Positions 1-64,000 of a stretch of DNA of 64,000 nucleotides are shown here, one piece after another. The DNA comes from a virus (Duplodnaviria > Caudoviricetes): IMG/VR virus record IMGVR_UViG_3300024346_000006. One strand, written 5' to 3'. The notes beneath the pieces are model-generated. The model did no database searches and was not told the origin of the DNA. It was given only the letters and a program-made list of their open reading frames with translations. Positions within the stretch are counted from its first letter, which is position 1. Each line of letters opens with the position of its first letter. The position numbers were made by a program, and so were the translations under genes.

Positions 1-2570
1 CTACCAAAGGCAGAACCAAAGTTCAATGCAAATCCATCTCTGGAAATTGCAGTAATGTTACTGGTAACAACTCCAAGTTGTGCAGTGCCCAATCCACGAC
101 CACCTGCGGCCGCTTGGAAGTTTGCGGTATTAATCTCTGGGAATTTATAGTAATCGTTAACAACTGTAAATCCAGTTGCGGAATCTGTTCCTAATGCACC
201 GTGGTCAGAGAGTGGAACATTCGCAGTAGAAGAGGTGTTCAAATATGAAAGTCCTCTACCATATGCTTCTGGAATTAATGCAACAGGTCTTGAGTCAGTA
301 GGAATTGTTGCATTCACTGGAAGTCCTGGCTTCAGTTTTCTACCATTTACATCAAAGATTTCCAATTCATCCAATGACTTAGATGTAACAGTTGTGGCAC
401 CAGTGGTTGTATCCAATGATTCACTAACCTCTGCAAAGAAACCGATATTGAAATCTGATGTTTCTTCTGGTCTAGAAGATGGTGAATACAAGCAGTGAAC
501 TGGAGACTTACCGTCTTCGAATTCAATTTTACCAGAAATGTTATTAACATGTCTTTGAACAACAAACCACGCATAATCGTCATCTTGGTCAACAGAGGCC
601 TGATCAAATATGAAAAGTCCAGTACCATGGTCTGTACAAGTCAGACGGAATGCAATTGGATATGTTGGTTCTGTATCGTCTGTAGTCTTACCTTGTCTAC
701 GGAAGAATCCAGATTTTGCTTTGTTACTATCGTTTGAGAAGTTATAGTAAATTTCACTAAGTTCACCAGGCTGTCTGTAAACTGCCTGTTTGATACCGTC
801 ACGACCTTGTCCTTTTGAAAGGTCTCCGTTATCTTTAATCTGCAATGCAGTAGCAACGTTTACATAAAGATATTCATCTCTAGTATCGTAGAAGAAACGC
901 ATTCTCCACTTCTGTGGTTTACGAGCATCTTTAACTGGTTGAGTCAACGAAACTGATGTTGGAATAGCATCTGTAGCACTATTAATTTCTTTCTTAGAGG
1001 AAAGTAAGTCAGTACCTTTTTCTGATTCCACAACAAACATATCACCAATTCTTTTAATTGCAGACATCACACTTCTGTGATTTTGTTGTCCAGAGTTTCC
1101 AACAGGAATTACTGTATTACTATCTGAGTCTACAAAAGGGTAGACGATATTATATGGTTGTGTTTCGAAATCGGATACAGGGATTGCGAGTCTCCACTTT
1201 CCAGTCGCATATGCTTTATCTCCTGCGACCATGCCTGCAACTCCATCATCAGTTGCATCTTCATATGTAAATGGATTATTTTCTTCGTTATTTGTGCTTG
1301 TCATTTCAAGAGTTGCAACATATGGATTTAATGTATGTCCATCTCCTGTAACTCTAAGAATTGCAACACCAGAACCAGTTACTTCGATAATTCTCTTACC
1401 ATCATCCGCAGCGGTAAAACCGTTTTGATCGTTAACACCGAATTGTACACCAGCATCGTCATAAAGTTCAACAATTGCACCATCAGTCGCACTACCCTTA
1501 ATTACAAGGGATGCAGACCTTTGAGGAACACTAGAAAACGCAGAACTGTAATAATTTCCATATGGGTGTAAACATAAATCTTTTGCAAGAGTTTTTAAAA
1601 AACCATCACTTGCAGAAGGATCTTGATCAGTATCGATAAAGTACTCTAAAAGAACTGTATCGCCAACTTGGAAAGACTCACTTCTCCATGTTACTGTTCC
1701 GTAATCAAATGCAAGTTGAGTCGCTGTTGTTACCGCTTCTACAGTGATTACTAAATCACTTCCACCATTATTTCCAAGTTCTGTGTTTGGAATAGTAATA
1801 GTGTCACCAACCCCATAGGTTACACCGAACTCCAAAGGAACAACTTTTGTTACTGTACCACCAGCATCAACGTACACTTGAAACGCTGCACCTTCACCAG
1901 CAACAGAATCTGTAGTCGTTGTTGCAACATAGTAAACGCCTGGTCTATGTGATGTTTGTCCACTAGTAATGTTTACAGAAGTAATTGCACCCAAACCCTC
2001 AAAGAACGAAACATAAAATTGTCCTTCATCTGGACTTTCATCAATTTTTGCAGATATGGTAGCAGCTGCAGCTGCATCATAATTGTTACCAGAAGAAGCG
2101 ACATCAACAGAAACAATTCTTCCAGAATTATCAGAAGTTGCAGTTACAACTGCAGGAGTTAATGTTCCACTAGTTGGTTCGCCGCCTCTAATATTTACAT
2201 TAAAAGTTGTATTTGGAGCATAACCAAAACCACCATCTAGAACGTTGATAGATTGAATTGCACCGTTTGCATCTAATTGAATTGAACCAAGAACAGAAGG
2301 AATACTTCCTTTTCTATATGTTTGTTTTAATGGGCGGGTAACGGTTGTAACAGTACCACCAACAAATACTCTTCTCTGAGAAGAAAGTGCGTATGGTGAG
2401 ATTCTGTCAAATTCATGTTGCGCCGGTTTTGATAGCCGTGTAAATGTCTGATTGAAACTATTCAAAAATTCGAACTTCTGTGAGTATTTCTGCTGTTGCA
2501 TAGATACCATTTCGTTTCTTTGAATAGAAAATCCACCAGAAAGAAACTCTGTCGATAATGCAGTAGTCAT
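1..2570 (-). CDS. Large virion structural protein, paralog A (partial, runs off the window edge; >856 aa; not in ORF track)
   Basis: ATG at 2570 after GGAG. Hand translation at several points in the same frame gives MTTALSTEFLSGGFSIQRNE..., ARKPQKWRMRFFYDTRDEYLYVNVATALQIKD and KSPVHCLYSPSSRP, matching motifs in the 1403 aa neighbour. Not every codon was checked. Confidence 0.85.
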   Translation of the reverse strand, partial: MTTALSTEFLSGGFSIQRNEMVSMQQQKYSQKFEFLNSFNQTFTRLSKPAQHEFDRISPYALSSQRRVFVGGTVTTVTRPLKQTYRKGSIPSVLGSIQLDANGAIQSINVLDGGFGYAPNTTFNVNIRGGEPTSGTLTPAVVTATSDNSGRIVSVDVASSGNNYDAAAAATISAKIDESPDEGQFYVSFFEGLGAITSVNITSGQTSHRPGVYYVATTTTDSVAGEGAAFQVYVDAGGTVTKVVPLEFGVTYGVGDTITIPNTELGNNGGSDLVITVEAVTTATQLAFDYGTVTWRSESFQVGDTVLLEYFIDTDQDPSASDGFLKTLAKDLCLHPYGNYYSSAFSSVPQRSASLVIKGSATDGAIVELYDDAGVQFGVNDQNGFTAADDGKRIIEVTGSGVAILRVTGDGHTLNPYVATLEMTSTNNEENNPFTYEDATDDGVAGMVAGDKAYATGKWRLAIPVSDFETQPYNIVYPFVDSDSNTVIPVGNSGQQNHRSVMSAIKRIGDMFVVESEKGTDLLSSKKEINSATDAIPTSVSLTQPVKDARKPQKWRMRFFYDTRDEYLYVNVATALQIKDNGDLSKGQGRDGIKQAVYRQPGELSEIYYNFSNDSNKAKSGFFRRQGKTTDDTEPTYPIAFRLTCTDHGTGLFIFDQASVDQDDDYAWFVVQRHVNNISGKIEFEDGKSPVHCLYSPSSRPEETSDFNIGFFAEVSESLDTTTGATTVTSKSLDELEIFDVNGRKLKPGLPVNATIPTDSRPVALIPEAYGRGLSYLNTSSTANVPLSDHGALGTDSATGFTVVNDYYKFPEINTANFQAAAGGRGLGTAQLGVVTSNITAISRDGFALNFGSAFG

Positions 2571-2601
2571 CTAATAATTCTCCTTTGAATGTTTTTTCTT
2601 A

Positions 2602-2609
2602 TATTTATA
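2602..2609 (-). promoter_or_regulatory. T4-type late promoter TATAAATA (second copy 2628-2635)
   Basis: Exact TATAAATA just upstream of the ATG at 2570. Confidence 0.7.
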
Positions 2610-2664
2610 ACTTTAAAGTGTTTCAAGTATTTATACCCAGTTCATATGATTATTTTATTTTATT

Positions 2665-5600
2665 TTAACTTCCTAATGTCGATCCAGGCGCTTTACCAGG
2701 CGTTACATCACTATATCTAATACTAGAACCAGTAACTTGCATAAACACTCTCATACCATTTCCATTTGGTAATGTTGCAGACATTCCCTCATACTTTCTG
2801 GCATTTTTTCTCCAAATATATTTAACCCCATCAGGGCCTTCATGTCCTGCATATCTTGTAACTTCGGCAGGAGAAGTTGAAGAAATTGCGGCAGGAACAA
2901 AAGAACCGCCTTTAAACTCTTCGTTTAATCCATCCGAATCATCATATTTGTTTATTTCTACATGTCCCGACTGAGTTGAGAAATCTGCAGAAGAAATACA
3001 AAGAATATCAAGTTCACTTTGTGGATAATAGAATCTTTGAGTTGTTATCTGAGTTGGGAACGAGAAAACAAAATTTCTATCTTGTGTGATAGAAAGTTGT
3101 TCCATCGGATTGATAACAGCATGAGAATCGATTTCGTGCATTGTTGCAGAAACGTGGAAATCCCATGGTTTCAATACATCTTGTTCTCTAACAACAAATC
3201 TATTGATTGTTTTTACTTCATTCATATTTCTTTCTGGGAAATCTCTGTCCTCTGGAATAGTTATGATGTATGCACTCTGAGCAGGATTTGAAGTAACATA
3301 ATTTATCAAAGAAATTGTCAATTCCGAACCCGCCCTTGGAGCAACTTTGAAATAAAATGTATGATTGAAGAAATCGTATATATATTCATTTCTCAAAGTA
3401 TTTGGTGAGGAGAATACAGGATCCCCTGGCAACTTATTTTGCAATAGATAATTACTTGTTGTCGTAACTGCTTGTGCATTAGTCAAACTAAAAGTTGGTT
3501 TTGTTGGATTTGCCGCATGTTGCGAGAAAAAGTTTCTTCCAGTTGAAGTATTTGAAGTTCCCGAATTAATTGCATATGGAGAGGTAAGTGAAATCACATT
3601 ATTATCCCACTCAACACTTGTACCATCTACAGATGGAAACTTAAAGTCTGCACCAAGTGCGTCAACTCCTGCAGCATCTAGAGATTCAACAAATCTCTGA
3701 ACTGTACTTGGGTCACCATTGTTAACCCAATCTTCATATGTCAAAATATATGCGCCGTTATCTCTAATTACCTCAACATCATCTAGTGCAACAACCAAAG
3801 ATTCAAAAACTTTGTCCATATTCCCAACAGGCGAACCAAATAGAATATCAAGCAATGCAGAATCCGCTTCTTTATAATCAACCAAACCAACAGATTCTGT
3901 TACAGTAGGAACACCTGTTCCACTTTGAGATGCATTTCTAAATGTAGACATTCTTTCAATAATGTTTTGCGGAAACGCAACATTTTCGGAGAATGAAATT
4001 CCTGCAGTGTTTGCAAGAACATAATTAGCTGAAATAGGAGTGGTTGCAGTTAACAGAGAACCACTTCTGTCATAATGTTCTAATACCGTAGTTGTAGTTT
4101 GTCCTGCTGTTGTAACTTGTTCAAGTGCAGCGGGAGAAGCAGATGCCCCAGCACTAAGTGCCACATCTTTTCTTCTTGGCAATGAGTTAAAACCTTGAAT
4201 TTGAAGGTCAAATACTGGGTCAATTACTTGTTGTGCCCATGTCGAACCAGAAAGTCCATCGGTTGGTACAATAATCCACTGTGGTGTCCCTGATTGATTT
4301 ACTGTAAAGTCTACCATAACATCACCAGAACTAGATGTTCCTTCTTCAATAGTTCCCTGTGCAGGGACAATTGGAGGGCCGGGAGCATATACCTGTGCTG
4401 TTCCAATAATATTCGCAGCAGACCAACCACTAACGAGTAGTTCTCCGTTTGATTTGTTATATGAAACAATACGTCCACCACCTGTACTTCCGTCAGACTC
4501 TAAAATATATTTGCCGGGCGTTAAAGTTTCACCAGCAACAGCGCCAGGCGAGTTTGTAATATCCACTTGTAGTTTGTATAGTGTTTGACCCCAAAGACTT
4601 TGATTTTCTGCCATCGCATTACTAGAGAAACCTCTAGTTAAATCTACTCTTATATCAGTGTGATATAATTGTCCAAGTGAGTTTTGTGTATTACCACCAG
4701 TTGCGTATCCAAGTGCAGTAAAGTCAATAGCATTAACAATACCGTTGAATAGGCCACCATCTCTGTTGACATAGATAGTTGGTGCTTCTGATCTGAAAAC
4801 TTGTCCAAGTGAGTTTTGAATTGGGCCAGGTTTACTCAAATCATCCAAATCTTGTGATGCAAAGTATGGTGTTAGACTTGAAACATCTACAGGACGTTTG
4901 CATGGTGAATATACACAATGCACTGGAGATTTTTCTGTAAACTCTGGTTGTCCAGTTGTTTGGTCAACATGTCTCTGTACTACTAACCATGCGTAGTCAT
5001 CGTCTTGATCTACTGATGCATGGTCAAATAAGAAAAGTCCCAAACCATGGTTTGTAACTGTAAGTCTATAAGACATTGGATATGTTGTTGAGATTGAGTC
5101 TTCTACTTGAGTTTTTCTAAACCACTGTGATTTTGACTTACTCATTTGTAAGATTGCGCCTCTGCCGATCGTTGGAGAGGTATACACATCGCACAATTCG
5201 CCGGGCTCTCTATAGACAGGATTTTTAATACCATCACGACCTTGTGGTTGTGAAATCGTAAAGTCATCTTTTAATTGATAAGCAGTTGCAACATTTACTT
5301 TTAAGTATTTTTCATCATCATTCCACTCAAATCTCATTCTCCACTTCTGTGGTTTTCTAACTGCAGAAGGAGAAAGGCTTGATGCAAAACTTAAGTTTGA
5401 GTCTGATAATAAATCGACTCCTTTGTTAGACTCGACTAAGAATCCATTTGTAATTCTTCTCAATGCATCTTTAACGTCTTCTTTATCGTTACTAACTGGA
5501 GTAGGATAAATCAAATCGAATGGTCTTTGGAAGTTATCATTTTCTTGGAATGTAAGCATCCAAGACGTGCCTTCCTCTGTAGTTACCAACTCTTCTTTCT

Positions 5601-6876
5601 GTCCAGTTGCAGTGGTCGCAGATGTAATATTTGGAGTACTATTTGTTTGATCGTAGAAAAATGCAACGAAACCATTTACTGCAGTACCTGTTGGTTGACT
5701 ATCTGATGTTGTTGCCTTTGAATATGCCCAGTAATCAGTGTCAACTGTATTGTTTTTTGGCCATGAATAATCATTTGCACCACCAGAAAGAGTTTCTTGT
5801 TGTGGTCCAAGTCCGCCAGGCCCCACCAATGCACCATACGGAACATCGACTGTCTTACCCCAATGGTAAGATACAGTAAACACACACTGACTTAGGTCTG
5901 CGACCCAAGGCATTACCTCTGTTCTCTTAAATTTAAATAGAGTTGATCTACCAGCATTATTAGAAGTTGCAACCCAATCTGTTTCTGGCAAAACTCTTCC
6001 ATTCAAAGAAACTCTAAATTCACCAGAACCAAGGTCAGAAATTGTTAGTGGGAAGTCGCCAATAATCGATGGCCATGTGCTCGAATCAGTAGAGTTAATA
6101 CTTGCAAACGGTGTAGAACCACCCGAACCTAAGTTTAATTCTGCAACTACTTTATGTTCTCTTACAACTTTCCAAAGTTTACTAGCAGTTAATTGACTCG
6201 CTGGTGTACCATCTTCGGAATAATCTCTATTATACTGAACTGGTAATACTTGTTGATACGCACTAAGATTTCCAGTTCCTGCGTCAATTTCATTAAGGAT
6301 TTCGCTTGTTGTAAAATCACTAGTAATTTCATTGCTAGGAGTACCATCTGCATCAGTATCAAAAGTTACATCTCTACTTAAATTTAAATTAAAGATTTCT
6401 GGGAATTCAAATGGATGAACTGTTAAATCGTGTGCCAGTTGGAATAAAAGTCCGCCATCATTTCCTGTGAAATGTGTAACATGTTCGATATACTTGATTT
6501 CGATTACTTCCCCAGAAATAGGACTGGTACTGTCAGCAAAAATAATTGCACCAAACTCTCCTAGTGCAGAATCGTATTTAATCGAACCCTGTCCTGCAGA
6601 AGTACTACCTTCCACATAAACTTTATCTCTGTATAATTCCGCATCAGTTGCAGTTACCCCAGACACCAATGAGTTATTACCAAAACTTCTGTTAAGGTAA
6701 AAACGTGTTTCTCCAATTCTAACATCCCATTCCCAATCCTTGTCGGTAATATCAACTCTTGATCTTAAAAAATAAGTATTAGCCCCACTCAGTGCATTGT
6801 GTGATTCCACTTGGCTGCGGTGAGGGACATCGATAATGTCATTTCTTTGTATGCTATATCCACTGGCAATAGACAT
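2665..6876 (-). CDS. Large virion structural protein, paralog B (1403 aa)
   Basis: Long ORF in the late block; shares SIQRN, KPQKWRMRF, SYRLTVT, PVHCVYS and RFVVREQDVLKP motifs with its neighbours. Confidence 0.8.
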   Translation of the reverse strand: MSIASGYSIQRNDIIDVPHRSQVESHNALSGANTYFLRSRVDITDKDWEWDVRIGETRFYLNRSFGNNSLVSGVTATDAELYRDKVYVEGSTSAGQGSIKYDSALGEFGAIIFADSTSPISGEVIEIKYIEHVTHFTGNDGGLLFQLAHDLTVHPFEFPEIFNLNLSRDVTFDTDADGTPSNEITSDFTTSEILNEIDAGTGNLSAYQQVLPVQYNRDYSEDGTPASQLTASKLWKVVREHKVVAELNLGSGGSTPFASINSTDSSTWPSIIGDFPLTISDLGSGEFRVSLNGRVLPETDWVATSNNAGRSTLFKFKRTEVMPWVADLSQCVFTVSYHWGKTVDVPYGALVGPGGLGPQQETLSGGANDYSWPKNNTVDTDYWAYSKATTSDSQPTGTAVNGFVAFFYDQTNSTPNITSATTATGQKEELVTTEEGTSWMLTFQENDNFQRPFDLIYPTPVSNDKEDVKDALRRITNGFLVESNKGVDLLSDSNLSFASSLSPSAVRKPQKWRMRFEWNDDEKYLKVNVATAYQLKDDFTISQPQGRDGIKNPVYREPGELCDVYTSPTIGRGAILQMSKSKSQWFRKTQVEDSISTTYPMSYRLTVTNHGLGLFLFDHASVDQDDDYAWLVVQRHVDQTTGQPEFTEKSPVHCVYSPCKRPVDVSSLTPYFASQDLDDLSKPGPIQNSLGQVFRSEAPTIYVNRDGGLFNGIVNAIDFTALGYATGGNTQNSLGQLYHTDIRVDLTRGFSSNAMAENQSLWGQTLYKLQVDITNSPGAVAGETLTPGKYILESDGSTGGGRIVSYNKSNGELLVSGWSAANIIGTAQVYAPGPPIVPAQGTIEEGTSSSGDVMVDFTVNQSGTPQWIIVPTDGLSGSTWAQQVIDPVFDLQIQGFNSLPRRKDVALSAGASASPAALEQVTTAGQTTTTVLEHYDRSGSLLTATTPISANYVLANTAGISFSENVAFPQNIIERMSTFRNASQSGTGVPTVTESVGLVDYKEADSALLDILFGSPVGNMDKVFESLVVALDDVEVIRDNGAYILTYEDWVNNGDPSTVQRFVESLDAAGVDALGADFKFPSVDGTSVEWDNNVISLTSPYAINSGTSNTSTGRNFFSQHAANPTKPTFSLTNAQAVTTTSNYLLQNKLPGDPVFSSPNTLRNEYIYDFFNHTFYFKVAPRAGSELTISLINYVTSNPAQSAYIITIPEDRDFPERNMNEVKTINRFVVREQDVLKPWDFHVSATMHEIDSHAVINPMEQLSITQDRNFVFSFPTQITTQRFYYPQSELDILCISSADFSTQSGHVEINKYDDSDGLNEEFKGGSFVPAAISSTSPAEVTRYAGHEGPDGVKYIWRKNARKYEGMSATLPNGNGMRVFMQVTGSSIRYSDVTPGKAPGSTLGS

Positions 6877-6902
6877 TCATATCTCCTTTGTATTTTTCTT
6901 TA

Positions 6903-6910
6903 TATTTATA
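6903..6910 (-). promoter_or_regulatory. T4-type late promoter TATAAATA
   Basis: Exact consensus upstream of ORF 2665-6876. Confidence 0.7.
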
Positions 6911-6952
6911 AAAATTTTTTTGTTGTTTTACTAAATTATTAAACTATCTTCA

Positions 6953-9001
6953 TTACACTGGTGTTCCTACAGGGTCATATGTGTCAAGATTGATATCACT
7001 ATTAAAGATATATTGTCCATTTACTAAGACTAGTAATCTCATTCCATTCCCAAACGCCATAGTTGAACGCATTCCTTGGTATCTTCTTTTGTCTGCATTA
7101 GTACCATTGTATAGGTATGTTGTCATTGGTACATTACTGGATTCTGCTACTACTTCTGCAGAAGAAAAACAAATCATATCCATTTCTTCTTTAGGATACA
7201 TATATCTCTGTGTTGTAAGTCCAGTTGGAAAGGTAATGATAAATCTATTTTCGTCCGTAATGGCCAATTGTTCTAATGGATTAATAACTGCATTACTATC
7301 TGTCTGATGTTTTGTTGCAAATTTATGCACATCAGTTGGTTTTAATACATCAAATTCTCTTACAACAAATCTCCAAATATTTTTTGCTTGCCATTCATCG
7401 GCAAGATAGTCTTCTCTATCGTATGGACTTAATATATAGAATGTTTTTGAATTGGACAGATTTGATAAATTGTATATATTTCCTGCTTCATCAAATACTG
7501 TATCTACCAAATCTTCTGCAGTCTGTAGGTTTGCTGCTTGATTGGAGAAGTAAATTCCAGCATCAGAAGAATAAAAACTTTCTCTAGAACAAGAGTACAT
7601 GCAATGAACAGGGAATTTTGACGCTTCATCAGTTCTTGGAAGTCCTGTTTCATTACTTGATGTTCTTTGGATACAGAACCATGAATAGTCATCTGCCTGA
7701 TCTGCAGCTGCATCATCATACATGTAAAGAACGATACCTTTTTCTGTAATAGTAAGTCTATACGAAAATGGATATGTTCCTTGCAGTTCTGCATTCATTT
7801 TTGGAAATCTTTTAAACCACCCATAACCTTTTCTTTTATTTCTAAATCTTATCGACCTATTATTAATGTATTTCTTATAATCGGTGCCGGCCGGAGCGGC
7901 CGATTGGTTAAACGAAGAACCTGTATCTGGTATATAGAAAGTTGCGAGTGGATACTCCGAAAAAGTATGAACTGTAGAAGAACCTGTTCCACCGGCAGTA
8001 ATATCTGCCTGATCTGCCGCAGCCTTATCTAAGTATACTGGATAATAATATCCTTGATTAATACCATAAGTACCAGTGTTTGTGTTTTGTCCAAAGACAA
8101 AATATGGCCCTGTGTTTGCAACATCTGCAGTGATAGTTACATCATCAAAATGCAAGTCTACCATTTCGCCCGGCATTCTTATAATAGAGGTATCAACAGT
8201 TGAACCATTTTGTAATGTAATTAATCCATCAGTCGAAAGTTGTGGATTTGAAATAGTACCATCCGTACTAATTTGATTAGATGTTCCTACATTTACCTTA
8301 AACCATCCATACATGGGATTTGGAATACCGACTGTACTTTCCCAACCACTATTTAAAATCCCATTATAACTGTAGCCTGGATGGTATTGGGGCTGATACT
8401 CTGCCTCTAGTACAGTATTTCCTTCTTGATACTGTGACCTTCCCTGTGATGCCATTCTAAGATTCAATTGATACAATTCGGAACTAAATTCTCTATCACC
8501 AGTTGTACCAACACCAGTACCCATTAAACGTGGGCGAAGATCAAATTCAAATCTTATTCTGTAATTTTGATCGATACCTCTCGCAACTGCACCAGATTTG
8601 GGTAGAGATTGATTAGTGGTCTGAAAAATCATGACATGTTGTTCTGGGTTAGTTCCATCACCAACCTGACTGAAGTTTGCAACACCAGCATACACACCAC
8701 TACCACCACCATTTGCAGAAGATGGACGGTTTAATGATATCTGACTAAAAAATTGTTTTGTTACCTGTGTTGTAACCAGAGTTTGTGTCTCATCAATTAA
8801 TTCATTACCAGCAATCGGGTCTCCAACGAACAATGGCCACTGTCTTGCCAAATCTTCAGCAAGCACGCCCATAAATCCGCCACTGATACTACCATCATTG
8901 CTATTTACGCCGCCGTTACCAATTACAGAAGTAAACGAATTTCTTTGACGAGATATTCCAAAATTAGGAAAGTAGTTTGGGTCTATATTTCTCTGTGCCA
9001 T
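6953..9001 (-). CDS. Virion structural protein, paralog C (682 aa)
   Basis: SYRLTIT, DDYSWFCIQR, PVHCMYS, WRFVVREFDVLKP and AVINPLEQL motifs shared with paralog B. Confidence 0.8.
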   Translation of the reverse strand: MAQRNIDPNYFPNFGISRQRNSFTSVIGNGGVNSNDGSISGGFMGVLAEDLARQWPLFVGDPIAGNELIDETQTLVTTQVTKQFFSQISLNRPSSANGGGSGVYAGVANFSQVGDGTNPEQHVMIFQTTNQSLPKSGAVARGIDQNYRIRFEFDLRPRLMGTGVGTTGDREFSSELYQLNLRMASQGRSQYQEGNTVLEAEYQPQYHPGYSYNGILNSGWESTVGIPNPMYGWFKVNVGTSNQISTDGTISNPQLSTDGLITLQNGSTVDTSIIRMPGEMVDLHFDDVTITADVANTGPYFVFGQNTNTGTYGINQGYYYPVYLDKAAADQADITAGGTGSSTVHTFSEYPLATFYIPDTGSSFNQSAAPAGTDYKKYINNRSIRFRNKRKGYGWFKRFPKMNAELQGTYPFSYRLTITEKGIVLYMYDDAAADQADDYSWFCIQRTSSNETGLPRTDEASKFPVHCMYSCSRESFYSSDAGIYFSNQAANLQTAEDLVDTVFDEAGNIYNLSNLSNSKTFYILSPYDREDYLADEWQAKNIWRFVVREFDVLKPTDVHKFATKHQTDSNAVINPLEQLAITDENRFIITFPTGLTTQRYMYPKEEMDMICFSSAEVVAESSNVPMTTYLYNGTNADKRRYQGMRSTMAFGNGMRLLVLVNGQYIFNSDINLDTYDPVGTPV

Positions 9002-9028
9002 TAATTTTTTCTCTTATTACTTTATCAA

Positions 9029-12000
9029 CTATTTATCTCTAAATATTGAAAGAATTTTTCCAGTTACAAAAGTAACTGGGTGCCATACAGTACACCATAT
9101 TCTTCCCACAATATCGTCTTTTTCTTTTTTACCAATACCTAAATGTCCTGCATAACCATCTCTACTTAAAATATACTTTAAGTGTTGGGTTCTTCTTTGC
9201 GCCAACCATCCACCAGACTTGGTTAAAGTACCACTCTTTCTCATTCCTTTAACCCAAGGCATGAATAAAAAATGATAACCTCTTTGGTGATACCGAGTCA
9301 AATGAGTTTTTGTATGCAATCCCCAAATCTTCATTGCTGTTTTCCAATCATCTAGTTGTGTTTGTCTGTACATTTCAGTACAAACAATCTTATCAGACTG
9401 ACTAGATGTGCCACTACCACCAGAATCACTAATGTTGTCATCTCTTGTTGGGCCGATCATTGCCCCAGGCGCTCCAGTTCCAGTAGAGAACACGCCATCT
9501 GGTTGATCCGATCGTAGACCTTGAATTTCATTATGTGTCATAGGACTATCAAAATATGTTACAGTTCCAGTTGATGGTTCATAGTGAGACATAAATGTTG
9601 GTTCATTATGATTATCATCACTACCACCGCCACCAGAAGTTACTGGAGTTCCATTTCCATCTGTAACAGGACTGCCAGTTCCATCTGTGACCACCATTAT
9701 CGGCCCATCAAATACGGTGTCATTATCACTACCGTTATCCTCAGGCGTCTGTACCGGACTTGTCTGTGCCGGCGGCCGTGACCAAGTTGTTCCAGTTCCA
9801 GTTCCATCACCTAAGAAGAAACAATTAAAGTAAGTTAGGCCACCCTGTACATAGAAGTTACCCACAAGACTAGGTGTAACTCTTAAATCGGTGAAATCAC
9901 CATCAACACCATCATCCATTTCAAGTGTAGTCCAACTGTTACTATTGTTTTCTGTTATCGTTTCACTACCCAATCTTCTTCTGAATATTTTATATAATGT
10001 ATATGTCATTGAGCCTTGGTTGAGACTCTTAGTACATACACCAAGTGCATCTTCTTCACCGTCATTTCTGTAATAACGATACCCATTATAATCTATAGTT
10101 TGATGTCTTTGATCGTCAATATTGAATGACCATGCAGCTCCTTGAGGATTAAACCCAGTACTATCTCCAAATCCGTACCAATTACCAGTACCAAATTCAT
10201 TTTGGACAGTTCCAAATATACCACTTTGATTGCCCTTAATCACCTCAGTTCCGTATTTGATGAATACCTTAGTATTTCCGTCTTGGTCTCTACCTTGTGC
10301 CCAAACTGACGTACCACCTGTAGCGTTCTCATCGCAATTGCCAGAATGAAAATACTCTGGATATTCTCTGGGGCCTAAACTAGAACTTGTAGTTCCAGTA
10401 GTTGTTTGGTGAGGCCTTCCGTCATCTTTGACTCTTGTTGTCATTGATGGCGCCCTGTTACTTTGCAATCCAGTACTTCTTAAAACATAGACATCATCTT
10501 CACTCATTGTAATTGTTTGTGTACTAGCATTCGGGCCAAATACAATTGACGATGGGCCAATTCCACCAGAGCCAATGTTAGTAAATGTCATTGTATTTTC
10601 ATAAGATGCTGATCTAGTAGTATTAAATGTTACTGTACATTTTTTAATTGGCCATGGATCTGGACTTTGAATGTCATTGTCAATATCACTTCTCTTTGCA
10701 CCTGTTACAACATAATCATCTGGCGCATTTACAGGGTCTGTAGATACATTAATACTTGGTAGATATCCAGCTGGTGGACTTGGACTGACGAACGGGCCAG
10801 GCGCTGTTCCACTTTTTTCTAATTTTGCGTAGTGTTCTCCATTTTGACAGAAATATACACGATATTTTTGTGATCCATTTTTCTGCAATTGGTAAGTATG
10901 AACTAAGTAATACTGTTTTCCTTTTCCGAATAAAAGAATTTCTTTTGAAGAAATTGAACCAGTTAGCTCTTGATTTCCTTCACAAGTTACATTTGCAACA
11001 GAGTACATAACAACTGTACCCCTATCATCAATTAGTGCAATGCCAGGCTTTGAGATTTTCGTGTAGTCATTTCCTTTAGAACCAAATACAACAACTACAC
11101 CATCTCCACCATCTCCTGAGTTAGATTCATATGTGCCTTCTTGAGTTTGACTGCCGGGCACCAAATCTAAATATGAAGTCTGATTTGATTGTCCACCTCT
11201 ACCAACTTTAATATCAACAATATCGCCAGGCGATACCATAAAGTCACCAAAGAATCCACTGGCAGCTGCCTGTCCACCAATAGTAGCACTTTTCGATGTA
11301 CTACTGTAATATCTCATACCATGTTGACCAGCTGCACCACCCGATCCATATACTGGATTTGGTTCCGATGGACTTCCATTAGTTGGGAATTCGCTAGCAA
11401 CTGTTGTACCAAAACCATGCCACGAAGAACCACCATCTCCACCATCATTATTAAAGAAATGTAATTCTCCCAATCCTGATGCTTCGAACCAGTAAGTATT
11501 AATTGGGAATTTTTCAACCAATGCACTTACAATATTTGCACCACTTGATGGAAGGTTTGCATAATATGACAATGGAGTACTTCGTAAGTTATCTCTTGTG
11601 TATTTCAAAGAGCTTGCTGGTAGAGTGGATAGAGCATAAGTTCTATTAGTTTCAACTCCACCAGCAACACTAATCAGTTGATTCTTTGTTGGTATAGTTC
11701 CCTGGCCAGGTATTGTAACAGCTGGTTCTGTTACTGTTGACCCAAACTGTGCTGCATATTCGGCAGTACCCACAACATAATTGATACCTTGGAATACTGT
11801 ATAATTTTGTTGACGGAAAAGGTTTCTGTCAATTACATTAGAGTTTCTTCCAACATATTTTTGATAAATTTTATCAATGGTTTCTGTATCTAGTGAAGTT
11901 TCTAATATGAAATTATTCATCGAAATTCCACCAACTCCAGCTGGTTGTGATGTAGTGCCACCATCCGTAACACACCAGTACCACTGTTCTGGGTCAGAAG

Positions 12001-14716
12001 ATGACCAGTGAGGTACTTCAACTTTACCCTCAGAGTCAAAAACAAGATGTCTTGGAGCAGGACTAGTGCCCATCGTATTGACCCCGTTTATACCCCAGAA
12101 GTTTTTAGACCAAACTATAACTTCCATTCCTGCATAATCGGCATTAAGTTCTAATGTATAAGTTCCAGACCCAGCTGGGGTTGTAAAGTTCGCACCTCTT
12201 TTACCAATCGCATAGTACCATTGTTCTCTGTCACTTGACGATGGATGTATGAAAGAAAAGTAACCATCATTACCAACACTAAAGGTATATGATCTAAAAT
12301 AGTTTTTACCCCAAACATATACTGGTTTTCCAGCGTTGTGAACTCCAACAAATATTCGTTCTGTACCATAAGTTGCCGGAGTATAAAATTGCCCTGCATC
12401 TTCTTCTGTTGTCATAAAGAACCATTTTTCGGTGTCTGAAGAAGATTGGTGAACAACACTGACATTTCCATTCGCATCGGTGTATAATTTCTGAGATGCA
12501 AAAAAATTCTGACCCCAAATAAAGATACCCTTACCAGCGGGTTGGCCAGTTGCACCAAGTGGTAAATCGTGCGTTCCACTTCGTGCAATAGTACTAAACC
12601 CACCACCATCAATTTCTGGCGAACTTGCGGATGTTGTTATCGTTTTTAAATCAGTAACAACTCTAACTGTAGAATCTGGATTTGTAATATTCAATCTACC
12701 AGAGGCAAGTCTAATTTCTCCCTGACCTCCTGTTAGAGTGGGAGCACTTGATCCAGTGTAATTAACTTGGCGAACACCGTCCACATAAATTTCTAATTCT
12801 GGACGAACACTCTGTTGAGTATTTTGTAAGTATGCATTGTATTCATAATAAAAATTACCATTACTTGAAACAACAAATTCAGAATCTGTTGCGGCAGAAT
12901 TTGCAGGAAGAGGAGTACTTGCAGTAGTAGATGTTACTTGGCTAGTTGCTGTAGGTGCAGACCAAAGTTCATATATACCAGCACCAATAAATGGATCGCC
13001 ATATGTAAGATTGTGTGATGGATGCAGCGTCCCTCTATAGTAATCCACCCCACCATCTGAAAATATATAATCTCCCAAAGTGGGTGTGAGTGTTATAACA
13101 CCAGAGTTGAACTCGCCGACATTGCCAATTGAATCAACTACTCCTTCTTTGGTTCTTATAATAGTTCCAGTCTGAATATTCTGTAAATTTTTATCATCAT
13201 GTTTCCACCAGTTTACTGTCCAATTTATCCCTCCCCCACTATTAACAGCTGAAAAATCAATTGTTACATTAGGGAGAACATTACTTACTGTCGTAGTCGT
13301 AGTTTGATTATTATTAGAAGTTGTACCATTTTCTGCATAAACTCTATGTTGATAGAGATTGCCGTTTGTGTTAGCAGTACCAGTATCGGTTCCAGAATAG
13401 TTTGGAATATTCGTTGTTGTATTTGTAGACAACTCACTTGCCTGAGCAAGTAAATATCTAAATCCGTCTGGCGTCCCAAATGTATTTGGGCCAAAGTCTG
13501 CATTTGCATTGATAATATCAACAAAGCCAGGTCTTGCCTGTATATAACGAATTACATCTACTACGGTATCTGTGTTTACATGTCTATTATTTTCTGTAGC
13601 AGAAGCGTTTCTTTCCAACATACTATTGTATATTCTATTGGTAACTTCTGCAGAGACTTCTAAACTTTTAACTCTAGATATCTTATACCACTTTAATGTA
13701 CCTTCAGAATTTTCGTCAATTATTTCAGAAGTTGAAGTATACACCCAACCAGAACTATCTCTAACATCTTTTGTAATATCAGTTGCTGTTGCAAGAAGTT
13801 GGCTTTGCCAGTAAAATTGATAACTTGAGTTATTAATTTCTAAAATATACGAACCACTGTACTTACCTTCTGCATAATCAGTTTCAGAAAAACCACTTGC
13901 AAGTGTTACTGTTCCAGTTTCCGCTTGAAGTGTATTGATAGTTTCGCCAGGATTTGTTGTAGTTTCTCCTGTTGCATTTGAAAGTTTACCACCATAACCA
14001 CCAAAGATTTTAATCTTCTGATTATTTGGCATTGTAATTGTTGTATCTTCACCATCAAATCCCTGATCCTCTGTACCTACTAATCCTTCACGAACATAAT
14101 CTTCCTCTGTAGGTTGGCCGGGGATATATTGAGAAGAACCAGAACCACCAGCACCAGTTGCTAAAATTCTAAGTCTTCTGTATCCCTTTGGAATTCTAAT
14201 TTTCCAATCACCCGTTTCAAAGACTTGTTGATTATCTACTTTGTTAGACCAGTGTTGTTCATACCCAACTTGCTCAAATCCTTCTTCAGTTCCCATCTTG
14301 AAACTCATTGCAGGAATAGTTAACTTAACATATTCCCAATCCTGTGGAGTATCAATTCTTACAGAACCAAGTTCTTCATTTCTTGTGAAGTAGACAGTAT
14401 TATTATCATTAATCTGATCCCACCTAGTCATGAATGTTCCATCTCTAAGACGCATGAATTTCCATGCATCTTCGACACATATGGTAGGAATTAATATGTT
14501 ATAAGGAAGTGTTGCATCAGATGTTCCACGAAAATCCGAATATTTTATTGCACGCCCTCTGGGCCCAACAGGGATATTTCTATTATTAAATCTATCTGGA
14601 ACATTACCACCACCTCTATAATACTCAGACAGAGAATGGGGTGCGGAGTTATTTACTGGTTTAAACTCCGCAACAATGTGCGTCATTTTCAGTCTGCCGT
14701 CTGCTGGTATTGCCAT
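9029..14716 (-). CDS. Large fibre/adhesin-like structural protein (1895 aa)
   Basis: N-terminal HSLSEYYRGG fibre-type motif, Gly-rich segments, internal repeats, T/S-rich composition. Confidence 0.65.
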   Translation of the reverse strand: MAIPADGRLKMTHIVAEFKPVNNSAPHSLSEYYRGGGNVPDRFNNRNIPVGPRGRAIKYSDFRGTSDATLPYNILIPTICVEDAWKFMRLRDGTFMTRWDQINDNNTVYFTRNEELGSVRIDTPQDWEYVKLTIPAMSFKMGTEEGFEQVGYEQHWSNKVDNQQVFETGDWKIRIPKGYRRLRILATGAGGSGSSQYIPGQPTEEDYVREGLVGTEDQGFDGEDTTITMPNNQKIKIFGGYGGKLSNATGETTTNPGETINTLQAETGTVTLASGFSETDYAEGKYSGSYILEINNSSYQFYWQSQLLATATDITKDVRDSSGWVYTSTSEIIDENSEGTLKWYKISRVKSLEVSAEVTNRIYNSMLERNASATENNRHVNTDTVVDVIRYIQARPGFVDIINANADFGPNTFGTPDGFRYLLAQASELSTNTTTNIPNYSGTDTGTANTNGNLYQHRVYAENGTTSNNNQTTTTTVSNVLPNVTIDFSAVNSGGGINWTVNWWKHDDKNLQNIQTGTIIRTKEGVVDSIGNVGEFNSGVITLTPTLGDYIFSDGGVDYYRGTLHPSHNLTYGDPFIGAGIYELWSAPTATSQVTSTTASTPLPANSAATDSEFVVSSNGNFYYEYNAYLQNTQQSVRPELEIYVDGVRQVNYTGSSAPTLTGGQGEIRLASGRLNITNPDSTVRVVTDLKTITTSASSPEIDGGGFSTIARSGTHDLPLGATGQPAGKGIFIWGQNFFASQKLYTDANGNVSVVHQSSSDTEKWFFMTTEEDAGQFYTPATYGTERIFVGVHNAGKPVYVWGKNYFRSYTFSVGNDGYFSFIHPSSSDREQWYYAIGKRGANFTTPAGSGTYTLELNADYAGMEVIVWSKNFWGINGVNTMGTSPAPRHLVFDSEGKVEVPHWSSSDPEQWYWCVTDGGTTSQPAGVGGISMNNFILETSLDTETIDKIYQKYVGRNSNVIDRNLFRQQNYTVFQGINYVVGTAEYAAQFGSTVTEPAVTIPGQGTIPTKNQLISVAGGVETNRTYALSTLPASSLKYTRDNLRSTPLSYYANLPSSGANIVSALVEKFPINTYWFEASGLGELHFFNNDGGDGGSSWHGFGTTVASEFPTNGSPSEPNPVYGSGGAAGQHGMRYYSSTSKSATIGGQAAASGFFGDFMVSPGDIVDIKVGRGGQSNQTSYLDLVPGSQTQEGTYESNSGDGGDGVVVVFGSKGNDYTKISKPGIALIDDRGTVVMYSVANVTCEGNQELTGSISSKEILLFGKGKQYYLVHTYQLQKNGSQKYRVYFCQNGEHYAKLEKSGTAPGPFVSPSPPAGYLPSINVSTDPVNAPDDYVVTGAKRSDIDNDIQSPDPWPIKKCTVTFNTTRSASYENTMTFTNIGSGGIGPSSIVFGPNASTQTITMSEDDVYVLRSTGLQSNRAPSMTTRVKDDGRPHQTTTGTTSSSLGPREYPEYFHSGNCDENATGGTSVWAQGRDQDGNTKVFIKYGTEVIKGNQSGIFGTVQNEFGTGNWYGFGDSTGFNPQGAAWSFNIDDQRHQTIDYNGYRYYRNDGEEDALGVCTKSLNQGSMTYTLYKIFRRRLGSETITENNSNSWTTLEMDDGVDGDFTDLRVTPSLVGNFYVQGGLTYFNCFFLGDGTGTGTTWSRPPAQTSPVQTPEDNGSDNDTVFDGPIMVVTDGTGSPVTDGNGTPVTSGGGGSDDNHNEPTFMSHYEPSTGTVTYFDSPMTHNEIQGLRSDQPDGVFSTGTGAPGAMIGPTRDDNISDSGGSGTSSQSDKIVCTEMYRQTQLDDWKTAMKIWGLHTKTHLTRYHQRGYHFLFMPWVKGMRKSGTLTKSGGWLAQRRTQHLKYILSRDGYAGHLGIGKKEKDDIVGRIWCTVWHPVTFVTGKILSIFRDK

Positions 14717-14744
14717 GTTAGTATTCTCTTCTCTTACTGTTTAA

Positions 14745-15944
14745 TTAAACTTGGAATGCAATAATATCACCACTACATTCAATTTTTAAAGACTGATTTC
14801 CAGTAACTTTTAGGTCTGCACCATTGATTGTCAATGTTCCAGACATGGTGTCACCAGTTTTCTTGACATATCCACCAGCATTATGGTCAGTAATTAATGG
14901 AAGAACCTGTTGATATAGTGCATTAATAGCAGCAACAATTGAAGTGGTATCACCAACTCCACTATTCAAATTACCAAGTGGGTCTACATCAGTGGCACCA
15001 GGCCCTCTTACAATTGACTTATCTTCTTTTGTATCTAAATCAGTTTCTATATTATCAACTCTATCTTTAAGACTTCCATAAACTTCGTCACTTAAAAGTT
15101 TCAATGTAGAATCAAGAGTGTTTATATTTTCTTTTACAGTATCGTGGATAGCATATTCATTTGACACTGCTGCGACATATACACCGTTGGTGTTTGTACC
15201 AACTGAATATTTCAAAAAGTCTTGTACAGTTTCTAATCTGGTCGCTCTAGATTCTAATGCAGTAATATCGTCTTCGTTAATTTTTACTGCACCATCTAAT
15301 TCAACAAGATTTGTCTTTACTACTGCATTATTATCACTATCTGTAGTAAGATAATTAACACCTAAACCGTCATAATTAAACTGTCCAGTAACAGCACCAC
15401 CGCCAACTGTAATATTTAATCTATCTAACAAATCAGATTTAGTTTTCAAAGTGGTATCTAAAAGACTAATTCCCTGTCTAAGACTAGCTGCAGCAGGAAC
15501 ATATGTTGCCGTAGTAAGTAATGAATATGTTCCGTCAGCGTTTAATCCAGCTGCGTTTTGAGTTACATCTAATTCTGCCTGTAAGGCATTATCTGCCGCA
15601 ATTCGTGCATCTCTTTCTTTTCCTACCTCAGTATCTGTATATTCTACAGACCATTGATTTTCTGCATTAATTGTGTCTACCAGATTATCTTTTTTCCACC
15701 CACGACTTTGTGGGTCAAGTGTAGACATATTACCAATATTTCTAGTATTGATATCTGTATGAGTGTTTACTTCGTTGATTGCGTCAACGATTGTAGATTG
15801 TGCATCAGTTTCTAAGAATGCAAGATTACCAATATTTGCAGCCACTGCTTCCGCATAGACTTTTACTTTATTAGTTTTAACTCTCCACTCTTCGAAAGTG
15901 TCGGTTGTCAACACATCTACGAGGGATGGATATTCTACGGCCAT
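14745..15944 (-). CDS. Coiled-coil fibre/whisker (fibritin-like) protein
   Basis: N-terminal TDTFEEWRVKTN, heptad-rich middle, C-terminal YVKKTGDTMSGTL..GDIIAF fibre motif. Confidence 0.6.
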   Translation of the reverse strand: MAVEYPSLVDVLTTDTFEEWRVKTNKVKVYAEAVAANIGNLAFLETDAQSTIVDAINEVNTHTDINTRNIGNMSTLDPQSRGWKKDNLVDTINAENQWSVEYTDTEVGKERDARIAADNALQAELDVTQNAAGLNADGTYSLLTTATYVPAAASLRQGISLLDTTLKTKSDLLDRLNITVGGGAVTGQFNYDGLGVNYLTTDSDNNAVVKTNLVELDGAVKINEDDITALESRATRLETVQDFLKYSVGTNTNGVYVAAVSNEYAIHDTVKENINTLDSTLKLLSDEVYGSLKDRVDNIETDLDTKEDKSIVRGPGATDVDPLGNLNSGVGDTTSIVAAINALYQQVLPLITDHNAGGYVKKTGDTMSGTLTINGADLKVTGNQSLKIECSGDIIAFQV

Positions 15945-16157
15945 TTAAAGTTTCTCCAATATTAAGTTTAGTGTGTTTTTTATTTCATTCATTTCTTGTT
16001 GTAAATCTTTTATTTCTTCGTCACGCCTTTTAAGTGCGTTATTCTTTCTAATAAAATTATTATAACCAGTGTTATCAGTATTTATTATCGCTTGCGAGTT
16101 CGTATCTCTTACAAGGTCTTTATTACCTTTAACCTTTAGTCTCATTACCATCTCCAA
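15945..16157 (-). CDS. Small conserved coiled-coil protein of T4-like marine phages
   Basis: DLVRDTNSQAIINTD motif plus C-terminal coiled coil; abuts both neighbours. Confidence 0.7.
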   Translation of the reverse strand: MEMVMRLKVKGNKDLVRDTNSQAIINTDNTGYNNFIRKNNALKRRDEEIKDLQQEMNEIKNTLNLILEKL

Positions 16158-19100
16158 TTAAGTTGCCAATGCAATAACTCTAAAGTCTCTGACTTTTGGG
16201 ACAACACTAGAGTTTTTACTCTTAAGAACAATTTTGATTGCTATAGAATTAAATTCTGGCAAATTTCTTACTTCGTAATCAAATTCTTTAAAATCTGAAA
16301 TATCTCTAGATGCCCTACCATAAACAGCAGGACGGTCAAGTAATACATAATCAAGTTTTTCAAAATTCTGATCTGGGGATGTTTTAATTTTATAGTAAAA
16401 ATCTACATCCGCTACATCTGGACGATAAACCGATGCCAGAACTTTTAGAGATGTTGATGTCTGGTCTAATTTAATTTCTCTAGTCAAATACTTAGTTGCA
16501 GCAGAACCACCATGCGGTGCTGTTTCATCGATAAATCCAGTATTGACATGTCCTCGTACTCCAGCGGGAACACTTTCTGCACTATTTGTTACATTAGATA
16601 CCAATACGGCAGCAATTCGTTCCAAGTCAACAACAGGACTCAAATTATCTTTATTAGAACCTAAGTCTACTTTCCAAATCAATGACTTTTTGTCAAGTGA
16701 ATTCGAAGATGTGTCAAAAAGAGTCTCATTATAATTGTCTGCAACCATCATGGGTCTATCAAATGCATAATTTTGATTTGGTGTGATGCCTCTGAAACTT
16801 AAATCTTTTACTCCTGGCGCTACAGTTGAATCTTGCGATGTCCCTGTTAATGCTTTAAATTTCATTGAAATACCAGTACCAGCAAGTTCAATTGAAGTAA
16901 TGTTAGGTTTCATTAGATCATATTTAACATTGGTACACCAACTAGCGGGTTTCTTTCTTCCAAACTGTGAAAATGTATTTGATGCAGGAGTAAATAAGGA
17001 ATCAACCGATGGAATAGTTCCACCGTGAGCGATTCTTGGTGTTTGTACTCCGTCTGGATAGAAAAATCCTCTCATATCAATAGTAAACGAATTATGAGTT
17101 GTCGCAACAACTAAATGCGAACCATTTAAATCCTCGGCCCTATATTGATCGTAAGTCCCATGGAAATTTTTAAGAGTAACATAATTGTATCCGTTTGGTT
17201 GCCAGAAACTTATAGGGACACATCCAGAACTATCATTTACTTTAAATGTAATAAGAGAACTATCTTTGTGAATACGCATTGTATTATCATCAAATATTCT
17301 CTCCATAATATTAATATCTGACATTCCGACATCTATTTCGGAATTTGTAAAGTATAGGGTACTATCTTTATTAATATCAAATTTCGCCCTAGAAAGTGTG
17401 AATTTCAAATCTTCTTTTTGTTCTGCAGTCCATGTAGAGGCATTTTGAGATTTGAAGAAAACCCCAGCGTAAGGTTGTTCTGAAATAATTCCAGAACCAT
17501 CAAGTGCCTGTTGTCCTAATGTTGCAACATGAACTCTGTATCCTTGTGTATTTGCAATTAATACAAGACAATACTCTGTTGCCTCTTCCAAATATACTGG
17601 TTCATCAAAGGTGAATATTGTTTCTAAAGAACCGTCATCTGAAAGTTGAATTAAGTCCTGCCTTGGATCCAACATCTTTTCACCAAGTATATATTGGCCA
17701 GGATACCCATTGACCATATTTCTTATTTGCAGAGTTACTGGTACAACCTCATCCTTCGCAGAGAAGAAAATTTCTGCACTTGTAATAAAGGCGCCGCCCT
17801 CCACATCAACCAAGAATGATTGTGCGAGTGGGTCGCCCCAACCACGAACCTGTCTCCATGCACCAAAATCTGAATTACTACTTGAACGCAATTCTGAAAC
17901 AACATTTTCTGTTGAACTAGTTGTAGTGTCAACAATCTCAACGCTTCTTGTATTTACTGTTGTTTTTTGTCTTGTTTCAATAATACCTCTAGCAGTATAT
18001 GTTGAACTTGTGTCTGTATCAGAATCATCTAGATTTCCATTTGGTTGATCGCACAACTTAAATAATCTTTCTCCAGTTCTGAATTTTAAATCATCATCAT
18101 TTGGAGTTTGGTTATTGTTTGGAATTGAGAAGTTGCCGTAAACAGTACCAGCAGAGTCTGATCTTAAAGTTGAACCTCCAACAATACCTTCATTTGGGAA
18201 ACTTCCCATGTTATGAGATAGTCCATCTCGTTCAACCAAGAACAGAACCTCACCCAAACTAAAAGAAGAATTCTTTTTGCCAGGCACGTTCTCTAGTACA
18301 TAAAGCTTCAGAGAAGTTGCATCCAAATACTCAATGTCTGCAACAAAAACTTCATGTGCAGTGGACTGTCCACGCAATTTTAATTCGCCATATTGATCTG
18401 CAAATATGTTTCTATTATTTTTAATATACTGTGCCGTGGCGGGTGGGACATTTGTAATACTTAATGTTTTTATCGGAGTAACATAATCATTAACTGGTGT
18501 ATTATCAAAGAATGCAAATAACTTTGTATTTGGTTTCATTCCAGTGGCTTTAAAGTATACATCTCTAGTACGAATAAATGGAATTTGTTCACTACTAACT
18601 AGTTTGTCCGTTGTAACTGGAGTCCAAGTTTCACTCAGTGCAGTTGTAACGCCTGTTCTTGTTCTCGTTCCTGTATCATTCCAAGTTCTAGTTGTAGTTG
18701 TAACTGTACGGTCATTATTACCACTAGATTCGGTACGAGCACTTGTACCTGTTGTTTCATTAGTTGCACCAGTCCAGTTAATATCCCAAGATCCCCAAAC
18801 GGTTCCAAGAATTCCACTTCTTTGTGCAAGTTCTTCAAAATTATCTGTACTTCCTCTATCATTAATTGAGATCTCATCCAAATACTTTGGATCATCATGC
18901 CAATTATCTGTCGAAGGTACAAGTACCATCGAACCTTTAAAACTAAAAATTGCAAAAGGGTTTACATTAACAGTTTTTGAAGATTTTCTTTGTTCAATTA
19001 ATAGTTGACTTGTATATGGAAGTGTTGCCCATCTACCTGATACTTCAAAACCTTCAGAGTTTACAACATCTAAATGCATTGGAATGTTTTTAGTAGTAAA

Positions 19101-22100
19101 ATACGGACGCAACTCTCCTTTTCCAGTATCCATAGAAGCATTGAAATCAGAATCATAAACATTTGCAGTCCCATATCCAGTGAAGTTTTCAACTACAAAT
19201 CCATTCTTAAATCTATCAAGTCCATTTTCATCTGTAACCAACAAATCTTTAGTTTCTTTTTCTAAAAGATTTAAAGAAGTATAATATTCTAGATTGGTAA
19301 TTCTCTTATCAAGTTTACCAATATCTCTCATAGTATATCTTCTGTTGTCAATCATTTTAGCACTTACATCTTTAGGAACACCAGTATATGGCAGTGTTTC
19401 TAATGTGTACAACACCATCCCATCTTCTGGATCTGTCGGGTAAACAGGTGTTTCAGAAGGAGCGCCGTATTTCACATTAATGTTTCCAAACTTATCCATG
19501 TAAAGTTTGTCTGCTCTACCAAAGTAAATACGCATATCTGCACTAATTGCACTTGCATCAATTGGGTAGTCAGAAACTCCAGAAACTACACCTTTACCAT
19601 ATGGGTATCCAGATAATTGTTGGTAAACTGCAGCAGGTCTAAAATCTAATGTACTGTGCAATCTAACACCCTCAAAACTTGGGATTTTATGATATGGTAT
19701 ATTAACATAAGAATCTACGGATGCATAATCTCCAGTACCGTGTTCAAAATATGAGTAAATAATAATAGGACGACCACCACATGGTAATGTACCCGCCTTT
19801 AATTCTAATTCACCCAATTGAATGATGGAATGTCTTTGTCCAGAAAATAAAGTATATCTGTCAGTAATATCATTAATTTTAACAGGAACTTCTGTGGGAG
19901 TTTCAATACCAACATTACTCAACCACAATTCTTCAATTTCTTCTTTAAATGGGTTTACTGTACCATCAACAGTAAGTTGTGGTTGAATACTAAGAAGTGT
20001 TGGATATGTAGTGTGGTCTAAACCAACAGAAAATGGCGAAGCACCAGTCGTTTCGTAAAAAGTATACGCCTTCAATGCAAATTCAAAATCTGCCTCTGTC
20101 ATTTCGTGTATGAATTTTCTGTCATTGGATTCAATCGAAATTCTGTAAGAAGTATTATTTACATTACATGTATCATATATTTTTTTAATTTCATACACAT
20201 CCGAATGTGGCAATTGAAAATTAGATACACTAAGAATAAGGTCATTATTCGCACCAGTAGAAATTGAAGAATTTACAACTCCTGTAGCAACACTAGAATT
20301 TGTCCCTAACAAATCTACACCATAACTTAACGATATGTCGTTATTGTCATCGTTTACATTATCATAATCAGTCTGTGAAATTGTTTGTCCAATTAAATCC
20401 AGTAATGTGTATGGCAAATGTAACTGATTTTCTCTCAAAGTTTTAATTTTTTCTCTGGAAGAAGTCTTTTTGATTGGCGCATATACAGTAACACCAGTTG
20501 TTCCAGATGCTAAATTTGCAACATTAAGAGTTGCAGTTCTTCTGTCGGAGGAAAACGAAATGGTTGTAATTCTACCAATTTCACCCACAGAAGAATTCAC
20601 TGCAGCCCTATCGAATGCCAAATATAAACTTTGGGTCGAAACGAAGTATGAGTTATCATCTGTTGCAGTTAAAACAATCTGTCCACTGGCAGTAACTACT
20701 TGGTCTTCATAAACTTTTAGTACATCATATTGAGTATCTACTGTTTCTCTTCCACTTTCATCATCGACAAATCTAACAGTTTGTAAAAATCTCTTACCAG
20801 TGTCAATAATACTTGCGCCCCCATCTGATAAAAGTACAAATTTACCAGTGATTCTTGCCTGAGTTCCTGTCATATCAGCGGATGCATTACCATCAAAAGA
20901 TGTAGTGTCTGTTCCAGCCGAACCACTAGCAATCGCCTCGTTGATTAATTCATTTGTAACAAAGGTTGCACTAGGCAATACCCCCGATTCTGTGGACAAT
21001 CCATTTCCAGAATTAAGAGTTTTTACCAATAAGAACTGATCTGCAGAGTTATAATAATAGTTAATCGCTCTTACATCTCTATCGTATCTATCATAAATGA
21101 GAGACTTTGAAGTAAACTGTCCCTGTACATCTGATAGAGACATTAGTGTTAATACATTCGCACCGAATTTATAAATTGGGCCACCTAATGTTGTTGGAAC
21201 TACTTCTTCATTCGAAACAATAGACCTTGCATCCAACATGGTATAAGGAACATTTGTTCTTGGATTGATTTCATATTCGATATCATACAGAAAAATTTTC
21301 CAGATACCAGTTTCAACGGAAGTATTTGAAGGTCTAAAAGTAGAAGTTCCATAATTATCATCTATCGCATCATCATCAGAATCTATAAAATATTCTACTG
21401 CCTTAACTTTTGCCTTTGCGACTACATCAATACCATATGCATTTGCACCTAAGTTGGTTCCACCACCAGCAAAAAATGTCAAATCTTCGTCATATGTTAC
21501 TGGTTGAAAATATGCTTGATCGGCATCGTCTAAATTTGATGTTACAATCGTGTAATCTTCAGTAATTACTGGAGAAGTGTTCATATTAACAAGTTTAACT
21601 TCTTCGTCAATTAATGGAAGTCCCTTTGCATCCGAAATATAGATGTATGGGCCAAGATCTACAGGAATGTAGTGATTGTTTATCTGATAATTTTCTCTTG
21701 ATCTTTTATAAGGAATATATGTGGTCGCTGTCTTGGTAATTTCATAACCTCTAACATAGGCCTTTCCACTCTCAACTCCAAGTGCAAGATAATTTCTTAC
21801 TGCATCAACTAAGAATTGATGACTTGAGCCTGGGTAATATTTCGTTCCAGTCGAATCCAAATTTTGGGCGGAAAACTTCACAAGTTCTAATGCACTTACT
21901 GTGTGTGCAAGGCCATTTCCATTTTGATCGGCCATCCCATCTTCATCTGCAAAATTCTTTAGTGCAAAATCTTTTGCAGCGACTTCGGTATCGAATTCAA
22001 AGTTTTTCATGGTGTACACACCACCATTTCCATTTTCTTTAAAATACTCTCTAATATCTAAATTAAATGGACGAACTGTGTAATCACCAGACTCATCATA

Positions 22101-23093
22101 GGTTCTTCTTGCAAGTACATCGGTAATTACTGAATATTCTGTGTTTCTAACATGTGTTTTAATAATACCGTCTTGAACAGTAATAATTTCTATAAAGTTT
22201 TCTGTTGTTGGGGTATCTAGTGCTCTTTTAGTCCATACGAGATTAATTCGATATCTATCGGCGCCTGGAGCGTTGTAGTTTGTTGTGCCTTGTGCGTTAT
22301 CAAAAAGAGATGGATCTTCATTCGCACTTACAACGGTTTCTTGTATTTCAAAACCAATTTTATAACTAGGAGTATCATCATATTTGTCTAGAATTACACT
22401 TTGCGATTGGTTTTTAACCATAAACCCCTGAGTGAAATAAATTCCCTCTTCAACAAATGCAATAGAACCCTTACCTAAAGGATTTGCATGATCAGCACTG
22501 AGTGCAACCGTTGCGATTAAATTTAAACCATCATCATTGGTTGCAGTAAGTACCTCTCCCTCTACAAAGGATGAAGTGTCACCTTCTTTTAAATTTACAG
22601 TGTTTCCGTTAACAACAAAATCAATTCCATTTTCATCATCAATTACAAGTGAAATACCATCTACCACTCTTTGGCCGCCTGCAACACCATCAAGATATTT
22701 TACAAATAATGTTGTTGGTTCATCATTACTATCAATCAGCTGATCTTGATTTAAATCAACAGCATCAGTATAAGAAACGACAATCGCCCTAATCCCCGTT
22801 TTATTACCTTGAATTACTTTACCAACAAATTCAGCAGCGGTAGTAAGTCCTTCCGCAAGAGTCACTTTGATATAAGGAACAGCAACATCAACAGCAGAAC
22901 TGCCGGGGATAACCATAGAACCTTCTTTAAAGAAGTGGTCGCCCATATTTGCAATTTGTTGTTGTAAAATTGATTGTTGTTGTGTTAATTCTCTTGCCTG
23001 TACAGAATTTCCAGGCTTATACAATACCCTCAAATACCCTTTATCAATATCATAGTCATCATGATAGGGAGTGACGTTTAAATTTATTGCCAT
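16158..23093 (-). CDS. DUF4815/VrlC-like large structural protein (2311 aa)
   Basis: NLNVTPYHDDYD, VQARELTQQQS, APGADRY, RFKNGFVVENF, DPLAQSF and C-terminal PKVRDFRVIALA motifs. Confidence 0.85.
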   Translation of the reverse strand: MAINLNVTPYHDDYDIDKGYLRVLYKPGNSVQARELTQQQSILQQQIANMGDHFFKEGSMVIPGSSAVDVAVPYIKVTLAEGLTTAAEFVGKVIQGNKTGIRAIVVSYTDAVDLNQDQLIDSNDEPTTLFVKYLDGVAGGQRVVDGISLVIDDENGIDFVVNGNTVNLKEGDTSSFVEGEVLTATNDDGLNLIATVALSADHANPLGKGSIAFVEEGIYFTQGFMVKNQSQSVILDKYDDTPSYKIGFEIQETVVSANEDPSLFDNAQGTTNYNAPGADRYRINLVWTKRALDTPTTENFIEIITVQDGIIKTHVRNTEYSVITDVLARRTYDESGDYTVRPFNLDIREYFKENGNGGVYTMKNFEFDTEVAAKDFALKNFADEDGMADQNGNGLAHTVSALELVKFSAQNLDSTGTKYYPGSSHQFLVDAVRNYLALGVESGKAYVRGYEITKTATTYIPYKRSRENYQINNHYIPVDLGPYIYISDAKGLPLIDEEVKLVNMNTSPVITEDYTIVTSNLDDADQAYFQPVTYDEDLTFFAGGGTNLGANAYGIDVVAKAKVKAVEYFIDSDDDAIDDNYGTSTFRPSNTSVETGIWKIFLYDIEYEINPRTNVPYTMLDARSIVSNEEVVPTTLGGPIYKFGANVLTLMSLSDVQGQFTSKSLIYDRYDRDVRAINYYYNSADQFLLVKTLNSGNGLSTESGVLPSATFVTNELINEAIASGSAGTDTTSFDGNASADMTGTQARITGKFVLLSDGGASIIDTGKRFLQTVRFVDDESGRETVDTQYDVLKVYEDQVVTASGQIVLTATDDNSYFVSTQSLYLAFDRAAVNSSVGEIGRITTISFSSDRRTATLNVANLASGTTGVTVYAPIKKTSSREKIKTLRENQLHLPYTLLDLIGQTISQTDYDNVNDDNNDISLSYGVDLLGTNSSVATGVVNSSISTGANNDLILSVSNFQLPHSDVYEIKKIYDTCNVNNTSYRISIESNDRKFIHEMTEADFEFALKAYTFYETTGASPFSVGLDHTTYPTLLSIQPQLTVDGTVNPFKEEIEELWLSNVGIETPTEVPVKINDITDRYTLFSGQRHSIIQLGELELKAGTLPCGGRPIIIYSYFEHGTGDYASVDSYVNIPYHKIPSFEGVRLHSTLDFRPAAVYQQLSGYPYGKGVVSGVSDYPIDASAISADMRIYFGRADKLYMDKFGNINVKYGAPSETPVYPTDPEDGMVLYTLETLPYTGVPKDVSAKMIDNRRYTMRDIGKLDKRITNLEYYTSLNLLEKETKDLLVTDENGLDRFKNGFVVENFTGYGTANVYDSDFNASMDTGKGELRPYFTTKNIPMHLDVVNSEGFEVSGRWATLPYTSQLLIEQRKSSKTVNVNPFAIFSFKGSMVLVPSTDNWHDDPKYLDEISINDRGSTDNFEELAQRSGILGTVWGSWDINWTGATNETTGTSARTESSGNNDRTVTTTTRTWNDTGTRTRTGVTTALSETWTPVTTDKLVSSEQIPFIRTRDVYFKATGMKPNTKLFAFFDNTPVNDYVTPIKTLSITNVPPATAQYIKNNRNIFADQYGELKLRGQSTAHEVFVADIEYLDATSLKLYVLENVPGKKNSSFSLGEVLFLVERDGLSHNMGSFPNEGIVGGSTLRSDSAGTVYGNFSIPNNNQTPNDDDLKFRTGERLFKLCDQPNGNLDDSDTDTSSTYTARGIIETRQKTTVNTRSVEIVDTTTSSTENVVSELRSSSNSDFGAWRQVRGWGDPLAQSFLVDVEGGAFITSAEIFFSAKDEVVPVTLQIRNMVNGYPGQYILGEKMLDPRQDLIQLSDDGSLETIFTFDEPVYLEEATEYCLVLIANTQGYRVHVATLGQQALDGSGIISEQPYAGVFFKSQNASTWTAEQKEDLKFTLSRAKFDINKDSTLYFTNSEIDVGMSDINIMERIFDDNTMRIHKDSSLITFKVNDSSGCVPISFWQPNGYNYVTLKNFHGTYDQYRAEDLNGSHLVVATTHNSFTIDMRGFFYPDGVQTPRIAHGGTIPSVDSLFTPASNTFSQFGRKKPASWCTNVKYDLMKPNITSIELAGTGISMKFKALTGTSQDSTVAPGVKDLSFRGITPNQNYAFDRPMMVADNYNETLFDTSSNSLDKKSLIWKVDLGSNKDNLSPVVDLERIAAVLVSNVTNSAESVPAGVRGHVNTGFIDETAPHGGSAATKYLTREIKLDQTSTSLKVLASVYRPDVADVDFYYKIKTSPDQNFEKLDYVLLDRPAVYGRASRDISDFKEFDYEVRNLPEFNSIAIKIVLKSKNSSVVPKVRDFRVIALAT

Positions 23094-23127
23094 GTGTCTT
23101 TTTCTCTCAACTGGTTTTTTATTTTAA

Positions 23128-24822
23128 TTAAAATTCAAATACTACTTTAATATCTTCAATTTGATCGATGGCTCTAGAAACGGGTTGTCGGTTTTCGATG
23201 TAAAGAACTTTACCCGTACCAGTTACAATGTCAAATGTTTCTTCATCGGCAGAACCAAAATCTGGGTGTTGTGGGCCTCTATACGACTCTTCATTTGCAG
23301 GAGTTGAACCACTTTGAGTCTGTCCATCGGGGTCAGCAACAATAGCAATTTGTCTAAACTGTGCTTCAGAATCTTCAACAGGGAACATAATCTTAGTTTC
23401 TAAATTCCCCAAAGAGTTTTCTCTTGTAGACTGTTCGTCATATTCAAGTTTTATTGCAGTCATTACATAATAACCACCCAGCTCTTCTACAGGATTAAAT
23501 CCATGTCCAGTTTCTGGAGAAACAATTGGTTTTACTTTACATGCGTTAATATTTAATGTCCCATCAAAATTATTTGCAGGAACATTACCAACATCTACAG
23601 TTGCGTTGTCTACAGCAGACCAATTTGCGCCAGTACTTGTGATGACAATTTTTTCAATTCTTTGATCTACAACAAGTCCATACGCACTAAAAGAAGAACC
23701 ATTACCAGAAATATTAACGCCAGGCGCAACAAGAATATCTCTACCAGCACCACCAGTAAAGGAACCATTTACAGTTGCGGTTGCAGTTGTACCAGAAAGA
23801 CTCCAGTTTACAATTCTAAACTGTTCCTGATTTCCAAGGTCAACTAAATCATAACCAGTATAATCTGTTGCACCATCAACACCAGCGATGGTAACTTGAT
23901 TGCCAGTTAGTGTAACAGAACCTGTTTGTTGAATATTTGGATGATACCCCAATCCTCCACCAATTGCACCACCCTCTTCGTTTGGCATGATTTTTACATG
24001 TTCAATCTGGCCAGGATTTGGTTGTGATGCGGCCAGTTTAATATCCCATTGCACCTGAGCAGCGGTTCCTGGCGCAACTGGATTTTCTAGAAGATTTTTG
24101 ACTGGAATATAATCTTTTGTCAAAAACTTAAGAGAATCTTGAAGGTCGATTGCATACATAAATTTCCATTTATAACCATCTGCAGTCTCTTCAATTTCAG
24201 TTCCAGTAGTTGATGGTTGAATTGTCGAAGCAACTGTAGTCACCGTTTGTGCAGCAGCATCATATTTTTGGTTATTAATACACTTATAAACATTAAATTG
24301 ATTTCCAGATGCAACAATCACATATCCATTAGGAATAATTTCTTCTGGGTTATCGTGTTCGTACATAGTGTACACTCTTCCAGAAGTCCAGTTGATTCTT
24401 GGAATTGCAAGAGTCATATCACTATAGTTGACTTTCTTAAGTGCAATTGTATCGTATTTGAATCTGTACGAATAACCAATAGAATCTTCTGGTGTCGGTG
24501 GGTTTGAATCATTTAACCACGGAGTTTGTTTACCAATTGCCATATAAAGCATATTGTAAACCGATTGTCCTTGATGGGCCCACTGTACAGTACCATCTTG
24601 GAGAGTATCTGGTGTCGGGCCACCCCCATCACCAGCAGAAAGACCACTTGTGGAAGCGCCACTAATATTTCCTAGTGCAATAAATGAGTTCTGGTTGTTA
24701 ACCACAACATCACCTTCTGCATAGGTATAGTTAGGTTTCCAATTAGGTGCGGATCTGTTAATTGATTGCAAGAATTCCATTGCATTGAAAATTCTTAATT
24801 TGTTTGTAATAATCGCTGCCAT
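23128..24822 (-). CDS. gp8: Baseplate wedge subunit gp8
   Basis: MAAIITNKLRIFNA, IPRINWTSG, VYKCINN, DGYKWKFMY, LYIENRQPVSRAIDQIEDIKVVFEF. Confidence 0.9.
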   Translation of the reverse strand: MAAIITNKLRIFNAMEFLQSINRSAPNWKPNYTYAEGDVVVNNQNSFIALGNISGASTSGLSAGDGGGPTPDTLQDGTVQWAHQGQSVYNMLYMAIGKQTPWLNDSNPPTPEDSIGYSYRFKYDTIALKKVNYSDMTLAIPRINWTSGRVYTMYEHDNPEEIIPNGYVIVASGNQFNVYKCINNQKYDAAAQTVTTVASTIQPSTTGTEIEETADGYKWKFMYAIDLQDSLKFLTKDYIPVKNLLENPVAPGTAAQVQWDIKLAASQPNPGQIEHVKIMPNEEGGAIGGGLGYHPNIQQTGSVTLTGNQVTIAGVDGATDYTGYDLVDLGNQEQFRIVNWSLSGTTATATVNGSFTGGAGRDILVAPGVNISGNGSSFSAYGLVVDQRIEKIVITSTGANWSAVDNATVDVGNVPANNFDGTLNINACKVKPIVSPETGHGFNPVEELGGYYVMTAIKLEYDEQSTRENSLGNLETKIMFPVEDSEAQFRQIAIVADPDGQTQSGSTPANEESYRGPQHPDFGSADEETFDIVTGTGKVLYIENRQPVSRAIDQIEDIKVVFEF

Positions 24823-24856
24823 TTTTTTACCTTTTTCGTGTCATGAATTTTAATAC

Positions 24857-24864
24857 TATTTATA
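24857..24864 (-). promoter_or_regulatory. T4-type late promoter TATAAATA
   Basis: Exact consensus between gp7 and gp8. Confidence 0.7.
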
Positions 24865-24873
24865 ATTTATTTT

Positions 24874-27800
24874 TTAGTCTTTTAGAACAATCTGTTCATT
24901 TAATTCTTCAATGGTTGTTGGATTCGTATTATACAGTACAATAGATGATTCTGGTGCGACATTTGACTTATCATGAATATGTTCTGCCTGATACTTTATA
25001 AAGGTATTTAAGTCCAATAAATTTTCGTCATAGTCGATTCTATCTACATTATAATCAAGTCCTGATTGTAATCTATCATTAAATTTTATTCTCTCAATTG
25101 TTAAATTTGTAGGGCCAAGTCTTTTTCTAGTTGGGACATCTGGTTCCTCTTCACTCATTACCAAGAATACAGGTGTAATATTAATAAACGAATCTAAAAC
25201 CGCACGATATTTGTTATCCGCAAGTTTTACAATGTCTTCAATTATAGTATTTCTCCAATTATGATCCGTTCCATCTGTATTTGCAATCCAATCATTATCT
25301 GTTACATCTACTGGTAAGTGATACCAAATTCCAAGTCCTTCTGCCTTTGCAGGAATATGTGTCAATCCATTTCCATTTACAATTGGTCGCTTTATTAGAT
25401 ATGGAGAATTATCCATTTCTCTCTGAGGACTAAACAGTAATGGTCTCAACCTTTCCCAAGGGAATCTGGAAGTAAAGTAAAACTTAAACCTTTCTAGTGA
25501 CCTGTATGTGGTGTGCAATGTAGGCAGGTCTCCAGTATAGTTTTTGTAGAACATATACTTACCTGTTATATTTATCACCATTTTTTCATCTCTTGGATTT
25601 GCACCATCTGCAATAGCACCAACCCAATAGTTTGGTTGTCTGTTTACATTCCCACGCCAAATGTTGTCCCATCTAAACTCAACTCTATTCTGAGGAGCAG
25701 TAGAAGGAAGTTCTCTATAAGAATGAATAATCTTCACATCAAAAACTGCAATTCTGTCAAGATAATCTGGGTCTAGTTCTACACTCTCTACAACATACTT
25801 TGCCCAAGGCCTTACATTTATCCATTCGTCATTAGTCATACTCTCATCAGATGTATCGTATATTGTAAATGTGTTACCAAGAATTTTAGATGACCAATAG
25901 TGTCCATAATCTTTTCCATACGCATCTTTGTAGTTGATTGCGATTTTCTTTACATCTGACCAACGCAAAGCATTATTTCCATTTTCATCCAATAATGCAT
26001 ATCTACCAGACCCACTATCTACTGTTGCAGCACCGACTGTATCATCAGATATTTCTCCAGTTCCTACACCCTGATAAAGGCCGTCAATTTCACTGTCAAT
26101 ACTAAGTTGACGATTATCATATACAAAATAATAACCATGAGAGTTTAAATCGTTGATATCAGTTTGTTCGGCAGTAGCATATGTCCATCTTCCACTACCA
26201 TCCATATTACGCATTCTTAAATTAACATTTTTAATAATCTCGTACATGAGTTCACGATATGCAACTCCAAGTCCTTTTCTTACAGAAGTCTTAGTTAGAG
26301 TAGTAAATTCTCCAAACATCATCAAACCAGCTGGGTGAATAATCTTCTTAACAATTCTTCTCCACTCATCAATATATCTGTTTACTTTTATAACATAAGA
26401 ATAATCCTGCCATAGATAACCATCATGAATACGATTATCATCCGAAACAAATCCTTGTTGGTTGACATAAACACCATCACGAACACATAGAGGCCCAGTT
26501 AGTAATTTAATGGATGCCTGACCGTTACCATAACTACTCAAATCGATTTCTGGTGGTGTATCATAACCAACTCCAAATCCATCAAAATCTTCTCTAAATG
26601 GATTTGAATATATTTCTAATCTATTAATCTTACCAATATCTTTTCCAAGTCCTCGTAAGACTCCACTTTGACCTGTAGAAGTGTATGACAAGGTTTCTCT
26701 TGACACATTTCCATATGGATATCTAATATAACCTTCACCACCTGTAATAAGTCTAGTGGTTTCGATACCAGACTTTGGAATTTCTTCCCATTCAACAGTT
26801 AGTGTATGGGCATCAGGCAATTGATATTGTGCCATAGTATCATCCAGAGTTTGAGGATTATCTACCCACCTTCTCAACCTGATTTTATTTGGTTCTACTA
26901 AAGATTCACTATTGAATATTACATATTCAAGTTTGTCTGCCAATGCACCATAATATCTAATCATTACAGTTTCACCAGCAACCAATGGATCTGTGAAAGT
27001 TATCGCAGTACCAGTTGTTGCATCATACTCTGATGGATCAAGTTCAACATAATTTTTCCACAAACCATCAATCCAGATATAATAATTATCTGCCCACTCC
27101 CATATCAACTGATCTATAGGATTTGTTGGGAATGAGTCTGGAATGTTTTCTGGTGTAATAATACTATCTGTAACTTTGAATATTCCCACTGCAGAGTCAG
27201 CGTCATAAAATAATTCAACAACCGTTTCTCCACCAACAGCATTAACTCTTTCTACATATCTAGATGACTGTCTGATATTTTGTTTAAAAGGAATTGGATT
27301 GACATGGGCTGGACTTATTCCATTACCAGAAACGGGGTTCTGTGTTCCTTTGTCTTCTATTGTAACACCAGTTGAAGATCCCGATGCATCTAACAACGAA
27401 AAGTTTGCAGCGTCTTGACTGTGTGCGCCAAATCCCCACTGAATTGCACCTTCAAATTTATTCAAGTCTGGGTTTGTGCTCAAATCAACATAAAGTGTAG
27501 TTGAAGAATCTAAAGAAGTTGACCCATTCTGAGAAGTAGTTGCGTATATATTCGCACCATTTTTGATTACTTTTACTTTTGTAGCACCGTTTGCACTCCA
27601 CCCACCAGAAATAAACGGAACATTAGATGAAGAAAGGACAACTTGATCAGACTGTAGGTAATTATATACCAATCCCCAACCAATTGAAGGGGAGGTTCCT
27701 CCCATATTTCTAACTGCACTTAAAGTATATTCTTTATATCCAGCGTCTGTAGGTTGAAGTCCATTAGTTACAAATCCAATCACTAGTGCAAGTGTATCAT

Positions 27801-30800
27801 CGTCAGCTGAAGTACTTGTCAAAACGGATTCAAATTCTAAGTTTGTTGCAGGAGTTGGACTAATAAAACCAGTAAAACTACCTGTGTTTGCGGTACATTC
27901 AATACTATTTGTACTGGAGTTATAAATCCATGCAGACAAATCGCTGGGGGTTGCTTGATATGATGATCCACCAGAATGTGAAAATCTATACCAATCATCA
28001 AATGCTGCTTCTACTGCTGCAGGATCTCCTTCCAAATTAATATTAGACTCATAACTGGCAACATATCTCTCTCCTTTAGTCATTCTGAATGCCCCAAAGA
28101 AACCAAGGGTATAATCATTCATAATTACTAAAGAATTTCCATCTACAATCTGTCTTGCACCAATGTAGAAATTTGAATTTGTACTATAATTTAACATATT
28201 GACGCCAGGGATAGTGTTTTCTAATATGCCGTTCAAATAGATAGAAGTTCCGTCATTAGAAAAATGAACTGCAATATGGTTCCATTCTCCAAATGGTACT
28301 GACCTTGTGCCAAGTGTATTGCCAGAAGAATCTATTAAATCAATTGTACCATCATATTTTTGCCAAAGAGTCAGATGCTGAGTGCCACCATCTTCACTAT
28401 TGATTGCAAAGATAACACCGCCCGGCGAATCTATATTTGTAATAGAGATAGATTTTCTGAAATACCAAAAGTCTATTGTCAGTTCTTTATTGGTTAACTC
28501 AGTATCAAATTTTAGATCGATGTTATCACTTCTTAACCATCCATAGTCTGTGTATAGTGCGTGATCTCCAACTTTCGAAAGACCTGCCTTAAATCCTTCT
28601 TTTAAGTATTGATGCGCTAACTTATAACCTTTAATTTTAAAATTTTGTCCTTCAAGATAATTAGTGCCTGGTTGATGTGGTGTAACAGTATACACACCAT
28701 TGTTGATACTGACATCAAAGGTTGCACCATAACCATTAGACATAACACTGACTAAATTTTCATTCTTGTTTAGATTTTCTGGCGATGAGTTAATCGCCGT
28801 TCCAGTAATATTTCCAATCTGCAATATACCACCATTATCATCAATCTTAATTACATCAAAAACTAAATCATTAATTCCATCAACACCACCCAACTCACTA
28901 CCAAGTATTGTAATTGAATCACCAACAGAATAATTAATTCCATTAAATCTTGATGCAGGGTGTGCCACATAATATGTTGTTCCATCTCTTCTAATGAAAT
29001 TAAATATTGCACCAGTTCCAGAAGTTCCCCCATTTTGATTGGAAGCGGTATACTGTGGTGCATAGTAATACGAGTATCCATTTGGCATTGGAGTCGTTGG
29101 ATTTAAAACTTGAAATGTTGCTATATGTCCACTTATTAGATTTGCAAAAACTTCAAAATCTTCAATTCGGCCTTCATCGTTAACTTCTGTCACAGTAATT
29201 GTTATATCATTATCTCCATCAGTACCGCCCACAACAGAACCTAAAATTGTAAACCGATCTCCAACAATATAATTTGTAGTTGGTGATAAATTTCCTTGTG
29301 CATCTGCATCACTCAAAAGAACAGAAAGGTTTTGAGGATAACTAGGTTCGTCTGTATCGACATCCCACACAGCACCCGAACCAATCCTAGAGGTTGTAGT
29401 ATATGAGGATGAGTCTATGTTTAAGTAGGCTGCACCACCCGCAACCGTTAATACTTTTATAAAGATATCATGAACGCCGGACACACCATTATAAAATTGT
29501 TCGCCGTTAATTTTAATAAAATCGCCAGGAACATAATGTTTAGAAGTTTCTTGACTTCCTAAAGTGACAGAAGTTATTACATTATCAAGATATGCAACAT
29601 CAAATAATGCGCCCACACCCTTACCTTGATGATAGGTTGCAGTTTGGTTTCTTACATCTGCAACTTGTGGGAAAACATTAGTTGGACTTGCTAAGTTGTT
29701 TGTAATTGCAACTCCAGTAATGCCACCAAATTCATTTACAGATGTAACTTGAAACTCTAAGTCGGTTCTTAATCTATATTCCGTAGGGTCACCTTCATTT
29801 AAATTTGCAATTATAAATGGTGGTTCTTCAACTGGAGTTAGAGTACTTCTATAAGTCGAAGATATCTCTCCAGTTTTATAATCTTTTACAGCAGTAAAAA
29901 ATGTTTGCACCTGATGTGTAATTTTTCTATTATAAATGTCTTCATAATCGTATAGATAAAAAACATCATCGTAGAGATAATCTACATTCTCAATCGCAAC
30001 AGATGGATTTTGAGCTCTGGGTCCAAAATCATAACCAGACAATCCAATATCAAATGACATGACTGGATATTCCAAACTTTCTGGGTTTTGAAAAAATGAA
30101 ACACTAAAATTATTTTTTACGGATTGAATAGAACTAATTTGCCCAATAGCATATGAACCCAATGTATTACCATTTTGAAACTCAATTGTTTCTCCAGTAA
30201 TATACTGGTCTCCATTATTGACAATTTTTATGTTTTCAACTGGGCCAAAAGAGGTATGTGCGATTTTTGCAGCAAAACCATAACCACTTCCATTTGAAGA
30301 TAAATTATTTTGTAGTGTCAATTTTCTCGGCATATCTTCGCCAGGATTTTCTATTTCAAATCCTACAACACATTCATACAGTGTTTCTTCGAAAATAGAA
30401 GAATCTGATTGTTTTATTCTTACGGATTCTTTACTAGAAAACTCACCATCGATTGAACTAATTACATATTCACGAACTTTATAGTCGCCTAAAGTATAAT
30501 CATTAAAGTATTCGATATTTGCAGAGGCCCCACTGGTTAAACCTTCAATAAACAGTGGTTGATTAATCTTAATTGTGCCCTCGTATGGAGTGGTTCTAAG
30601 ACTCGTTAATGTTTGCCAAGTATTTGAACTTGGTTTTAACAAGTTTTCTTTTGGATAATATATTTCTATATCTTCATTAAACAACGCCCTAAACAAAAAC
30701 TTATAAGAACTTTCACTACCTTTTTGTTTATAAAACTTATTAATTAACTTTAAAAAGTTTCTTTCGTTAGTATATCTGGTTTTTTCTTTTCCACCCTCTT

Positions 30801-31539
30801 CGACTAATTTTAATATTGCAGCTTCAGTATCTGCGTCTGCAACAGGACTTATAAAAGTTCTCAAATAAAATCTGATTTTTATAATATCACGATTATCGTG
30901 AACAATCGGGTGGTTATTTTCGTCTTGGAAAAAAATAGAATTTTCTAAAAGTCTATAATCAACTCCCTCAATTAACTCAACCCAATCACCAGTACTTTCA
31001 GATGGGTCATCATTGGGGGGTGTTAAATTCTCTACGACTTCATTTAAAGATTCACCAACTCTTCCAGTAAAATTGACATCATTTATAAAGACTCGTATCT
31101 TAGTAACTTTTGTATCTACATCTTGATCTGAAAAATAATAAAACGGATTAAAATAATCCATTACATATTTTGCAGAAAGGCCATCAGTAAAAAATTCTTG
31201 GTCAGCAGTAGTATCTATAGATGTTTCTGCAGCATCGCCATTGTTTGCTTCCTGCAAAATTTCAGTTGCGATTTGAGTATTTGATTTAATCTTAGTAATT
31301 GTCGGCCATGCACCAGCAAGTTCAGACCTAAACTCTTGAACAAAGATATCAAAAGTTTCATCCAAATCTGTTAGAGAAGTAAGCTTTCCAGTGACATTAC
31401 TAACGTTGTCATCTAACGCCAACCATTCATAATACAATTCTAAAAAACGAACAAAGTTATCATACTCACTACTGTTCAAATAAGTAGGAAGTTGTTCTCT
31501 TATCCTAGATGCAATATTTTGTAAATTAGTTCTATCCAT
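24874..31539 (-). CDS. gp7: Baseplate wedge initiator gp7-like, with LamG/lectin-like insertions (2221 aa)
   Basis: FVRFLELYYEWL, FYKQKGSESSYKFLFRALF, DGYLWQDYSYVIK, IIHPAGLMMFG; lies between gp6 and gp8. Confidence 0.85.
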   Translation of the reverse strand: MDRTNLQNIASRIREQLPTYLNSSEYDNFVRFLELYYEWLALDDNVSNVTGKLTSLTDLDETFDIFVQEFRSELAGAWPTITKIKSNTQIATEILQEANNGDAAETSIDTTADQEFFTDGLSAKYVMDYFNPFYYFSDQDVDTKVTKIRVFINDVNFTGRVGESLNEVVENLTPPNDDPSESTGDWVELIEGVDYRLLENSIFFQDENNHPIVHDNRDIIKIRFYLRTFISPVADADTEAAILKLVEEGGKEKTRYTNERNFLKLINKFYKQKGSESSYKFLFRALFNEDIEIYYPKENLLKPSSNTWQTLTSLRTTPYEGTIKINQPLFIEGLTSGASANIEYFNDYTLGDYKVREYVISSIDGEFSSKESVRIKQSDSSIFEETLYECVVGFEIENPGEDMPRKLTLQNNLSSNGSGYGFAAKIAHTSFGPVENIKIVNNGDQYITGETIEFQNGNTLGSYAIGQISSIQSVKNNFSVSFFQNPESLEYPVMSFDIGLSGYDFGPRAQNPSVAIENVDYLYDDVFYLYDYEDIYNRKITHQVQTFFTAVKDYKTGEISSTYRSTLTPVEEPPFIIANLNEGDPTEYRLRTDLEFQVTSVNEFGGITGVAITNNLASPTNVFPQVADVRNQTATYHQGKGVGALFDVAYLDNVITSVTLGSQETSKHYVPGDFIKINGEQFYNGVSGVHDIFIKVLTVAGGAAYLNIDSSSYTTTSRIGSGAVWDVDTDEPSYPQNLSVLLSDADAQGNLSPTTNYIVGDRFTILGSVVGGTDGDNDITITVTEVNDEGRIEDFEVFANLISGHIATFQVLNPTTPMPNGYSYYYAPQYTASNQNGGTSGTGAIFNFIRRDGTTYYVAHPASRFNGINYSVGDSITILGSELGGVDGINDLVFDVIKIDDNGGILQIGNITGTAINSSPENLNKNENLVSVMSNGYGATFDVSINNGVYTVTPHQPGTNYLEGQNFKIKGYKLAHQYLKEGFKAGLSKVGDHALYTDYGWLRSDNIDLKFDTELTNKELTIDFWYFRKSISITNIDSPGGVIFAINSEDGGTQHLTLWQKYDGTIDLIDSSGNTLGTRSVPFGEWNHIAVHFSNDGTSIYLNGILENTIPGVNMLNYSTNSNFYIGARQIVDGNSLVIMNDYTLGFFGAFRMTKGERYVASYESNINLEGDPAAVEAAFDDWYRFSHSGGSSYQATPSDLSAWIYNSSTNSIECTANTGSFTGFISPTPATNLEFESVLTSTSADDDTLALVIGFVTNGLQPTDAGYKEYTLSAVRNMGGTSPSIGWGLVYNYLQSDQVVLSSSNVPFISGGWSANGATKVKVIKNGANIYATTSQNGSTSLDSSTTLYVDLSTNPDLNKFEGAIQWGFGAHSQDAANFSLLDASGSSTGVTIEDKGTQNPVSGNGISPAHVNPIPFKQNIRQSSRYVERVNAVGGETVVELFYDADSAVGIFKVTDSIITPENIPDSFPTNPIDQLIWEWADNYYIWIDGLWKNYVELDPSEYDATTGTAITFTDPLVAGETVMIRYYGALADKLEYVIFNSESLVEPNKIRLRRWVDNPQTLDDTMAQYQLPDAHTLTVEWEEIPKSGIETTRLITGGEGYIRYPYGNVSRETLSYTSTGQSGVLRGLGKDIGKINRLEIYSNPFREDFDGFGVGYDTPPEIDLSSYGNGQASIKLLTGPLCVRDGVYVNQQGFVSDDNRIHDGYLWQDYSYVIKVNRYIDEWRRIVKKIIHPAGLMMFGEFTTLTKTSVRKGLGVAYRELMYEIIKNVNLRMRNMDGSGRWTYATAEQTDINDLNSHGYYFVYDNRQLSIDSEIDGLYQGVGTGEISDDTVGAATVDSGSGRYALLDENGNNALRWSDVKKIAINYKDAYGKDYGHYWSSKILGNTFTIYDTSDESMTNDEWINVRPWAKYVVESVELDPDYLDRIAVFDVKIIHSYRELPSTAPQNRVEFRWDNIWRGNVNRQPNYWVGAIADGANPRDEKMVINITGKYMFYKNYTGDLPTLHTTYRSLERFKFYFTSRFPWERLRPLLFSPQREMDNSPYLIKRPIVNGNGLTHIPAKAEGLGIWYHLPVDVTDNDWIANTDGTDHNWRNTIIEDIVKLADNKYRAVLDSFINITPVFLVMSEEEPDVPTRKRLGPTNLTIERIKFNDRLQSGLDYNVDRIDYDENLLDLNTFIKYQAEHIHDKSNVAPESSIVLYNTNPTTIEELNEQIVLKD

Positions 31540-31558
31540 TTAATTTAACTTCTGCTTG

Positions 31559-33502
31559 TTATGTTGTAGTATCAGATATTATATTTGTAATACTTGCCTG
31601 CGATGTATTATATGTTGTTCTAAGTGATCTAGTAACAACCACTCTTTGTGAAGAGATATCATAGTTTTCATTAAATTCATCTGTATCAGGCATCATTACA
31701 ATATCAAGTTCGTCATAATCAATAAAGATAATTTGATTACGAACAGGAAATATATCATTAGATTCTGGTTCTGCAACCAAACCTAAAACAGTTGAACCAA
31801 TGATACCTGTAATCTGAATATCATTTAAAACAACTTTACCAGTTCCATAGTTGATAGTTCCACCCAAAACATTATTATATTTTCTAGCAAATAAAGGAGT
31901 TAATGTGTATATTCTCAATCCACCCAATCCATCATCTTCAATATAATGAGGGGCACTTGATCCAGCAATAGTAAATGCGTTAGAATACAAACTTTTAGGG
32001 CGTATTGCATTGTTAAAATTATATGTGTATGATGCAATACCATTATATACTGGAGTCTTTTCATTAATCATCAAAATTTCTGTTATGTTGTTTGTAACAG
32101 AATCATCGGTTTTATCAATAGTTGCTAGAAACTGCGAATATCTAAAATAATTATTAAATTCGTTTAAAAACTTGTTATTGTAAGAAATAATATTTTGTCT
32201 TACAGATTCTTTTAAAGCAGACTCATCCAATAAAGTCGCTTCATCATTATACTTTACATTTGTAGTTATTTTCAATTTCAAATAATCGGGATCGACAATT
32301 TGAGGCGAAAGAGTGAGAACCGAATAATTACTTTTTAACTGATTTAAAATATATTGTTTTTCTTTGGTCGAAAGAATTAGTCCAGTATTGGGTTTAATAG
32401 ACATATATACAGAACCATATGCAGGAGGATCGTTGTCTTCCCCACCCCAAACATTCATTGTGTCTACCTCTGGATAAATTTGTGGAACAATAGCCTTATA
32501 GTCTCTAGCGGTAACTGCTCTGTTTTGACTTTCAAATGTCCTTGGCGCAAAGAATTTAATAGACTCAATATCTTCTCTGTCAGCACCACCATAACTTTCA
32601 CCAATAATCTGAACATTTTCAGTATCAACGATTACACCTTTAGGTAATGCAATCGCAGTAAGTCTTCCAGTAATACCATTTCCATTGGCACCCTTTGTTG
32701 TAATATAACGAACAGTAATTATATTTCCATTTTCAACTTCATCTCCAAGGACACCATCTCCAAAAAATATTTCATATTTCATATCTTTAGATTCTTGAAG
32801 AAAATATGTTTTCGAAATATCAGAAAGTTGTGTAGTATCCGTTGCTAATTGAAATTCAGTAACAATATCATCATCAGCACTTGCCTGTACTAGAACTCGA
32901 ATAGTATTGGTGTCTACAGCTTCGTTTGATAAAGTAAATTTTTGATTTGGATTATTAATATCAACAACAAACTTTTCTTCTACCTGTTGTCCTTGAAATA
33001 ATTCTAAATCGTTTATAGTATAGTAATGAGCTCTTGACCCATCTGGTTCAGCTGCCGAGCGTGATCTTGTAATTGATCTAGAAACTTTCGGAACAAAAAC
33101 AAAAGATTCGTTGTCAATAGAAGTAGAAAATGCAAGTTGTCTATCGATTCTTAATGTATTATATTGATAATCTCTTTCTTGTCTATTCTTTCTAATAATC
33201 TTGAATGTTACTGCAACTAATGCACTTGCAGACTTATTAGAACGTGGAGTATAACCCAATAACTTTGCCTTGGATACAACATTCTCACGAATTCTTGCAG
33301 TGTCTAAAAAACTTTCATTTGCAATCATGTTCATATAATACGAATTGTAATAAGTATTATATGATAGTATGTCGAGTATACTAGACAATGCAGAGCCTTC
33401 AAAGTTATAATCTTTGAAAACTTTATCATTCTCCATGTATTTTTTGATATTGTTTTTTATTCCATCAAAACTTAAGTCTGATATGTTTATATTTTTGGCC
33501 AT
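31559..33502 (-). CDS. gp6: Baseplate wedge subunit gp6
   Basis: LSFDGIKNNIK, FKDYNFEGSALS, ESFLDTA, QNRAVTARDY. Confidence 0.95.
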   Translation of the reverse strand: MAKNINISDLSFDGIKNNIKKYMENDKVFKDYNFEGSALSSILDILSYNTYYNSYYMNMIANESFLDTARIRENVVSKAKLLGYTPRSNKSASALVAVTFKIIRKNRQERDYQYNTLRIDRQLAFSTSIDNESFVFVPKVSRSITRSRSAAEPDGSRAHYYTINDLELFQGQQVEEKFVVDINNPNQKFTLSNEAVDTNTIRVLVQASADDDIVTEFQLATDTTQLSDISKTYFLQESKDMKYEIFFGDGVLGDEVENGNIITVRYITTKGANGNGITGRLTAIALPKGVIVDTENVQIIGESYGGADREDIESIKFFAPRTFESQNRAVTARDYKAIVPQIYPEVDTMNVWGGEDNDPPAYGSVYMSIKPNTGLILSTKEKQYILNQLKSNYSVLTLSPQIVDPDYLKLKITTNVKYNDEATLLDESALKESVRQNIISYNNKFLNEFNNYFRYSQFLATIDKTDDSVTNNITEILMINEKTPVYNGIASYTYNFNNAIRPKSLYSNAFTIAGSSAPHYIEDDGLGGLRIYTLTPLFARKYNNVLGGTINYGTGKVVLNDIQITGIIGSTVLGLVAEPESNDIFPVRNQIIFIDYDELDIVMMPDTDEFNENYDISSQRVVVTRSLRTTYNTSQASITNIISDTTT

Positions 33503-34012
33503 TTATCGTACTCTTTTTATACTAAATTGAAATGTTATATCTTCTTCGGATGCAGGGACATTGTATACTATACTAATTTCTAACGAATTATTGTCTACTA
33601 ACTGTGCCTGTCTAGTTCTTTCGTCTTCTCTCTTTATTCCTTTCAACGATGACATAACTCTTTCTCTAGAGAAAAAATTAACATCGGAAACTACTATCCT
33701 TGGTTCATGAATTTTTAATGCAAGTTTTATCTCTTCCTGCATATTTATGTCATGTGGAGAACCCCTATAATCCCAATTTGTCATTAAATCAAATAAAGTG
33801 TTATAAATATTTCCACCAAACCTTGGTTTAAAAGGTTTTTCTAGTTTATTAGTCAATAAAATATTTTTAATACTTTGATTTATTGAGCTGATATCTTTTT
33901 TGATTAAAACATCTCCACTGACTGGATTTCGTCTAAACGTTAGATCAAAATCAACATATTGATCTCTTTTAGATGGTAGTATCCCAAGTCTTTCTTCTGC
34001 AGTATTTGCCAT
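33503..34012 (-). CDS. gp25: Baseplate wedge subunit gp25
   Basis: YVDFDLTFRRNPVSGD, SIKNILLT..EKPF.P.FG, EPRIVV. Confidence 0.9.
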   Translation of the reverse strand: MANTAEERLGILPSKRDQYVDFDLTFRRNPVSGDVLIKKDISSINQSIKNILLTNKLEKPFKPRFGGNIYNTLFDLMTNWDYRGSPHDINMQEEIKLALKIHEPRIVVSDVNFFSRERVMSSLKGIKREDERTRQAQLVDNNSLEISIVYNVPASEEDITFQFSIKRVR

Positions 34013-34021
34013 GACTTCCTC

Positions 34022-36322
34022 TTATGGGTTTAAATGAATGTTTGGTGCTTTTAGTGTGGTATTCCCACCAGATTCGGTATCAATTGTTCCGCCGACTTTT
34101 GCATCGACATTACCACCCACTCTAATGTTTACGTCTGCATCTACAACAACATTAATCGTTCCCTTGACGTAAATATTATTATTACCAAAGATAATTTCAT
34201 AATTATCCTTAACAACCTTTGTAACCACAGAACCATCTGGATGTATTTCTTCAAATGTTCCAGATCTATGATATGTATGTATTCTTTCTGCCCCCGGCGT
34301 GTCATCAAATTCTTGATGATGGCCAGACTCAGTAGATATTACCTTATTGTGTGGATACTCTGCAGCGTATGGAGTTGGTGGCTCATCAAATAGTTCCGTA
34401 CTTTCAGTACTTTCTTTTTTCATCTCTACAATAGAACGTGGATTATATGTAGCTTGTCCATATGAACTGTTGCCAGAGTTTGCATTAAATGTTGATGGAG
34501 ACTGATCCACATCTGCCACACTACCTTCTTCCACTGGATCATCAATCTCTGGTAATGGATCTTCGTATACTTCCCAAAGAATATCGCCGTCCTTTAAATT
34601 TGATGAAGTTGGTCCACTACCTTCCGCATCAGAAGTTCCAGAATTTTTCGCAATAAATGTTTTTTGTTGAACAAATGTACTGTCGCCAGAACCCGCCAGA
34701 AGACGTTTGGCGTTTCTTTCATGTCCTTCCATCTGATTGTTTACTTTGTCTCTTACAGTCCCTGCTGCACCGCCAGCTGCGGTATCTGAACGACTATAAT
34801 ACTTTTCTCCGATACCACCAGCATTAATTGCAGAATAAACTTCTAGTCTACCCATTCCAGGCCTGACGCCTTTATCTCGTAAATACTTGACTACCGCACC
34901 CCTTGGGCCAAGTTGAGTGTCTATTGCTGTTTGTGGAGTACTAAAGTCTACACCATATTGATTTGCCTGCGGTTCTCCAAATTGAATAAGTCCTCTATGT
35001 TGACCCCATTTAGTGGTAGGCCCTCTTTTCTGAGGATCGAGTGTACCACCAGTTTCATATGACATCACTGTTGCAAGATCAATCGCACTAATTCCAAGTG
35101 CCTCGGCAGCTGCCAAAGTTCCAGAACGCATTGTGTATGGAGGGCCACCAGACTCTTCTCCCTCTTCCAATGGTGGCGATTTTACCAAATCACCTTCGTT
35201 ATATGATCTTCCAGTAGACCATTGTGTTGCACTTGCAGATGGTGCCTGACTTTGTTGTTGTGCTGCAGTGTTTGCAGACCTACTAGAAGTCGCTCCAGAT
35301 TCACTAGTTGTTACAGTATCACACTCTTGTCCCTCTCCAGGCTTATCAGTACCACCACCAGAAGAACTTTCAGTTTGACTTCCAGATGATGGGTCAGGAA
35401 CAATACCATTTCGTTTTAAGGGAGTAGAACCCCTTTCTCCAGACGCAGCACTAAAGTGCATTGCATCCTTAACATTATTCCAGTCGCCACCCCAACCTAA
35501 ACCATATTTTTTAGCAATAGATGATACACCGTCCGGCATATCCGTTATCAATGTATTCCCATTAGGATTTGTTGATGGGTTGATATCAATTGCAGCACCA
35601 CTTGCATGATAACTAAATCTACTTGGATTATTTACATTTTTTCGATATGCGTATCCACCAATACTTTTGATAACATATCCTGTGGCCTCAAGTTCATTCA
35701 CAAACCTTTGAAATTGATCTTTAAATACTGTAGCAACCCAAGCACTTTTCCCAGATTTTGTAGTAATCTTACTAAGTCTTTTTCTATTTTCTTTATCACT
35801 CGGCACACCATCTTGGTCAACTTCTTTTCCACATTCGGTTGCATTTTCGGAAGAAGATGTATTTTCATCTCCACCATTTGCATTTGATGTACTATCCTTT
35901 ACGCCTCTTGCAAGTCTATTAACATCAGATTCATTTTTGGTAGAACCGCCGAATACTGACCCACTTTCTGAAGGATATGTTTGATCTGCGTTTGTTTCAG
36001 AACCCTCTGTTGGGCGTCCATAAATTGTTCCAAAAATTATAGGATCTTGACCATGCTCTCCATCTCTAAAAAATCCCATAACCCATGCGCCAGGCATTGC
36101 ACCTGTTGGCGATTGTCCGATACCACCAGTAGATGAACTCGTAATAGGCATGAGTGGAGTTGCCCATGGAAGTTTTTTTGTGGGAAGAAGTGCCTTGTCT
36201 GGAGTGTGCCACCCAATAATTCTAACCTTTACTCGGCCAAGAGCTTCTGGATCTTTTACGTCTTCGATGACACCTTGCCACCAAACCATTCCTTCTCTAC
36301 CCGAAAACATATTCATATCCAT
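34022..36322 (-). CDS. gp5: Baseplate central spike gp5 with M15 peptidase and lysozyme/SLT-like domains
   Basis: OB-fold WWQGVIEDVKDPEALGRVKVRIIGWH; C-terminal YPHNKVISTESGHHQEFDDTPGAERIHTYHRSGT; internal SYHASGAAIDIN..WGGDW..DAMHF and MSYETGG..GLIQF. Confidence 0.92.
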   Translation of the reverse strand: MDMNMFSGREGMVWWQGVIEDVKDPEALGRVKVRIIGWHTPDKALLPTKKLPWATPLMPITSSSTGGIGQSPTGAMPGAWVMGFFRDGEHGQDPIIFGTIYGRPTEGSETNADQTYPSESGSVFGGSTKNESDVNRLARGVKDSTSNANGGDENTSSSENATECGKEVDQDGVPSDKENRKRLSKITTKSGKSAWVATVFKDQFQRFVNELEATGYVIKSIGGYAYRKNVNNPSRFSYHASGAAIDINPSTNPNGNTLITDMPDGVSSIAKKYGLGWGGDWNNVKDAMHFSAASGERGSTPLKRNGIVPDPSSGSQTESSSGGGTDKPGEGQECDTVTTSESGATSSRSANTAAQQQSQAPSASATQWSTGRSYNEGDLVKSPPLEEGEESGGPPYTMRSGTLAAAEALGISAIDLATVMSYETGGTLDPQKRGPTTKWGQHRGLIQFGEPQANQYGVDFSTPQTAIDTQLGPRGAVVKYLRDKGVRPGMGRLEVYSAINAGGIGEKYYSRSDTAAGGAAGTVRDKVNNQMEGHERNAKRLLAGSGDSTFVQQKTFIAKNSGTSDAEGSGPTSSNLKDGDILWEVYEDPLPEIDDPVEEGSVADVDQSPSTFNANSGNSSYGQATYNPRSIVEMKKESTESTELFDEPPTPYAAEYPHNKVISTESGHHQEFDDTPGAERIHTYHRSGTFEEIHPDGSVVTKVVKDNYEIIFGNNNIYVKGTINVVVDADVNIRVGGNVDAKVGGTIDTESGGNTTLKAPNIHLNP

Positions 36323-37602
36323 TATTGTATACTCCCACCAGATGGAGGCGTTGGCTGTTCCGCTGGTAACGGCAGTCCGATACTATCTCTAACCAACTCA
36401 ATGTCAGTTTGATACCTTCCACCCTCAATTCTATGTCTGATCGCAAACACTAAATATTTTCCACTATAATATTTGTTTGTTCCTGTGTTATCTCTTTGAT
36501 ATATTGGCATTTCAAGTTCTAAGACATCTCCAGCACAAACATCGGTATCTCCAAAAACAGTAATAGTTACTTTTATGTTTTTCATTAACTGATAATAGAA
36601 TACTTTTGGAAGAAAAAGTTTTTCCTGATTGAATGTGGGGTTTCCGCCCTGCAAGTCTCTCTCTGGAACAACATATAAATTTTTTGGTTTATATTGTATT
36701 CCTTGTCCAGTAGTATCTTGGAAAGTATTATTATCCAAGTACTTGTAGTCTCCATAATTTTCCCAATATGAATGTGTATAATTCTTAACCTGTCGGGTCA
36801 GTAAATCTACAGCATAAACTTCTGAATTATAAAACCCCTTTGTTATATTCCCAAGAACATCAAAGTTTGAATCAAAGTTAAAGCTAATTACTTTCTTGTT
36901 TTCAACATTTGTAGAGATATCTCCAATTTCTTCTGCGCCAGCACTTTTATATGCACCAACAATAAATTTATTTTTTGGTTCTGCCTGCGTTAACATTTCT
37001 AAGGGTTTCATAACATATTCTTTCGTTGTTTCAAAAAACATATAAGAAGAACTTTTATATGTTTCACTAAATGCCTTATTACACAAAAACGAAATGCTTT
37101 TCATTGGAGTATAGTTTGGAATTACTAATCCATTATCTCCACTATATTGATCGTTACTTGATTCTGTAGAAAGACTTTTCGAACTCCCAAGTCTTGAAAA
37201 AATAGTTTGTGCAATATCTGTAGAACTTCCTTCAAAATATTCTGATATCTTTTCTTCGAAATTTTTTGCAAAATCTTTTGAAATTAACTCTAAATTATAA
37301 GTCTGAGTTCCATCTTCGTCTGTCAACTCAGAGATTTTGTGAACACGGAAATCCAACTTAATGTTTTTCCATTCTGGAACTTCAAAATCCAAAGAAACAT
37401 CTTCTTGTCCCACAATCGGCAAAAAAGTTAGCATATCTTCAACATCACGAAAACCAACTGATGCAGTAATACTAGACGATAATATATCTTCGAAAATACG
37501 AATTGATGTAAAATATCTTTTAAGGTCTAATTCAAATCCGTTATGTGAACGGATAGTAAATTTACGAATATTATAATCGCCTAACTTAAATGTATCTGAC
37601 AT
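36322..37602 (-). CDS. Baseplate hub protein (gp27-like)
   Basis: SIRIFEDILSSSITASV, YMFFET, KYYSGKYLVFAIRH; lies between gp53 and gp5. Confidence 0.7.
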   Translation of the reverse strand: MSDTFKLGDYNIRKFTIRSHNGFELDLKRYFTSIRIFEDILSSSITASVGFRDVEDMLTFLPIVGQEDVSLDFEVPEWKNIKLDFRVHKISELTDEDGTQTYNLELISKDFAKNFEEKISEYFEGSSTDIAQTIFSRLGSSKSLSTESSNDQYSGDNGLVIPNYTPMKSISFLCNKAFSETYKSSSYMFFETTKEYVMKPLEMLTQAEPKNKFIVGAYKSAGAEEIGDISTNVENKKVISFNFDSNFDVLGNITKGFYNSEVYAVDLLTRQVKNYTHSYWENYGDYKYLDNNTFQDTTGQGIQYKPKNLYVVPERDLQGGNPTFNQEKLFLPKVFYYQLMKNIKVTITVFGDTDVCAGDVLELEMPIYQRDNTGTNKYYSGKYLVFAIRHRIEGGRYQTDIELVRDSIGLPLPAEQPTPPSGGSIQ

Positions 37603-38270
37603 TAAATAACCTCTTCAAATCTCAAAATAAATTCATTTAATAAATTTGCTCTCAACAATTTAATTACTCTATTTTTTTCGTTCTTATCATGTTCATAATC
37701 ATATGCACTATAGATTGTATATTTTTTCTTATCCTGTGGAGTAAGGAGATTATATGTGTCTGAAGAGATTTTATGTCCCAATACATCATGATTATAATGA
37801 ATAGGAATATTTCTTGCAATAGATAGTCCATTTAAATTGCTTGCAGAATAATCATTCAGTACAACTTCCCATCTGTCGTTTCTTCTGACAAAAACTTTTT
37901 GTTCTAATGTGTCATAAATATAATCACCATTTTTAAATATTCTTGGATAAAAATTTGACCCTTCATATGCAGGGGCCCCATAAACAGTTTCAATATGAGT
38001 TTGTAGTGTTCTACTTGTCATTGGCCAATCATCATAAACATTTGCGATATCGTTCATCCACAAAATAACCCAACCATATGTATAACTTCCATAGTATAAA
38101 TGGGCAATTGTTTCTGGCGTGTCTTCATCTCTGACGGTATACTCATAATGTGAAAGAGGATTTTCTCTGTATTCTTCTATAATGTATGCATTTTGAAAAA
38201 TATTAGTTACCTTTTTTGGTTTTCCATCCAACATCAAATCATATTTCTTTTTTTCTAGATAATTAAACAT
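37602..38270 (-). CDS. gp53: Baseplate wedge protein gp53
   Basis: YTVRDEDTPETIAHLYYGS..WVILWMNDI, YEHDKNEKNRVIKLL. Confidence 0.9.
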   Translation of the reverse strand: MFNYLEKKKYDLMLDGKPKKVTNIFQNAYIIEEYRENPLSHYEYTVRDEDTPETIAHLYYGSYTYGWVILWMNDIANVYDDWPMTSRTLQTHIETVYGAPAYEGSNFYPRIFKNGDYIYDTLEQKVFVRRNDRWEVVLNDYSASNLNGLSIARNIPIHYNHDVLGHKISSDTYNLLTPQDKKKYTIYSAYDYEHDKNEKNRVIKLLRANLLNEFILRFEEVI

Positions 38271-39115
38271 TAGTAGCCCTCCGATGCATCTGAAGAAGTA
38301 ACCAACTGCACCTCTTGGAAAGTCAGAGCTAATTCAATAACTGCAGGAGCATCTGTTCCACTGAAAGTTGCAAACGCACCGTTACCCCCATACTTAACAG
38401 TACAGTCAGTCAATACACACGGTTTGATTTTGTGAAGAAATTCTGCAGGCCTACCACCCAAATAATATTCAACGGTAAATGTATTAGGAACTTGGAAAAA
38501 ATTAAATCCTGCCATTTCTGGAAGCATGTTCTTTCTTAAAAATTTTATCATATTATTAATTTCAGTAGATTCTTTTGCTGTCCTTGGAAGAATACTATAT
38601 TGATAATTGAATGATCTAAAATCAATTCCTCTGAATAACATATGTTTATTCGCACCAGAAACTCTACCACCAACAACTTGAGATTGCAAATTGCCATCAC
38701 CACCAAATGCAACGCCTCCCCCAAATTGAGCCGCTGATAATGAAAGTTCTCCCCCAAGGTTTAATACTTTACTTAAGAATCCATTATCTTCGCCTGCGAC
38801 TGCACCAGTGTTACCTAGCATACCCATTGCACCACTGTCTGCACCTTCAAATTGGGATTTTGTTGAATTTTCAATATTTTCTGGAAGATGAAGAGTAACA
38901 CTCCCTATTTTCTCAAGATCAACTGCAGTTCCTCTTGTCTGCATGGTTGTGTAGCCAGGCTGCTCGCCTTTATATGCAGTAAATCTAACAAAATCTTTCA
39001 TCTCCACAACTTCTTCATGTTCATGCAATGACATTGGATAGATATAAGTTTCTCCACCTGATGCAACTTGTTGTCTCTGTTGTGTCAAAGTGGATGGTGA
39101 GTCTGATGAGGCCAT
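38270..39115 (-). CDS. gp48: Baseplate tail-tube cap gp48
   Basis: LFRGIDFRSFNYQY, KIKPCVLTDCTVKY, IELALTFQEV. Confidence 0.85.
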   Translation of the reverse strand: MASSDSPSTLTQQRQQVASGGETYIYPMSLHEHEEVVEMKDFVRFTAYKGEQPGYTTMQTRGTAVDLEKIGSVTLHLPENIENSTKSQFEGADSGAMGMLGNTGAVAGEDNGFLSKVLNLGGELSLSAAQFGGGVAFGGDGNLQSQVVGGRVSGANKHMLFRGIDFRSFNYQYSILPRTAKESTEINNMIKFLRKNMLPEMAGFNFFQVPNTFTVEYYLGGRPAEFLHKIKPCVLTDCTVKYGGNGAFATFSGTDAPAVIELALTFQEVQLVTSSDASEGY

Positions 39116-39144
39116 TAAATACTTGCTCCTAAATATGTTGATAC

Positions 39145-39152
39145 TATTTATA
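39145..39152 (-). promoter_or_regulatory. T4-type late promoter TATAAATA for the baseplate operon
   Basis: Exact consensus about 30 nt upstream of gp48. Confidence 0.75.
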
Positions 39153-39166
39153 AAGGTTTTTATGAA

Positions 39167-39610
39167 GTGAGAAAAAGATTTACTTATAGAGGAAAATACA
39201 AACCAGCAAATCCAGAAAAATATGCAGGAAATGTGAATAACATTGTATATCGTTCCTCATGGGAAAGACGGTTTATGGTGTATTGCGACAACAACGAAGC
39301 AATCACTTTCTGGTCGAGCGAAGAATTAGTAATACCTTACATTTCACCAGTAGACAGAAGACAACACAAGTATTATCCAGATTTTGTAATAAAAATCCAA
39401 GAAGAAAATAAAACCCGAACTATTGTCATCGAAGTAAAACCAAAAAAAGAAACCAAACCACCAAGAAAACGATCCAAGATTACACCAAGATATTTGAGTG
39501 AAATGAAGACTTGGAGTATCAATGAAGCCAAGTGGAAATACGCAAAAGAATTCTGCGAAGATAGAAAGTGGGAATTTAAAATTTTAACAGAAGATCAACT
39601 CGCTCAATAA
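39167..39610 (+). CDS. gp4: Head completion protein gp4 (TnsA-like nuclease fold)
   Basis: YKPANPEKYAG..IVYRSSWE, YYPDF, IEVKP, NEAKW; GTG start. Confidence 0.9.
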   Translation: MRKRFTYRGKYKPANPEKYAGNVNNIVYRSSWERRFMVYCDNNEAITFWSSEELVIPYISPVDRRQHKYYPDFVIKIQEENKTRTIVIEVKPKKETKPPRKRSKITPRYLSEMKTWSINEAKWKYAKEFCEDRKWEFKILTEDQLAQ

Positions 39611-39615
39611 AACGA

Positions 39616-39623
39616 TATAAATA
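39616..39623 (+). promoter_or_regulatory. T4-type late promoter TATAAATA
   Basis: Exact consensus upstream of gp2. Confidence 0.75.
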
Positions 39624-39643
39624 GTAAAAAACGGCATAAATGA

Positions 39644-40219
39644 ATGACAGACTTTACACCACTATTAAATAGACTTGCTGCCAGAAATATTAGACCAAAT
39701 ACCGATAAAGCAAGGGAATGGTTTAGAAAAAAGGCAAGAGAAACAAGAATAACAAGAGCATCTTTAATGGGAGATGGGGGGAGATCTGCGGCAACCCCCA
39801 ATGTTGGAAGTATGTATTGTTACCAATATGACCCTAAGTATGCAAAAAAATTACCATACTATGATGAATTTCCACTTATCTTTATGGTGGAAAGAATTTC
39901 TGGGGGATTTGTTGGAATCAACTTGCACTATGTTTCGCCAAGAAATAGAATTGTTGTGATGAATGCTTTATCTAAAATTGCATCAGATAAAAGATATGAT
40001 TCGAATACAAGACTCAAACTATCTTATAATGTTCTAAAAGGTCTGTCTAAATATAATGTCATAAAACCTTGTCTCAAAAAATACTTGTTTACTCATGTTA
40101 GATCAAAGTTTGTAAAAATTGAGGCAAATGAATGGGACATCGCATTGTTTTTACCAGTACAAAAATTCAAAAAGGCCGCTGCTTCGAAAGTTTGGTCAGA
40201 TTCTGCTAGGAGATCATAA
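39644..40219 (+). CDS. gp2: DNA end protector protein gp2
   Basis: YDPKYAKKLPYYDEFPL, GINLHY, CLKKYLFTHVRS. Confidence 0.92.
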   Translation: MTDFTPLLNRLAARNIRPNTDKAREWFRKKARETRITRASLMGDGGRSAATPNVGSMYCYQYDPKYAKKLPYYDEFPLIFMVERISGGFVGINLHYVSPRNRIVVMNALSKIASDKRYDSNTRLKLSYNVLKGLSKYNVIKPCLKKYLFTHVRSKFVKIEANEWDIALFLPVQKFKKAAASKVWSDSARRS

Positions 40220-40810
40220 ATGGCATCAATAGAAGATTTTATTGCAAACATTTCAAAATCTGGCCTTACTCAGGCAAATCGTTATGAACTTAGAATTAAA
40301 CCACCGCCGAAGTCGTTTCTAACAAATCCAGACAATTTATTAAAATTTCGTGTTCCATCAATTTCTTTGCCAGGGAAAACCATTTCAACAACGGAAACAA
40401 AAATTTATGGCCCTATAAGAATGGCACCATACACAACTACATACGATCAATTGACATTTAGTATATATTTGAGCGATAACTTAAAAGAAAGAGATTGGTT
40501 TGAAGATTGGTTTCACCAAGTTATAGATTTTACTACACATAAAATTTCATATTATAACGACTATGTGGCACCACAGGCAGAACTCATTACATATAATAAA
40601 AACGATGAGAAAACACACTCTGTAACATTTGAGAATCTATATCCATTATCTATAGGCCCAGTTGAATATGCATATGCAAACGAAGAACCGGCGCAATGTC
40701 AGATTACGATGTTCTACAGAAAATATCGCTCTGAATATAGTAAAGAGGAGGCGAATAAACGTGTACAGCTTACTGTAACCGGCCCAGAGATTACTGCAAC
40801 CGGCCCATAA
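40220..40810 (+). CDS. Tail tube-like baseplate protein (gp54/gp19-like)
   Basis: GLTQANRYEL, SISLPGKTIST, ERDWFEDW, LYPLSIG.V. Confidence 0.75.
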   Translation: MASIEDFIANISKSGLTQANRYELRIKPPPKSFLTNPDNLLKFRVPSISLPGKTISTTETKIYGPIRMAPYTTTYDQLTFSIYLSDNLKERDWFEDWFHQVIDFTTHKISYYNDYVAPQAELITYNKNDEKTHSVTFENLYPLSIGPVEYAYANEEPAQCQITMFYRKYRSEYSKEEANKRVQLTVTGPEITATGP

Positions 40811-40840
40811 TAATTAAATTATACTTGAAGAGGATAAAAT

Positions 40841-41563
40841 ATGTTACCTACAATTAATGCACCAACATATGATTTGACTATACCATCAACAAATGAAAGT
40901 GTAAAGTTTCGTCCATTTTTAGTCAAAGAAGAAAAGATTCTTCTAATGGCACAAGAGGGAGAAGAACTACAAGAAAAAATTGATGCGATAAAACAAATTA
41001 TTGGAAACTGTTTAGTATCAGATGTAGATGTTGATAAACTTTCTACATTTGATATTGAACACATTTTCATCAAACTTAGAAGTAAGTCTATTGGAAACGT
41101 AATTGGTTTGAGTTACAATCGGGAAGATTGTAAAGAAGAAGGAGTAGGGCAGGGGGGCTGTCAAATTCCTTTCACATTAGACTTAGAAAAGGCGGAGATT
41201 GAAAATCAAGAAGGACACACCAATGAATTGAATCTAACATCAGATATTAAAATCATTATGAAATATCCAGATTTTAATATCTTAAATTCTGTATTAACTG
41301 CAGATAGTGTAGATGATGTAATTGATGTTGTAACTACTTGTATTGACATGATCGTTGATGGAAATGACGTATATAATGCATCTGATTATTCAGAAAGTGA
41401 ATTAAAAACTTTTGTTGAGAATTTGACACAACAACAGTTTGAATCTATTAATAACTTTTTCAACACAATGCCGGAAACTGCATGTGATGTGAATATTACT
41501 TGTAGAAAATGTGGATGGAAAAAATCGATGAAAGTAAAAGGAATTACTGATTTTTTTTCCTAA
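40841..41563 (+). CDS. gp26: Baseplate hub assembly chaperone gp26
   Basis: MLPTINAPTYDL, FRPFLVKEEKILLMA, LRSKSIG, C-terminal GITDFF. Confidence 0.92.
   Translation: MLPTINAPTYDLTIPSTNESVKFRPFLVKEEKILLMAQEGEELQEKIDAIKQIIGNCLVSDVDVDKLSTFDIEHIFIKLRSKSIGNVIGLSYNREDCKEEGVGQGGCQIPFTLDLEKAEIENQEGHTNELNLTSDIKIIMKYPDFNILNSVLTADSVDDVIDVVTTCIDMIVDGNDVYNASDYSESELKTFVENLTQQQFESINNFFNTMPETACDVNITCRKCGWKKSMKVKGITDFFS
41551..41558 (+). promoter_or_regulatory. Candidate -1 frameshift slippery site (T8)
   Basis: T TTT TTT at the end of gp26; the -1 frame is open from 41551 into gp51. Confidence 0.6.
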
Positions 41564-41589
41564 GTTTAAATCATGAGTCCCTTGCATCG

Positions 41590-41745
41590 ATGTATCGAAA
41601 TAATTTTGCATTGATGCAGCACCATAAATATAGTTTAAGTGAATTAGAAGATATGATACCGTGGGAAAGAGAGATATATTTAAATCTTTTGATAAACTAT
41701 ATTAAAGAAGAAGAAAAGCGTAGAAAAGACGCAATGAGGAGTTAA
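41590..41745 (+). CDS. gp51: gp51-like hub assembly catalyst (51 aa from ATG; frame open from 41551; not in ORF track)
   Basis: Hand translation: MYRNNFALMQHHKYSLSELEDMIPWEREIYL. Confidence 0.85.
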   Translation: MYRNNFALMQHHKYSLSELEDMIPWEREIYLNLLINYIKEEEKRRKDAMRS

Positions 41746-41746
41746 T

Positions 41747-42076
41747 ATGGAAGAAGAAATTAAAGCATCTGGACATCACCCAGCTGATACTAATGGAGAT
41801 GGAAAGGTTTCAAACGAAGAAGAAAAGATGTATCTTGAGTTTAAAAGAAAAGAACTAGAAGATGCTGACGCTCGCAGAGATGCAATGCGCCAGATGGCTT
41901 GGTTCTCTTTATTCGGTATGTTACTCTATCCCTTTGCAGTAGTGATTGCAGTACTTGCAGGACTAGACGGAGCATCAAAGATTTTGGGTGATATGGCGGC
42001 AACATATTTTGTTTCCGTTGCTGCAATTGTTATGGGTTTCTTTGGAGCGAATGCATACTCAGATAAGAAGAAGTAA
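41747..42076 (+). CDS. Small membrane protein with EF-hand-like loop and two TM helices (holin-like?)
   Basis: DTNGDGKVSNEE followed by two hydrophobic segments. Confidence 0.6.
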   Translation: MEEEIKASGHHPADTNGDGKVSNEEEKMYLEFKRKELEDADARRDAMRQMAWFSLFGMLLYPFAVVIAVLAGLDGASKILGDMAATYFVSVAAIVMGFFGANAYSDKKK

Positions 42077-42079
42077 TAA

Positions 42080-44536
42080 ATGGCAAAACCTGATCTACAA
42101 GCGGTAACAGAAAAACTTATTAGACAAAACCAAGAGGAATTGTCTGCGTCATTTAGCGCTGCAACCGACCAGTTGCAGTCTGCCGCAGCTAGACAGGCCC
42201 TTACAGAAGTTGCTGATATTCTTGGACAACAAGAAGGTATATCAGTAAAAGAATTTAAAGAAACTAAAAAGAAGATAGACCTTCTTGATGCTGATTTACA
42301 ACAATTAGAAGGTGCTACTGACCAAGAAAAGAAGGCACTTCAAGAGATATTAAGAACATCTCAAGAAAGTATAAAACAAAACACCACATTTAAAAAATCT
42401 ATCGGAGAGCTTGCATCAAAGACAGTAGAAAATTCCATCGATGGAATTGGTGGAGTTATTACTGGTGCGTTGAGTGGTAGTCCATTACTGGCGTTTGGTG
42501 CATCATTTGTTGGTGACAGAATTAAACAATTCAGAGAAACAAGAAAAGCAAATCAGGCAGAAGAAGAAGAAAGACAAAGAAGAATTGTAGAACAGAGGAA
42601 AATTGAAGAAGAAGAATTTTCTGTTTTAAGAACACAAATATCAAATGAAGAAGCAATTTCAAGAGCGAATATAACATCAGAAGAAGTAGCGGCACAATCA
42701 CTTGCAAGAGGTATCACTGAACAAGAAGTTATTGATGAACAAAAAAATGCGATTATTCGTCAAGCAAAAACCGCAAAAGAAGCAGAAGATGCAAATAAAG
42801 CAAGACAAGATGAAGTCGAGTCTATTAAAAGAAGTTATGGACTTGACATGCCAGAGTCTCCAGTGTCTGTTCCAAAACCAGAAGCTTCAGTGTCGGATGA
42901 TAAAGAAAATATTACAGTACCATCTCCATCTGAAAATACTCAAAATTTATCTACTGATGAAACATCCACTCCAAGTGAAGTTGCCCAAATCACAACAACT
43001 AAGTTGGATGAAGTAAAAGAACAACTTGGTGAAAACAGTCCATATCTAGAAGAAGTAGTAAATCTTCTAAAATTCTTGCAAGATACTTCTGACAATCCAT
43101 CTCCATTGGATCTGGAAACTCAAAGAGAAAGTAATAGAGAAAGAAAAATTGAACAGGAGTTTGATAAAACACAAATCAAACTTCTCGAACAGATTGCAGA
43201 AAACACTGGAAACTTAGATGAAATCTCAGGTGGTGGTGGCGGTGGAATTTTAGGTGACTTGCTGGCCGGCGCCGGTGGAGGCGGACTTGGCGGGGCGGTA
43301 AAAGGTAAAGGCGGAATTAGAGGTGCCATCTCAAGAGTTGGCGGGGCGGTAAAAGGTGGTATTGGAAGAGTTGGTTCCGTAGTAAATAGATCAAGTGGTG
43401 GTAGATTTGGTAGACTTGGTAATCTAGTAAGAAATGCAGGATCTGGAATTACGGGAAGAGCAAGAAGTTTAGTTGGTGGTGGACTGAATGCTGCAAGAGG
43501 TGCGTTGGGGGGAATTAAAAACTTTGGATTGAATGCACTGAAACTTGGTGGGGGAGCAGTAGCGGGACTTGCTGCAACTGGAGCAGCAAAAACAGCGAGT
43601 GTCGCAAGTAGTGTCGCAAGTAATGTAAAAAATGCAATACCTTCGATGCCTGATAAAATAAAAGGTGTTGGTAGTGCAATAGCAGATAAACTTCCAAAAA
43701 TGTCAAATATTTCAGCACCAGTAAAAGGAGTTGGTGCGAAGATAAGTGGACTTACATCTAAAGTAACTGGAAAGGCCGCCACCAAAACTGTTGGTAAGGG
43801 ACTTGGGAAATCTTTATTGAAAAAAATCCCTGGCGTTGGTTTACTTGCAGGATTGGGATTTGGTGCTCAAAGAGCATTTAGTGGAGACTTCTCTGGCGCA
43901 GGCCTAGAGGTACTTTCTGGACTTGCTGGTACAATACCAGGCCTTGGTACTGCTGCGTCAACAGCGATTGATGCTGGACTCATGGCGAAGGATATGGGTG
44001 TGATTGATGGAAAAGAGGGCGCAACAACCCCTGAGATTTCTACAGAAGATAAGAAAGCAGACCTACAGACAAAAATTGCAGATGCAAAAGATAGAATCGC
44101 AAGAAGTGAAGGTGGCGAAAACGTCTACTTTGGTAGAGATAAAAAAGGTATAGAAAAAGATGCTACAGAAATAGAAAAACTACAAGCCGAGTTAGATAAA
44201 TTAAATATCTCGGCCGCTGGCGATCTAAATGATATCAACAATCCGATGGGGTTAGAATCAAAGACACTGCAAGGACAGCAGAAATTGCAAACAGAATCCA
44301 CCTCAAGTGACATTCCTAATAGAAAATTAGAAGCGTCTAATATGATGGATAGTGTTGCTATGGACAAATCTACATCAGAAGCGAAACAGGCTGCGAATAT
44401 TATAAATGCACCACAACAAAACACCGTGAATAATGTAACAAACAATTCAACGATTATGCCTAAACAAAAACCAGAAGTAAGACATACTGATGGTGCTGTA
44501 AGGGATGCTAAGTTATCTTTAGTGGGTGCATGGTAG
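42080..44536 (+). CDS. Tape measure / gp29-like protein
   Basis: Coiled-coil N-terminal half, Gly/Ala-rich KKIPGVGLLAG segment, NAPQQNTVNNV tail; follows gp26/gp51. Confidence 0.7.
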   Translation: MAKPDLQAVTEKLIRQNQEELSASFSAATDQLQSAAARQALTEVADILGQQEGISVKEFKETKKKIDLLDADLQQLEGATDQEKKALQEILRTSQESIKQNTTFKKSIGELASKTVENSIDGIGGVITGALSGSPLLAFGASFVGDRIKQFRETRKANQAEEEERQRRIVEQRKIEEEEFSVLRTQISNEEAISRANITSEEVAAQSLARGITEQEVIDEQKNAIIRQAKTAKEAEDANKARQDEVESIKRSYGLDMPESPVSVPKPEASVSDDKENITVPSPSENTQNLSTDETSTPSEVAQITTTKLDEVKEQLGENSPYLEEVVNLLKFLQDTSDNPSPLDLETQRESNRERKIEQEFDKTQIKLLEQIAENTGNLDEISGGGGGGILGDLLAGAGGGGLGGAVKGKGGIRGAISRVGGAVKGGIGRVGSVVNRSSGGRFGRLGNLVRNAGSGITGRARSLVGGGLNAARGALGGIKNFGLNALKLGGGAVAGLAATGAAKTASVASSVASNVKNAIPSMPDKIKGVGSAIADKLPKMSNISAPVKGVGAKISGLTSKVTGKAATKTVGKGLGKSLLKKIPGVGLLAGLGFGAQRAFSGDFSGAGLEVLSGLAGTIPGLGTAASTAIDAGLMAKDMGVIDGKEGATTPEISTEDKKADLQTKIADAKDRIARSEGGENVYFGRDKKGIEKDATEIEKLQAELDKLNISAAGDLNDINNPMGLESKTLQGQQKLQTESTSSDIPNRKLEASNMMDSVAMDKSTSEAKQAANIINAPQQNTVNNVTNNSTIMPKQKPEVRHTDGAVRDAKLSLVGAW

Positions 44537-44543
44537 GAACCTT

Positions 44544-44657
44544 TTAGTCCCTACACATAATTCTTTTTGCTTCTTCGTATAAACCTTGTTGTACAAGAAC
44601 ATGTGCAGCTCTTGCTCTTCCAATGTTCTCAAAAGTTTCTAAAATTTTCTTAAACAT
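44544..44657 (-). CDS. 37 aa small protein coupled to the DUF1127 gene (not in ORF track)
   Basis: MFKKILETFENIGRARAAHVLVQQGLYEEAKRIMCRD; its ATG overlaps the upstream stop. Confidence 0.55.
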   Translation of the reverse strand: MFKKILETFENIGRARAAHVLVQQGLYEEAKRIMCRD

Positions 44658-44865
44658 CTTTTAAATCCAATTCCATTGCAATAGATTTTATCTGCGATCT
44701 TGCAATCCCAATATCATTCAAATCTCTATCGGACAGTGAACTTAATTCTTTTATAGTTTCTTTTTGAAGTTTTTTCAATTTCATTCTTTTTTGTAAATCA
44801 TGAATAAAATCTACAAATGGGGTAATATTTAACCAGTCTGATGCTGTTAATACTAATTGTGTCAT
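44650..44865 (-). CDS. DUF1127 (YjiS-like) small protein
   Basis: TIKELSSLSDRDLNDIGIARSQI; AGGAG precedes ATG at 44865. Confidence 0.85.
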   Translation of the reverse strand: MTQLVLTASDWLNITPFVDFIHDLQKRMKLKKLQKETIKELSSLSDRDLNDIGIARSQIKSIAMELDLKDV

Positions 44866-44991
44866 CCAATTCTCCTGTGTATGATATGTGTGAAATGTCA
44901 GTGATTCTGACACAAATATTTATTTCGCAAGTGCAGAAAATCCCCATGTCATTTTCGCAATTTCGTTATGCAATCCAAACATATCTAAGAC

Positions 44992-45021
44992 AAAAAAAAG
45001 GGCAAGGATTTCTCCCTGCCC
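44992..45021 (-). terminator. Rho-independent terminator downstream of gp32
   Basis: GGGCAGGGA-GAAA-TCCTTGCCC followed by T8. Confidence 0.85.
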
Positions 45022-45143
45022 ATTCCCCACACTCAGTTCTTTGTATGCGATAATAGATGGCGGTCGAGTATGTTGTATACCTTCTATTACCTGTATGGAC
45101 TCTGTGTTGTGTCTTACACTAACACTTCAGTGCCACCAACTGT

Positions 45144-46052
45144 TTAACTTTCATCTGCAAGACGTTCAAAGTAAGAGATTGAATCATCTTCCTCGTCTTC
45201 ATTATAAGGTACAGACTTTGGTTCTGGCGCAGGCGCAGATTTAGTCTGAGTAGGTTCAGCGTAGTATGAAGAATCATCAGAAGCAAAATCTGTTTCTACT
45301 GAAACTGCAGACTGTTGAACTCCAAGAACACGATCAAGACGTTCCTTGAGTTGTTCGTAAGACTTGAACTTCTCTTCACTTACAAACTCTTCCAATGAAT
45401 ATAGTTGATTATAGATTGTTTCCAATTCTGAATCATCATCTGCAAGTGGTGCTTGAGAATCGAATTCAGACTTATCATAATTACCATAACCATCAACAGT
45501 ACGATACTTCAGTTTGAAGTTTGCACCATCCCAAAAATCAAATGGGTTGTAACGAGCCTCATCTTCAAAATGAGGATTCATTGACTCGTTCAACTTGTCA
45601 AAGATTTTCTTACCATATGAGTAAAGAAAAACTTTTCCTTCATTATCTGGGTTTGCAGGATCTTTTACAACATAAATGTTCGAAAGGAACTTGAGTTTAC
45701 GTTTACGGTCACGAGCAAGGTTTTGATTGTCTTGTGAACCAGTATTCCATAGTTCAGTATTAGACTCACAAACAGGACACTGTTTGTTGATTGTAGTAAG
45801 ACAGTTATCAATCAACCAACCGCCTGGGCCTTTAAATCCATGATTAAATACACGAACCCAAGGAATATCTTCACCATCTGTAGGGGGAAGGAAACGAATT
45901 ACAGCATAACTGTTACCATCCTTACCAATAGTTGGTTTCCAAAATCGATCATCGATATTCGATGTGGTTTGTTGTGGGGATTGGGTTTTTTCCAACTCTT
46001 CCGCAAGACGGGCAAAGTTAGATCGACCTTTTTTAAGGTTTGCAAAAGACAT
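45144..46052 (-). CDS. gp32: Single-stranded DNA-binding protein gp32
   Basis: DDRFWKP, AVIRFLP, HGFKGPGGW.I.NC, YGKKIFDK, acidic tail. Confidence 0.97.
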   Translation of the reverse strand: MSFANLKKGRSNFARLAEELEKTQSPQQTTSNIDDRFWKPTIGKDGNSYAVIRFLPPTDGEDIPWVRVFNHGFKGPGGWLIDNCLTTINKQCPVCESNTELWNTGSQDNQNLARDRKRKLKFLSNIYVVKDPANPDNEGKVFLYSYGKKIFDKLNESMNPHFEDEARYNPFDFWDGANFKLKYRTVDGYGNYDKSEFDSQAPLADDDSELETIYNQLYSLEEFVSEEKFKSYEQLKERLDRVLGVQQSAVSVETDFASDDSSYYAEPTQTKSAPAPEPKSVPYNEDEEDDSISYFERLADES

Positions 46053-46102
46053 AAATTTTCTCCTTTATACGTTATATCGTTATATGCGTTTTGTATTTTA
46101 CT

Positions 46103-46131
46103 AATATACTATATTATCCAAACATTGTCAA
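46103..46131 (-). promoter_or_regulatory. Sigma70-type promoter for gp32
   Basis: TTGACA-N17-TATATT. Confidence 0.75.
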
Positions 46132-46823
46132 CTAGTTTTTTTAATTAATTGACCATAATCTTCATAATAATCATCAATCAATATGTCCCTAAGAACATTA
46201 ACATAATAATCAACATCTATGTCTAAGAAAGACATATAGTCTTTTACTTTCTTAGTGTATATAGGCCAATAAGTTGTATCATTTATTTTGACCTTATCTA
46301 CGAAAGCAAAAATCTTTTCAAAGATAATTAACGTTTCTAATGAAAGTTCTCCACGTTTTTCTAAGAATACAATAAATGGGTAGTCATTGTCAATAGATTT
46401 AAATATGGAATTGAACTCCAGATTTTCCTCAGACGCCCTTGTAAACAACACATGACAATCATTAGTAAAAGTATACTTTATACTTTGAATTCTTTTTTTC
46501 CAATTTTTATATGTATCATAGGATTCTTTATCTAAAAGATTTCCTGTCCACATAAACTCATTACGAGAAATTGCAAGATTACCATTTTCTGTTACATTCA
46601 AGAACAAGGCAAGTAAAAACTCTTCCAAACTCTTTTTATCAAACCTTCTCGAAAGTTCTTCAAAAGTTCTTCTGTCTCTCCTATTATGGTAGGTTTCTTT
46701 CTTCGGCGAAACCTTCCCTTTGTACTTTATAAAATCATACTCACTATTAAAATGACTTTTCATTGCAAGATAAATTTTAAACGCCTCAAAGTCATCTATC
46801 TTCTTCCCAGACATGGTAATCAT
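46128..46823 (-). CDS. gp59: Helicase loader gp59
   Basis: FKIYLAMKSHF..YDFIKYKGK, ISLETL-like LSLETLIIF; adjacent to gp32. Confidence 0.9.
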   Translation of the reverse strand: MITMSGKKIDDFEAFKIYLAMKSHFNSEYDFIKYKGKVSPKKETYHNRRDRRTFEELSRRFDKKSLEEFLLALFLNVTENGNLAISRNEFMWTGNLLDKESYDTYKNWKKRIQSIKYTFTNDCHVLFTRASEENLEFNSIFKSIDNDYPFIVFLEKRGELSLETLIIFEKIFAFVDKVKINDTTYWPIYTKKVKDYMSFLDIDVDYYVNVLRDILIDDYYEDYGQLIKKTS

Positions 46824-47044
46824 AGAGGCAATTGTTCGGTAGACTTCCGAACCATGTTCAGTCCTTCTGCCTCGTATTTAATTTTTTCTTTTATGAAAGG
46901 ACTCAACAAAGAAACTACATTTTCTATTTCCAAATTATTTTTTTCACAGTAGTATGTGATTGTATCGATGTACGAACTGTTTAATTTAGAAACTTGTTTT
47001 TCTATTTCATCACTAAATTCTTTCGAACTCTTAAGTTTCAACAT
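46820..47044 (-). CDS. gp33: Late transcription co-activator gp33
   Basis: YIDTITYYCEKNNLEIE..LKEKI-like IKEKIKYEA..LN. Confidence 0.9.
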   Translation of the reverse strand: MLKLKSSKEFSDEIEKQVSKLNSSYIDTITYYCEKNNLEIENVVSLLSPFIKEKIKYEAEGLNMVRKSTEQLPL

Positions 47045-47080
47045 TCTATATAAATACTCCTTAAATATACGTTACAGCAT

Positions 47081-47109
47081 ATAATACACTGTAACGTATG
47101 ACTTGTCAA
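47081..47109 (-). promoter_or_regulatory. Sigma70-type promoter for gp33/gp59
   Basis: TTGACA-N17-TATTAT. Confidence 0.75.
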
Positions 47110-47113
47110 TAGA

Positions 47114-47275
47114 TTATTCTGATTTCCAGATAGTCCAAAGACCATAAACAATTGCTGCATATGCAGCCCATGTAATCAAACCATCAAAGAGTAGTGCAAC
47201 AACACCCATCGCAATAAGTGCGCCACCATCCCATGATGTTCTTTCTGTCAATCTAGCTTTAATCCAATTTATCAT
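47114..47275 (-). CDS. 53 aa two-TM membrane protein (possible holin; not in ORF track)
   Basis: MINWIKARLTERTSWDGGALIAMGVVALLFDGLITWAAYAAIVYGLWTIWKSE. Confidence 0.7.
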   Translation of the reverse strand: MINWIKARLTERTSWDGGALIAMGVVALLFDGLITWAAYAAIVYGLWTIWKSE

Positions 47276-47276
47276 A

Positions 47277-48068
47277 TCACATTCTCCCTATAATACTTGT
47301 GATTTCAACCTGTGCCACTGGGTCTAAATTCATGGCCCGTACATCTTCCGTTTCGAAAGTAATATCCGCCCTGCAGTCTACCTTAGACCCCTGCTTTGAA
47401 AAATAATTGGGCAGAATTTTAAAATAACTATTTTGTGAATTTATAAAGTCTCTAAAAATAAACTCATTCTCTCCAAGTTCCTTACCCACTGACAAAGAGA
47501 ATCCTACAGTTGGAATCTTATCAATATCCCATCTTAAAAGTCTTTGCCATCCAAGTGGAGCGCCTGGACATAAATTACCTTTAGTGTAAAGTTCTGTACT
47601 ACGAACAGGAGTAATATCAGAGATTACTTCAGTGATTTTAAATCTCAACTTAGAATCTACTGCTGTTTTATAATTACAATATATTTTTATAGATTGTTCT
47701 TGTGCTGTATTGTTTTGATATATGTGAGTAGAATTATTTGCAGTACTAATACTTTCGCCAATCTCTGGTTCATCCAATGGAACTATACCACATTTAACTT
47801 GATCTGAAGAATTCGTTTTTTGATATTCAAATTTAATAGTAGTGGCAGGATTTACTGAAAAGACTTTTTCTCTATAGTTGTTGGTGGCGGGCATAAGTAT
47901 GTTTCCATCAAATAGTACAACATCACTAGGACGAATGCCCGGCTTTCTTTTAAATCCACCGACAAACAAGTGTCCGGCCCTTGTTCGTGTGTTATAGTCA
48001 TACATCACTCCCAAATAATCAGGGACACCTACATATCTTTTTGCACTACTTTTTAGATATTGAACCAT
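47277..48068 (-). CDS. Hypothetical protein (263 aa)
   Basis: Long ORF with AGGAA upstream; no motif recognised. Confidence 0.7.
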   Translation of the reverse strand: MVQYLKSSAKRYVGVPDYLGVMYDYNTRTRAGHLFVGGFKRKPGIRPSDVVLFDGNILMPATNNYREKVFSVNPATTIKFEYQKTNSSDQVKCGIVPLDEPEIGESISTANNSTHIYQNNTAQEQSIKIYCNYKTAVDSKLRFKITEVISDITPVRSTELYTKGNLCPGAPLGWQRLLRWDIDKIPTVGFSLSVGKELGENEFIFRDFINSQNSYFKILPNYFSKQGSKVDCRADITFETEDVRAMNLDPVAQVEITSIIGRM

Positions 48069-48080
48069 GTTTTTTATTTC

Positions 48081-48761
48081 CTACAATTGTGCTTTATATT
48101 CTGTTATCATTTCTATCAACCCATCGATATGACTATCACGCTTAGAAGTATAAACTCCAGCATCTTTCTGGTCATCAATAGCCGCAATGATTACTAGATT
48201 ATTTATAGGAATTTTTGTCCTCTCTTCAAACATAACAGCATAACCAGATGCTTGTCTGAAGTAGTTCTCCAATTTATTTGGATGCATTGACTTTCTTGAT
48301 GTTTTAAAATCAATAATAGAAAGTTTACCATCAAAATATGCAATACAATCACATTTTCCTGCAATTCCTAGATGTTCAGAATACATTGGCCACTCTTGAA
48401 CATATACATCATTCAATCTAGTATCAAGAGTTTCTTTCAATGTAAGAAACATCTCTGTATCATTCGGCATGAGTTTATTATAATCTATTTCTATGTTATT
48501 TATATAATCTTCACACAACTGATGTACAGAAGTTCCTCTTCTTGCAGCCTGGGTAGTGATTTTATTCGCTTCTTTTTCGCCTACACGCCTTCTCCACTCC
48601 ATAATGGACTTTTTAGAAAAATGTGATATGACGGTTGTTATCGAAGGATATTTGTTGCCATTTTCATCGTGGTAATATCTAGTACCAGACTTAAGGGTTT
48701 CACTTCTAAGTGAAAATTCAGGCAAATCCAATTCAACATGATTAAACATAAAGTACTCCAA
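48081..48761 (-). CDS. PD-(D/E)XK (RecB/Cas4-like) exonuclease; start probably 48749
   Basis: YPSITTV, RRGTSVH, AGKCDCIA, IIDFKTS, YFRQASGY. Confidence 0.9.
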   Translation of the reverse strand: MEYFMFNHVELDLPEFSLRSETLKSGTRYYHDENGNKYPSITTVISHFSKKSIMEWRRRVGEKEANKITTQAARRGTSVHQLCEDYINNIEIDYNKLMPNDTEMFLTLKETLDTRLNDVYVQEWPMYSEHLGIAGKCDCIAYFDGKLSIIDFKTSRKSMHPNKLENYFRQASGYAVMFEERTKIPINNLVIIAAIDDQKDAGVYTSKRDSHIDGLIEMITEYKAQL

Positions 48762-48770
48762 ATTTGTTAA

Positions 48771-48799
48771 AGTATATCAAATATCCTTCGACATGTCAA
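48771..48799 (-). promoter_or_regulatory. Sigma70-type promoter
   Basis: TTGACA-N17-TATACT. Confidence 0.75.
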
Positions 48800-48805
48800 G
48801 CAGTT

Positions 48806-49153
48806 TTATAAAATTTCTTCAACTTCTGGTCTTGACTTAATTTCTTCTATTGCCTCATCGATATTCTGTATAAATGCATTTTCAATACCATAATGTCTGT
48901 CCATGACGGCTTGCAATACAACTCCCAAGAAACTTAAATCATCAACAAGAACTTTATTGCTTAGGTCAAAACCATACTCATCTGCCATAATGTAAACAAA
49001 TTCGTCAAGGAGTTCATTTGTCATTCCAATAGAAACATCATAATCTTCGTCCATACCACCTAAGTTAATAAACGACTTTATATCCTCTAAGTTGTTACTT
49101 TTAGATTTTACTTTTGCTGAAAAAATATCTTTTGCTTCGATTATGTTTTTCAT
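48806..49153 (-). CDS. Hypothetical acidic protein
   Basis: ORF with GGAGG RBS. Confidence 0.7.
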   Translation of the reverse strand: MKNIIEAKDIFSAKVKSKSNNLEDIKSFINLGGMDEDYDVSIGMTNELLDEFVYIMADEYGFDLSNKVLVDDLSFLGVVLQAVMDRHYGIENAFIQNIDEAIEEIKSRPEVEEIL

Positions 49154-49164
49154 TTGAGGCCTCC

Positions 49165-49881
49165 TTAGGCAAAACCCAATTCTAGTTTATTGATTATGTA
49201 GGATTTCACTAAAGGACTTCTAACGATATCTTGTTGCATAAACTCAATAAAAGAAAAACGATCCATACTTTTTATGATTTTTATAAAATCCAGTATTCCA
49301 TCTTTTTCAGATTTCCATCTAAAGTCGGACTGTCTAAAGTCTCCACAAAAAATTATTTTACAATTATCTCCTATTCTAGTTATGACAGAATCCAGTTCAT
49401 GAAAATTCATGTTCTGACATTCATCGACAATAATTATGCTATCATAAAAGGTCGTACCTCTTATGTAAGATGTCGAGTTGAAATTTATAAGGGAAGTTTT
49501 TCGTAAACTTTCGTATGCATTTCCACATTCAAATAATTCGTTTACTATAGTTTTGTATGGGGTTTCGTATGATTGCATTTTTTGTTTTTCCGAGCCGGGC
49601 AAGAAACCCATATCCCTTGTCGGAACAACACTTCTGATAATTTGTATCTCTCTATAACCAGAAGATTTATCCATTAATTCATCTAGTGCAAGGTATAAAG
49701 AAATGTATGTTTTTCCTGTCCCTGCAACTCCATGAAGAAATAAATGATCTTCATAAAAGGCATCAAATACTTCTTCTTGTGCCGGTGTTATTGGTGTAAT
49801 TTTTTTAAGTTGTGTTCGTGCGTCAATCCCTATTAATCTACTATTACTGTTTGATTTTGTCTTCCTAGCTTTTCTACTCAC
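49165..49881 (-). CDS. phoH: PhoH-family ATPase
   Basis: GVAGTGKT Walker A, GFLPG, IIVDECQN, GDFRQSD, DIVRS. Confidence 0.95.
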   Translation of the reverse strand: MSRKARKTKSNSNSRLIGIDARTQLKKITPITPAQEEVFDAFYEDHLFLHGVAGTGKTYISLYLALDELMDKSSGYREIQIIRSVVPTRDMGFLPGSEKQKMQSYETPYKTIVNELFECGNAYESLRKTSLINFNSTSYIRGTTFYDSIIIVDECQNMNFHELDSVITRIGDNCKIIFCGDFRQSDFRWKSEKDGILDFIKIIKSMDRFSFIEFMQQDIVRSPLVKSYIINKLELGFA

Positions 49882-49921
49882 GAATGAGACTCCTTTGAAA
49901 GTTGGAATCTACAGTGAAAAA

Positions 49922-50191
49922 TTACATATTAAATTTAGACTCTGTTTTTACTGCACCAGGCATTTTGGCCACTTTATCTAAAACATTCTCCTTAAATGAT
50001 TGTGGAACTTTTTGTCTGCCCAAGCGAATAGAATCCCCAATACTTGGAGCGCCAGTAAGAAATTGTTGGATTTTTCCTTCGATTTGACAGTTTGGACAAG
50101 AGCCATTTAAATGTTCTTCTCTTTCAGCAATACGACACCAAATTTCAAATTCATGATCACAATCTGTACATTTAAAATCATATCTCGGCAT
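49922..50191 (-). CDS. FmdB-like zinc-ribbon protein
   Basis: MPRYDFKCTDCDHEFE..CPNC. Confidence 0.85.
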   Translation of the reverse strand: MPRYDFKCTDCDHEFEIWCRIAEREEHLNGSCPNCQIEGKIQQFLTGAPSIGDSIRLGRQKVPQSFKENVLDKVAKMPGAVKTESKFNM

Positions 50192-50198
50192 AATATTA

Positions 50199-50414
50199 TT
50201 AATTCTCCATAATGTGTTCTTGCGTGAATTTATTTTTCACAATAGTATTCCATTGGTTAAGTTTAATTTTACATTTTCTAAACGATGAAGGATCGGTTGT
50301 ATTGTTTCTAACGTAAACCCATTTACGACCTACTTTAACCACAATAGTCCTTCTCCCAGAACCAATGCGAGGCATTTCATCTTGCAAGTGAACTGAATAA
50401 ATCTGCTCTCTCAT
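50199..50414 (-). CDS. Hypothetical protein
   Basis: GAGG RBS; PRIGSGRRTIVVKVGRKWV. Confidence 0.65.
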   Translation of the reverse strand: MREQIYSVHLQDEMPRIGSGRRTIVVKVGRKWVYVRNNTTDPSSFRKCKIKLNQWNTIVKNKFTQEHIMEN

Positions 50415-50479
50415 TATAATTGCCTCTTATCATTATATATCTCTAACCATCTCTACAATATTGCGTTTCACGCATTTTT

Positions 50480-50508
50480 AAAAAATGGGGGGGCATTGCA
50501 CCCCCCAC
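50480..50508 (-). terminator. Rho-independent terminator
   Basis: G-rich/C-rich stem around GCAA loop followed by T6. Confidence 0.7.
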
Positions 50509-50513
50509 CAAAT

Positions 50514-50762
50514 TTACTCTTTAGTTGAAATAAAAGTATACAACTCTTGAGCCTTTTTCATAATGTCTTTGGGAACTGGCATTTCTGGTTTCATGTGTTG
50601 TGTATGTTGAACTAATTCCTCAACACTTTTATTCCATGTCTCTGCAGTCGCATTCAAAGTTTGCCAATAGGTATCCATTGCCACATGGTAACTTTGTTCA
50701 GACATTTCTTTTGCCATTTTTAAAACTTCTAGTCTAATTTCAAATGGATTTTTATTACTCAT
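50514..50762 (-). CDS. Conserved-looking phage protein (82 aa, MSNKNPFEIRLEVLKMAKEM)
   Basis: GAGGA RBS before ATG at 50762. Confidence 0.7.
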   Translation of the reverse strand: MSNKNPFEIRLEVLKMAKEMSEQSYHVAMDTYWQTLNATAETWNKSVEELVQHTQHMKPEMPVPKDIMKKAQELYTFISTKE

Positions 50763-50791
50763 CTTATTTATCCTCTTCTGTGTGATGTGTG

Positions 50792-50846
50792 TAAATAGCA
50801 ACTTTATAACGTTGCTATTTTAAATAGCAACTTTATAGGAAGTTGC
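50792..50846. repeat. Tandem 17-nt direct repeat with inverted copy (double hairpin) in gene leader
   Basis: TAAATAGCAACTTTATA at 50792-50808 and 50821-50837; GTTGCTATTT inverted copy at 50811-50820. Confidence 0.85.
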
Positions 50847-50870
50847 CACCTTTATTATATAGTACAAAAA

Positions 50871-51218
50871 TTAGAATGAAAAACTAAGTCCCACTTTTGC
50901 ATCTTCATATTCAAGCTTTTCGCTCGCTTCAATATTACTGAAAAGTGAAAGTTGTGGAGACATTGCATATGAAACACCCAAGTTAACACCATCAAAATTA
51001 ATTATATCTGATGCTACATTAGAATCATATGAGAAGTCTGCCCATGGACGCAAAACAAATCCTTGTGGAAGTGCCATTGTATATCCTAATTCAGATGTGA
51101 AATTTTCATTTTCTACACTGTACTCAATTTGTCCTTCTACATAACCTCTATTGCCTTCTGCCATTGCAGACGAACATAAAAAAACCGCCGAAGCGGCTCC
51201 GAAAAAAAACTTTGTCAT
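50871..51218 (-). CDS. Small outer-membrane beta-strand (porin-like) protein with signal peptide
   Basis: Signal peptide ending AMA/EG; alternating beta pattern; C-terminal VGLSFSF. Confidence 0.65.
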   Translation of the reverse strand: MTKFFFGAASAVFLCSSAMAEGNRGYVEGQIEYSVENENFTSELGYTMALPQGFVLRPWADFSYDSNVASDIINFDGVNLGVSYAMSPQLSLFSNIEASEKLEYEDAKVGLSFSF

Positions 51219-51244
51219 TTATTAAATCCTTTTACTATGACTGT

Positions 51245-51578
51245 GGGCCCGTTTAGTAACAAGGTGGAACCCATACCCCGCTGATCATGCTGCTAGAGCA
51301 AACTCAGGTGCAAAGTTATCGTTTGCGTTTAGTTTTGTTTGACCGAATATCGTAGGTCAACACGGTAATCTACTCTCATCTCTACACACCTGTCGATCCT
51401 ATTTCGCCCCCATCATAAACACACTACTTGCAGTATCTTCCTCTGCGTAACCTCGTTGGAGGTAACTTAGTTTATTCGTAGCCTTGCCACTTCTAGTTCA
51501 AAGCAGTGTGTTTATGGTGGAGGCGTTGGGTACTGCCCCCAAGTCCAGTATGCATGTTGAATCGTATCAACAATTACA
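51245..51578 (-). ncRNA. ssrA: Circularly permuted two-piece tmRNA: acceptor piece ~51578-51515, intervening 51514-51412, coding piece 51411-~51245, tag 51326-51285 = ANDNFAPEFALAA*
   Basis: GGGGGCGAAATAGGATCGAC 5' end; GGCAGTA T-loop; CGCCTCCACCA 3' end with G3:U70; helix 2 pairs between the pieces; tag ends ALAA. Confidence 0.93.
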
Positions 51579-51582
51579 AGTT

Positions 51583-51613
51583 TATTTATACACTATTCTT
51601 TTCTTTTTGTCAA
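51583..51613 (-). promoter_or_regulatory. Overlapping sigma70-type and T4 late promoter for tmRNA
   Basis: TTGACA-N17-TATAAA, where the -10 is part of an exact TATAAATA. Confidence 0.8.
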
Positions 51614-51660
51614 GCAAAAAAATGTATAAAAAAATATAGTGCAATAATACAACACCAATT

Positions 51661-52116
51661 TTATACCATGAGCTCAAAGTGTGGTGCATCAATAAATGGG
51701 CGCCTTCCCTGAGAACGTCTTAAATCGACATAGGCGTTCATGGCATCTTCCATGGAACCATCCCACTCCCTAATGTCATCAATGTGCCAGGCTGCACCCC
51801 AGCGGATTGCTACGTCCTCTTCTATTGCAGCTGCCTTCATTGCATCAGCAACTTCATCATACACATTGAGTTCCCAGACTCCACGGCCGCCAACATAGGC
51901 CATCAAGTCTACTGCGAGTCCATCAAGATGTTTACTCTTCATTGTTTGACTTGCGCCCTTTGCAACTAAAGCCTCTTGTTCTTCGAGCGTTCTTAAACCT
52001 TGAATCACTCCAAAATCGACCTCAGTCAATTCGATAGCACGGCTGACAACTCTAACCATGTCATCATGAACACCTTCCATTTTAGAAAGTGATCTATTTG
52101 ATAATTTAAAAGCCAT
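51661..52116 (-). CDS. Endolysin, peptidase M15 (L-Ala-D-Glu type)
   Basis: LSNRSLSKMEGVH, GLRTLEEQ, SKHLDGLAVDL, IRWGAAW, DAPHFEL. Confidence 0.92.
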   Translation of the reverse strand: MAFKLSNRSLSKMEGVHDDMVRVVSRAIELTEVDFGVIQGLRTLEEQEALVAKGASQTMKSKHLDGLAVDLMAYVGGRGVWELNVYDEVADAMKAAAIEEDVAIRWGAAWHIDDIREWDGSMEDAMNAYVDLRRSQGRRPFIDAPHFELMV

Positions 52117-52118
52117 TT

Positions 52119-52655
52119 TTAATCCTTTTCTTTTTTGTTTTCGGGGGTAGTAAATTTAAATGTAACGTCATCTGGAGTTAAAGATACGTTATACTGTTGA
52201 CTAAAAGAAACATCGGAAGTATCTAAGGTAAAATTCATACCATCAGTAATATTCATACCATCAAATGTGATAGAACCTATATCATACTCCCCAGAACCAG
52301 TAGTCAGTGTTATAGTGTCTTCTGATTTTACTTTTTGAGGAAATTCAACAATTTTTGCAGTGTTATCTAAACCGTTAAGTCTATTATACATTTCTTCTGC
52401 ATTCATAGAATATTCATCAAACAATTCTGCTCCCATAGTAGAATCATAGTCTTTATCAGTCACACTTTCTACATGTTGAATTTCACCTCTCTTAATCCAA
52501 TCAAATCCTACTGCAATCAAAAAGGTTTCGATTTTCTCCAACACCTCACCAAGTGTTGCATCTGTCGCATCGAATGAATGAGTAATAATCTCATCATTAC
52601 CAGAATCGGTATGTACACTACTGAGAGTGTAATTTGTACTGTAGTCTTTCATCAT
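52119..52655 (-). CDS. Hypothetical acidic protein
   Basis: ORF with GGAG RBS; LGEVLEKIETFLIAVGF. Confidence 0.7.
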   Translation of the reverse strand: MMKDYSTNYTLSSVHTDSGNDEIITHSFDATDATLGEVLEKIETFLIAVGFDWIKRGEIQHVESVTDKDYDSTMGAELFDEYSMNAEEMYNRLNGLDNTAKIVEFPQKVKSEDTITLTTGSGEYDIGSITFDGMNITDGMNFTLDTSDVSFSQQYNVSLTPDDVTFKFTTPENKKEKD

Positions 52656-52802
52656 TAGTCTCCTGAGAATTTCTCCTCTGTCTGTTTATATACGCCTGTC
52701 GATGGAAATGATGCCGCATTCTTGACCTTGCGGCACGTAATCCAATTCTTAATTGATTTATTTTTGCCTTCCCCATAATACACTCCAGAATTATATAGGT
52801 TA

Positions 52803-53603
52803 TTAAAAAAAATTATCAATAGTAATATCTGCTTTGTATCTTGCAATATTACTCTTGTTATGTTTTATGTCATTACTATGAACAAACGGCATATCATCGC
52901 ACCACTCATATTCTGTTTCGCCTGGACGTTTAATTTTCCACTGCAAATCTTCATCTTTTGGATATCGATTTGTCCAACAACAAGTAGAATGTCTATTCAT
53001 ATACTTTCTATCTGTCTTAGTCAATGGGTAGATATATCTGAACTGTTTACCCCATACTCTTGAAAACCCCATATCACCCATTTTGGCGTCATTTGGTCGA
53101 GGGCCATACTTTGTATCATGTCTCCCCATCTCTTTCTTCATCTTTCTTTGTATAGTCCTAAAATGCACCTTCTCGCCTGTCTCAGAGACATATACATCAG
53201 ACCATATAAAACCACCGTAAAGAAAGTTTGCAGATTGGTAAACATATCCTGGCTTTCCAACTATTCCATCTGCCCAAGTATACAGATATTTTACATCTGT
53301 ATTTTCACGCATCCATTTTACTGTTTGAGATAACATTTGAGATTCGGAGTTTCTGGGCATAGAATCATCCATACACATCTTTCCAATCTCAAAGTAATCA
53401 GAAGTTGTCAAATCTGGAAACATTTTTTTAATTGTTCCCATAGGATTAGTTCCCCATCCTAAAGTTAAAACACCAACCAGCTTATCATCTAAGTGAAAAC
53501 CTAGATAATGTTTAGTTAGTCGAGGCATAACTGCAGAATAATGGCGTTCTGCAACAAATACAGAAGCATTATTCTTGTGAAGGGGTCTTATATCATACAT
53601 CAA
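52803..53603 (-). CDS. Mom-like GNAT-fold DNA-modification protein
   Basis: RHYS, LVGVLTLG, FEIGKMC..PRNSESQMLS, LYTWAD...GYVYQSANF. Confidence 0.7.
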   Translation of the reverse strand: MMYDIRPLHKNNASVFVAERHYSAVMPRLTKHYLGFHLDDKLVGVLTLGWGTNPMGTIKKMFPDLTTSDYFEIGKMCMDDSMPRNSESQMLSQTVKWMRENTDVKYLYTWADGIVGKPGYVYQSANFLYGGFIWSDVYVSETGEKVHFRTIQRKMKKEMGRHDTKYGPRPNDAKMGDMGFSRVWGKQFRYIYPLTKTDRKYMNRHSTCCWTNRYPKDEDLQWKIKRPGETEYEWCDDMPFVHSNDIKHNKSNIARYKADITIDNFF

Positions 53604-54187
53604 ACAACCTTATAATCGCTCATAGTAGCTCGTTGTTCAACTTCATCCCACATACTTTTCTGATCTAGATAACTAAGCATATTTTCTGGAGTTGTTAGGA
53701 TATATGGATCATCATCACTTCCATCGTTATTGATGCCCGGCTCTTGCCACCACTGCTCAACAACACCATTATTAATGACACACATATATCTCCAACTACG
53801 CAAACCAAAACCTAAGTGGTTTTTACCAATCAACATTCCCATGAAACGAGTAAAGTTTCCAGAACCGTCTGGAATTACTTTCACATTCTGAATATCTTGC
53901 GACTTTGCCCAAGCATTCATAACAAATGCATCGTTAACTGAAATGCAATATACTTCATCAATACCATAATCTTTAATCTTTGAATAATTACTTTCAAAGC
54001 CTGGCAATTGATATGTAGAACAAGTGGGTGTAAATGCGCCGGGCAAGCTGAATAAAACTACTCTCTTACCTTTAAACAATTCATCACTTGTTACATCTTC
54101 CCATCGATATGGGTTTGGGCCTTCGATTGATTCATCTCTGACCCTAGTTCTGAATACCACGCAGGGTGGACTAAATCCTTCTATCAT
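53600..54187 (-). CDS. Peroxiredoxin (Prx5/redoxin type)
   Basis: FSLPGAFTPTCS, SVNDAFVMNAW, FGLRSWRY. Confidence 0.95.
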   Translation of the reverse strand: MIEGFSPPCVVFRTRVRDESIEGPNPYRWEDVTSDELFKGKRVVLFSLPGAFTPTCSTYQLPGFESNYSKIKDYGIDEVYCISVNDAFVMNAWAKSQDIQNVKVIPDGSGNFTRFMGMLIGKNHLGFGLRSWRYMCVINNGVVEQWWQEPGINNDGSDDDPYILTTPENMLSYLDQKSMWDEVEQRATMSDYKVV

Positions 54188-54453
54188 ACAGCGGGTTCTC
54201 CTCTCATCATAAATTTTCTTTGTTTCCTAAAATCACCCCAAAGTTCACTTGCCCTAACCTTTATAAAAGGTTTATTGGTTTCTGTAGTATTTGGGTTTGG
54301 AATTGTAAGAACTACATTCTTGCCTTGTTGCCATGCCTCTCTTTGACGAATTGCATGTACAAGAGTACCCTTCGGACTTTTGGTTCTATTCTTTCGTGAT
54401 ACACTACGGCGCTCGCCTTTAGATGTATAATTATTTCCCATTTGCTTTACCAC
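54184..54453 (-). CDS. Hypothetical basic protein
   Basis: VLTIPNPNTTETNKPFIKV motif; coupled to Prx. Confidence 0.7.
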   Translation of the reverse strand: MVKQMGNNYTSKGERRSVSRKNRTKSPKGTLVHAIRQREAWQQGKNVVLTIPNPNTTETNKPFIKVRASELWGDFRKQRKFMMRGEPAV

Positions 54454-54456
54454 CCA

Positions 54457-54753
54457 TTAATCTAAATCTCCATGTTCTCTAAGTCTTTCAAATCGAAATG
54501 ATCTCCAACCCTCTTTTTCCAAATCCCAAACAACAATAAGGTTTGGATCTTTTTCTTTTTGGACTGAACCTGTCGCTTCTACTGGATTATCAGGCCACGG
54601 CACGATCTTCGGATTTGTCGTGCAGTGCATTACTCTTAGAGTTCCGTCTGCCTTTTCGAACACTACTCGTTGTGTCTTTTCTTGTAGAATTGCCTTTAGT
54701 GTTGCTGCGTCCAGAGTTACTATTGGACTTTGTTGTTGCATTTCTTCTGCCAT
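54457..54753 (-). CDS. WYL_2/DUF2693-like SH3 beta-barrel protein
   Basis: FEKADGTLRVMHCT..VWDLEKEGWRSFR; AGGTG RBS. Confidence 0.8.
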   Translation of the reverse strand: MAEEMQQQSPIVTLDAATLKAILQEKTQRVVFEKADGTLRVMHCTTNPKIVPWPDNPVEATGSVQKEKDPNLIVVWDLEKEGWRSFRFERLREHGDLD

Positions 54754-55267
54754 TATTTTTCACCTTTTTTGATTTTACAATTTTATCATTATCGCATGAT
54801 TCTTTGTATAAGTCAAGATAAAATTTCCAATGTTTTTCAGTATTATTATATCTCGCATTATATAATATACTCCAATCATCTATTCCGAAAGACAATAGAT
54901 GTCTACCATGTTTCGTTTCCTTAGTAATTGCATACTGAGCGCCATGGGGGCCAGGAAATTTTATCTGTTCATCAATTAAACTAGTATCAAACTTTTGTAT
55001 AGGGGGTGGTGGGGGATATGAACGAGATTTCTTTTTTGGTTTTGCAGGAGGCGGTTTAGGGCCTTTATATCCAATCTCGTAACATTTGGGTTCTGGGGGC
55101 AATGATGCTACCCGAGCGGCCTCCATCTCTGCTTTAGTTCTACGCTTCCTCTTTTGTTTTGGTTTTGAGGATTTAGTTTCAGCCACTCGAGCGGCTTCCA
55201 TTTCTGCCTTTGTTCTTCTTTTGCGACTAGGTTTCGCTTTCGTCTTTTCCACCATTGTAATTACCAC
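54590..55267 (-). CDS. K/R/P-rich protein with duplicated RRTKAEMEAARVA motif
   Basis: ORF track; two motif copies; 3' end overlaps the next gene. Confidence 0.6.
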   Translation of the reverse strand: MVITMVEKTKAKPSRKRRTKAEMEAARVAETKSSKPKQKRKRRTKAEMEAARVASLPPEPKCYEIGYKGPKPPPAKPKKKSRSYPPPPPIQKFDTSLIDEQIKFPGPHGAQYAITKETKHGRHLLSFGIDDWSILYNARYNNTEKHWKFYLDLYKESCDNDKIVKSKKVKNNGRRNATTKSNSNSGRSNTKGNSTRKDTTSSVRKGRRNSKSNALHDKSEDRAVA

Positions 55268-55466
55268 GCATATCCATGATTTTTTCTCGCCCTATTAAAT
55301 CTATTATAAAATTTGTTAAGTCGATTTCTTTACGAATGAAAAACATTTTATTATTTAATTTTTCTAACTCTCGTTGATAATACTCCAGTTGATCCTGGCC
55401 TATTTTTCGAACTTTTTTTTCTATTATATCTGTTAGAAGAATTATTTTTCTTTCTTTGTTTCCCAT
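55227..55466 (-). CDS. Small coiled-coil hypothetical protein
   Basis: IILLTDIIEKKVRK..LEYY..EIDLTNFII. Confidence 0.65.
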   Translation of the reverse strand: MGNKERKIILLTDIIEKKVRKIGQDQLEYYQRELEKLNNKMFFIRKEIDLTNFIIDLIGREKIMDMRGNYNGGKDESET

Positions 55467-55478
55467 CCAACACCTATA

Positions 55479-55554
55479 TGGTGCCGCCAGGGAGTCTCGA
55501 ACTCCCGACCTGATGCTTACAAGGCAACTGCTCTTCCAGCTGAGCTACAGCGGC
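55479..55554 (-). tRNA. tRNA-Thr(UGU)
   Basis: GCCGCTG/TGGCGGC stem, CTTGTAA anticodon loop, TTCGAGA T-loop, encoded CCA. Confidence 0.95.
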
Positions 55555-55748
55555 GAATTTTCTATTTCATTTTCTCGTTTTTTAATCCAGTCCTTTAATT
55601 CACAAACCCTTCCAACATACATCATATATGCAGCCTGCCATTCTGGTTCTCCAGTAAGAGCCCACTGTTGACTGCACTGATCGGCATTTTGGACTAAATT
55701 TTTAATTATATTCTGGTACTTGTCTCTAAATCCAAGTGACATAAACAT
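55545..55748 (-). CDS. Hypothetical protein
   Basis: ORF track; stop overlaps the tRNA-Thr 5' end. Confidence 0.6.
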   Translation of the reverse strand: MFMSLGFRDKYQNIIKNLVQNADQCSQQWALTGEPEWQAAYMMYVGRVCELKDWIKKRENEIENSPL

Positions 55749-55753
55749 TCCTA

Positions 55754-55918
55754 CTATTTTAAAGTCAACTCCAACTTGATTAGAATGGGTTTGTCATCAA
55801 TTATCATTGCAGCGTATGTATCACCACTTTGGATTTGTAAATCTTTTGGAGACTTACTACTATCTAAAAGTATGTTTCCTGCAACATCTATATCAAAATT
55901 TTTCTTTATATTTTCCAT
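55754..55918 (-). CDS. Hypothetical protein (54 aa, MENIKKNFDID)
   Basis: Trimmed from track ORF 55754-56008, whose 5' part overlaps the SET gene. Confidence 0.5.
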   Translation of the reverse strand: MENIKKNFDIDVAGNILLDSSKSPKDLQIQSGDTYAAMIIDDKPILIKLELTLK

Positions 55919-55940
55919 CCTCATAATATATATACTTCCT

Positions 55941-56222
55941 TTAAATCCGATAAAAAGTATATTGACATGTAAGCTCTTCGCCAGGCCAAATATCTCTAAT
56001 TGCAACAAGAAAATACCTACTGTCTCTTTGAACCTTTATGATATTTGGTTCATCAGAGTGATTATAAAAAGCACCCAATGGGGTTCTTTGCAAAGTTTCT
56101 CCCCAATAAAAATGTGACAGGCCGATTTCAGTTCCTTCTTTAATCTGATTGACGCACCAAAGTCCTAGTCCATGTATTCCTGATTTTTTTATTGTTACTT
56201 CTTCTGGTAGAGGTTTATACAT
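55941..56222 (-). CDS. SET-domain protein
   Basis: KSGIHGLGLW, FYNHSDEPN, AIRDIWPGEELTCQY. Confidence 0.9.
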   Translation of the reverse strand: MYKPLPEEVTIKKSGIHGLGLWCVNQIKEGTEIGLSHFYWGETLQRTPLGAFYNHSDEPNIIKVQRDSRYFLVAIRDIWPGEELTCQYTFYRI

Positions 56223-56234
56223 TTCGTATCCTTA

Positions 56235-56777
56235 CTATGGGTTGCCGTCTGATTTTGGTACATCAAACACGAAAGTTATTCTTTCGACACCACCTACATT
56301 ATGTGCCTGATGGTATTTTTTATTATCAAACCAGAAGAAGGTGCCAGGCTTAATAGTATGCCACTCACCATCAACTTCATAATCATATTCACCCTGCAAG
56401 GAAAGATGATACCTATCTCTAGTTAAGTAATAAGTTCCTTCGTCTATATGTTTACCTACCCACTCATCAACCCCCAACTTAAAAAAGGCGGCTCTTGATA
56501 ATTGTGTTATTCCTTGACTTCTCAACCATTTAGAAACTTCATCATATTTATCATAGAGTTCAGTCTTTTGAGTCTTTTCTGTATTCTTTGGACTTTCTCC
56601 TGGCTTTACAACTGCCATGACTAGAGGCAAAAATCCATATGGGTCTAAATCGCCTCCAACATCTTTTCCATCTGCATTTAAATTATTAACATATTTCCAG
56701 TCATCTTGGTTATCAAGAACCTGTTGTAATATCTTACTCACATCTAAGTTCTTTGCAATAAATCTAAAATTACTCAA
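56235..56777 (-). CDS. Asp/Asn beta-hydroxylase-like 2OG-Fe(II) oxygenase
   Basis: HIDEGTYY..RYHLSLQG, WFDNKKYHQAHN..RITFVFD; TTG start. Confidence 0.8.
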   Translation of the reverse strand: MSNFRFIAKNLDVSKILQQVLDNQDDWKYVNNLNADGKDVGGDLDPYGFLPLVMAVVKPGESPKNTEKTQKTELYDKYDEVSKWLRSQGITQLSRAAFFKLGVDEWVGKHIDEGTYYLTRDRYHLSLQGEYDYEVDGEWHTIKPGTFFWFDNKKYHQAHNVGGVERITFVFDVPKSDGNP

Positions 56778-56797
56778 ATAATATCCTACTCATTGTT

Positions 56798-56873
56798 TGG
56801 CTCCCAGAGAGGGGTTCGAACCCCCGACCCAATGATTAACAGTCATTTGCTCTACCAACTGAGCTATCTGGGA
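56798..56873 (-). tRNA. tRNA-Asn(GUU)
   Basis: TCCCAGA/TCTGGGA stem, CTGTTAA loop, encoded CCA. Confidence 0.95.
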
Positions 56874-56887
56874 ATAATCCTCTAAAT

Positions 56888-56964
56888 TGGTCGGAGTTAG
56901 AGGATTCGAACCTCTGACCCTCTGCTCCCAAAGCAGATGCGCTACCAGACTGCGCCAAACTCCG
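56888..56964 (-). tRNA. tRNA-Pro(UGG)
   Basis: CGGAGTT/AACTCCG stem, TTTGGGA loop, encoded CCA. Confidence 0.95.
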
Positions 56965-56993
56965 TTTATAATCCGCCGCCATGGATTTTTATT

Positions 56994-57068
56994 TGGAGCG
57001 GGTAGTCAGAATCGAACTGACATCAAAAGGTTGGAAACCTCTTATAATAACCATTATACGATACCCGC
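56994..57068 (-). tRNA. tRNA-Gly(UCC)
   Basis: GCGGGTA/TACCCGC stem, TTTCCAA loop, encoded CCA. Confidence 0.93.
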
Positions 57069-57272
57069 CTAAACTTCAACATCAATGTTACCAACTGGTT
57101 CGACTATTCTCATCTTTCCAGTTCTATCATATGTTCTATAAACTTCTTCAACTCTAATAGAGCCTCCAAAATCTTTGTGTGTTACTACAATGTTATGAAT
57201 TTTATCACCGACATTAAGTTGTCTAACATACTCACTCACAATTCTTACTGGTGGTACTGGTGATACTTGCAT
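57069..57272 (-). CDS. Hypothetical protein inside the tRNA cluster
   Basis: ORF track; GAG RBS. Confidence 0.6.
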   Translation of the reverse strand: MQVSPVPPVRIVSEYVRQLNVGDKIHNIVVTHKDFGGSIRVEEVYRTYDRTGKMRIVEPVGNIDVEV

Positions 57273-57293
57273 TACAGTAACTCTAAATAAAAA

Positions 57294-57380
57294 GGACAGT
57301 AGGTGTTGATGTTCACCGCAGTTTGAGGGGTTGCAGGCCGCTTTATTTTCTTGTACATTAGTCGCCTCTTCCTACTGTCC
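57294..57380 (-). ncRNA. Candidate structured small RNA
   Basis: Perfect 10-bp terminal stem GGACAGTAGG/CCTACTGTCC followed by T5; GC-richer than flanks. Confidence 0.45.
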
Positions 57381-57442
57381 GCCCCTGTTTAATCTTGTGT
57401 CTTATATTTAGTGTCGTTTTCAGGCACTCACTCGACATTAAT

Positions 57443-57519
57443 TGGCCTGCCCTGTAGGATTCGAACCTACGACCCACAGCTTAGAAGGCTGTTGCTCTAT
57501 CCAGCTGAGCTAAGGGCAG
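57443..57519 (-). tRNA. tRNA-Arg(UCU)
   Basis: CTGCCCT/AGGGCAG stem, CTTCTAA loop, encoded CCA. Confidence 0.95.
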
Positions 57520-57544
57520 ATTTCTATGTTTCGTTAACAAGTAT

Positions 57545-57573
57545 AATATATCATAAACGAAACACATTGTCAA
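57545..57573 (-). promoter_or_regulatory. Sigma70-type promoter for the tRNA cluster
   Basis: TTGACA-N17-TATATT. Confidence 0.75.
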
Positions 57574-57579
57574 TATGTT

Positions 57580-57768
57580 TTAATGTTTTTCCCTTAACCT
57601 TATCCACTCTTCATGGACTTTAATTTGATGTTCAAGTTCATAAACTGTTTCTTCTAATACAACAACTTTTTTAAAAAGATGTTTAATAAGTTCTCTGTCA
57701 GAGATACCGAACATTTTTGCTTCATCATCGTCAATATGAATATCGGAAAAACTTTCTAAAAGTCTCAT
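57580..57768 (-). CDS. Hypothetical protein
   Basis: ORF track; part of an early small-ORF array. Confidence 0.6.
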   Translation of the reverse strand: MRLLESFSDIHIDDDEAKMFGISDRELIKHLFKKVVVLEETVYELEHQIKVHEEWIRLREKH

Positions 57769-57773
57769 TTAAA

Positions 57774-57983
57774 TTACTCTCTTGAAAAACTCTTGAAAAA
57801 ATTTAGATTGGATAAATACAGGTGTTCGTATTTGTCCCACTCTTCATCAAAAATCTTTTCTAATTTTTCCCTAGAAAACTTTTCATATGCCTGTTCAAAG
57901 AATTGTTTCTTTGCATCGTCATATTCAAGGCCAACAGAATACAGTTTACCTACATTATTTTTTACTTCAGTAATTTGTGACAT
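57774..57983 (-). CDS. Hypothetical protein
   Basis: GGAG RBS. Confidence 0.65.
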   Translation of the reverse strand: MSQITEVKNNVGKLYSVGLEYDDAKKQFFEQAYEKFSREKLEKIFDEEWDKYEHLYLSNLNFFKSFSRE

Positions 57984-57995
57984 TTTAACTCTCCA

Positions 57996-58280
57996 TCAAA
58001 CTTGAACAGGGATTGCTTTTGTAATAGTATGAAGTTTTTTTATGACCGTGTTAACCTCATTTTCTGTTAAGTGTCCCTTAACGTCATCTTCAATAATGCC
58101 AGGCAAATTTGCAAATTCACCATTAACAAAGACAGCGATTTCATAAGGAGCGGTTTCAGAACCATATGCACCTTCACCACTGATAATACTCAATTGATGA
58201 CATTCACCAAAGGATAATAATGACTGGAAACCGCCAGGCATGTAATCCTTTTCAATAATTTCAAAATCTGCAAGTTTCAT
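57996..58280 (-). CDS. Hypothetical protein (94 aa, MKLADFE)
   Basis: Trimmed start; GEGAYG..PYEIAVF..DDVKGHLT motif. Confidence 0.7.
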   Translation of the reverse strand: MKLADFEIIEKDYMPGGFQSLLSFGECHQLSIISGEGAYGSETAPYEIAVFVNGEFANLPGIIEDDVKGHLTENEVNTVIKKLHTITKAIPVQV

Positions 58281-58281
58281 T

Positions 58282-58488
58282 TTAAATAGTCCACTTCCTT
58301 TGTTCTTCAAAAACGATTTGTGCCGCTTGATAGTAATCACGATCTTCGTCATTCATATGACTGAAGTAAAGTCCAACTTTCTCCAGTTCAACCATAAACT
58401 CTTCTGGCGACTCAATATGTCGCTGACTTTCTAAACTCTCCTGTACAGTATCCATAAGAATTTTTATTTTTTCTTGTATTTTCGACAT
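58282..58488 (-). CDS. Hypothetical protein
   Basis: AGGAG RBS. Confidence 0.7.
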   Translation of the reverse strand: MSKIQEKIKILMDTVQESLESQRHIESPEEFMVELEKVGLYFSHMNDEDRDYYQAAQIVFEEQRKWTI

Positions 58489-58671
58489 TTGTAACTCCTT
58501 AAATATATTACTTAGTCGAAAAACTAAAAATGTAATATACCACTTTACATTTCTCCCATCTCAAAAGACCAATATTTTCCATCAGACCTAAGTTTTGCAA
58601 GAACATCTATTGCCTGTTCTTTCGTCAGTGCTTCCCAACGGAATTTTTCTTCACTAAATCTTTCTTTCACT

Positions 58672-58920
58672 TCAACAAAAAACATCTAAGTACTCCCGAT
58701 TACTAGTTTCCAAAACTACGATGTGTCCAAAATTCTCTTCAAACACTTTAAGAAGATTAAGATAATCTCCAGATTTCATATCTTGTATAATAGACTCCGA
58801 ATCTACACCACATATAGATGAGAGTTTTTCGGCCATCCCAAAAAGAACAAATGCATTGCCTTGGGGCCCATCTAAATCGATATGAATTTTTTCATTGTAT
58901 TTTTTCGAACGAACTGCCAC
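58672..58920 (-). CDS. Hypothetical protein
   Basis: IDLDGPQGNAFVLFG..MKSGDY..LLKVF motif. Confidence 0.7.
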   Translation of the reverse strand: MAVRSKKYNEKIHIDLDGPQGNAFVLFGMAEKLSSICGVDSESIIQDMKSGDYLNLLKVFEENFGHIVVLETSNREYLDVFC

Positions 58921-58923
58921 GAA

Positions 58924-59295
58924 TTACGCTCCTGTATATTCGTAAGGTTTGTTCCACTTACCGACATTAATGTTGGTGTAGTGTGAACGACTAAAGTAAT
59001 CAGTCATCGCATCATCGTTGTTGAAGTAGTTAGGGCCGTGCATGGCCGCTAACAACTTGTTAAGGAACTTCCTAGCAACGCCTTCATAATGCTCATCGAT
59101 CCAGTACTCATTGACTTGGATGTAACGATCGCCGTGAGTGTAGTTGTCAGAGAAGTCAATCTTGCCTGATTTGATGTTTACGCAAAGCGTTGAGTGATTG
59201 TTGACAGAAATACTGCCCTTCATGCCGAACTCTGTAAGGACTGCTTTGATAGCAGGAGCGAGTTCTTTCTTCATTTTTTGTGATACATATGCCAT
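58924..59295 (-). CDS. Conserved-looking early phage protein
   Basis: MAYVSQKMKKELAPAIKAVL, NDDAMTDYF..INVGKWNKPY. Confidence 0.8.
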   Translation of the reverse strand: MAYVSQKMKKELAPAIKAVLTEFGMKGSISVNNHSTLCVNIKSGKIDFSDNYTHGDRYIQVNEYWIDEHYEGVARKFLNKLLAAMHGPNYFNNDDAMTDYFSRSHYTNINVGKWNKPYEYTGA

Positions 59296-59336
59296 AATTT
59301 AGATCCTCATCACTGTTTTCATCAACTTACATATAT

Positions 59337-59365
59337 AATATAATACTTTTTGGGGTGTTTGTCAA
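59337..59365 (-). promoter_or_regulatory. Sigma70-type early promoter
   Basis: TTGACA-N17-TATATT. Confidence 0.75.
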
Positions 59366-59700
59366 GCCCTAAAGAAGAATTTTTTACATATTTCATCAAT
59401 TTTTTTACTTTCCAAGTTCCATTCGCAGAGATAATGCTCTAGTTTTCTATAACAATACGCATCCGATTGAAGATCAAACGGTTCTGCATCGTTTTTTCCG
59501 ACTTGATACATGGTTTTGAGGGCGGGAATCCAACTACAATCGTAAATCATCATAGCTTGTCTTAGGGCAGACTTGAAAGCACTAAGTCTTTCTTTATAAT
59601 ATTCTTCGTGATATGCTTCGAAGTCGGGTTCTGGATAATCTGGCTCATCCCAAAGTCCATCTTCCATCAAACCAACAACATAATTACCCATCTTCGACAT
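59362..59700 (-). CDS. Hypothetical protein
   Basis: GAGGTG RBS before ATG at 59700. Confidence 0.7.
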   Translation of the reverse strand: MSKMGNYVVGLMEDGLWDEPDYPEPDFEAYHEEYYKERLSAFKSALRQAMMIYDCSWIPALKTMYQVGKNDAEPFDLQSDAYCYRKLEHYLCEWNLESKKIDEICKKFFFRA

Positions 59701-59731
59701 TTCTTTCACCTCTTTTGTTCACTATATTTAC

Positions 59732-59760
59732 ATAATACAGTAAAATTACGATAAAGTCAA
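59732..59760 (-). promoter_or_regulatory. Sigma70-type early promoter
   Basis: TTGACT-N17-TATTAT. Confidence 0.7.
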
Positions 59761-59819
59761 GGAATATTTTACACTTTCTTGCACATAATTCAAGGAATAT
59801 TTTACACTTTCTTGCACAT
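59757..59819. repeat. 30-nt perfect direct repeat x2 (period 33)
   Basis: TCAAGGAATATTTTACACTTTCTTGCACAT at 59757-59786 and 59790-59819. Confidence 0.9.
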
Positions 59820-60028
59820 TAGTAGTCTGTCAGGTATTTTGACCAGTATTCGCTCCAAAGGTCTGCGATAAATTCATCAATTTCTTCTTGACTCCAGTGC
59901 TCAACGAGTTCTTTTGATTTCATACACTCGTTTTTGGACTGTTCTAAACTTTCAGACTCCTGTACGGCCTGAATTACTATCTCTTCAAATGCTTCTTCTT
60001 GTTGGCACTGACGTTCAGCCAAATTCAT
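59819..60028 (-). CDS. Hypothetical acidic protein
   Basis: ORF track; AGGAG RBS. Confidence 0.65.
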   Translation of the reverse strand: MNLAERQCQQEEAFEEIVIQAVQESESLEQSKNECMKSKELVEHWSQEEIDEFIADLWSEYWSKYLTDY

Positions 60029-60032
60029 TCAG

Positions 60033-60485
60033 TTAAACTCCTATGAATTTCCATCCATGAGTGGTAATAAATAATTCAGATAAGTCTTTTTCTAACGAAA
60101 ACGCTTCGATTTCCCATGGACGTTCTTCATATTTAGTTTCTGAGGGTATTTGGCCACCCTTCCACAACTGATGTTTGACTGAGTGTTGTACCAATTCTTT
60201 ACGAACATACTGTTTTACATGAACCATCTCATGCAAAATTGTCTCAACAAAGTCTTTTGCTGATAATTTGGAATCAACACGGACATTGTACCAACGATCA
60301 TCATCGTCAATACAATCGCCCCAGATGCCTTCTTTACCATTTAAGTCTGGAATGAGTTCAACTTCGACAACAACATTTCTGTGTCGAGGAAATAAAATAC
60401 TTTTAGCAAAAGTTACCGCTAACTCTGCCAGTTTTCTTTTATTTTTAGTGGAACCTTTTACATAGAGTTCTTCAAAATCTACCAT
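60033..60485 (-). CDS. Zincin-like metallopeptidase (HEXXH)
   Basis: TILHEMVHVKQY...PWEIEA. Confidence 0.85.
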   Translation of the reverse strand: MVDFEELYVKGSTKNKRKLAELAVTFAKSILFPRHRNVVVEVELIPDLNGKEGIWGDCIDDDDRWYNVRVDSKLSAKDFVETILHEMVHVKQYVRKELVQHSVKHQLWKGGQIPSETKYEERPWEIEAFSLEKDLSELFITTHGWKFIGV

Positions 60486-60514
60486 AACAACCTCTATCTG
60501 TTCCCTATACTATT

Positions 60515-60543
60515 AATATAAGTACTCCACACACAAATGTCAA
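60515..60543 (-). promoter_or_regulatory. Sigma70-type early promoter
   Basis: TTGACA-N17-TATATT. Confidence 0.75.
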
Positions 60544-60551
60544 GCTATAAT

Positions 60552-60767
60552 TTAAAGATTTTTTATTTTTTTATCAGGTTTTTTTGTTAATTCTTTAACT
60601 ATTTTATGAAACTCTACTGAATCTTCTGGAATTACTTTTTCCATTGTGTTTAATAAAACAGACGCACCCATACAGAAACCTTCGAAGTGTGCTTTTTTCC
60701 AAGTTCTGGTAAGTGCGATTATAAAGAATAACCCGATGGTGATTATCATCCACCATTCTAGGTACAT
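60552..60767 (-). CDS. Small membrane-anchored hypothetical protein
   Basis: N-terminal hydrophobic segment; AGGA RBS. Confidence 0.65.
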   Translation of the reverse strand: MYLEWWMIITIGLFFIIALTRTWKKAHFEGFCMGASVLLNTMEKVIPEDSVEFHKIVKELTKKPDKKIKNL

Positions 60768-60781
60768 GTGTTATCCTTTTT

Positions 60782-61012
60782 TTAATTATATTTACTAAAG
60801 TAAATGTCTATGAGAGAAGGAATTTCTTCTAAAACAAGCATAGCTATGTCAGCCGAATCTTCTTTAGTTTCTTGATATGATCTTACCTTTAAACCAATCT
60901 GTGTTAGTATCCACTCAAGATACTCTACACGTTCTTTATTTTCATTCTGTATATAAGGTAGGGGCGGGGTACTAAACAATTCTAGTTGTGTTTGGTGCAT
61001 AATATTCTCCAT
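60782..61012 (-). CDS. Hypothetical protein
   Basis: ORF track. Confidence 0.6.
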   Translation of the reverse strand: MENIMHQTQLELFSTPPLPYIQNENKERVEYLEWILTQIGLKVRSYQETKEDSADIAMLVLEEIPSLIDIYFSKYN

Positions 61013-61029
61013 TTTTTATTTTTTATTAT

Positions 61030-61239
61030 TTAAGAATATGCCGTTTCTAGAACCCAAGCCATTGAAGCTTCCCAACCATCTCTCCACGCCTGTTTCAGAA
61101 AATCATCATCCGTCCATGGACAATGATCGAAACTAAGACCTTCACGGCACGCCAATGCGCCTTGTTGGAATGCTTCTCTGTATTTCACAATAGTTCTTTT
61201 ATTATGAAATAAACTTTTTTCTAACTCATCATTGTGCAT
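61030..61239 (-). CDS. Rmf/CrpP-like small protein
   Basis: AFQQGALACREG...CPW.....QAWRDGW pattern. Confidence 0.6.
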   Translation of the reverse strand: MHNDELEKSLFHNKRTIVKYREAFQQGALACREGLSFDHCPWTDDDFLKQAWRDGWEASMAWVLETAYS

Positions 61240-61417
61240 TTTTTGATAAATTTACAACGACTCCAGTGTTCCACTTTTTAGCTTCAATAAGAGCATCTTC
61301 TTTATTGTCAAATGTTAGGACAGAATCGGTAGTTGCCCAACTATTTCCGGTTTTTTCTCTAACATATTCATATTCGCCCTCATCGATTTCGATTTGGACT
61401 CCATATACTATATTCAT
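61229..61417 (-). CDS. Hypothetical protein (62 aa, MNIVYG)
   Basis: AGGA RBS; trimmed start. Confidence 0.6.
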   Translation of the reverse strand: MNIVYGVQIEIDEGEYEYVREKTGNSWATTDSVLTFDNKEDALIEAKKWNTGVVVNLSKNAQ

Positions 61418-61437
61418 ATTTAGTTCCTTTCGAAAAA

Positions 61438-61641
61438 CTAATCTCCGATATGATTCCACTTTAAGAGTTCAACATCACCTTCAGTGTCCCTACGAAAACG
61501 TAAGTATCCGTTTTCAATAAGTTGATCTACAGTCGCTTCGATTGCTGCATAATTATTTTCTTCTTTGTCTCCACGACCCCATATAAAACCAAACACAGTG
61601 AAAACGACTGCAGTAATTAACATCCAGATTTCTATTTCCAT
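61438..61641 (-). CDS. Small membrane-anchored hypothetical protein
   Basis: AGGAG RBS; N-terminal TM; TVDQLIENGYL. Confidence 0.7.
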   Translation of the reverse strand: MEIEIWMLITAVVFTVFGFIWGRGDKEENNYAAIEATVDQLIENGYLRFRRDTEGDVELLKWNHIGD

Positions 61642-61671
61642 TTTTTGTCTCCTTTAAGATTTTGATATAAT

Positions 61672-61836
61672 CTAGTATTCTTCATCCGCAAGAGCGTTAA
61701 GAGCAGGAATTGCCCAAAACATTAAAGTTAATCCAAGAAGTGAACCAAGGATTGCTTCCGTAAAGGTAGCAGTATCCTGTTCAAGTCCACCAACAGAACC
61801 CATCACTAACAACATTCCAATCATAAAACGAATCAT
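61672..61836 (-). CDS. 54 aa two-TM protein (not in ORF track)
   Basis: MIRFMIGMLLVMGSVGGLEQ...GLTLMFWAIPAL; AGGA RBS. Confidence 0.6.
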   Translation of the reverse strand: MIRFMIGMLLVMGSVGGLEQDTATFTEAILGSLLGLTLMFWAIPALNALADEEY

Positions 61837-61859
61837 AATATAATCCTTTCGTTATTTCA

Positions 61860-62138
61860 CTATATTGCATACTCTGTATTCTTTTTGAGTTGCCATTTCT
61901 CCAGTACAGGAAGTCCAAACTCGTCTTCGTCTACCGCAATGTAGGCCACAGTCTTCTTGACTATAGCATAACGATATCCAGTCATACCAGCAACACCTTG
62001 TCCACCTACCCAAACCTTGTGCGGAAAGTCTTCGCAGAAGTTGAACGGATCATCGTTGAGTGAATATTCAAAGTAATTACCCACTTCCTTCTCTACGAAA
62101 CAACCTATTGGGTCTTTGGTGTAGGTGTAATATGCCAT
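61860..62138 (-). CDS. Hypothetical protein
   Basis: AGGA RBS; FPHKVWVG..GYRYAIVKKTVAYIAVDE. Confidence 0.7.
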   Translation of the reverse strand: MAYYTYTKDPIGCFVEKEVGNYFEYSLNDDPFNFCEDFPHKVWVGGQGVAGMTGYRYAIVKKTVAYIAVDEDEFGLPVLEKWQLKKNTEYAI

Positions 62139-62171
62139 GTACTGTGTCCTTTGCCCCTAACTGTTACATAC

Positions 62172-62200
62172 ATTATACGATCTAATTAGAAGTTTGTCAA
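62172..62200 (-). promoter_or_regulatory. Sigma70-type early promoter (perfect consensus)
   Basis: TTGACA-N17-TATAAT. Confidence 0.8.
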
Positions 62201-62592
62201 GCACTTTTTTCGAATATCCAATCCACACTTAACCAATCAGTATCTTCTGGCATCAATTGTACTTGTCCATCAAACTGTTCTTTTTCTTTGAGAGCATTAT
62301 AAACACCCGCATTGTTCATGCGTAGTCCATAACTGTCTTTGTGACATACATAACAACTACCACTTTCTCCCCAAAACTCAAAGTATTCATCTTCTTTGGT
62401 TAGTTTGGAAATACCTGAGTTCATACGCCAACTATCACCATCGAGATAACCACCAGACCATCCTGCTAACACTTTGTAGAAAGGAAATGCGCCTTTACCT
62501 GGCTTGATCTTTAACACTACCCAATTGTCTGGAAAATAATTATTCACATTAACCCCAATCTTTAAAGTTTCCACTCTCTTCGTTATCCTCAT
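62197..62592 (-). CDS. Hypothetical protein (true start probably near 62549)
   Basis: PDNWVVLKI, YKVLAGWSGGYLDGDSWRMNSGI, GESGSCYVC. Confidence 0.75.
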   Translation of the reverse strand: MRITKRVETLKIGVNVNNYFPDNWVVLKIKPGKGAFPFYKVLAGWSGGYLDGDSWRMNSGISKLTKEDEYFEFWGESGSCYVCHKDSYGLRMNNAGVYNALKEKEQFDGQVQLMPEDTDWLSVDWIFEKSA

Positions 62593-62791
62593 AACCAGCT
62601 TTATATGCCATGATTTCGTCGGGGGTCATACCATCTATCATTATCGCTTCGGATTGATAGGTAGCTCCTACAAAATAGTGAGGACAAAACCCTCTTCGAT
62701 AGTAACTATCAGCACCCCCTCTATCGTAAGGGCCTCCATGGCGTTCATCATATTCAATTTTCGTTTTCAATTTTTCTTCGATTCTTTTCAT
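62549..62791 (-). CDS. Hypothetical protein
   Basis: RHGGPYDRGGADSYYRR..Y.AGY motif. Confidence 0.75.
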   Translation of the reverse strand: MKRIEEKLKTKIEYDERHGGPYDRGGADSYYRRGFCPHYFVGATYQSEAIMIDGMTPDEIMAYKAGYEDNEESGNFKDWG

Positions 62792-62852
62792 AATATATTA
62801 AAGACTTTGACCAGACCGATTTGACCGATTGACCGAAGTTTTGTTTCTATTC

Positions 62853-62900
62853 TATTTATAAGTACTCTAATAATATATCATAAATATAGAGAGGAGTCAA
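62853..62900 (-). promoter_or_regulatory. Sigma70-type promoter (62872-62900) plus downstream TATAAATA (62853-62860)
   Basis: TTGACT-N17-TATATT; exact late consensus. Confidence 0.65.
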
Positions 62901-62906
62901 GAGAAA

Positions 62907-63095
62907 ATGTCTGAAGGAATGTCAAATAGAACCATGGAAAGAATGCGTGTCTTAGAAGAGTCTCTCAACACTGCACACGATAAAATCAACTCACTGGAGA
63001 TGGCACTCTATTTCGCAAAGAAACAAGAGAAAGAACTTCAAGAAAAGATTTCGAAATACGAGAGTCTTCTTTCCTCACCTTTGAATTCCCTTTAA
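62907..63095 (+). CDS. Small coiled-coil protein (lone + strand gene in the early region)
   Basis: GAGGAG RBS; heptad pattern. Confidence 0.6.
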   Translation: MSEGMSNRTMERMRVLEESLNTAHDKINSLEMALYFAKKQEKELQEKISKYESLLSSPLNSL

Positions 63096-63674
63096 GCAGT
63101 CCGAAATCAAACTGACAGTTCTTTTAGATTGAACAATCTCATAGTGATTACGGTCAATTGCATAGTAGTCAACATCATCTCGACACATCATTGATTCCAT
63201 TGTGACGATGCCATCATTCTTTCCTGCTATTAAAGGAACATCTCCAGTCGTTGTAATCACCTGTTTCCAAGGAATAGAGATTTTAATCTTTCGAGAATTT
63301 GAAATAAAACGACTTGTGGGAACAATATCTGCGAACAATTGATATTGAGGTGCAAACCATCTTCCCCATTGTGCTACTTCAGAACCACCAAAAGGAGTTG
63401 CAAGTGAAACTGCCTGGGAAGAGTTATATGGAAATTCTTCCTGTAAATAGATTCCGTAGATGCCTCCCAGAGAATGCATGATATAAAACAACTTATCATT
63501 CGGACGCATTTGTTCTCTCAAAGTTTCCTTTAGAAATTCTAAATTCTCTTGTGCAGTTGCATCTTTGGAACTGTAGTTAAGATATATTGGATTTTTTACA
63601 TTGATGTTCTTTTGAATATACGCAAACGTTCTCTCAGTTGCAGTCGCACCATGTATGTAGACAACTCTCATCAT
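63075..63674 (-). CDS. Alpha/beta hydrolase
   Basis: YIHGA, MHSLGG nucleophile elbow, LATPFGGS, NDGIV, NHYEIV. Confidence 0.88.
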   Translation of the reverse strand: MMRVVYIHGATATERTFAYIQKNINVKNPIYLNYSSKDATAQENLEFLKETLREQMRPNDKLFYIMHSLGGIYGIYLQEEFPYNSSQAVSLATPFGGSEVAQWGRWFAPQYQLFADIVPTSRFISNSRKIKISIPWKQVITTTGDVPLIAGKNDGIVTMESMMCRDDVDYYAIDRNHYEIVQSKRTVSLISDCLKGIQR

Positions 63675-63973
63675 TTCTTAAACGCCTCCCAGAACATACC
63701 CATACATACCAGTATGCCACCAAACAGTAACCATACAACTGCTGAACCAAAACCCTCCGAATACCAAACAAATGGAATTGCGCCTAACCATACAGTTTTT
63801 GCAAGATAACTTTTCCAATTCCAGAGTATGTAAAAGGCTCCATCCCAACTAATCATTTTATCAGGTTTTTCTGGGCCAAAATCCAGTTTAACTTTGGGTT
63901 TATCTTTATTCATCCACCAAACCCACCAAACTATGGGAACAAAAAGTATTAGGAATGCTGTGAGATCAGACAT
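63671..63973 (-). CDS. Membrane hypothetical protein
   Basis: Several hydrophobic segments; coupled to the hydrolase start. Confidence 0.65.
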   Translation of the reverse strand: MSDLTAFLILFVPIVWWVWWMNKDKPKVKLDFGPEKPDKMISWDGAFYILWNWKSYLAKTVWLGAIPFVWYSEGFGSAVVWLLFGGILVCMGMFWEAFKK

Positions 63974-64000
63974 CGAATTATTCTTTTCCTTCTCTTTGAA

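Follow-up and report, generated by a model that had tools for sequence, protein, structure and literature searches.

The window analysed here (the whole 64-kb stretch of DNA) is a contig of a T4-like marine myophage. Its ORFs matched baseplate wedge gp6-like, hub/lysozyme gp5-like and other baseplate and tail families, its GC content was even along its length (0.34-0.39) and its sequence occurred in about 14 marine metagenome runs. Among isolates, Methylophilales phage Melnitz and Pelagibacter phage HTVC008M were the closest in gp6, with 38% and 37% amino-acid identity, respectively. All of the features given below lie on the minus strand. A gene for a gp33-like late-transcription coactivator (46820-47044; BLASTP against Melnitz gp33, E 4e-14; phrog_254, E 1.2e-18) was followed by gp59 (46128-46823; Pfam T4_Gp59) and then by gp32 (45144-46052; Pfam gp32); a gp33 homologue was also present in relatives. 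ARAGORN called five tRNA genes (Thr, Asn, Pro, Gly and Arg) at 55479-57519, about 4 kb upstream of the tmRNA gene that is the subject of this analysis. The early region also encoded a DUF1127 protein (44650-44913; Pfam E 6.9e-10), and early-region accessory genes encoded a Mom-family protein (52803-53603; E 9e-49), a peroxiredoxin (53600-54187) and a cupin/Asp-Asn hydroxylase-like protein (56235-56777), the last of which adjoins the tRNA genes.

At about 51613-51240 the window carries a permuted alpha-type tmRNA gene, which was identified by both ARAGORN and Rfam. ARAGORN placed a permuted tmRNA at 51194-51608, with the tag ANDNFAPEFALAA followed by a stop. Full-length matches were obtained to the Rfam covariance models RF01849 (alpha_tmRNA; 119 bits, E 7.5e-32, 51632-51242) and RF04321 (tmRNA_permuted; 125.3 bits, E 4.4e-24, 51577-51285); both were far above the gathering scores of 50 and 47, respectively, and the alpha model was the clan member retained. 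An earlier note, made from the sequence alone, had proposed a two-piece tmRNA here, and all three calls bore this out on the same strand. The elements on which it had relied, namely G3:U70, a CCA-ending piece ahead of the GGGGGCG piece, the GGCAGUA T-loop and the tag, were each found in the sequence. The gene is a complete phage-borne permuted alpha-type tmRNA gene.

The permuted order was evident from the encoded 3' end, a discriminator A plus CCA (51518-51515), which lies upstream of GGGGGCG (51411-51405) on the same strand. The latter pairs with CGCCUCC (51525-51519) to form an acceptor stem of seven pairs that includes the G3:U70 alanine identity, the U opposite G3 being nucleotide 51521. 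The acceptor piece, of about 63 nt (51577-51515), comprises the T arm, CGCCUCC and ACCA together with the 5' strand of a long helix formed with the coding piece; its start at G 51577 is predicted from promoter geometry, and the RF04321 alignment begins there. The T arm (51542-51526), with UUGGG/CCCAA enclosing the loop GGCAGUA (51537-51531), matched the RF01849 consensus GGGGCgGUACCC, and the loop is of the alpha type, GGCRGUA. The coding piece (51411-51240; the RF01849 alignment reaches 51242) contains GGGGGCG, the SmpB-side loop GAAAUAGGAUCGAC, which agreed with the Rfam consensus, a PK1-like region, the tag frame and a 3' pseudoknot-like region at about 51281-51242. The PK1-like region (about 51366-51339) aligned to the RF01849 consensus and CCG/CGG and UUGAC/GUCAA pairings are possible within it, although RF01849 has no pseudoknot annotation and the region is invariant in relatives and hence shows no covariation. 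The tag frame (51326-51285; 283-324 of the ARAGORN gene) begins with the alanine resume codon GCA at 51326, ends in GCA followed by the UGA stop at 51285 and specifies a hydrophobic end of the A-x-AA type. An ALAA end is a canonical ClpXP-type degron.

When the same-tag clade was aligned, both mature pieces proved near-invariant. Acceptor pairs 5 and 6 covaried among relatives and G3:U70 was kept, as in GGGGGCG/CGCCUCC, GGGGCUG/CAGCUCC and GGGGCCG/CGGCUCC; these relatives had been picked by a tag pattern that left the stem unconstrained. Compensatory changes were also present in the 3' helix GGGUUC/GGGCCC in two relatives of the same alignment (L002 and L003).

In common with bacterial alpha-type tmRNA (RF01849), the gene has the permuted order, G3:U70, the GGCRGUA T-loop and a tag of the kind ANDNFA-x-EFA-x-AA, and its 3' pseudoknot was likewise aligned by the model. 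The corresponding Caulobacter tag, which the earlier note had given correctly, was found in the Caulobacter literature as AANDNFAEEFAVAA; ssrA of Caulobacter crescentus was reportedly described as a two-piece tmRNA by Keiler, Shapiro and Williams in 2000. Compared with a bacterial member the gene had about half the RF01849 score (119 as against 241 bits) and was about 45 nt shorter after the tag stop, so that it may lack part of what the bacterial 3' domain does. Its 103-nt spacer contrasts with the 2-13 nt of several small-genome bacterial examples, its promoter, unlike theirs, is of phage type and its position in a tree was far from all 30 bacterial rows.

Ahead of the acceptor piece is a -35 hexamer, TTGACA (51613-51608), which is preceded by an A/T-rich stretch and is invariant in same-tag relatives. 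Seventeen nucleotides after it lies the box TATAAATA (51590-51583), in which a -10-like TATAAA is combined with a T4-type late box. The arrangement TTGACA-N17-TATAAATA did not vary among all the same-tag relatives, even in the divergent L003 with its otherwise unalignable flanks, and was found at an equal distance in front of the Melnitz tmRNA. When 122 unique upstream regions of viral tmRNA genes were compared, 60 contained TATAAATA, in most cases 34-40 nt ahead of the T arm, and 39 of these, from diverse genes, contained the perfect composite TTGACA-N17-TATAAATA at a fixed distance. The promoter that the earlier note had read from the window alone recurs in the lineage, in Melnitz and in 39 of the 122 viral regions.

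Other early-type promoters (TTGACA-N17-TATwwT) were present on the minus strand, in the early region of the window, at 62200, 60543, 59760, 59365, 57573, 48799, 47109 and 46131, the one at 57573 directly before tRNA-Arg. An A/T-rich stretch lies ahead of several of these promoters. Among the early-type promoters of the window, that of the tmRNA alone has a -10 that doubles as a T4 late box (TATAAA-TA), and it has A at -7, where every other early-type promoter of the window has T. A generic promoter scan omitted it because TATAAA is without the usual T at -7; the same A implies that use by host sigma-70, or early expression, may be weak. Judged against sigma-70 promoters, the -35 hexamer and the 17-nt spacing were perfect and the -10 deviated at -7.

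Resemblance to T4-type late promoters was found at the level of sequence in the box at 51590-51583, in the boxes before structural genes and in the presence of a gp33 homologue. Five further TATAAATA boxes (2602-2609, 2628-2635, 6903-6910, 24857-24864 and 39145-39152) precede tail and baseplate genes, at 26-57 nt from the gene start. Both promoter readings place the transcription start near G 51577, which is the start of the RF04321 alignment, so the acceptor piece may need no 5' processing. The predicted dual reading of the tmRNA promoter, early and late, is well supported by comparison. A T4 middle promoter was considered and rejected: the sequence TTTGCTTGA before the -35 hexamer resembles a MotA box, but its 19-nt spacing to the -10 is unsuitable. 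In four relatives (L002, L007, L008 and L017) the upstream gene is separated from the tmRNA promoter by about 170 additional bases that contain a GGGGAUAC...CCCC hairpin; this stretch is absent from the window (51614-51660).

The two pieces of the gene are separated by an intervening segment of 103 nt (51514-51412), which is predicted from comparison and folding to be excised. Its closing stem consists of 14 bp (51514-51501 with 51429-51416), and the leader UGAU (51415-51412) sits between this stem and G1. The minimum free energy fold of the acceptor piece plus spacer (-52.9 kcal/mol) was a single continuous helix. Across 67 viral tmRNA genes the stem starts directly after ACCA, its partner strand ends 4-5 nt before G1 and its mean length was 10.8 contiguous pairs, compared with 5.3 in shuffled sequences; many compensatory changes and a UGAU-like leader were also found in these genes. 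Within the same-tag clade the spacers ranged from 39 to 149 nt and were unrelated in sequence, the identity of the spacer core being 0.03-0.38 between relatives with flanks that were 88-99% identical. It is because the core is hypervariable and the closing stem covaries that the spacer is read as excised; the pattern is the one expected of a precursor segment removed by tRNA-processing enzymes, on comparative grounds that fall short of proof. The idea that the spacer is a conserved passenger sRNA was rejected. No second copy of the 75-nt spacer core was found in the DNA collections searched, the cores of relatives were unrelated, and since the core is unconserved this reading was dropped as a feature of the lineage; the spacer may still hold a strain-specific RNA.

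The longest ORF in the spacer of the window has 7 codons. Among 107 unique viral spacers, 11 contained an ORF of at least 30 codons with a Shine-Dalgarno-like motif, compared with an average of 0.96 in shuffles (maximum 4 in 100). Two contigs of the window's own clade (L006 and L016) have in their spacer a tryptophan-rich ORF of 47 codons that is preceded by a Shine-Dalgarno motif, and versions of this ORF that differ by conservative changes are present in L033 and L074. The L033 spacer was 92% identical to that of L006 and L016, yet its flanks are unrelated and its promoter is different.

Downstream of the tmRNA gene is an ORF of 115 aa (50871-51218), taken from the ORF list, with a signal-peptide-like N terminus and the Shine-Dalgarno sequence AAGGA. 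Pfam and PHROG searches with this ORF gave no match; the substitutions among relatives look coding. A terminator scan detected a terminator-like hairpin, GGAGCCGC-UUCG-GCGGUUUU followed by a U run (51200-51174; fold -10.4 kcal/mol), which overlaps codons 7-15 of the ORF and is kept in close relatives. At the corresponding position the divergent L003 lacks an ORF and carries a clean 11-bp terminator. Because the ORF has no promoter of its own, it would depend on read-through and may be expressed in this way from the tmRNA promoter.

Relatives were sought with a degenerate pattern for the first ten tag residues in IMG/VR and in GTDB species genomes. The scan returned 18 IMG/VR contigs and one GTDB species genome, a Caulobacteraceae MAG that carries the identical tag ANDNFAPEFALAA. 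In 15 of the 18 contigs ARAGORN called a tmRNA with the identical tag and the other three were recovered by Rfam, two of them being cut by contig ends; the same-tag gene was thereby located in at least 17 IMG/VR contigs. The longer fragments have a syntenic tRNA cluster about 4 kb upstream of the tmRNA. More widely, the alpha-type T arm and acceptor-strand pattern occurred in at least 120 viral contigs; in 80 loci of these, ARAGORN called 59 permuted tmRNAs with diverse tags, most with a GC content of 0.30-0.45. The survey of related phages that the earlier note had suggested yielded the same arrangement in at least 17 IMG/VR contigs and an alpha-type two-piece tmRNA in at least 120 viral contigs.

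Two-piece tmRNAs of phages have already been published and catalogued, and what is new here is one more uncultured marine phage lineage. Buchholz et al. (2022) described the two-piece tmRNA of Melnitz and counted 53 tmRNAs of this form across phage genomes, of which 50 were aquatic (PMC9004378), and a 2025 tmRNA database holds 79 phage tmRNA sequences (PMC11915505).

Conservation of the tag bears on the possibility that proteolytic tagging is the main role of the gene, with the phage's own tag sending stalled host proteins and incomplete proteins to proteases and so recycling amino acids. The exact tag is conserved in the lineage, in 15 of the 18 contigs of the pattern scan, with the ALAA degron kept, an observation that is partly built in because the scan pattern demanded the first ten residues; amino-acid recycling has also been proposed for Melnitz (PMC9004378). 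Tagging and rescue are, on the other hand, one reaction, inseparable from sequence, and we regard tagging as quite unlikely to be the main role.

The recurrence of the arrangement also bears on whether the gene is host DNA, brought in by an assembly chimera, a prophage junction or an attP-type ssrA fragment for integration. Integration at tmRNA genes is common, and fragments of ssrA are carried by some phages (PMC9004378, PMC12656738). The gene in the window is complete with both pieces, however, and lies between phage genes of the same strand in a T4-like genome of the lytic type with even GC content. The same arrangement recurs in at least 17 viral contigs, its phage-type promoter is shared with Melnitz, and BLAST searches of 401 alphaproteobacterial genomes gave mostly matches of 30-50 nt. 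Host DNA is on this evidence extremely improbable, and with T4-like gp6, gp5, gp32, gp59 and gp33 genes around the locus a chimera or prophage junction is excluded for practical purposes. The concern raised by the earlier note, that the contig might be a chimera with host DNA, was accordingly dispelled by the T4-like gene content, the even GC content and the recurrent arrangement. Recent capture from a host was rejected as well, the 401 alphaproteobacterial genomes having given only these mostly 30-50-nt matches and no identified donor. Elsewhere in the collection, the tag ANESYALAA was common to a bacterial genome of about 1.3 Mb (L166, a small-genome alphaproteobacterium; locus GC 0.31) and to four IMG/VR contigs (L060, L077, L081 and L088), so that, in contrast to the lineage of the window, host DNA or recent capture may account for some of the "viral" tmRNA contigs.

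A tree was built from the mature parts of 110 viral and 30 bacterial rows, the latter alphaproteobacterial and including 11 rows from low-GC loci. In this tree, which is drawn from a short RNA and a small bacterial sample and has unsettled bootstrap values, the viral tmRNAs mostly grouped apart from the 30 sampled bacterial ones, and 2-3 changes of the viral label were sufficient to account for it. The clade of the window had support of 100/99, and its path distance was about 2.4 to the nearest bacterial row and 0.03-0.05 to its relatives. Low-GC bacterial rows had bacterial nearest neighbours, which indicates that base composition alone is insufficient to explain the grouping.

From the type of tmRNA, the earlier note had deduced an alphaproteobacterial host. 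Such a host does not follow from the tmRNA type, since Melnitz, with an alpha-type tmRNA behind the same promoter, infects the non-alphaproteobacterium OM43 (PMC9004378). Given the Melnitz host and the separate grouping of the viral tmRNAs, tmRNA type is unfit for host prediction: the alpha type indicates the source of the gene and not the host of the phage. The identical tag in the Caulobacteraceae MAG and the DUF1127 protein (44650-44913) are hints of an alphaproteobacterial host, and for the phage of the window we consider the chances of such a host to be about even.

Melnitz and the pelagimyophages (PMC9004378) are the closest known systems, being likewise marine T4-like myophages with an alpha-type permuted tmRNA. 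Melnitz and the window share a promoter of identical architecture, equally far from the T arm in both, the closing stem and UGAU leader that enclose the spacer, and a neighbourhood of a cell-wall hydrolase, PhoH, a PD-(D/E)XK nuclease, gp33, gp59 and gp32. They differ in gp6 (only about 38% amino-acid identity), in the tmRNA region (about 77% identity over a third of it), in the tag (ANDNYVPVDYALAA in Melnitz, ANDNFAPEFALAA in the window) and in the position of the gene, which lies between the hydrolase and PhoH in the window and adjoins gp33 in Melnitz. The Melnitz spacer holds a possible small ORF; that of the window does not. A glutamine riboswitch adjoins the Melnitz tmRNA, whereas the window has none after the gene, a permissive Rfam scan of 50000-53000 having detected no such element. 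The glutamine-riboswitch-like sequence of Melnitz (3912-3990 of locus L001) follows the 3' end of the tmRNA, before the next ORF, and looks placed to control that ORF and not the tmRNA.

The earlier note had reported that the window encodes no SmpB, and the search agreed: tblastn with Caulobacteraceae SmpB detected none in the window (best E 5.4). PF01668 likewise detected no SmpB in the records of four relatives, two of which are 79% and 85% complete, and did detect the SmpB of the MAG. With no phage SmpB in the window or in the four relatives, host SmpB would be needed. Phage tmRNA without phage SmpB is also known from mycobacteriophages of the Bxz1 group and from Bacillus phage G, in which, by contrast, the tmRNAs are one-piece and non-permuted and the hosts belong to other phyla (PMC4131195). 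The lack of a phage SmpB in the window and the four relatives would be in keeping with a decoy role, in which the RNA titrates the SmpB of the host or competes with its tmRNA; such a role has been reported for the molecule of mycobacteriophage DS6A that consists of a tRNA-like domain only (PMC4131195). A decoy would have no need of the full tag frame with resume codon, stop and degron or of the PK1-like region, all of which are conserved, and this role is very unlikely.

Sequence words of the stretch were present in 14 marine DNA runs and six RNA libraries. When the contigs of four RNA libraries were aligned, high depth was confined to the tRNA-like segments that are common to all alpha tmRNAs, and apparent joints across the spacer proved to be relatives with other spacers; the libraries were compared as contigs, which cannot reveal transcript ends. 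Two long RNA-library contigs, from freshwater and salt-marsh samples, were relatives with about 93% identity and could be carried-over DNA.

Taken together, we consider it probable that the gene is a functional phage copy of the alpha-type two-piece tmRNA, used with host factors and expressed throughout infection. With regard to the timing of transcription, the processing, the charging and the benefit of the phage tmRNA, we infer the following course. A single precursor of about 400 nt would be transcribed from the composite promoter, with its start near G 51577: early in infection host sigma-70 RNA polymerase would read TTGACA-N17-TATAAA, and late in infection machinery of the gp55/gp33 type would read TATAAATA. 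The precursor would fold such that the acceptor stem runs on into the 14-bp stem that closes the 103-nt spacer. Host tRNA-processing enzymes could then excise the spacer, by an RNase P cut at G1 (51411) and by 3' trimming to ACCA (51515), after which the acceptor piece (about 63 nt) and the coding piece (about 170 nt) would remain joined by base pairing. The host would provide alanyl-tRNA synthetase, which recognises G3:U70, together with SmpB and EF-Tu. The charged RNA would enter ribosomes stalled on broken messages, add ANDNFAPEFALAA and free the ribosome, and the tagged fragment would pass to proteolysis of the ClpXP type. The likely benefit is that ribosomes would be kept available while host and phage mRNAs are degraded during infection.

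The same supply of tmRNA could serve counter-defence, the extra copies clearing, all through infection, ribosomes that have been stalled by abortive-infection or toxin RNases cutting mRNA or tRNA. The composite early-plus-late promoter is compatible with such a role and the co-occurring phage tRNA cluster fits it; tRNA clusters in other phages have been linked to the replacement of cleaved tRNAs. Counter-defence is nevertheless purely a matter of conjecture, as nothing in the window ties the gene to a defence system and the truncated mRNAs of ordinary infection already explain a benefit, and we think it rather unlikely. The literature searched yielded no experimental study of a phage tmRNA within the host of that phage. 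Counter-defence, tag-driven recycling and an SmpB decoy are variants that are inseparable by sequence. For the preferred reading, rescue with host factors throughout infection, a laboratory system already exists: since Melnitz is culturable and has the same promoter, continuous expression could be tested in it.

Two features of these genes extend beyond the window. About one in three of the diverse viral alpha-type tmRNA genes has the fused early/late promoter, positioned at a fixed distance, and the spacer has been swapped wholesale between near-identical phages. It can tentatively be suggested, as a possibility that we hold with limited confidence, that marine T4-like phages keep a long-standing tmRNA radiation of their own, with a dual-fired composite promoter and a stem-closed slot for swappable spacers. 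If so, the tmRNA locus would be a phage-adapted expression module and not a borrowed host gene; the composite promoter would supply tmRNA through the whole of infection, and the spacer slot, non-coding in the window, would hold a conserved gene for a small protein in a sister contig of the lineage.

What the first reader, a model, noticed from the sequence alone, without database searches (positions are those of the whole stretch)
51412..51514. 103-nt tmRNA intervening sequence folds as a multi-arm RNA: a possible passenger sRNA
Seen (minus strand): 14-bp closing stem UAAACACACUGCUU/AAGUAGUGUGUUUA (one G:U) enclosing three hairpins, GUGGC-AAG-GCUAC, GUUACCUC-CAAC-GAGGUUAC (one U-U) and GCAG-AGGAAGAUA-CUGC. 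The stem brings the CCA end next to the RNase P site. Established: the intervening segment is excised on maturation and is only ~14 nt in Caulobacter. Inference: tmRNA processing releases a stable structured RNA with its own role, a way to co-deliver an ncRNA.
Basis: partly seen in the sequence, partly recalled or inferred. Interest (0 to 1): 0.6.

Follow-up and report, generated by a model that had tools for sequence, protein, structure and literature searches.

The report
Conserved RNA cargo in tmRNA spacer
The piece cut out when this marine T4-like phage's two-piece ribosome-rescue RNA (tmRNA) matures is a conserved, folded ~105-base RNA that other phages carry between tRNA genes or behind its own promoter, so it looks like a small phage RNA gene released by tRNA-processing enzymes; its function is unknown.

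Summary

The IVS belongs to a tight RNA family: 85 hits, 50 distinct sequences, all in uncultured aquatic phage or metagenome contigs. There were none in 185,579 cellular genomes, none in isolated phages and no Rfam match. Of 29 base pairs, 21 show compensatory changes, 97% of cells are paired, and about 30 unpaired bases are invariant.

The IVS is better conserved than the mature tmRNA around it. tmRNA genes with identical mature flanks carry unrelated IVSs, so the IVS behaves as a swappable cassette.

The same module also sits between tRNA genes in phage tRNA arrays, and once directly behind a near-consensus promoter. It is therefore autonomous and not tmRNA-specific.

Best reading: a small RNA gene whose ends are made by RNase P and CCA-end maturation and protected by the closing stem, and which acts in trans. 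Release, stability and function are inferred, not shown.

Earlier notes of this scan describe the cassette-slot phenomenon on other DNA, but not this RNA family.

The parts
51583..51613 (-). Promoter of the tmRNA precursor: -35 TTGACA at 51613-51608, a 17-nt spacer, then TATAAATA at 51590-51583. The second box reads both as a -10 and as a T4-type late box.
   Evidence: Read directly. The consensus scan did not list it because its rule needs T at position 6 of the -10 box. Rfam RF04321 starts at 51577, where a start site about 7 nt after the -10 would fall.
51515..51577 (-). tmRNA acceptor piece: 3' half of the tRNA-like domain, alpha-type T arm, acceptor 3' strand and encoded CCA ending at 51515.
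   Evidence: Rfam alignments; ARAGORN.
51412..51514 (-). Intervening segment: one member of the conserved ~105-nt four-way-junction RNA family.
   Evidence: Fold. Covariance model R1 scores it 117.2 bits, E 4e-26. Covariation.
51501..51514 (-). Closing stem, 5' strand. It starts at the base after CCA.
   Evidence: All 13 modelled pairs of this helix show compensatory changes in the family.
51491..51500 (-). Junction J1, unpaired, containing the invariant UGAACUAG..AAG.
   Evidence: Invariant in 49 distinct sequences. It resembles the D-loop analogue of the carrier tmRNAs: 8.3 of 14 identical when anchored.
51478..51490 (-). Hairpin A: 5 bp including a conserved G.U, 3-nt loop.
   Evidence: 100% paired in the family; one pair covaries (C-G to U-A), the others are invariant.
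51467..51477 (-). Junction J2, unpaired, ending in the invariant ACUAA that runs on into hairpin B (ACUAAGUU).
51447..51466 (-). Hairpin B: 8 bp with a conserved U.U mismatch; loop variable in length and sequence.
   Evidence: Four pairs have compensatory changes.
51430..51446 (-). Hairpin C: 4-5 bp with loop core GGNRGAU, joined without a linker to hairpin B and to the closing stem.
   Evidence: Three of its four modelled pairs covary. The loop-closing position alternates A.A and G-C.
51416..51429 (-). Closing stem, 3' strand.
51412..51415 (-). 4-nt leader UGAU just before the RNase P site. It is invariant in the tmRNA-borne copies and can pair with ACCA at 3 of 4 positions.
   Evidence: Alignment A1; precursor fold.
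51242..51411 (-). tmRNA coding piece: acceptor 5' strand and D-loop analogue, with the tag reading frame at 51326-51285.
51181..51200 (-). Intrinsic terminator-like hairpin followed by a T run, ending the precursor.

Best explanation
The IVS is a copy of an autonomous, phage-restricted small RNA gene: a ~105-nt four-way junction with about 30 invariant unpaired bases. It rides inside the tmRNA precursor.

Proposed mechanism:
1. The precursor is transcribed from the strong promoter at 51613-51583 and ends at the terminator at 51200-51181.
2. The tRNA-like domain forms from the two tmRNA pieces, while the IVS folds on itself. Its 14-bp stem places the CCA end beside the RNase P site.
3. RNase P cuts 5' of G51411 and so creates the module's 3' end. 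Maturation of the CCA end at 51515 by host endo- and exonucleases creates its 5' end.
4. The freed ~103-nt RNA has both ends locked in the stem, with only a 4-nt tail, so it should resist 3' exonucleases and accumulate.
5. Its invariant junctions and loop then act in trans, most probably by binding a protein. The two similar half-sites (J1 + hairpin A, J2 + hairpin B) suggest a dimer or two copies.

What is shown: the fold, the covariation, the conservation above that of the carrier, cassette exchange, and occurrence in tRNA arrays and as a free-standing gene. Steps 3 to 5 are inferred.
For:
- **Family:** 85 hits and 50 distinct sequences with model R1 at 55-124 bits.
- **Structure in the family:** 97.0% of 1426 cells paired against 27-46% when partners are slid. 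21 of 29 pairs have compensatory changes. 0 of 500 shuffles reach the observed values.
- **RNA-level, this strand:** G.U 81 against A.C 12 in paired cells.
- **Invariant unpaired core**.
- **Conservation above the carrier:** IVS mean identity 0.81, against 0.73 for the acceptor piece and 0.66 for the coding piece. The IVS is higher than both flanks in 82 of 105 pairs. Nearly identical IVSs sit in alpha-type and in canonical-T-loop tmRNAs.
- **Cassette exchange:** L038 and L027 have mature flanks (60 + 130 nt) 100% identical but unrelated IVSs, in contigs 90% identical over 4.5 kb; likewise L174 and L042.
- **Outside tmRNA:** between tRNA-Lys(UUU) and tRNA-Ile(GAU) in L189-L193, 5 nt after one tRNA and about 8 nt before the next. 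Other sites before a tRNA 5' end are.
- **Free-standing copy:** L188 3472-3579 lies directly behind an 11-of-12 sigma-70 promoter, with the predicted start at the first bases of the stem.
- **Tandem cassettes** in one IVS, each with its own stem.
- **Processing:** the 2025 tmRNA database paper states that permuted precursors are cut by tRNA-processing enzymes (PMC11915505).
Against: - There are no expression data. No isolate carries the module, so accumulation of a ~100-nt species is untested.
- The inner arms alone are not thermodynamically exceptional (z -1.41).
- The family was collected with exact motifs from the module, which inflates the apparent invariance of those motifs. The second scan used the other half of the module and found the same set plus six more loci. 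Looser patterns added only chance hits.
- The free-standing context rests on one contig.
- No partner protein or target was found. The small basic ORF after the L188 copy has no homolog in the other loci.
- A stem flush with CCA could hinder 3' trimming as easily as help it.
Confidence: 0.62

Rival explanations
1. Mimic of the tmRNA tRNA-like domain. The module is a standard-order, CCA-less miniature of the tRNA-like domain: the closing stem stands for the acceptor stem, J1 for the D-loop analogue and hairpin C for the T arm. It binds SmpB or another tmRNA-binding factor as a decoy or loading aid. This is a specific version of the trans-acting reading.
For: - J1 lies just 3' of the helix's 5' strand, as the D-loop analogue does. 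It matches that analogue in the carrier tmRNAs at 8.3 of 14 positions on average; only 0.7% of all windows of the module match as well.
- Hairpin C has a 5-bp stem and a 7-nt loop and abuts the helix's 3' strand without a linker, as a T arm does.
- Its loop (GGCGGAU and variants) resembles the alpha-type T loop (GGCGGUA) at up to 5 of 7 positions.
- Precedent: PMC11915505 notes a coding-less mini-tmRNA of mycobacteriophage DS6A, reported to inhibit host tmRNA.
Against: - The resemblance was noticed after the fact and the segments are short.
- Rfam tmRNA and tRNA models give nothing on the module at E up to 10.
- The most conserved part of the D-loop analogue (GGAUCGAC) is absent from J1.
- The loop C type does not follow the T-loop type of the carrier.
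- Making one decoy per tmRNA made has no obvious logic.
Confidence: 0.12
2. Neutral or selfish cassette. The IVS slot tolerates any insert that keeps the closing stem. This insert spreads by recombination between tmRNA or tRNA flanks of co-infecting phages and does nothing for the phage. Its structure is kept only so that processing is not disturbed.
For: - The slot holds very diverse cargo: 30 short hairpins, at least 23 inserts with small ORFs led by a ribosome-binding site, and 54 other inserts among 107 distinct IVSs.
- tmRNA genes with identical mature flanks carry unrelated IVSs.
- Nearly identical modules sit in very different tmRNAs.
Against: - About 30 unpaired bases are invariant, and three inner helices are kept by compensatory changes, across contexts whose closing stems share little sequence. 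Not disturbing processing would need only the closing stem.
- The module encodes no mobility function.
- One copy has its own promoter.
Confidence: 0.12
3. Cis-acting element. The module is a processing or folding aid, or a ligand- or protein-sensing switch, that controls maturation of the RNA just downstream (the tmRNA coding piece or a tRNA) or translation of a downstream ORF (the L188 context).
For: - It always lies just 5' of an RNase P site or, in L188, of a ribosome-binding site.
- An invariant junction core is typical of aptamers.
- The closing stem, the ACCA/UGAU pairing and the acceptor stem form a nearly continuous helix of about 25 bp in the precursor, which could gate cleavage.
- Phage Melnitz has a glutamine riboswitch next to its tmRNA (PMC9004378; located at L259 956-1004).
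Against: - Only about 2% of sampled phage tmRNAs have the module (2 of 107). Most mature with a plain hairpin, and most tRNA spacers lack it, so it is not needed for processing.
- The downstream genes are unrelated to each other: tmRNA, tRNA-Ile, other tRNAs and a small ORF.
- No Rfam riboswitch matches it.
Confidence: 0.1

Closest known systems
Phage T4 small stable RNAs, species 1 and 2 (rnaC, rnaD), in the tRNA gene cluster
   Same: Both are small structured non-tRNA RNAs of a T4-type phage. They are encoded head to tail with tRNA genes (T4 record 70908-71171, directly after tRNA-Arg) and are released by tRNA-processing enzymes (established knowledge). Their function is unknown.
   Different: There is no sequence or structure homology: R1 finds nothing above noise in the T4 tRNA region with filters off, best 10.5 bits. 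rnaC carries a canonical T arm. The T4 RNAs are not known inside a tmRNA gene or as exchangeable cassettes.
Intervening segment of circularly permuted two-piece tmRNA genes (Keiler, Shapiro and Williams 2000; tmRNA database paper PMC11915505)
   Same: The position is the same: between the encoded CCA of the acceptor piece and the 5' end of the coding piece. It is removed by tRNA-processing enzymes.
   Different: The IVS is treated there as discarded spacer. That paper notes only one IVS holding a tRNA-Ala gene, called unique, and one holding a repetitive element. A conserved, covarying RNA family shared with tRNA arrays is not described in any paper I found.
Functional tRNA spacer RNAs of E. 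coli, such as the 3' external transcribed spacer of the glyW-cysT-leuZ operon acting as an sRNA sponge (from my own knowledge)
   Same: A by-product of tRNA precursor processing has a trans-acting role.
   Different: Those act by base pairing with sRNAs, are host-encoded and are short and little structured. Here the RNA is a closed four-way junction, no target is known and no complementarity was established.
Processing stems of bacterial rRNA operons (from my own knowledge)
   Same: A long-range helix made from both flanks encloses the RNA that is to be released.
   Different: RNase III cleavage is documented there. Here the nuclease acting at the stem, if there is one, is unknown, and the ends are more simply explained by RNase P and CCA-end maturation.

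Membership tests
Circularly permuted (two-piece) tmRNA, the carrier gene | The acceptor piece with T arm and CCA lies upstream of the coding piece, whose 5' strand completes the acceptor stem. | tested here: met
   RF04321 at 125.3 bits and RF01849 at 119 bits, both full length; ARAGORN permuted call.
Circularly permuted (two-piece) tmRNA, the carrier gene | A tag reading frame that starts with an alanine codon and ends in a hydrophobic ..LAA tail. | tested here: met
   Tag ANDNFAPEFALAA, at 51326-51285.
New IVS / tRNA-array RNA family (model R1) | A four-way junction: a closing stem of 10-14 bp and three hairpins, with hairpins B and C and the 3' strand of the closing stem contiguous. | tested here: met
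   The window scores 117.2 bits full length. The structure is supported by 21 of 29 covarying pairs.
New IVS / tRNA-array RNA family (model R1) | Invariant unpaired core: UGAACUAG..AAGUGG, ACUAAGUU and loop GGNRGAU. | tested here: met
   All are present in the window IVS.
tRNA | A cloverleaf with canonical D and T loops, a 7-bp acceptor stem and an anticodon loop. | tested here: not met
   ARAGORN finds no tRNA in the IVS or in 77 IVSs scanned on their own. Rfam tRNA gives no hit at E up to 10. Only the branching order is cloverleaf-like.
Known self-cleaving ribozymes, riboswitches, Y RNA/YrlA and other Rfam families | A match to the family covariance model. | tested here: not met
   No family at gathering score in the window apart from tmRNA and tRNAs. 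Only unrelated noise at E up to 10 on three family members.
T4 species 1 / species 2 RNAs | Homology to rnaC or rnaD. | tested here: not met
   R1 on T4 69000-75000 with filters off: best 10.5 bits, E 0.33, and not on rnaC or rnaD.
T4 species 1 / species 2 RNAs | A non-tRNA stable RNA encoded within a phage tRNA transcription unit. | tested here: met
   Family members lie between tRNA-Lys and tRNA-Ile on the same strand, 5-8 nt from each. Stability itself is not testable with these tools.
tmRNA tRNA-like-domain mimic (SmpB ligand) | D-loop-analogue and T-arm equivalents at topologically matching places. | tested here: inconclusive
   Anchored identity is 8.3 of 14 for J1 and up to 5 of 7 for loop C, but Rfam tmRNA models are negative.
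tmRNA tRNA-like-domain mimic (SmpB ligand) | Binding of SmpB. | not testable with these tools
   Needs a binding assay.

The most novel reading that the evidence does not exclude
The tmRNA spacer and the tRNA-array spacers of aquatic T4-like phages form a shared, stem-bracketed expression platform into which small genes are swapped. This window's cargo is a new, phage-only class of ~105-nt four-way-junction RNA with its own trans-acting function. That function could be a CCA-less mimic of the tmRNA tRNA-like domain that captures SmpB, or a decoy for another host factor. Variable cargo at a fixed slot between conserved flanks is also the pattern seen for phage counter-defence genes.
Probability: 0.55. 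Interest if true: 0.8.

Novelty: new variant of a known kind. Interest (0 to 1): 0.7.

Why it matters
The IVS of permuted tmRNA genes is treated as throw-away spacer. This work shows that one IVS is under stronger constraint than the tmRNA it interrupts, has a covariation-proven fold, and is shared with tRNA arrays and a free-standing gene.

That defines a new structured RNA family absent from Rfam. It also gives a concrete, testable case of phages using tRNA-type processing to make extra small RNAs, the question left open since the T4 species 1 and 2 RNAs were found.

It gives annotators a reason to look inside tmRNA genes, where small ORFs also hide, including in the cultured phage Melnitz. 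The family model also offers experimenters a defined ~105-nt RNA for pull-down and binding studies.

Tried and rejected
- **Rfam on the IVS and two relatives at E up to 10:** only unrelated noise. Known ribozymes, riboswitches, Y RNA and tRNA-like families are rejected at that sensitivity.
- **Homology to T4 rnaC/rnaD:** none.
- **Glutamine riboswitch in the IVS, as a lead from the Melnitz paper:** rejected. In Melnitz the riboswitch lies 3' of the tmRNA (L259 956-1004), and its IVS instead holds a small ORF.
- **Isolated phages carrying the module:** none.
- **Cellular genomes:** none with two independent patterns.
- **Looser patterns to find diverged members or more free-standing copies:** only L188 again and four chance hits.
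- **Partner protein:** the 37-codon basic ORF after the L188 copy has no homolog in any other locus.
- **Complementarity search of the invariant segments against the window:** returned only the module's own antisense strand. It was not pursued, because shorter matches would be at chance level.
- **A tRNA inside the L113 IVS, suspected from a T-arm-like motif:** not confirmed by ARAGORN.
- **A coding reading of the module:** rejected, because hairpin loops differ by single-base insertions or deletions, so no frame is kept.
- **DNA-level palindrome:** rejected by the G.U over A.C excess.
- **Primary papers on two-piece tmRNA:** not held.
- **Whole genome:** none is held for this window.

Full report
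**1. What is at the coordinates**

The window comes from an uncultured T4-like myovirus of about 36% G+C.
- It encodes tail sheath, baseplate wedge and hub-lysozyme genes.
- It carries five tRNA genes.
- It has no close relative among isolated phages, and no whole genome is held for it.

ARAGORN and Rfam agree on a circularly permuted, alpha-type tmRNA on the minus strand. Read from the sequence, the layout is:
- a TTGACA box at 51613-51608 and, 17 nt later, TATAAATA at 51590-51583;
- the acceptor piece, ending in CCA at 51515;
- the coding piece, starting at G51411, with the tag frame at 51326-51285;
- a terminator-like hairpin at 51200-51181.

The 103 nt between the two pieces (51514-51412) are the finding.

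**2. The observation**

The energy is -32.9 kcal/mol, z -4.94, and no shuffle of 200 does as well. The fold survives inside the whole precursor.

The closing stem gives most of this signal. The inner 71 nt alone have z -1.41, so one sequence cannot prove the inner arms.

**3. Relatives**

A scan of viral contigs for the conserved 5' end of alpha-type coding pieces returned 120 loci. Their IVSs run from 3 to about 500 nt, and nearly all keep a related closing stem.

Two of them resembled the window's IVS. Further scans then filled out the family:
- A 15-base motif from junction J1 found more members.
- A pattern taken only from the other half of the module found the same set plus six new loci.
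- One metagenome scan added 64 loci.

A covariance model built from 19 distinct IVSs scores 85 sites at 55-124 bits, giving 50 distinct sequences. Looser patterns gave only chance hits. Two patterns found nothing in 185,579 cellular species genomes. BLAST found nothing in isolated phages, and Rfam has no matching family.

**4. Structure is selected**

On the 50 distinct sequences:
- 97.0% of pair cells are standard pairs, against 27-46% when partners are slid by 1-3 columns.
- 21 of 29 pairs carry compensatory changes, including all 13 modelled pairs of the closing stem, 4 pairs of hairpin B and 3 of hairpin C.
- No shuffle of 500 reaches the observed values.

Hairpin A varies little. One of its pairs switches C-G to U-A.

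G.U pairs outnumber A.C by 81 to 12, so the structure is selected in RNA of this strand. About 30 unpaired positions never change: J1, the end of J2, the bases of hairpins A and B, and the loop of hairpin C. The loop-closing position of hairpin C alternates between A.A and G-C.

Both J1 + hairpin A and J2 + hairpin B read as ACUA, (GA), AGU, then a stem with a non-Watson-Crick third pair, ending in UAC. This looks like two related binding sites; that is an inference.

**5. The IVS behaves as cargo, not spacer**

- Across 105 pairs of carriers the IVS is more alike (0.81) than the acceptor piece (0.73) or the first 130 nt of the coding piece (0.66). Nearly identical IVSs sit in tmRNAs with alpha-type and with canonical T loops.
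- Conversely, L038 and L027 have mature flanks (60 + 130 nt) 100% identical but unrelated 106-nt IVSs, in contigs 90% identical over 4.5 kb. L174 and L042 repeat this pattern.
- In L172 and four other variants the IVS holds two cassettes in tandem, each with its own stem. The first is a conserved 43-codon ORF with a ribosome-binding site; the second is this module.
- Of 107 distinct IVSs, 30 are short hairpins, at least 23 hold such small ORFs and 54 are other inserts.

**6. The module is autonomous**

In L189-L193 and several metagenome contigs the same core lies between tRNA-Lys(UUU) and tRNA-Ile(GAU), or before another tRNA. It is on the tRNA strand, 5 nt after one tRNA and about 8 nt before the next, and its closing stem has a different sequence but the same length.

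In L188 the module follows an 11-of-12 sigma-70 promoter, so transcription should start at the first bases of the stem. A short U run and a small ORF follow it.

The common denominator of the tmRNA and tRNA contexts is a tRNA-type 3' end upstream and an RNase P site downstream.

**7. Mechanism**

What is shown: the fold, the selection on it, cassette exchange, and the three genomic contexts.

What is inferred from the established processing of permuted tmRNA (PMC11915505) and of tRNA operons:
- RNase P makes the module's 3' end at 51412.
- CCA-end maturation makes its 5' end at about 51514.
- The stem, with only a 4-nt tail, shields both ends.
- The RNA then acts in trans.

The acceptor stem, the ACCA/UGAU pairing and the closing stem form a nearly continuous helix of about 25 bp. 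This could also be a site for a double-strand nuclease; that was not tested.

**8. What it might do**

No function can be read from the sequence. One lead is that J1 matches the D-loop analogue of the carrier tmRNAs at the equivalent place (8.3 of 14 positions; only 0.7% of windows match as well). Hairpin C also has T-arm geometry and a loop like the alpha-type T loop. A CCA-less mimic of the tRNA-like domain would be expected to bind SmpB.

This was noticed after the fact and Rfam models do not support it, so I rate it about 0.12. The other rivals are a neutral cassette and a cis-acting switch. I rate both lower than the trans-acting reading, because the inner core is invariant in unrelated contexts and because most tmRNAs and tRNA spacers work without the module.

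**9. Comparison and novelty**

The closest analogues in kind are the T4 species 1 and 2 RNAs. They share the genomic logic but have no homology.

The tmRNA literature I could read mentions only a single tRNA and a repeat element inside an IVS. Searches found no description of this RNA.

Earlier notes of this scan report, on other genomes, the same slot behaviour and a shared closing helix between tRNA-array inserts and tmRNA IVSs. My results agree with them and were obtained independently.

Noticed in passing
L001-L120 (viral contigs); for example L039, L053, L062, L097, L109, L020, L060, L018, L054, L021: At least 23 of 107 distinct phage tmRNA IVSs contain a ribosome-binding site and a small ORF of 19-120 codons. 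Several form conserved families, many of them hydrophobic. The tmRNA precursor would then also be a messenger.
   Followed up: partly
L259 about 635-776 (phage Melnitz, MZ577097): The cultured OM43 phage Melnitz has a ~142-nt IVS with a ribosome-binding site and an ATG-led ORF that runs to the end of the IVS. The record annotates only one 453-nt tmRNA feature.
   Followed up: partly
L259 956-1004: The glutamine riboswitch said to control the Melnitz tmRNA lies just 3' of the tmRNA, not upstream of it or in the IVS. It is more likely to serve what follows it (PMC9004378).
   Followed up: no
L172 8906-9171 (also L164, L199, L212, L217, L219): Two stem-bracketed cassettes in tandem within one IVS: a conserved 43-codon tryptophan-rich ORF, then the RNA module.
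   Followed up: partly
L088 and L114 IVSs (78 nt each): A second, unrelated structured IVS type. The two copies differ by a fully compensated inner hairpin, so other IVS cargos are also folded RNAs (by eye only).
   Followed up: no
L113 about 11330-11440: A 111-nt IVS with a canonical T-arm-like motif and a long GC-rich arm, tRNA-like by eye. ARAGORN does not call a tRNA there.
   Followed up: partly
L188 3594-3707: A 37-codon, very basic ORF with a ribosome-binding site directly follows the free-standing module. No homolog exists in the other loci.
   Followed up: partly
window 51583-51613 (-): The tmRNA promoter combines a perfect -35 box, a 17-nt spacer and TATAAATA, which also fits the T4 late-promoter box. 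The gene may therefore be expressed both early and late. The consensus scan missed it because of its rule for the -10 box.
   Followed up: partly
window 55479-57519 (-): A cluster of five tRNA genes (Thr, Asn, Pro, Gly, Arg) on the tmRNA strand. Model R1 finds no second copy of the module there.
   Followed up: yes
L190 and L208, upstream of the tRNA that precedes the module: Right after another tRNA's CCA there is a spacer with a ribosome-binding site and a short, lysine/arginine-rich ORF. Small ORFs therefore also sit in tRNA-array spacers.
   Followed up: no
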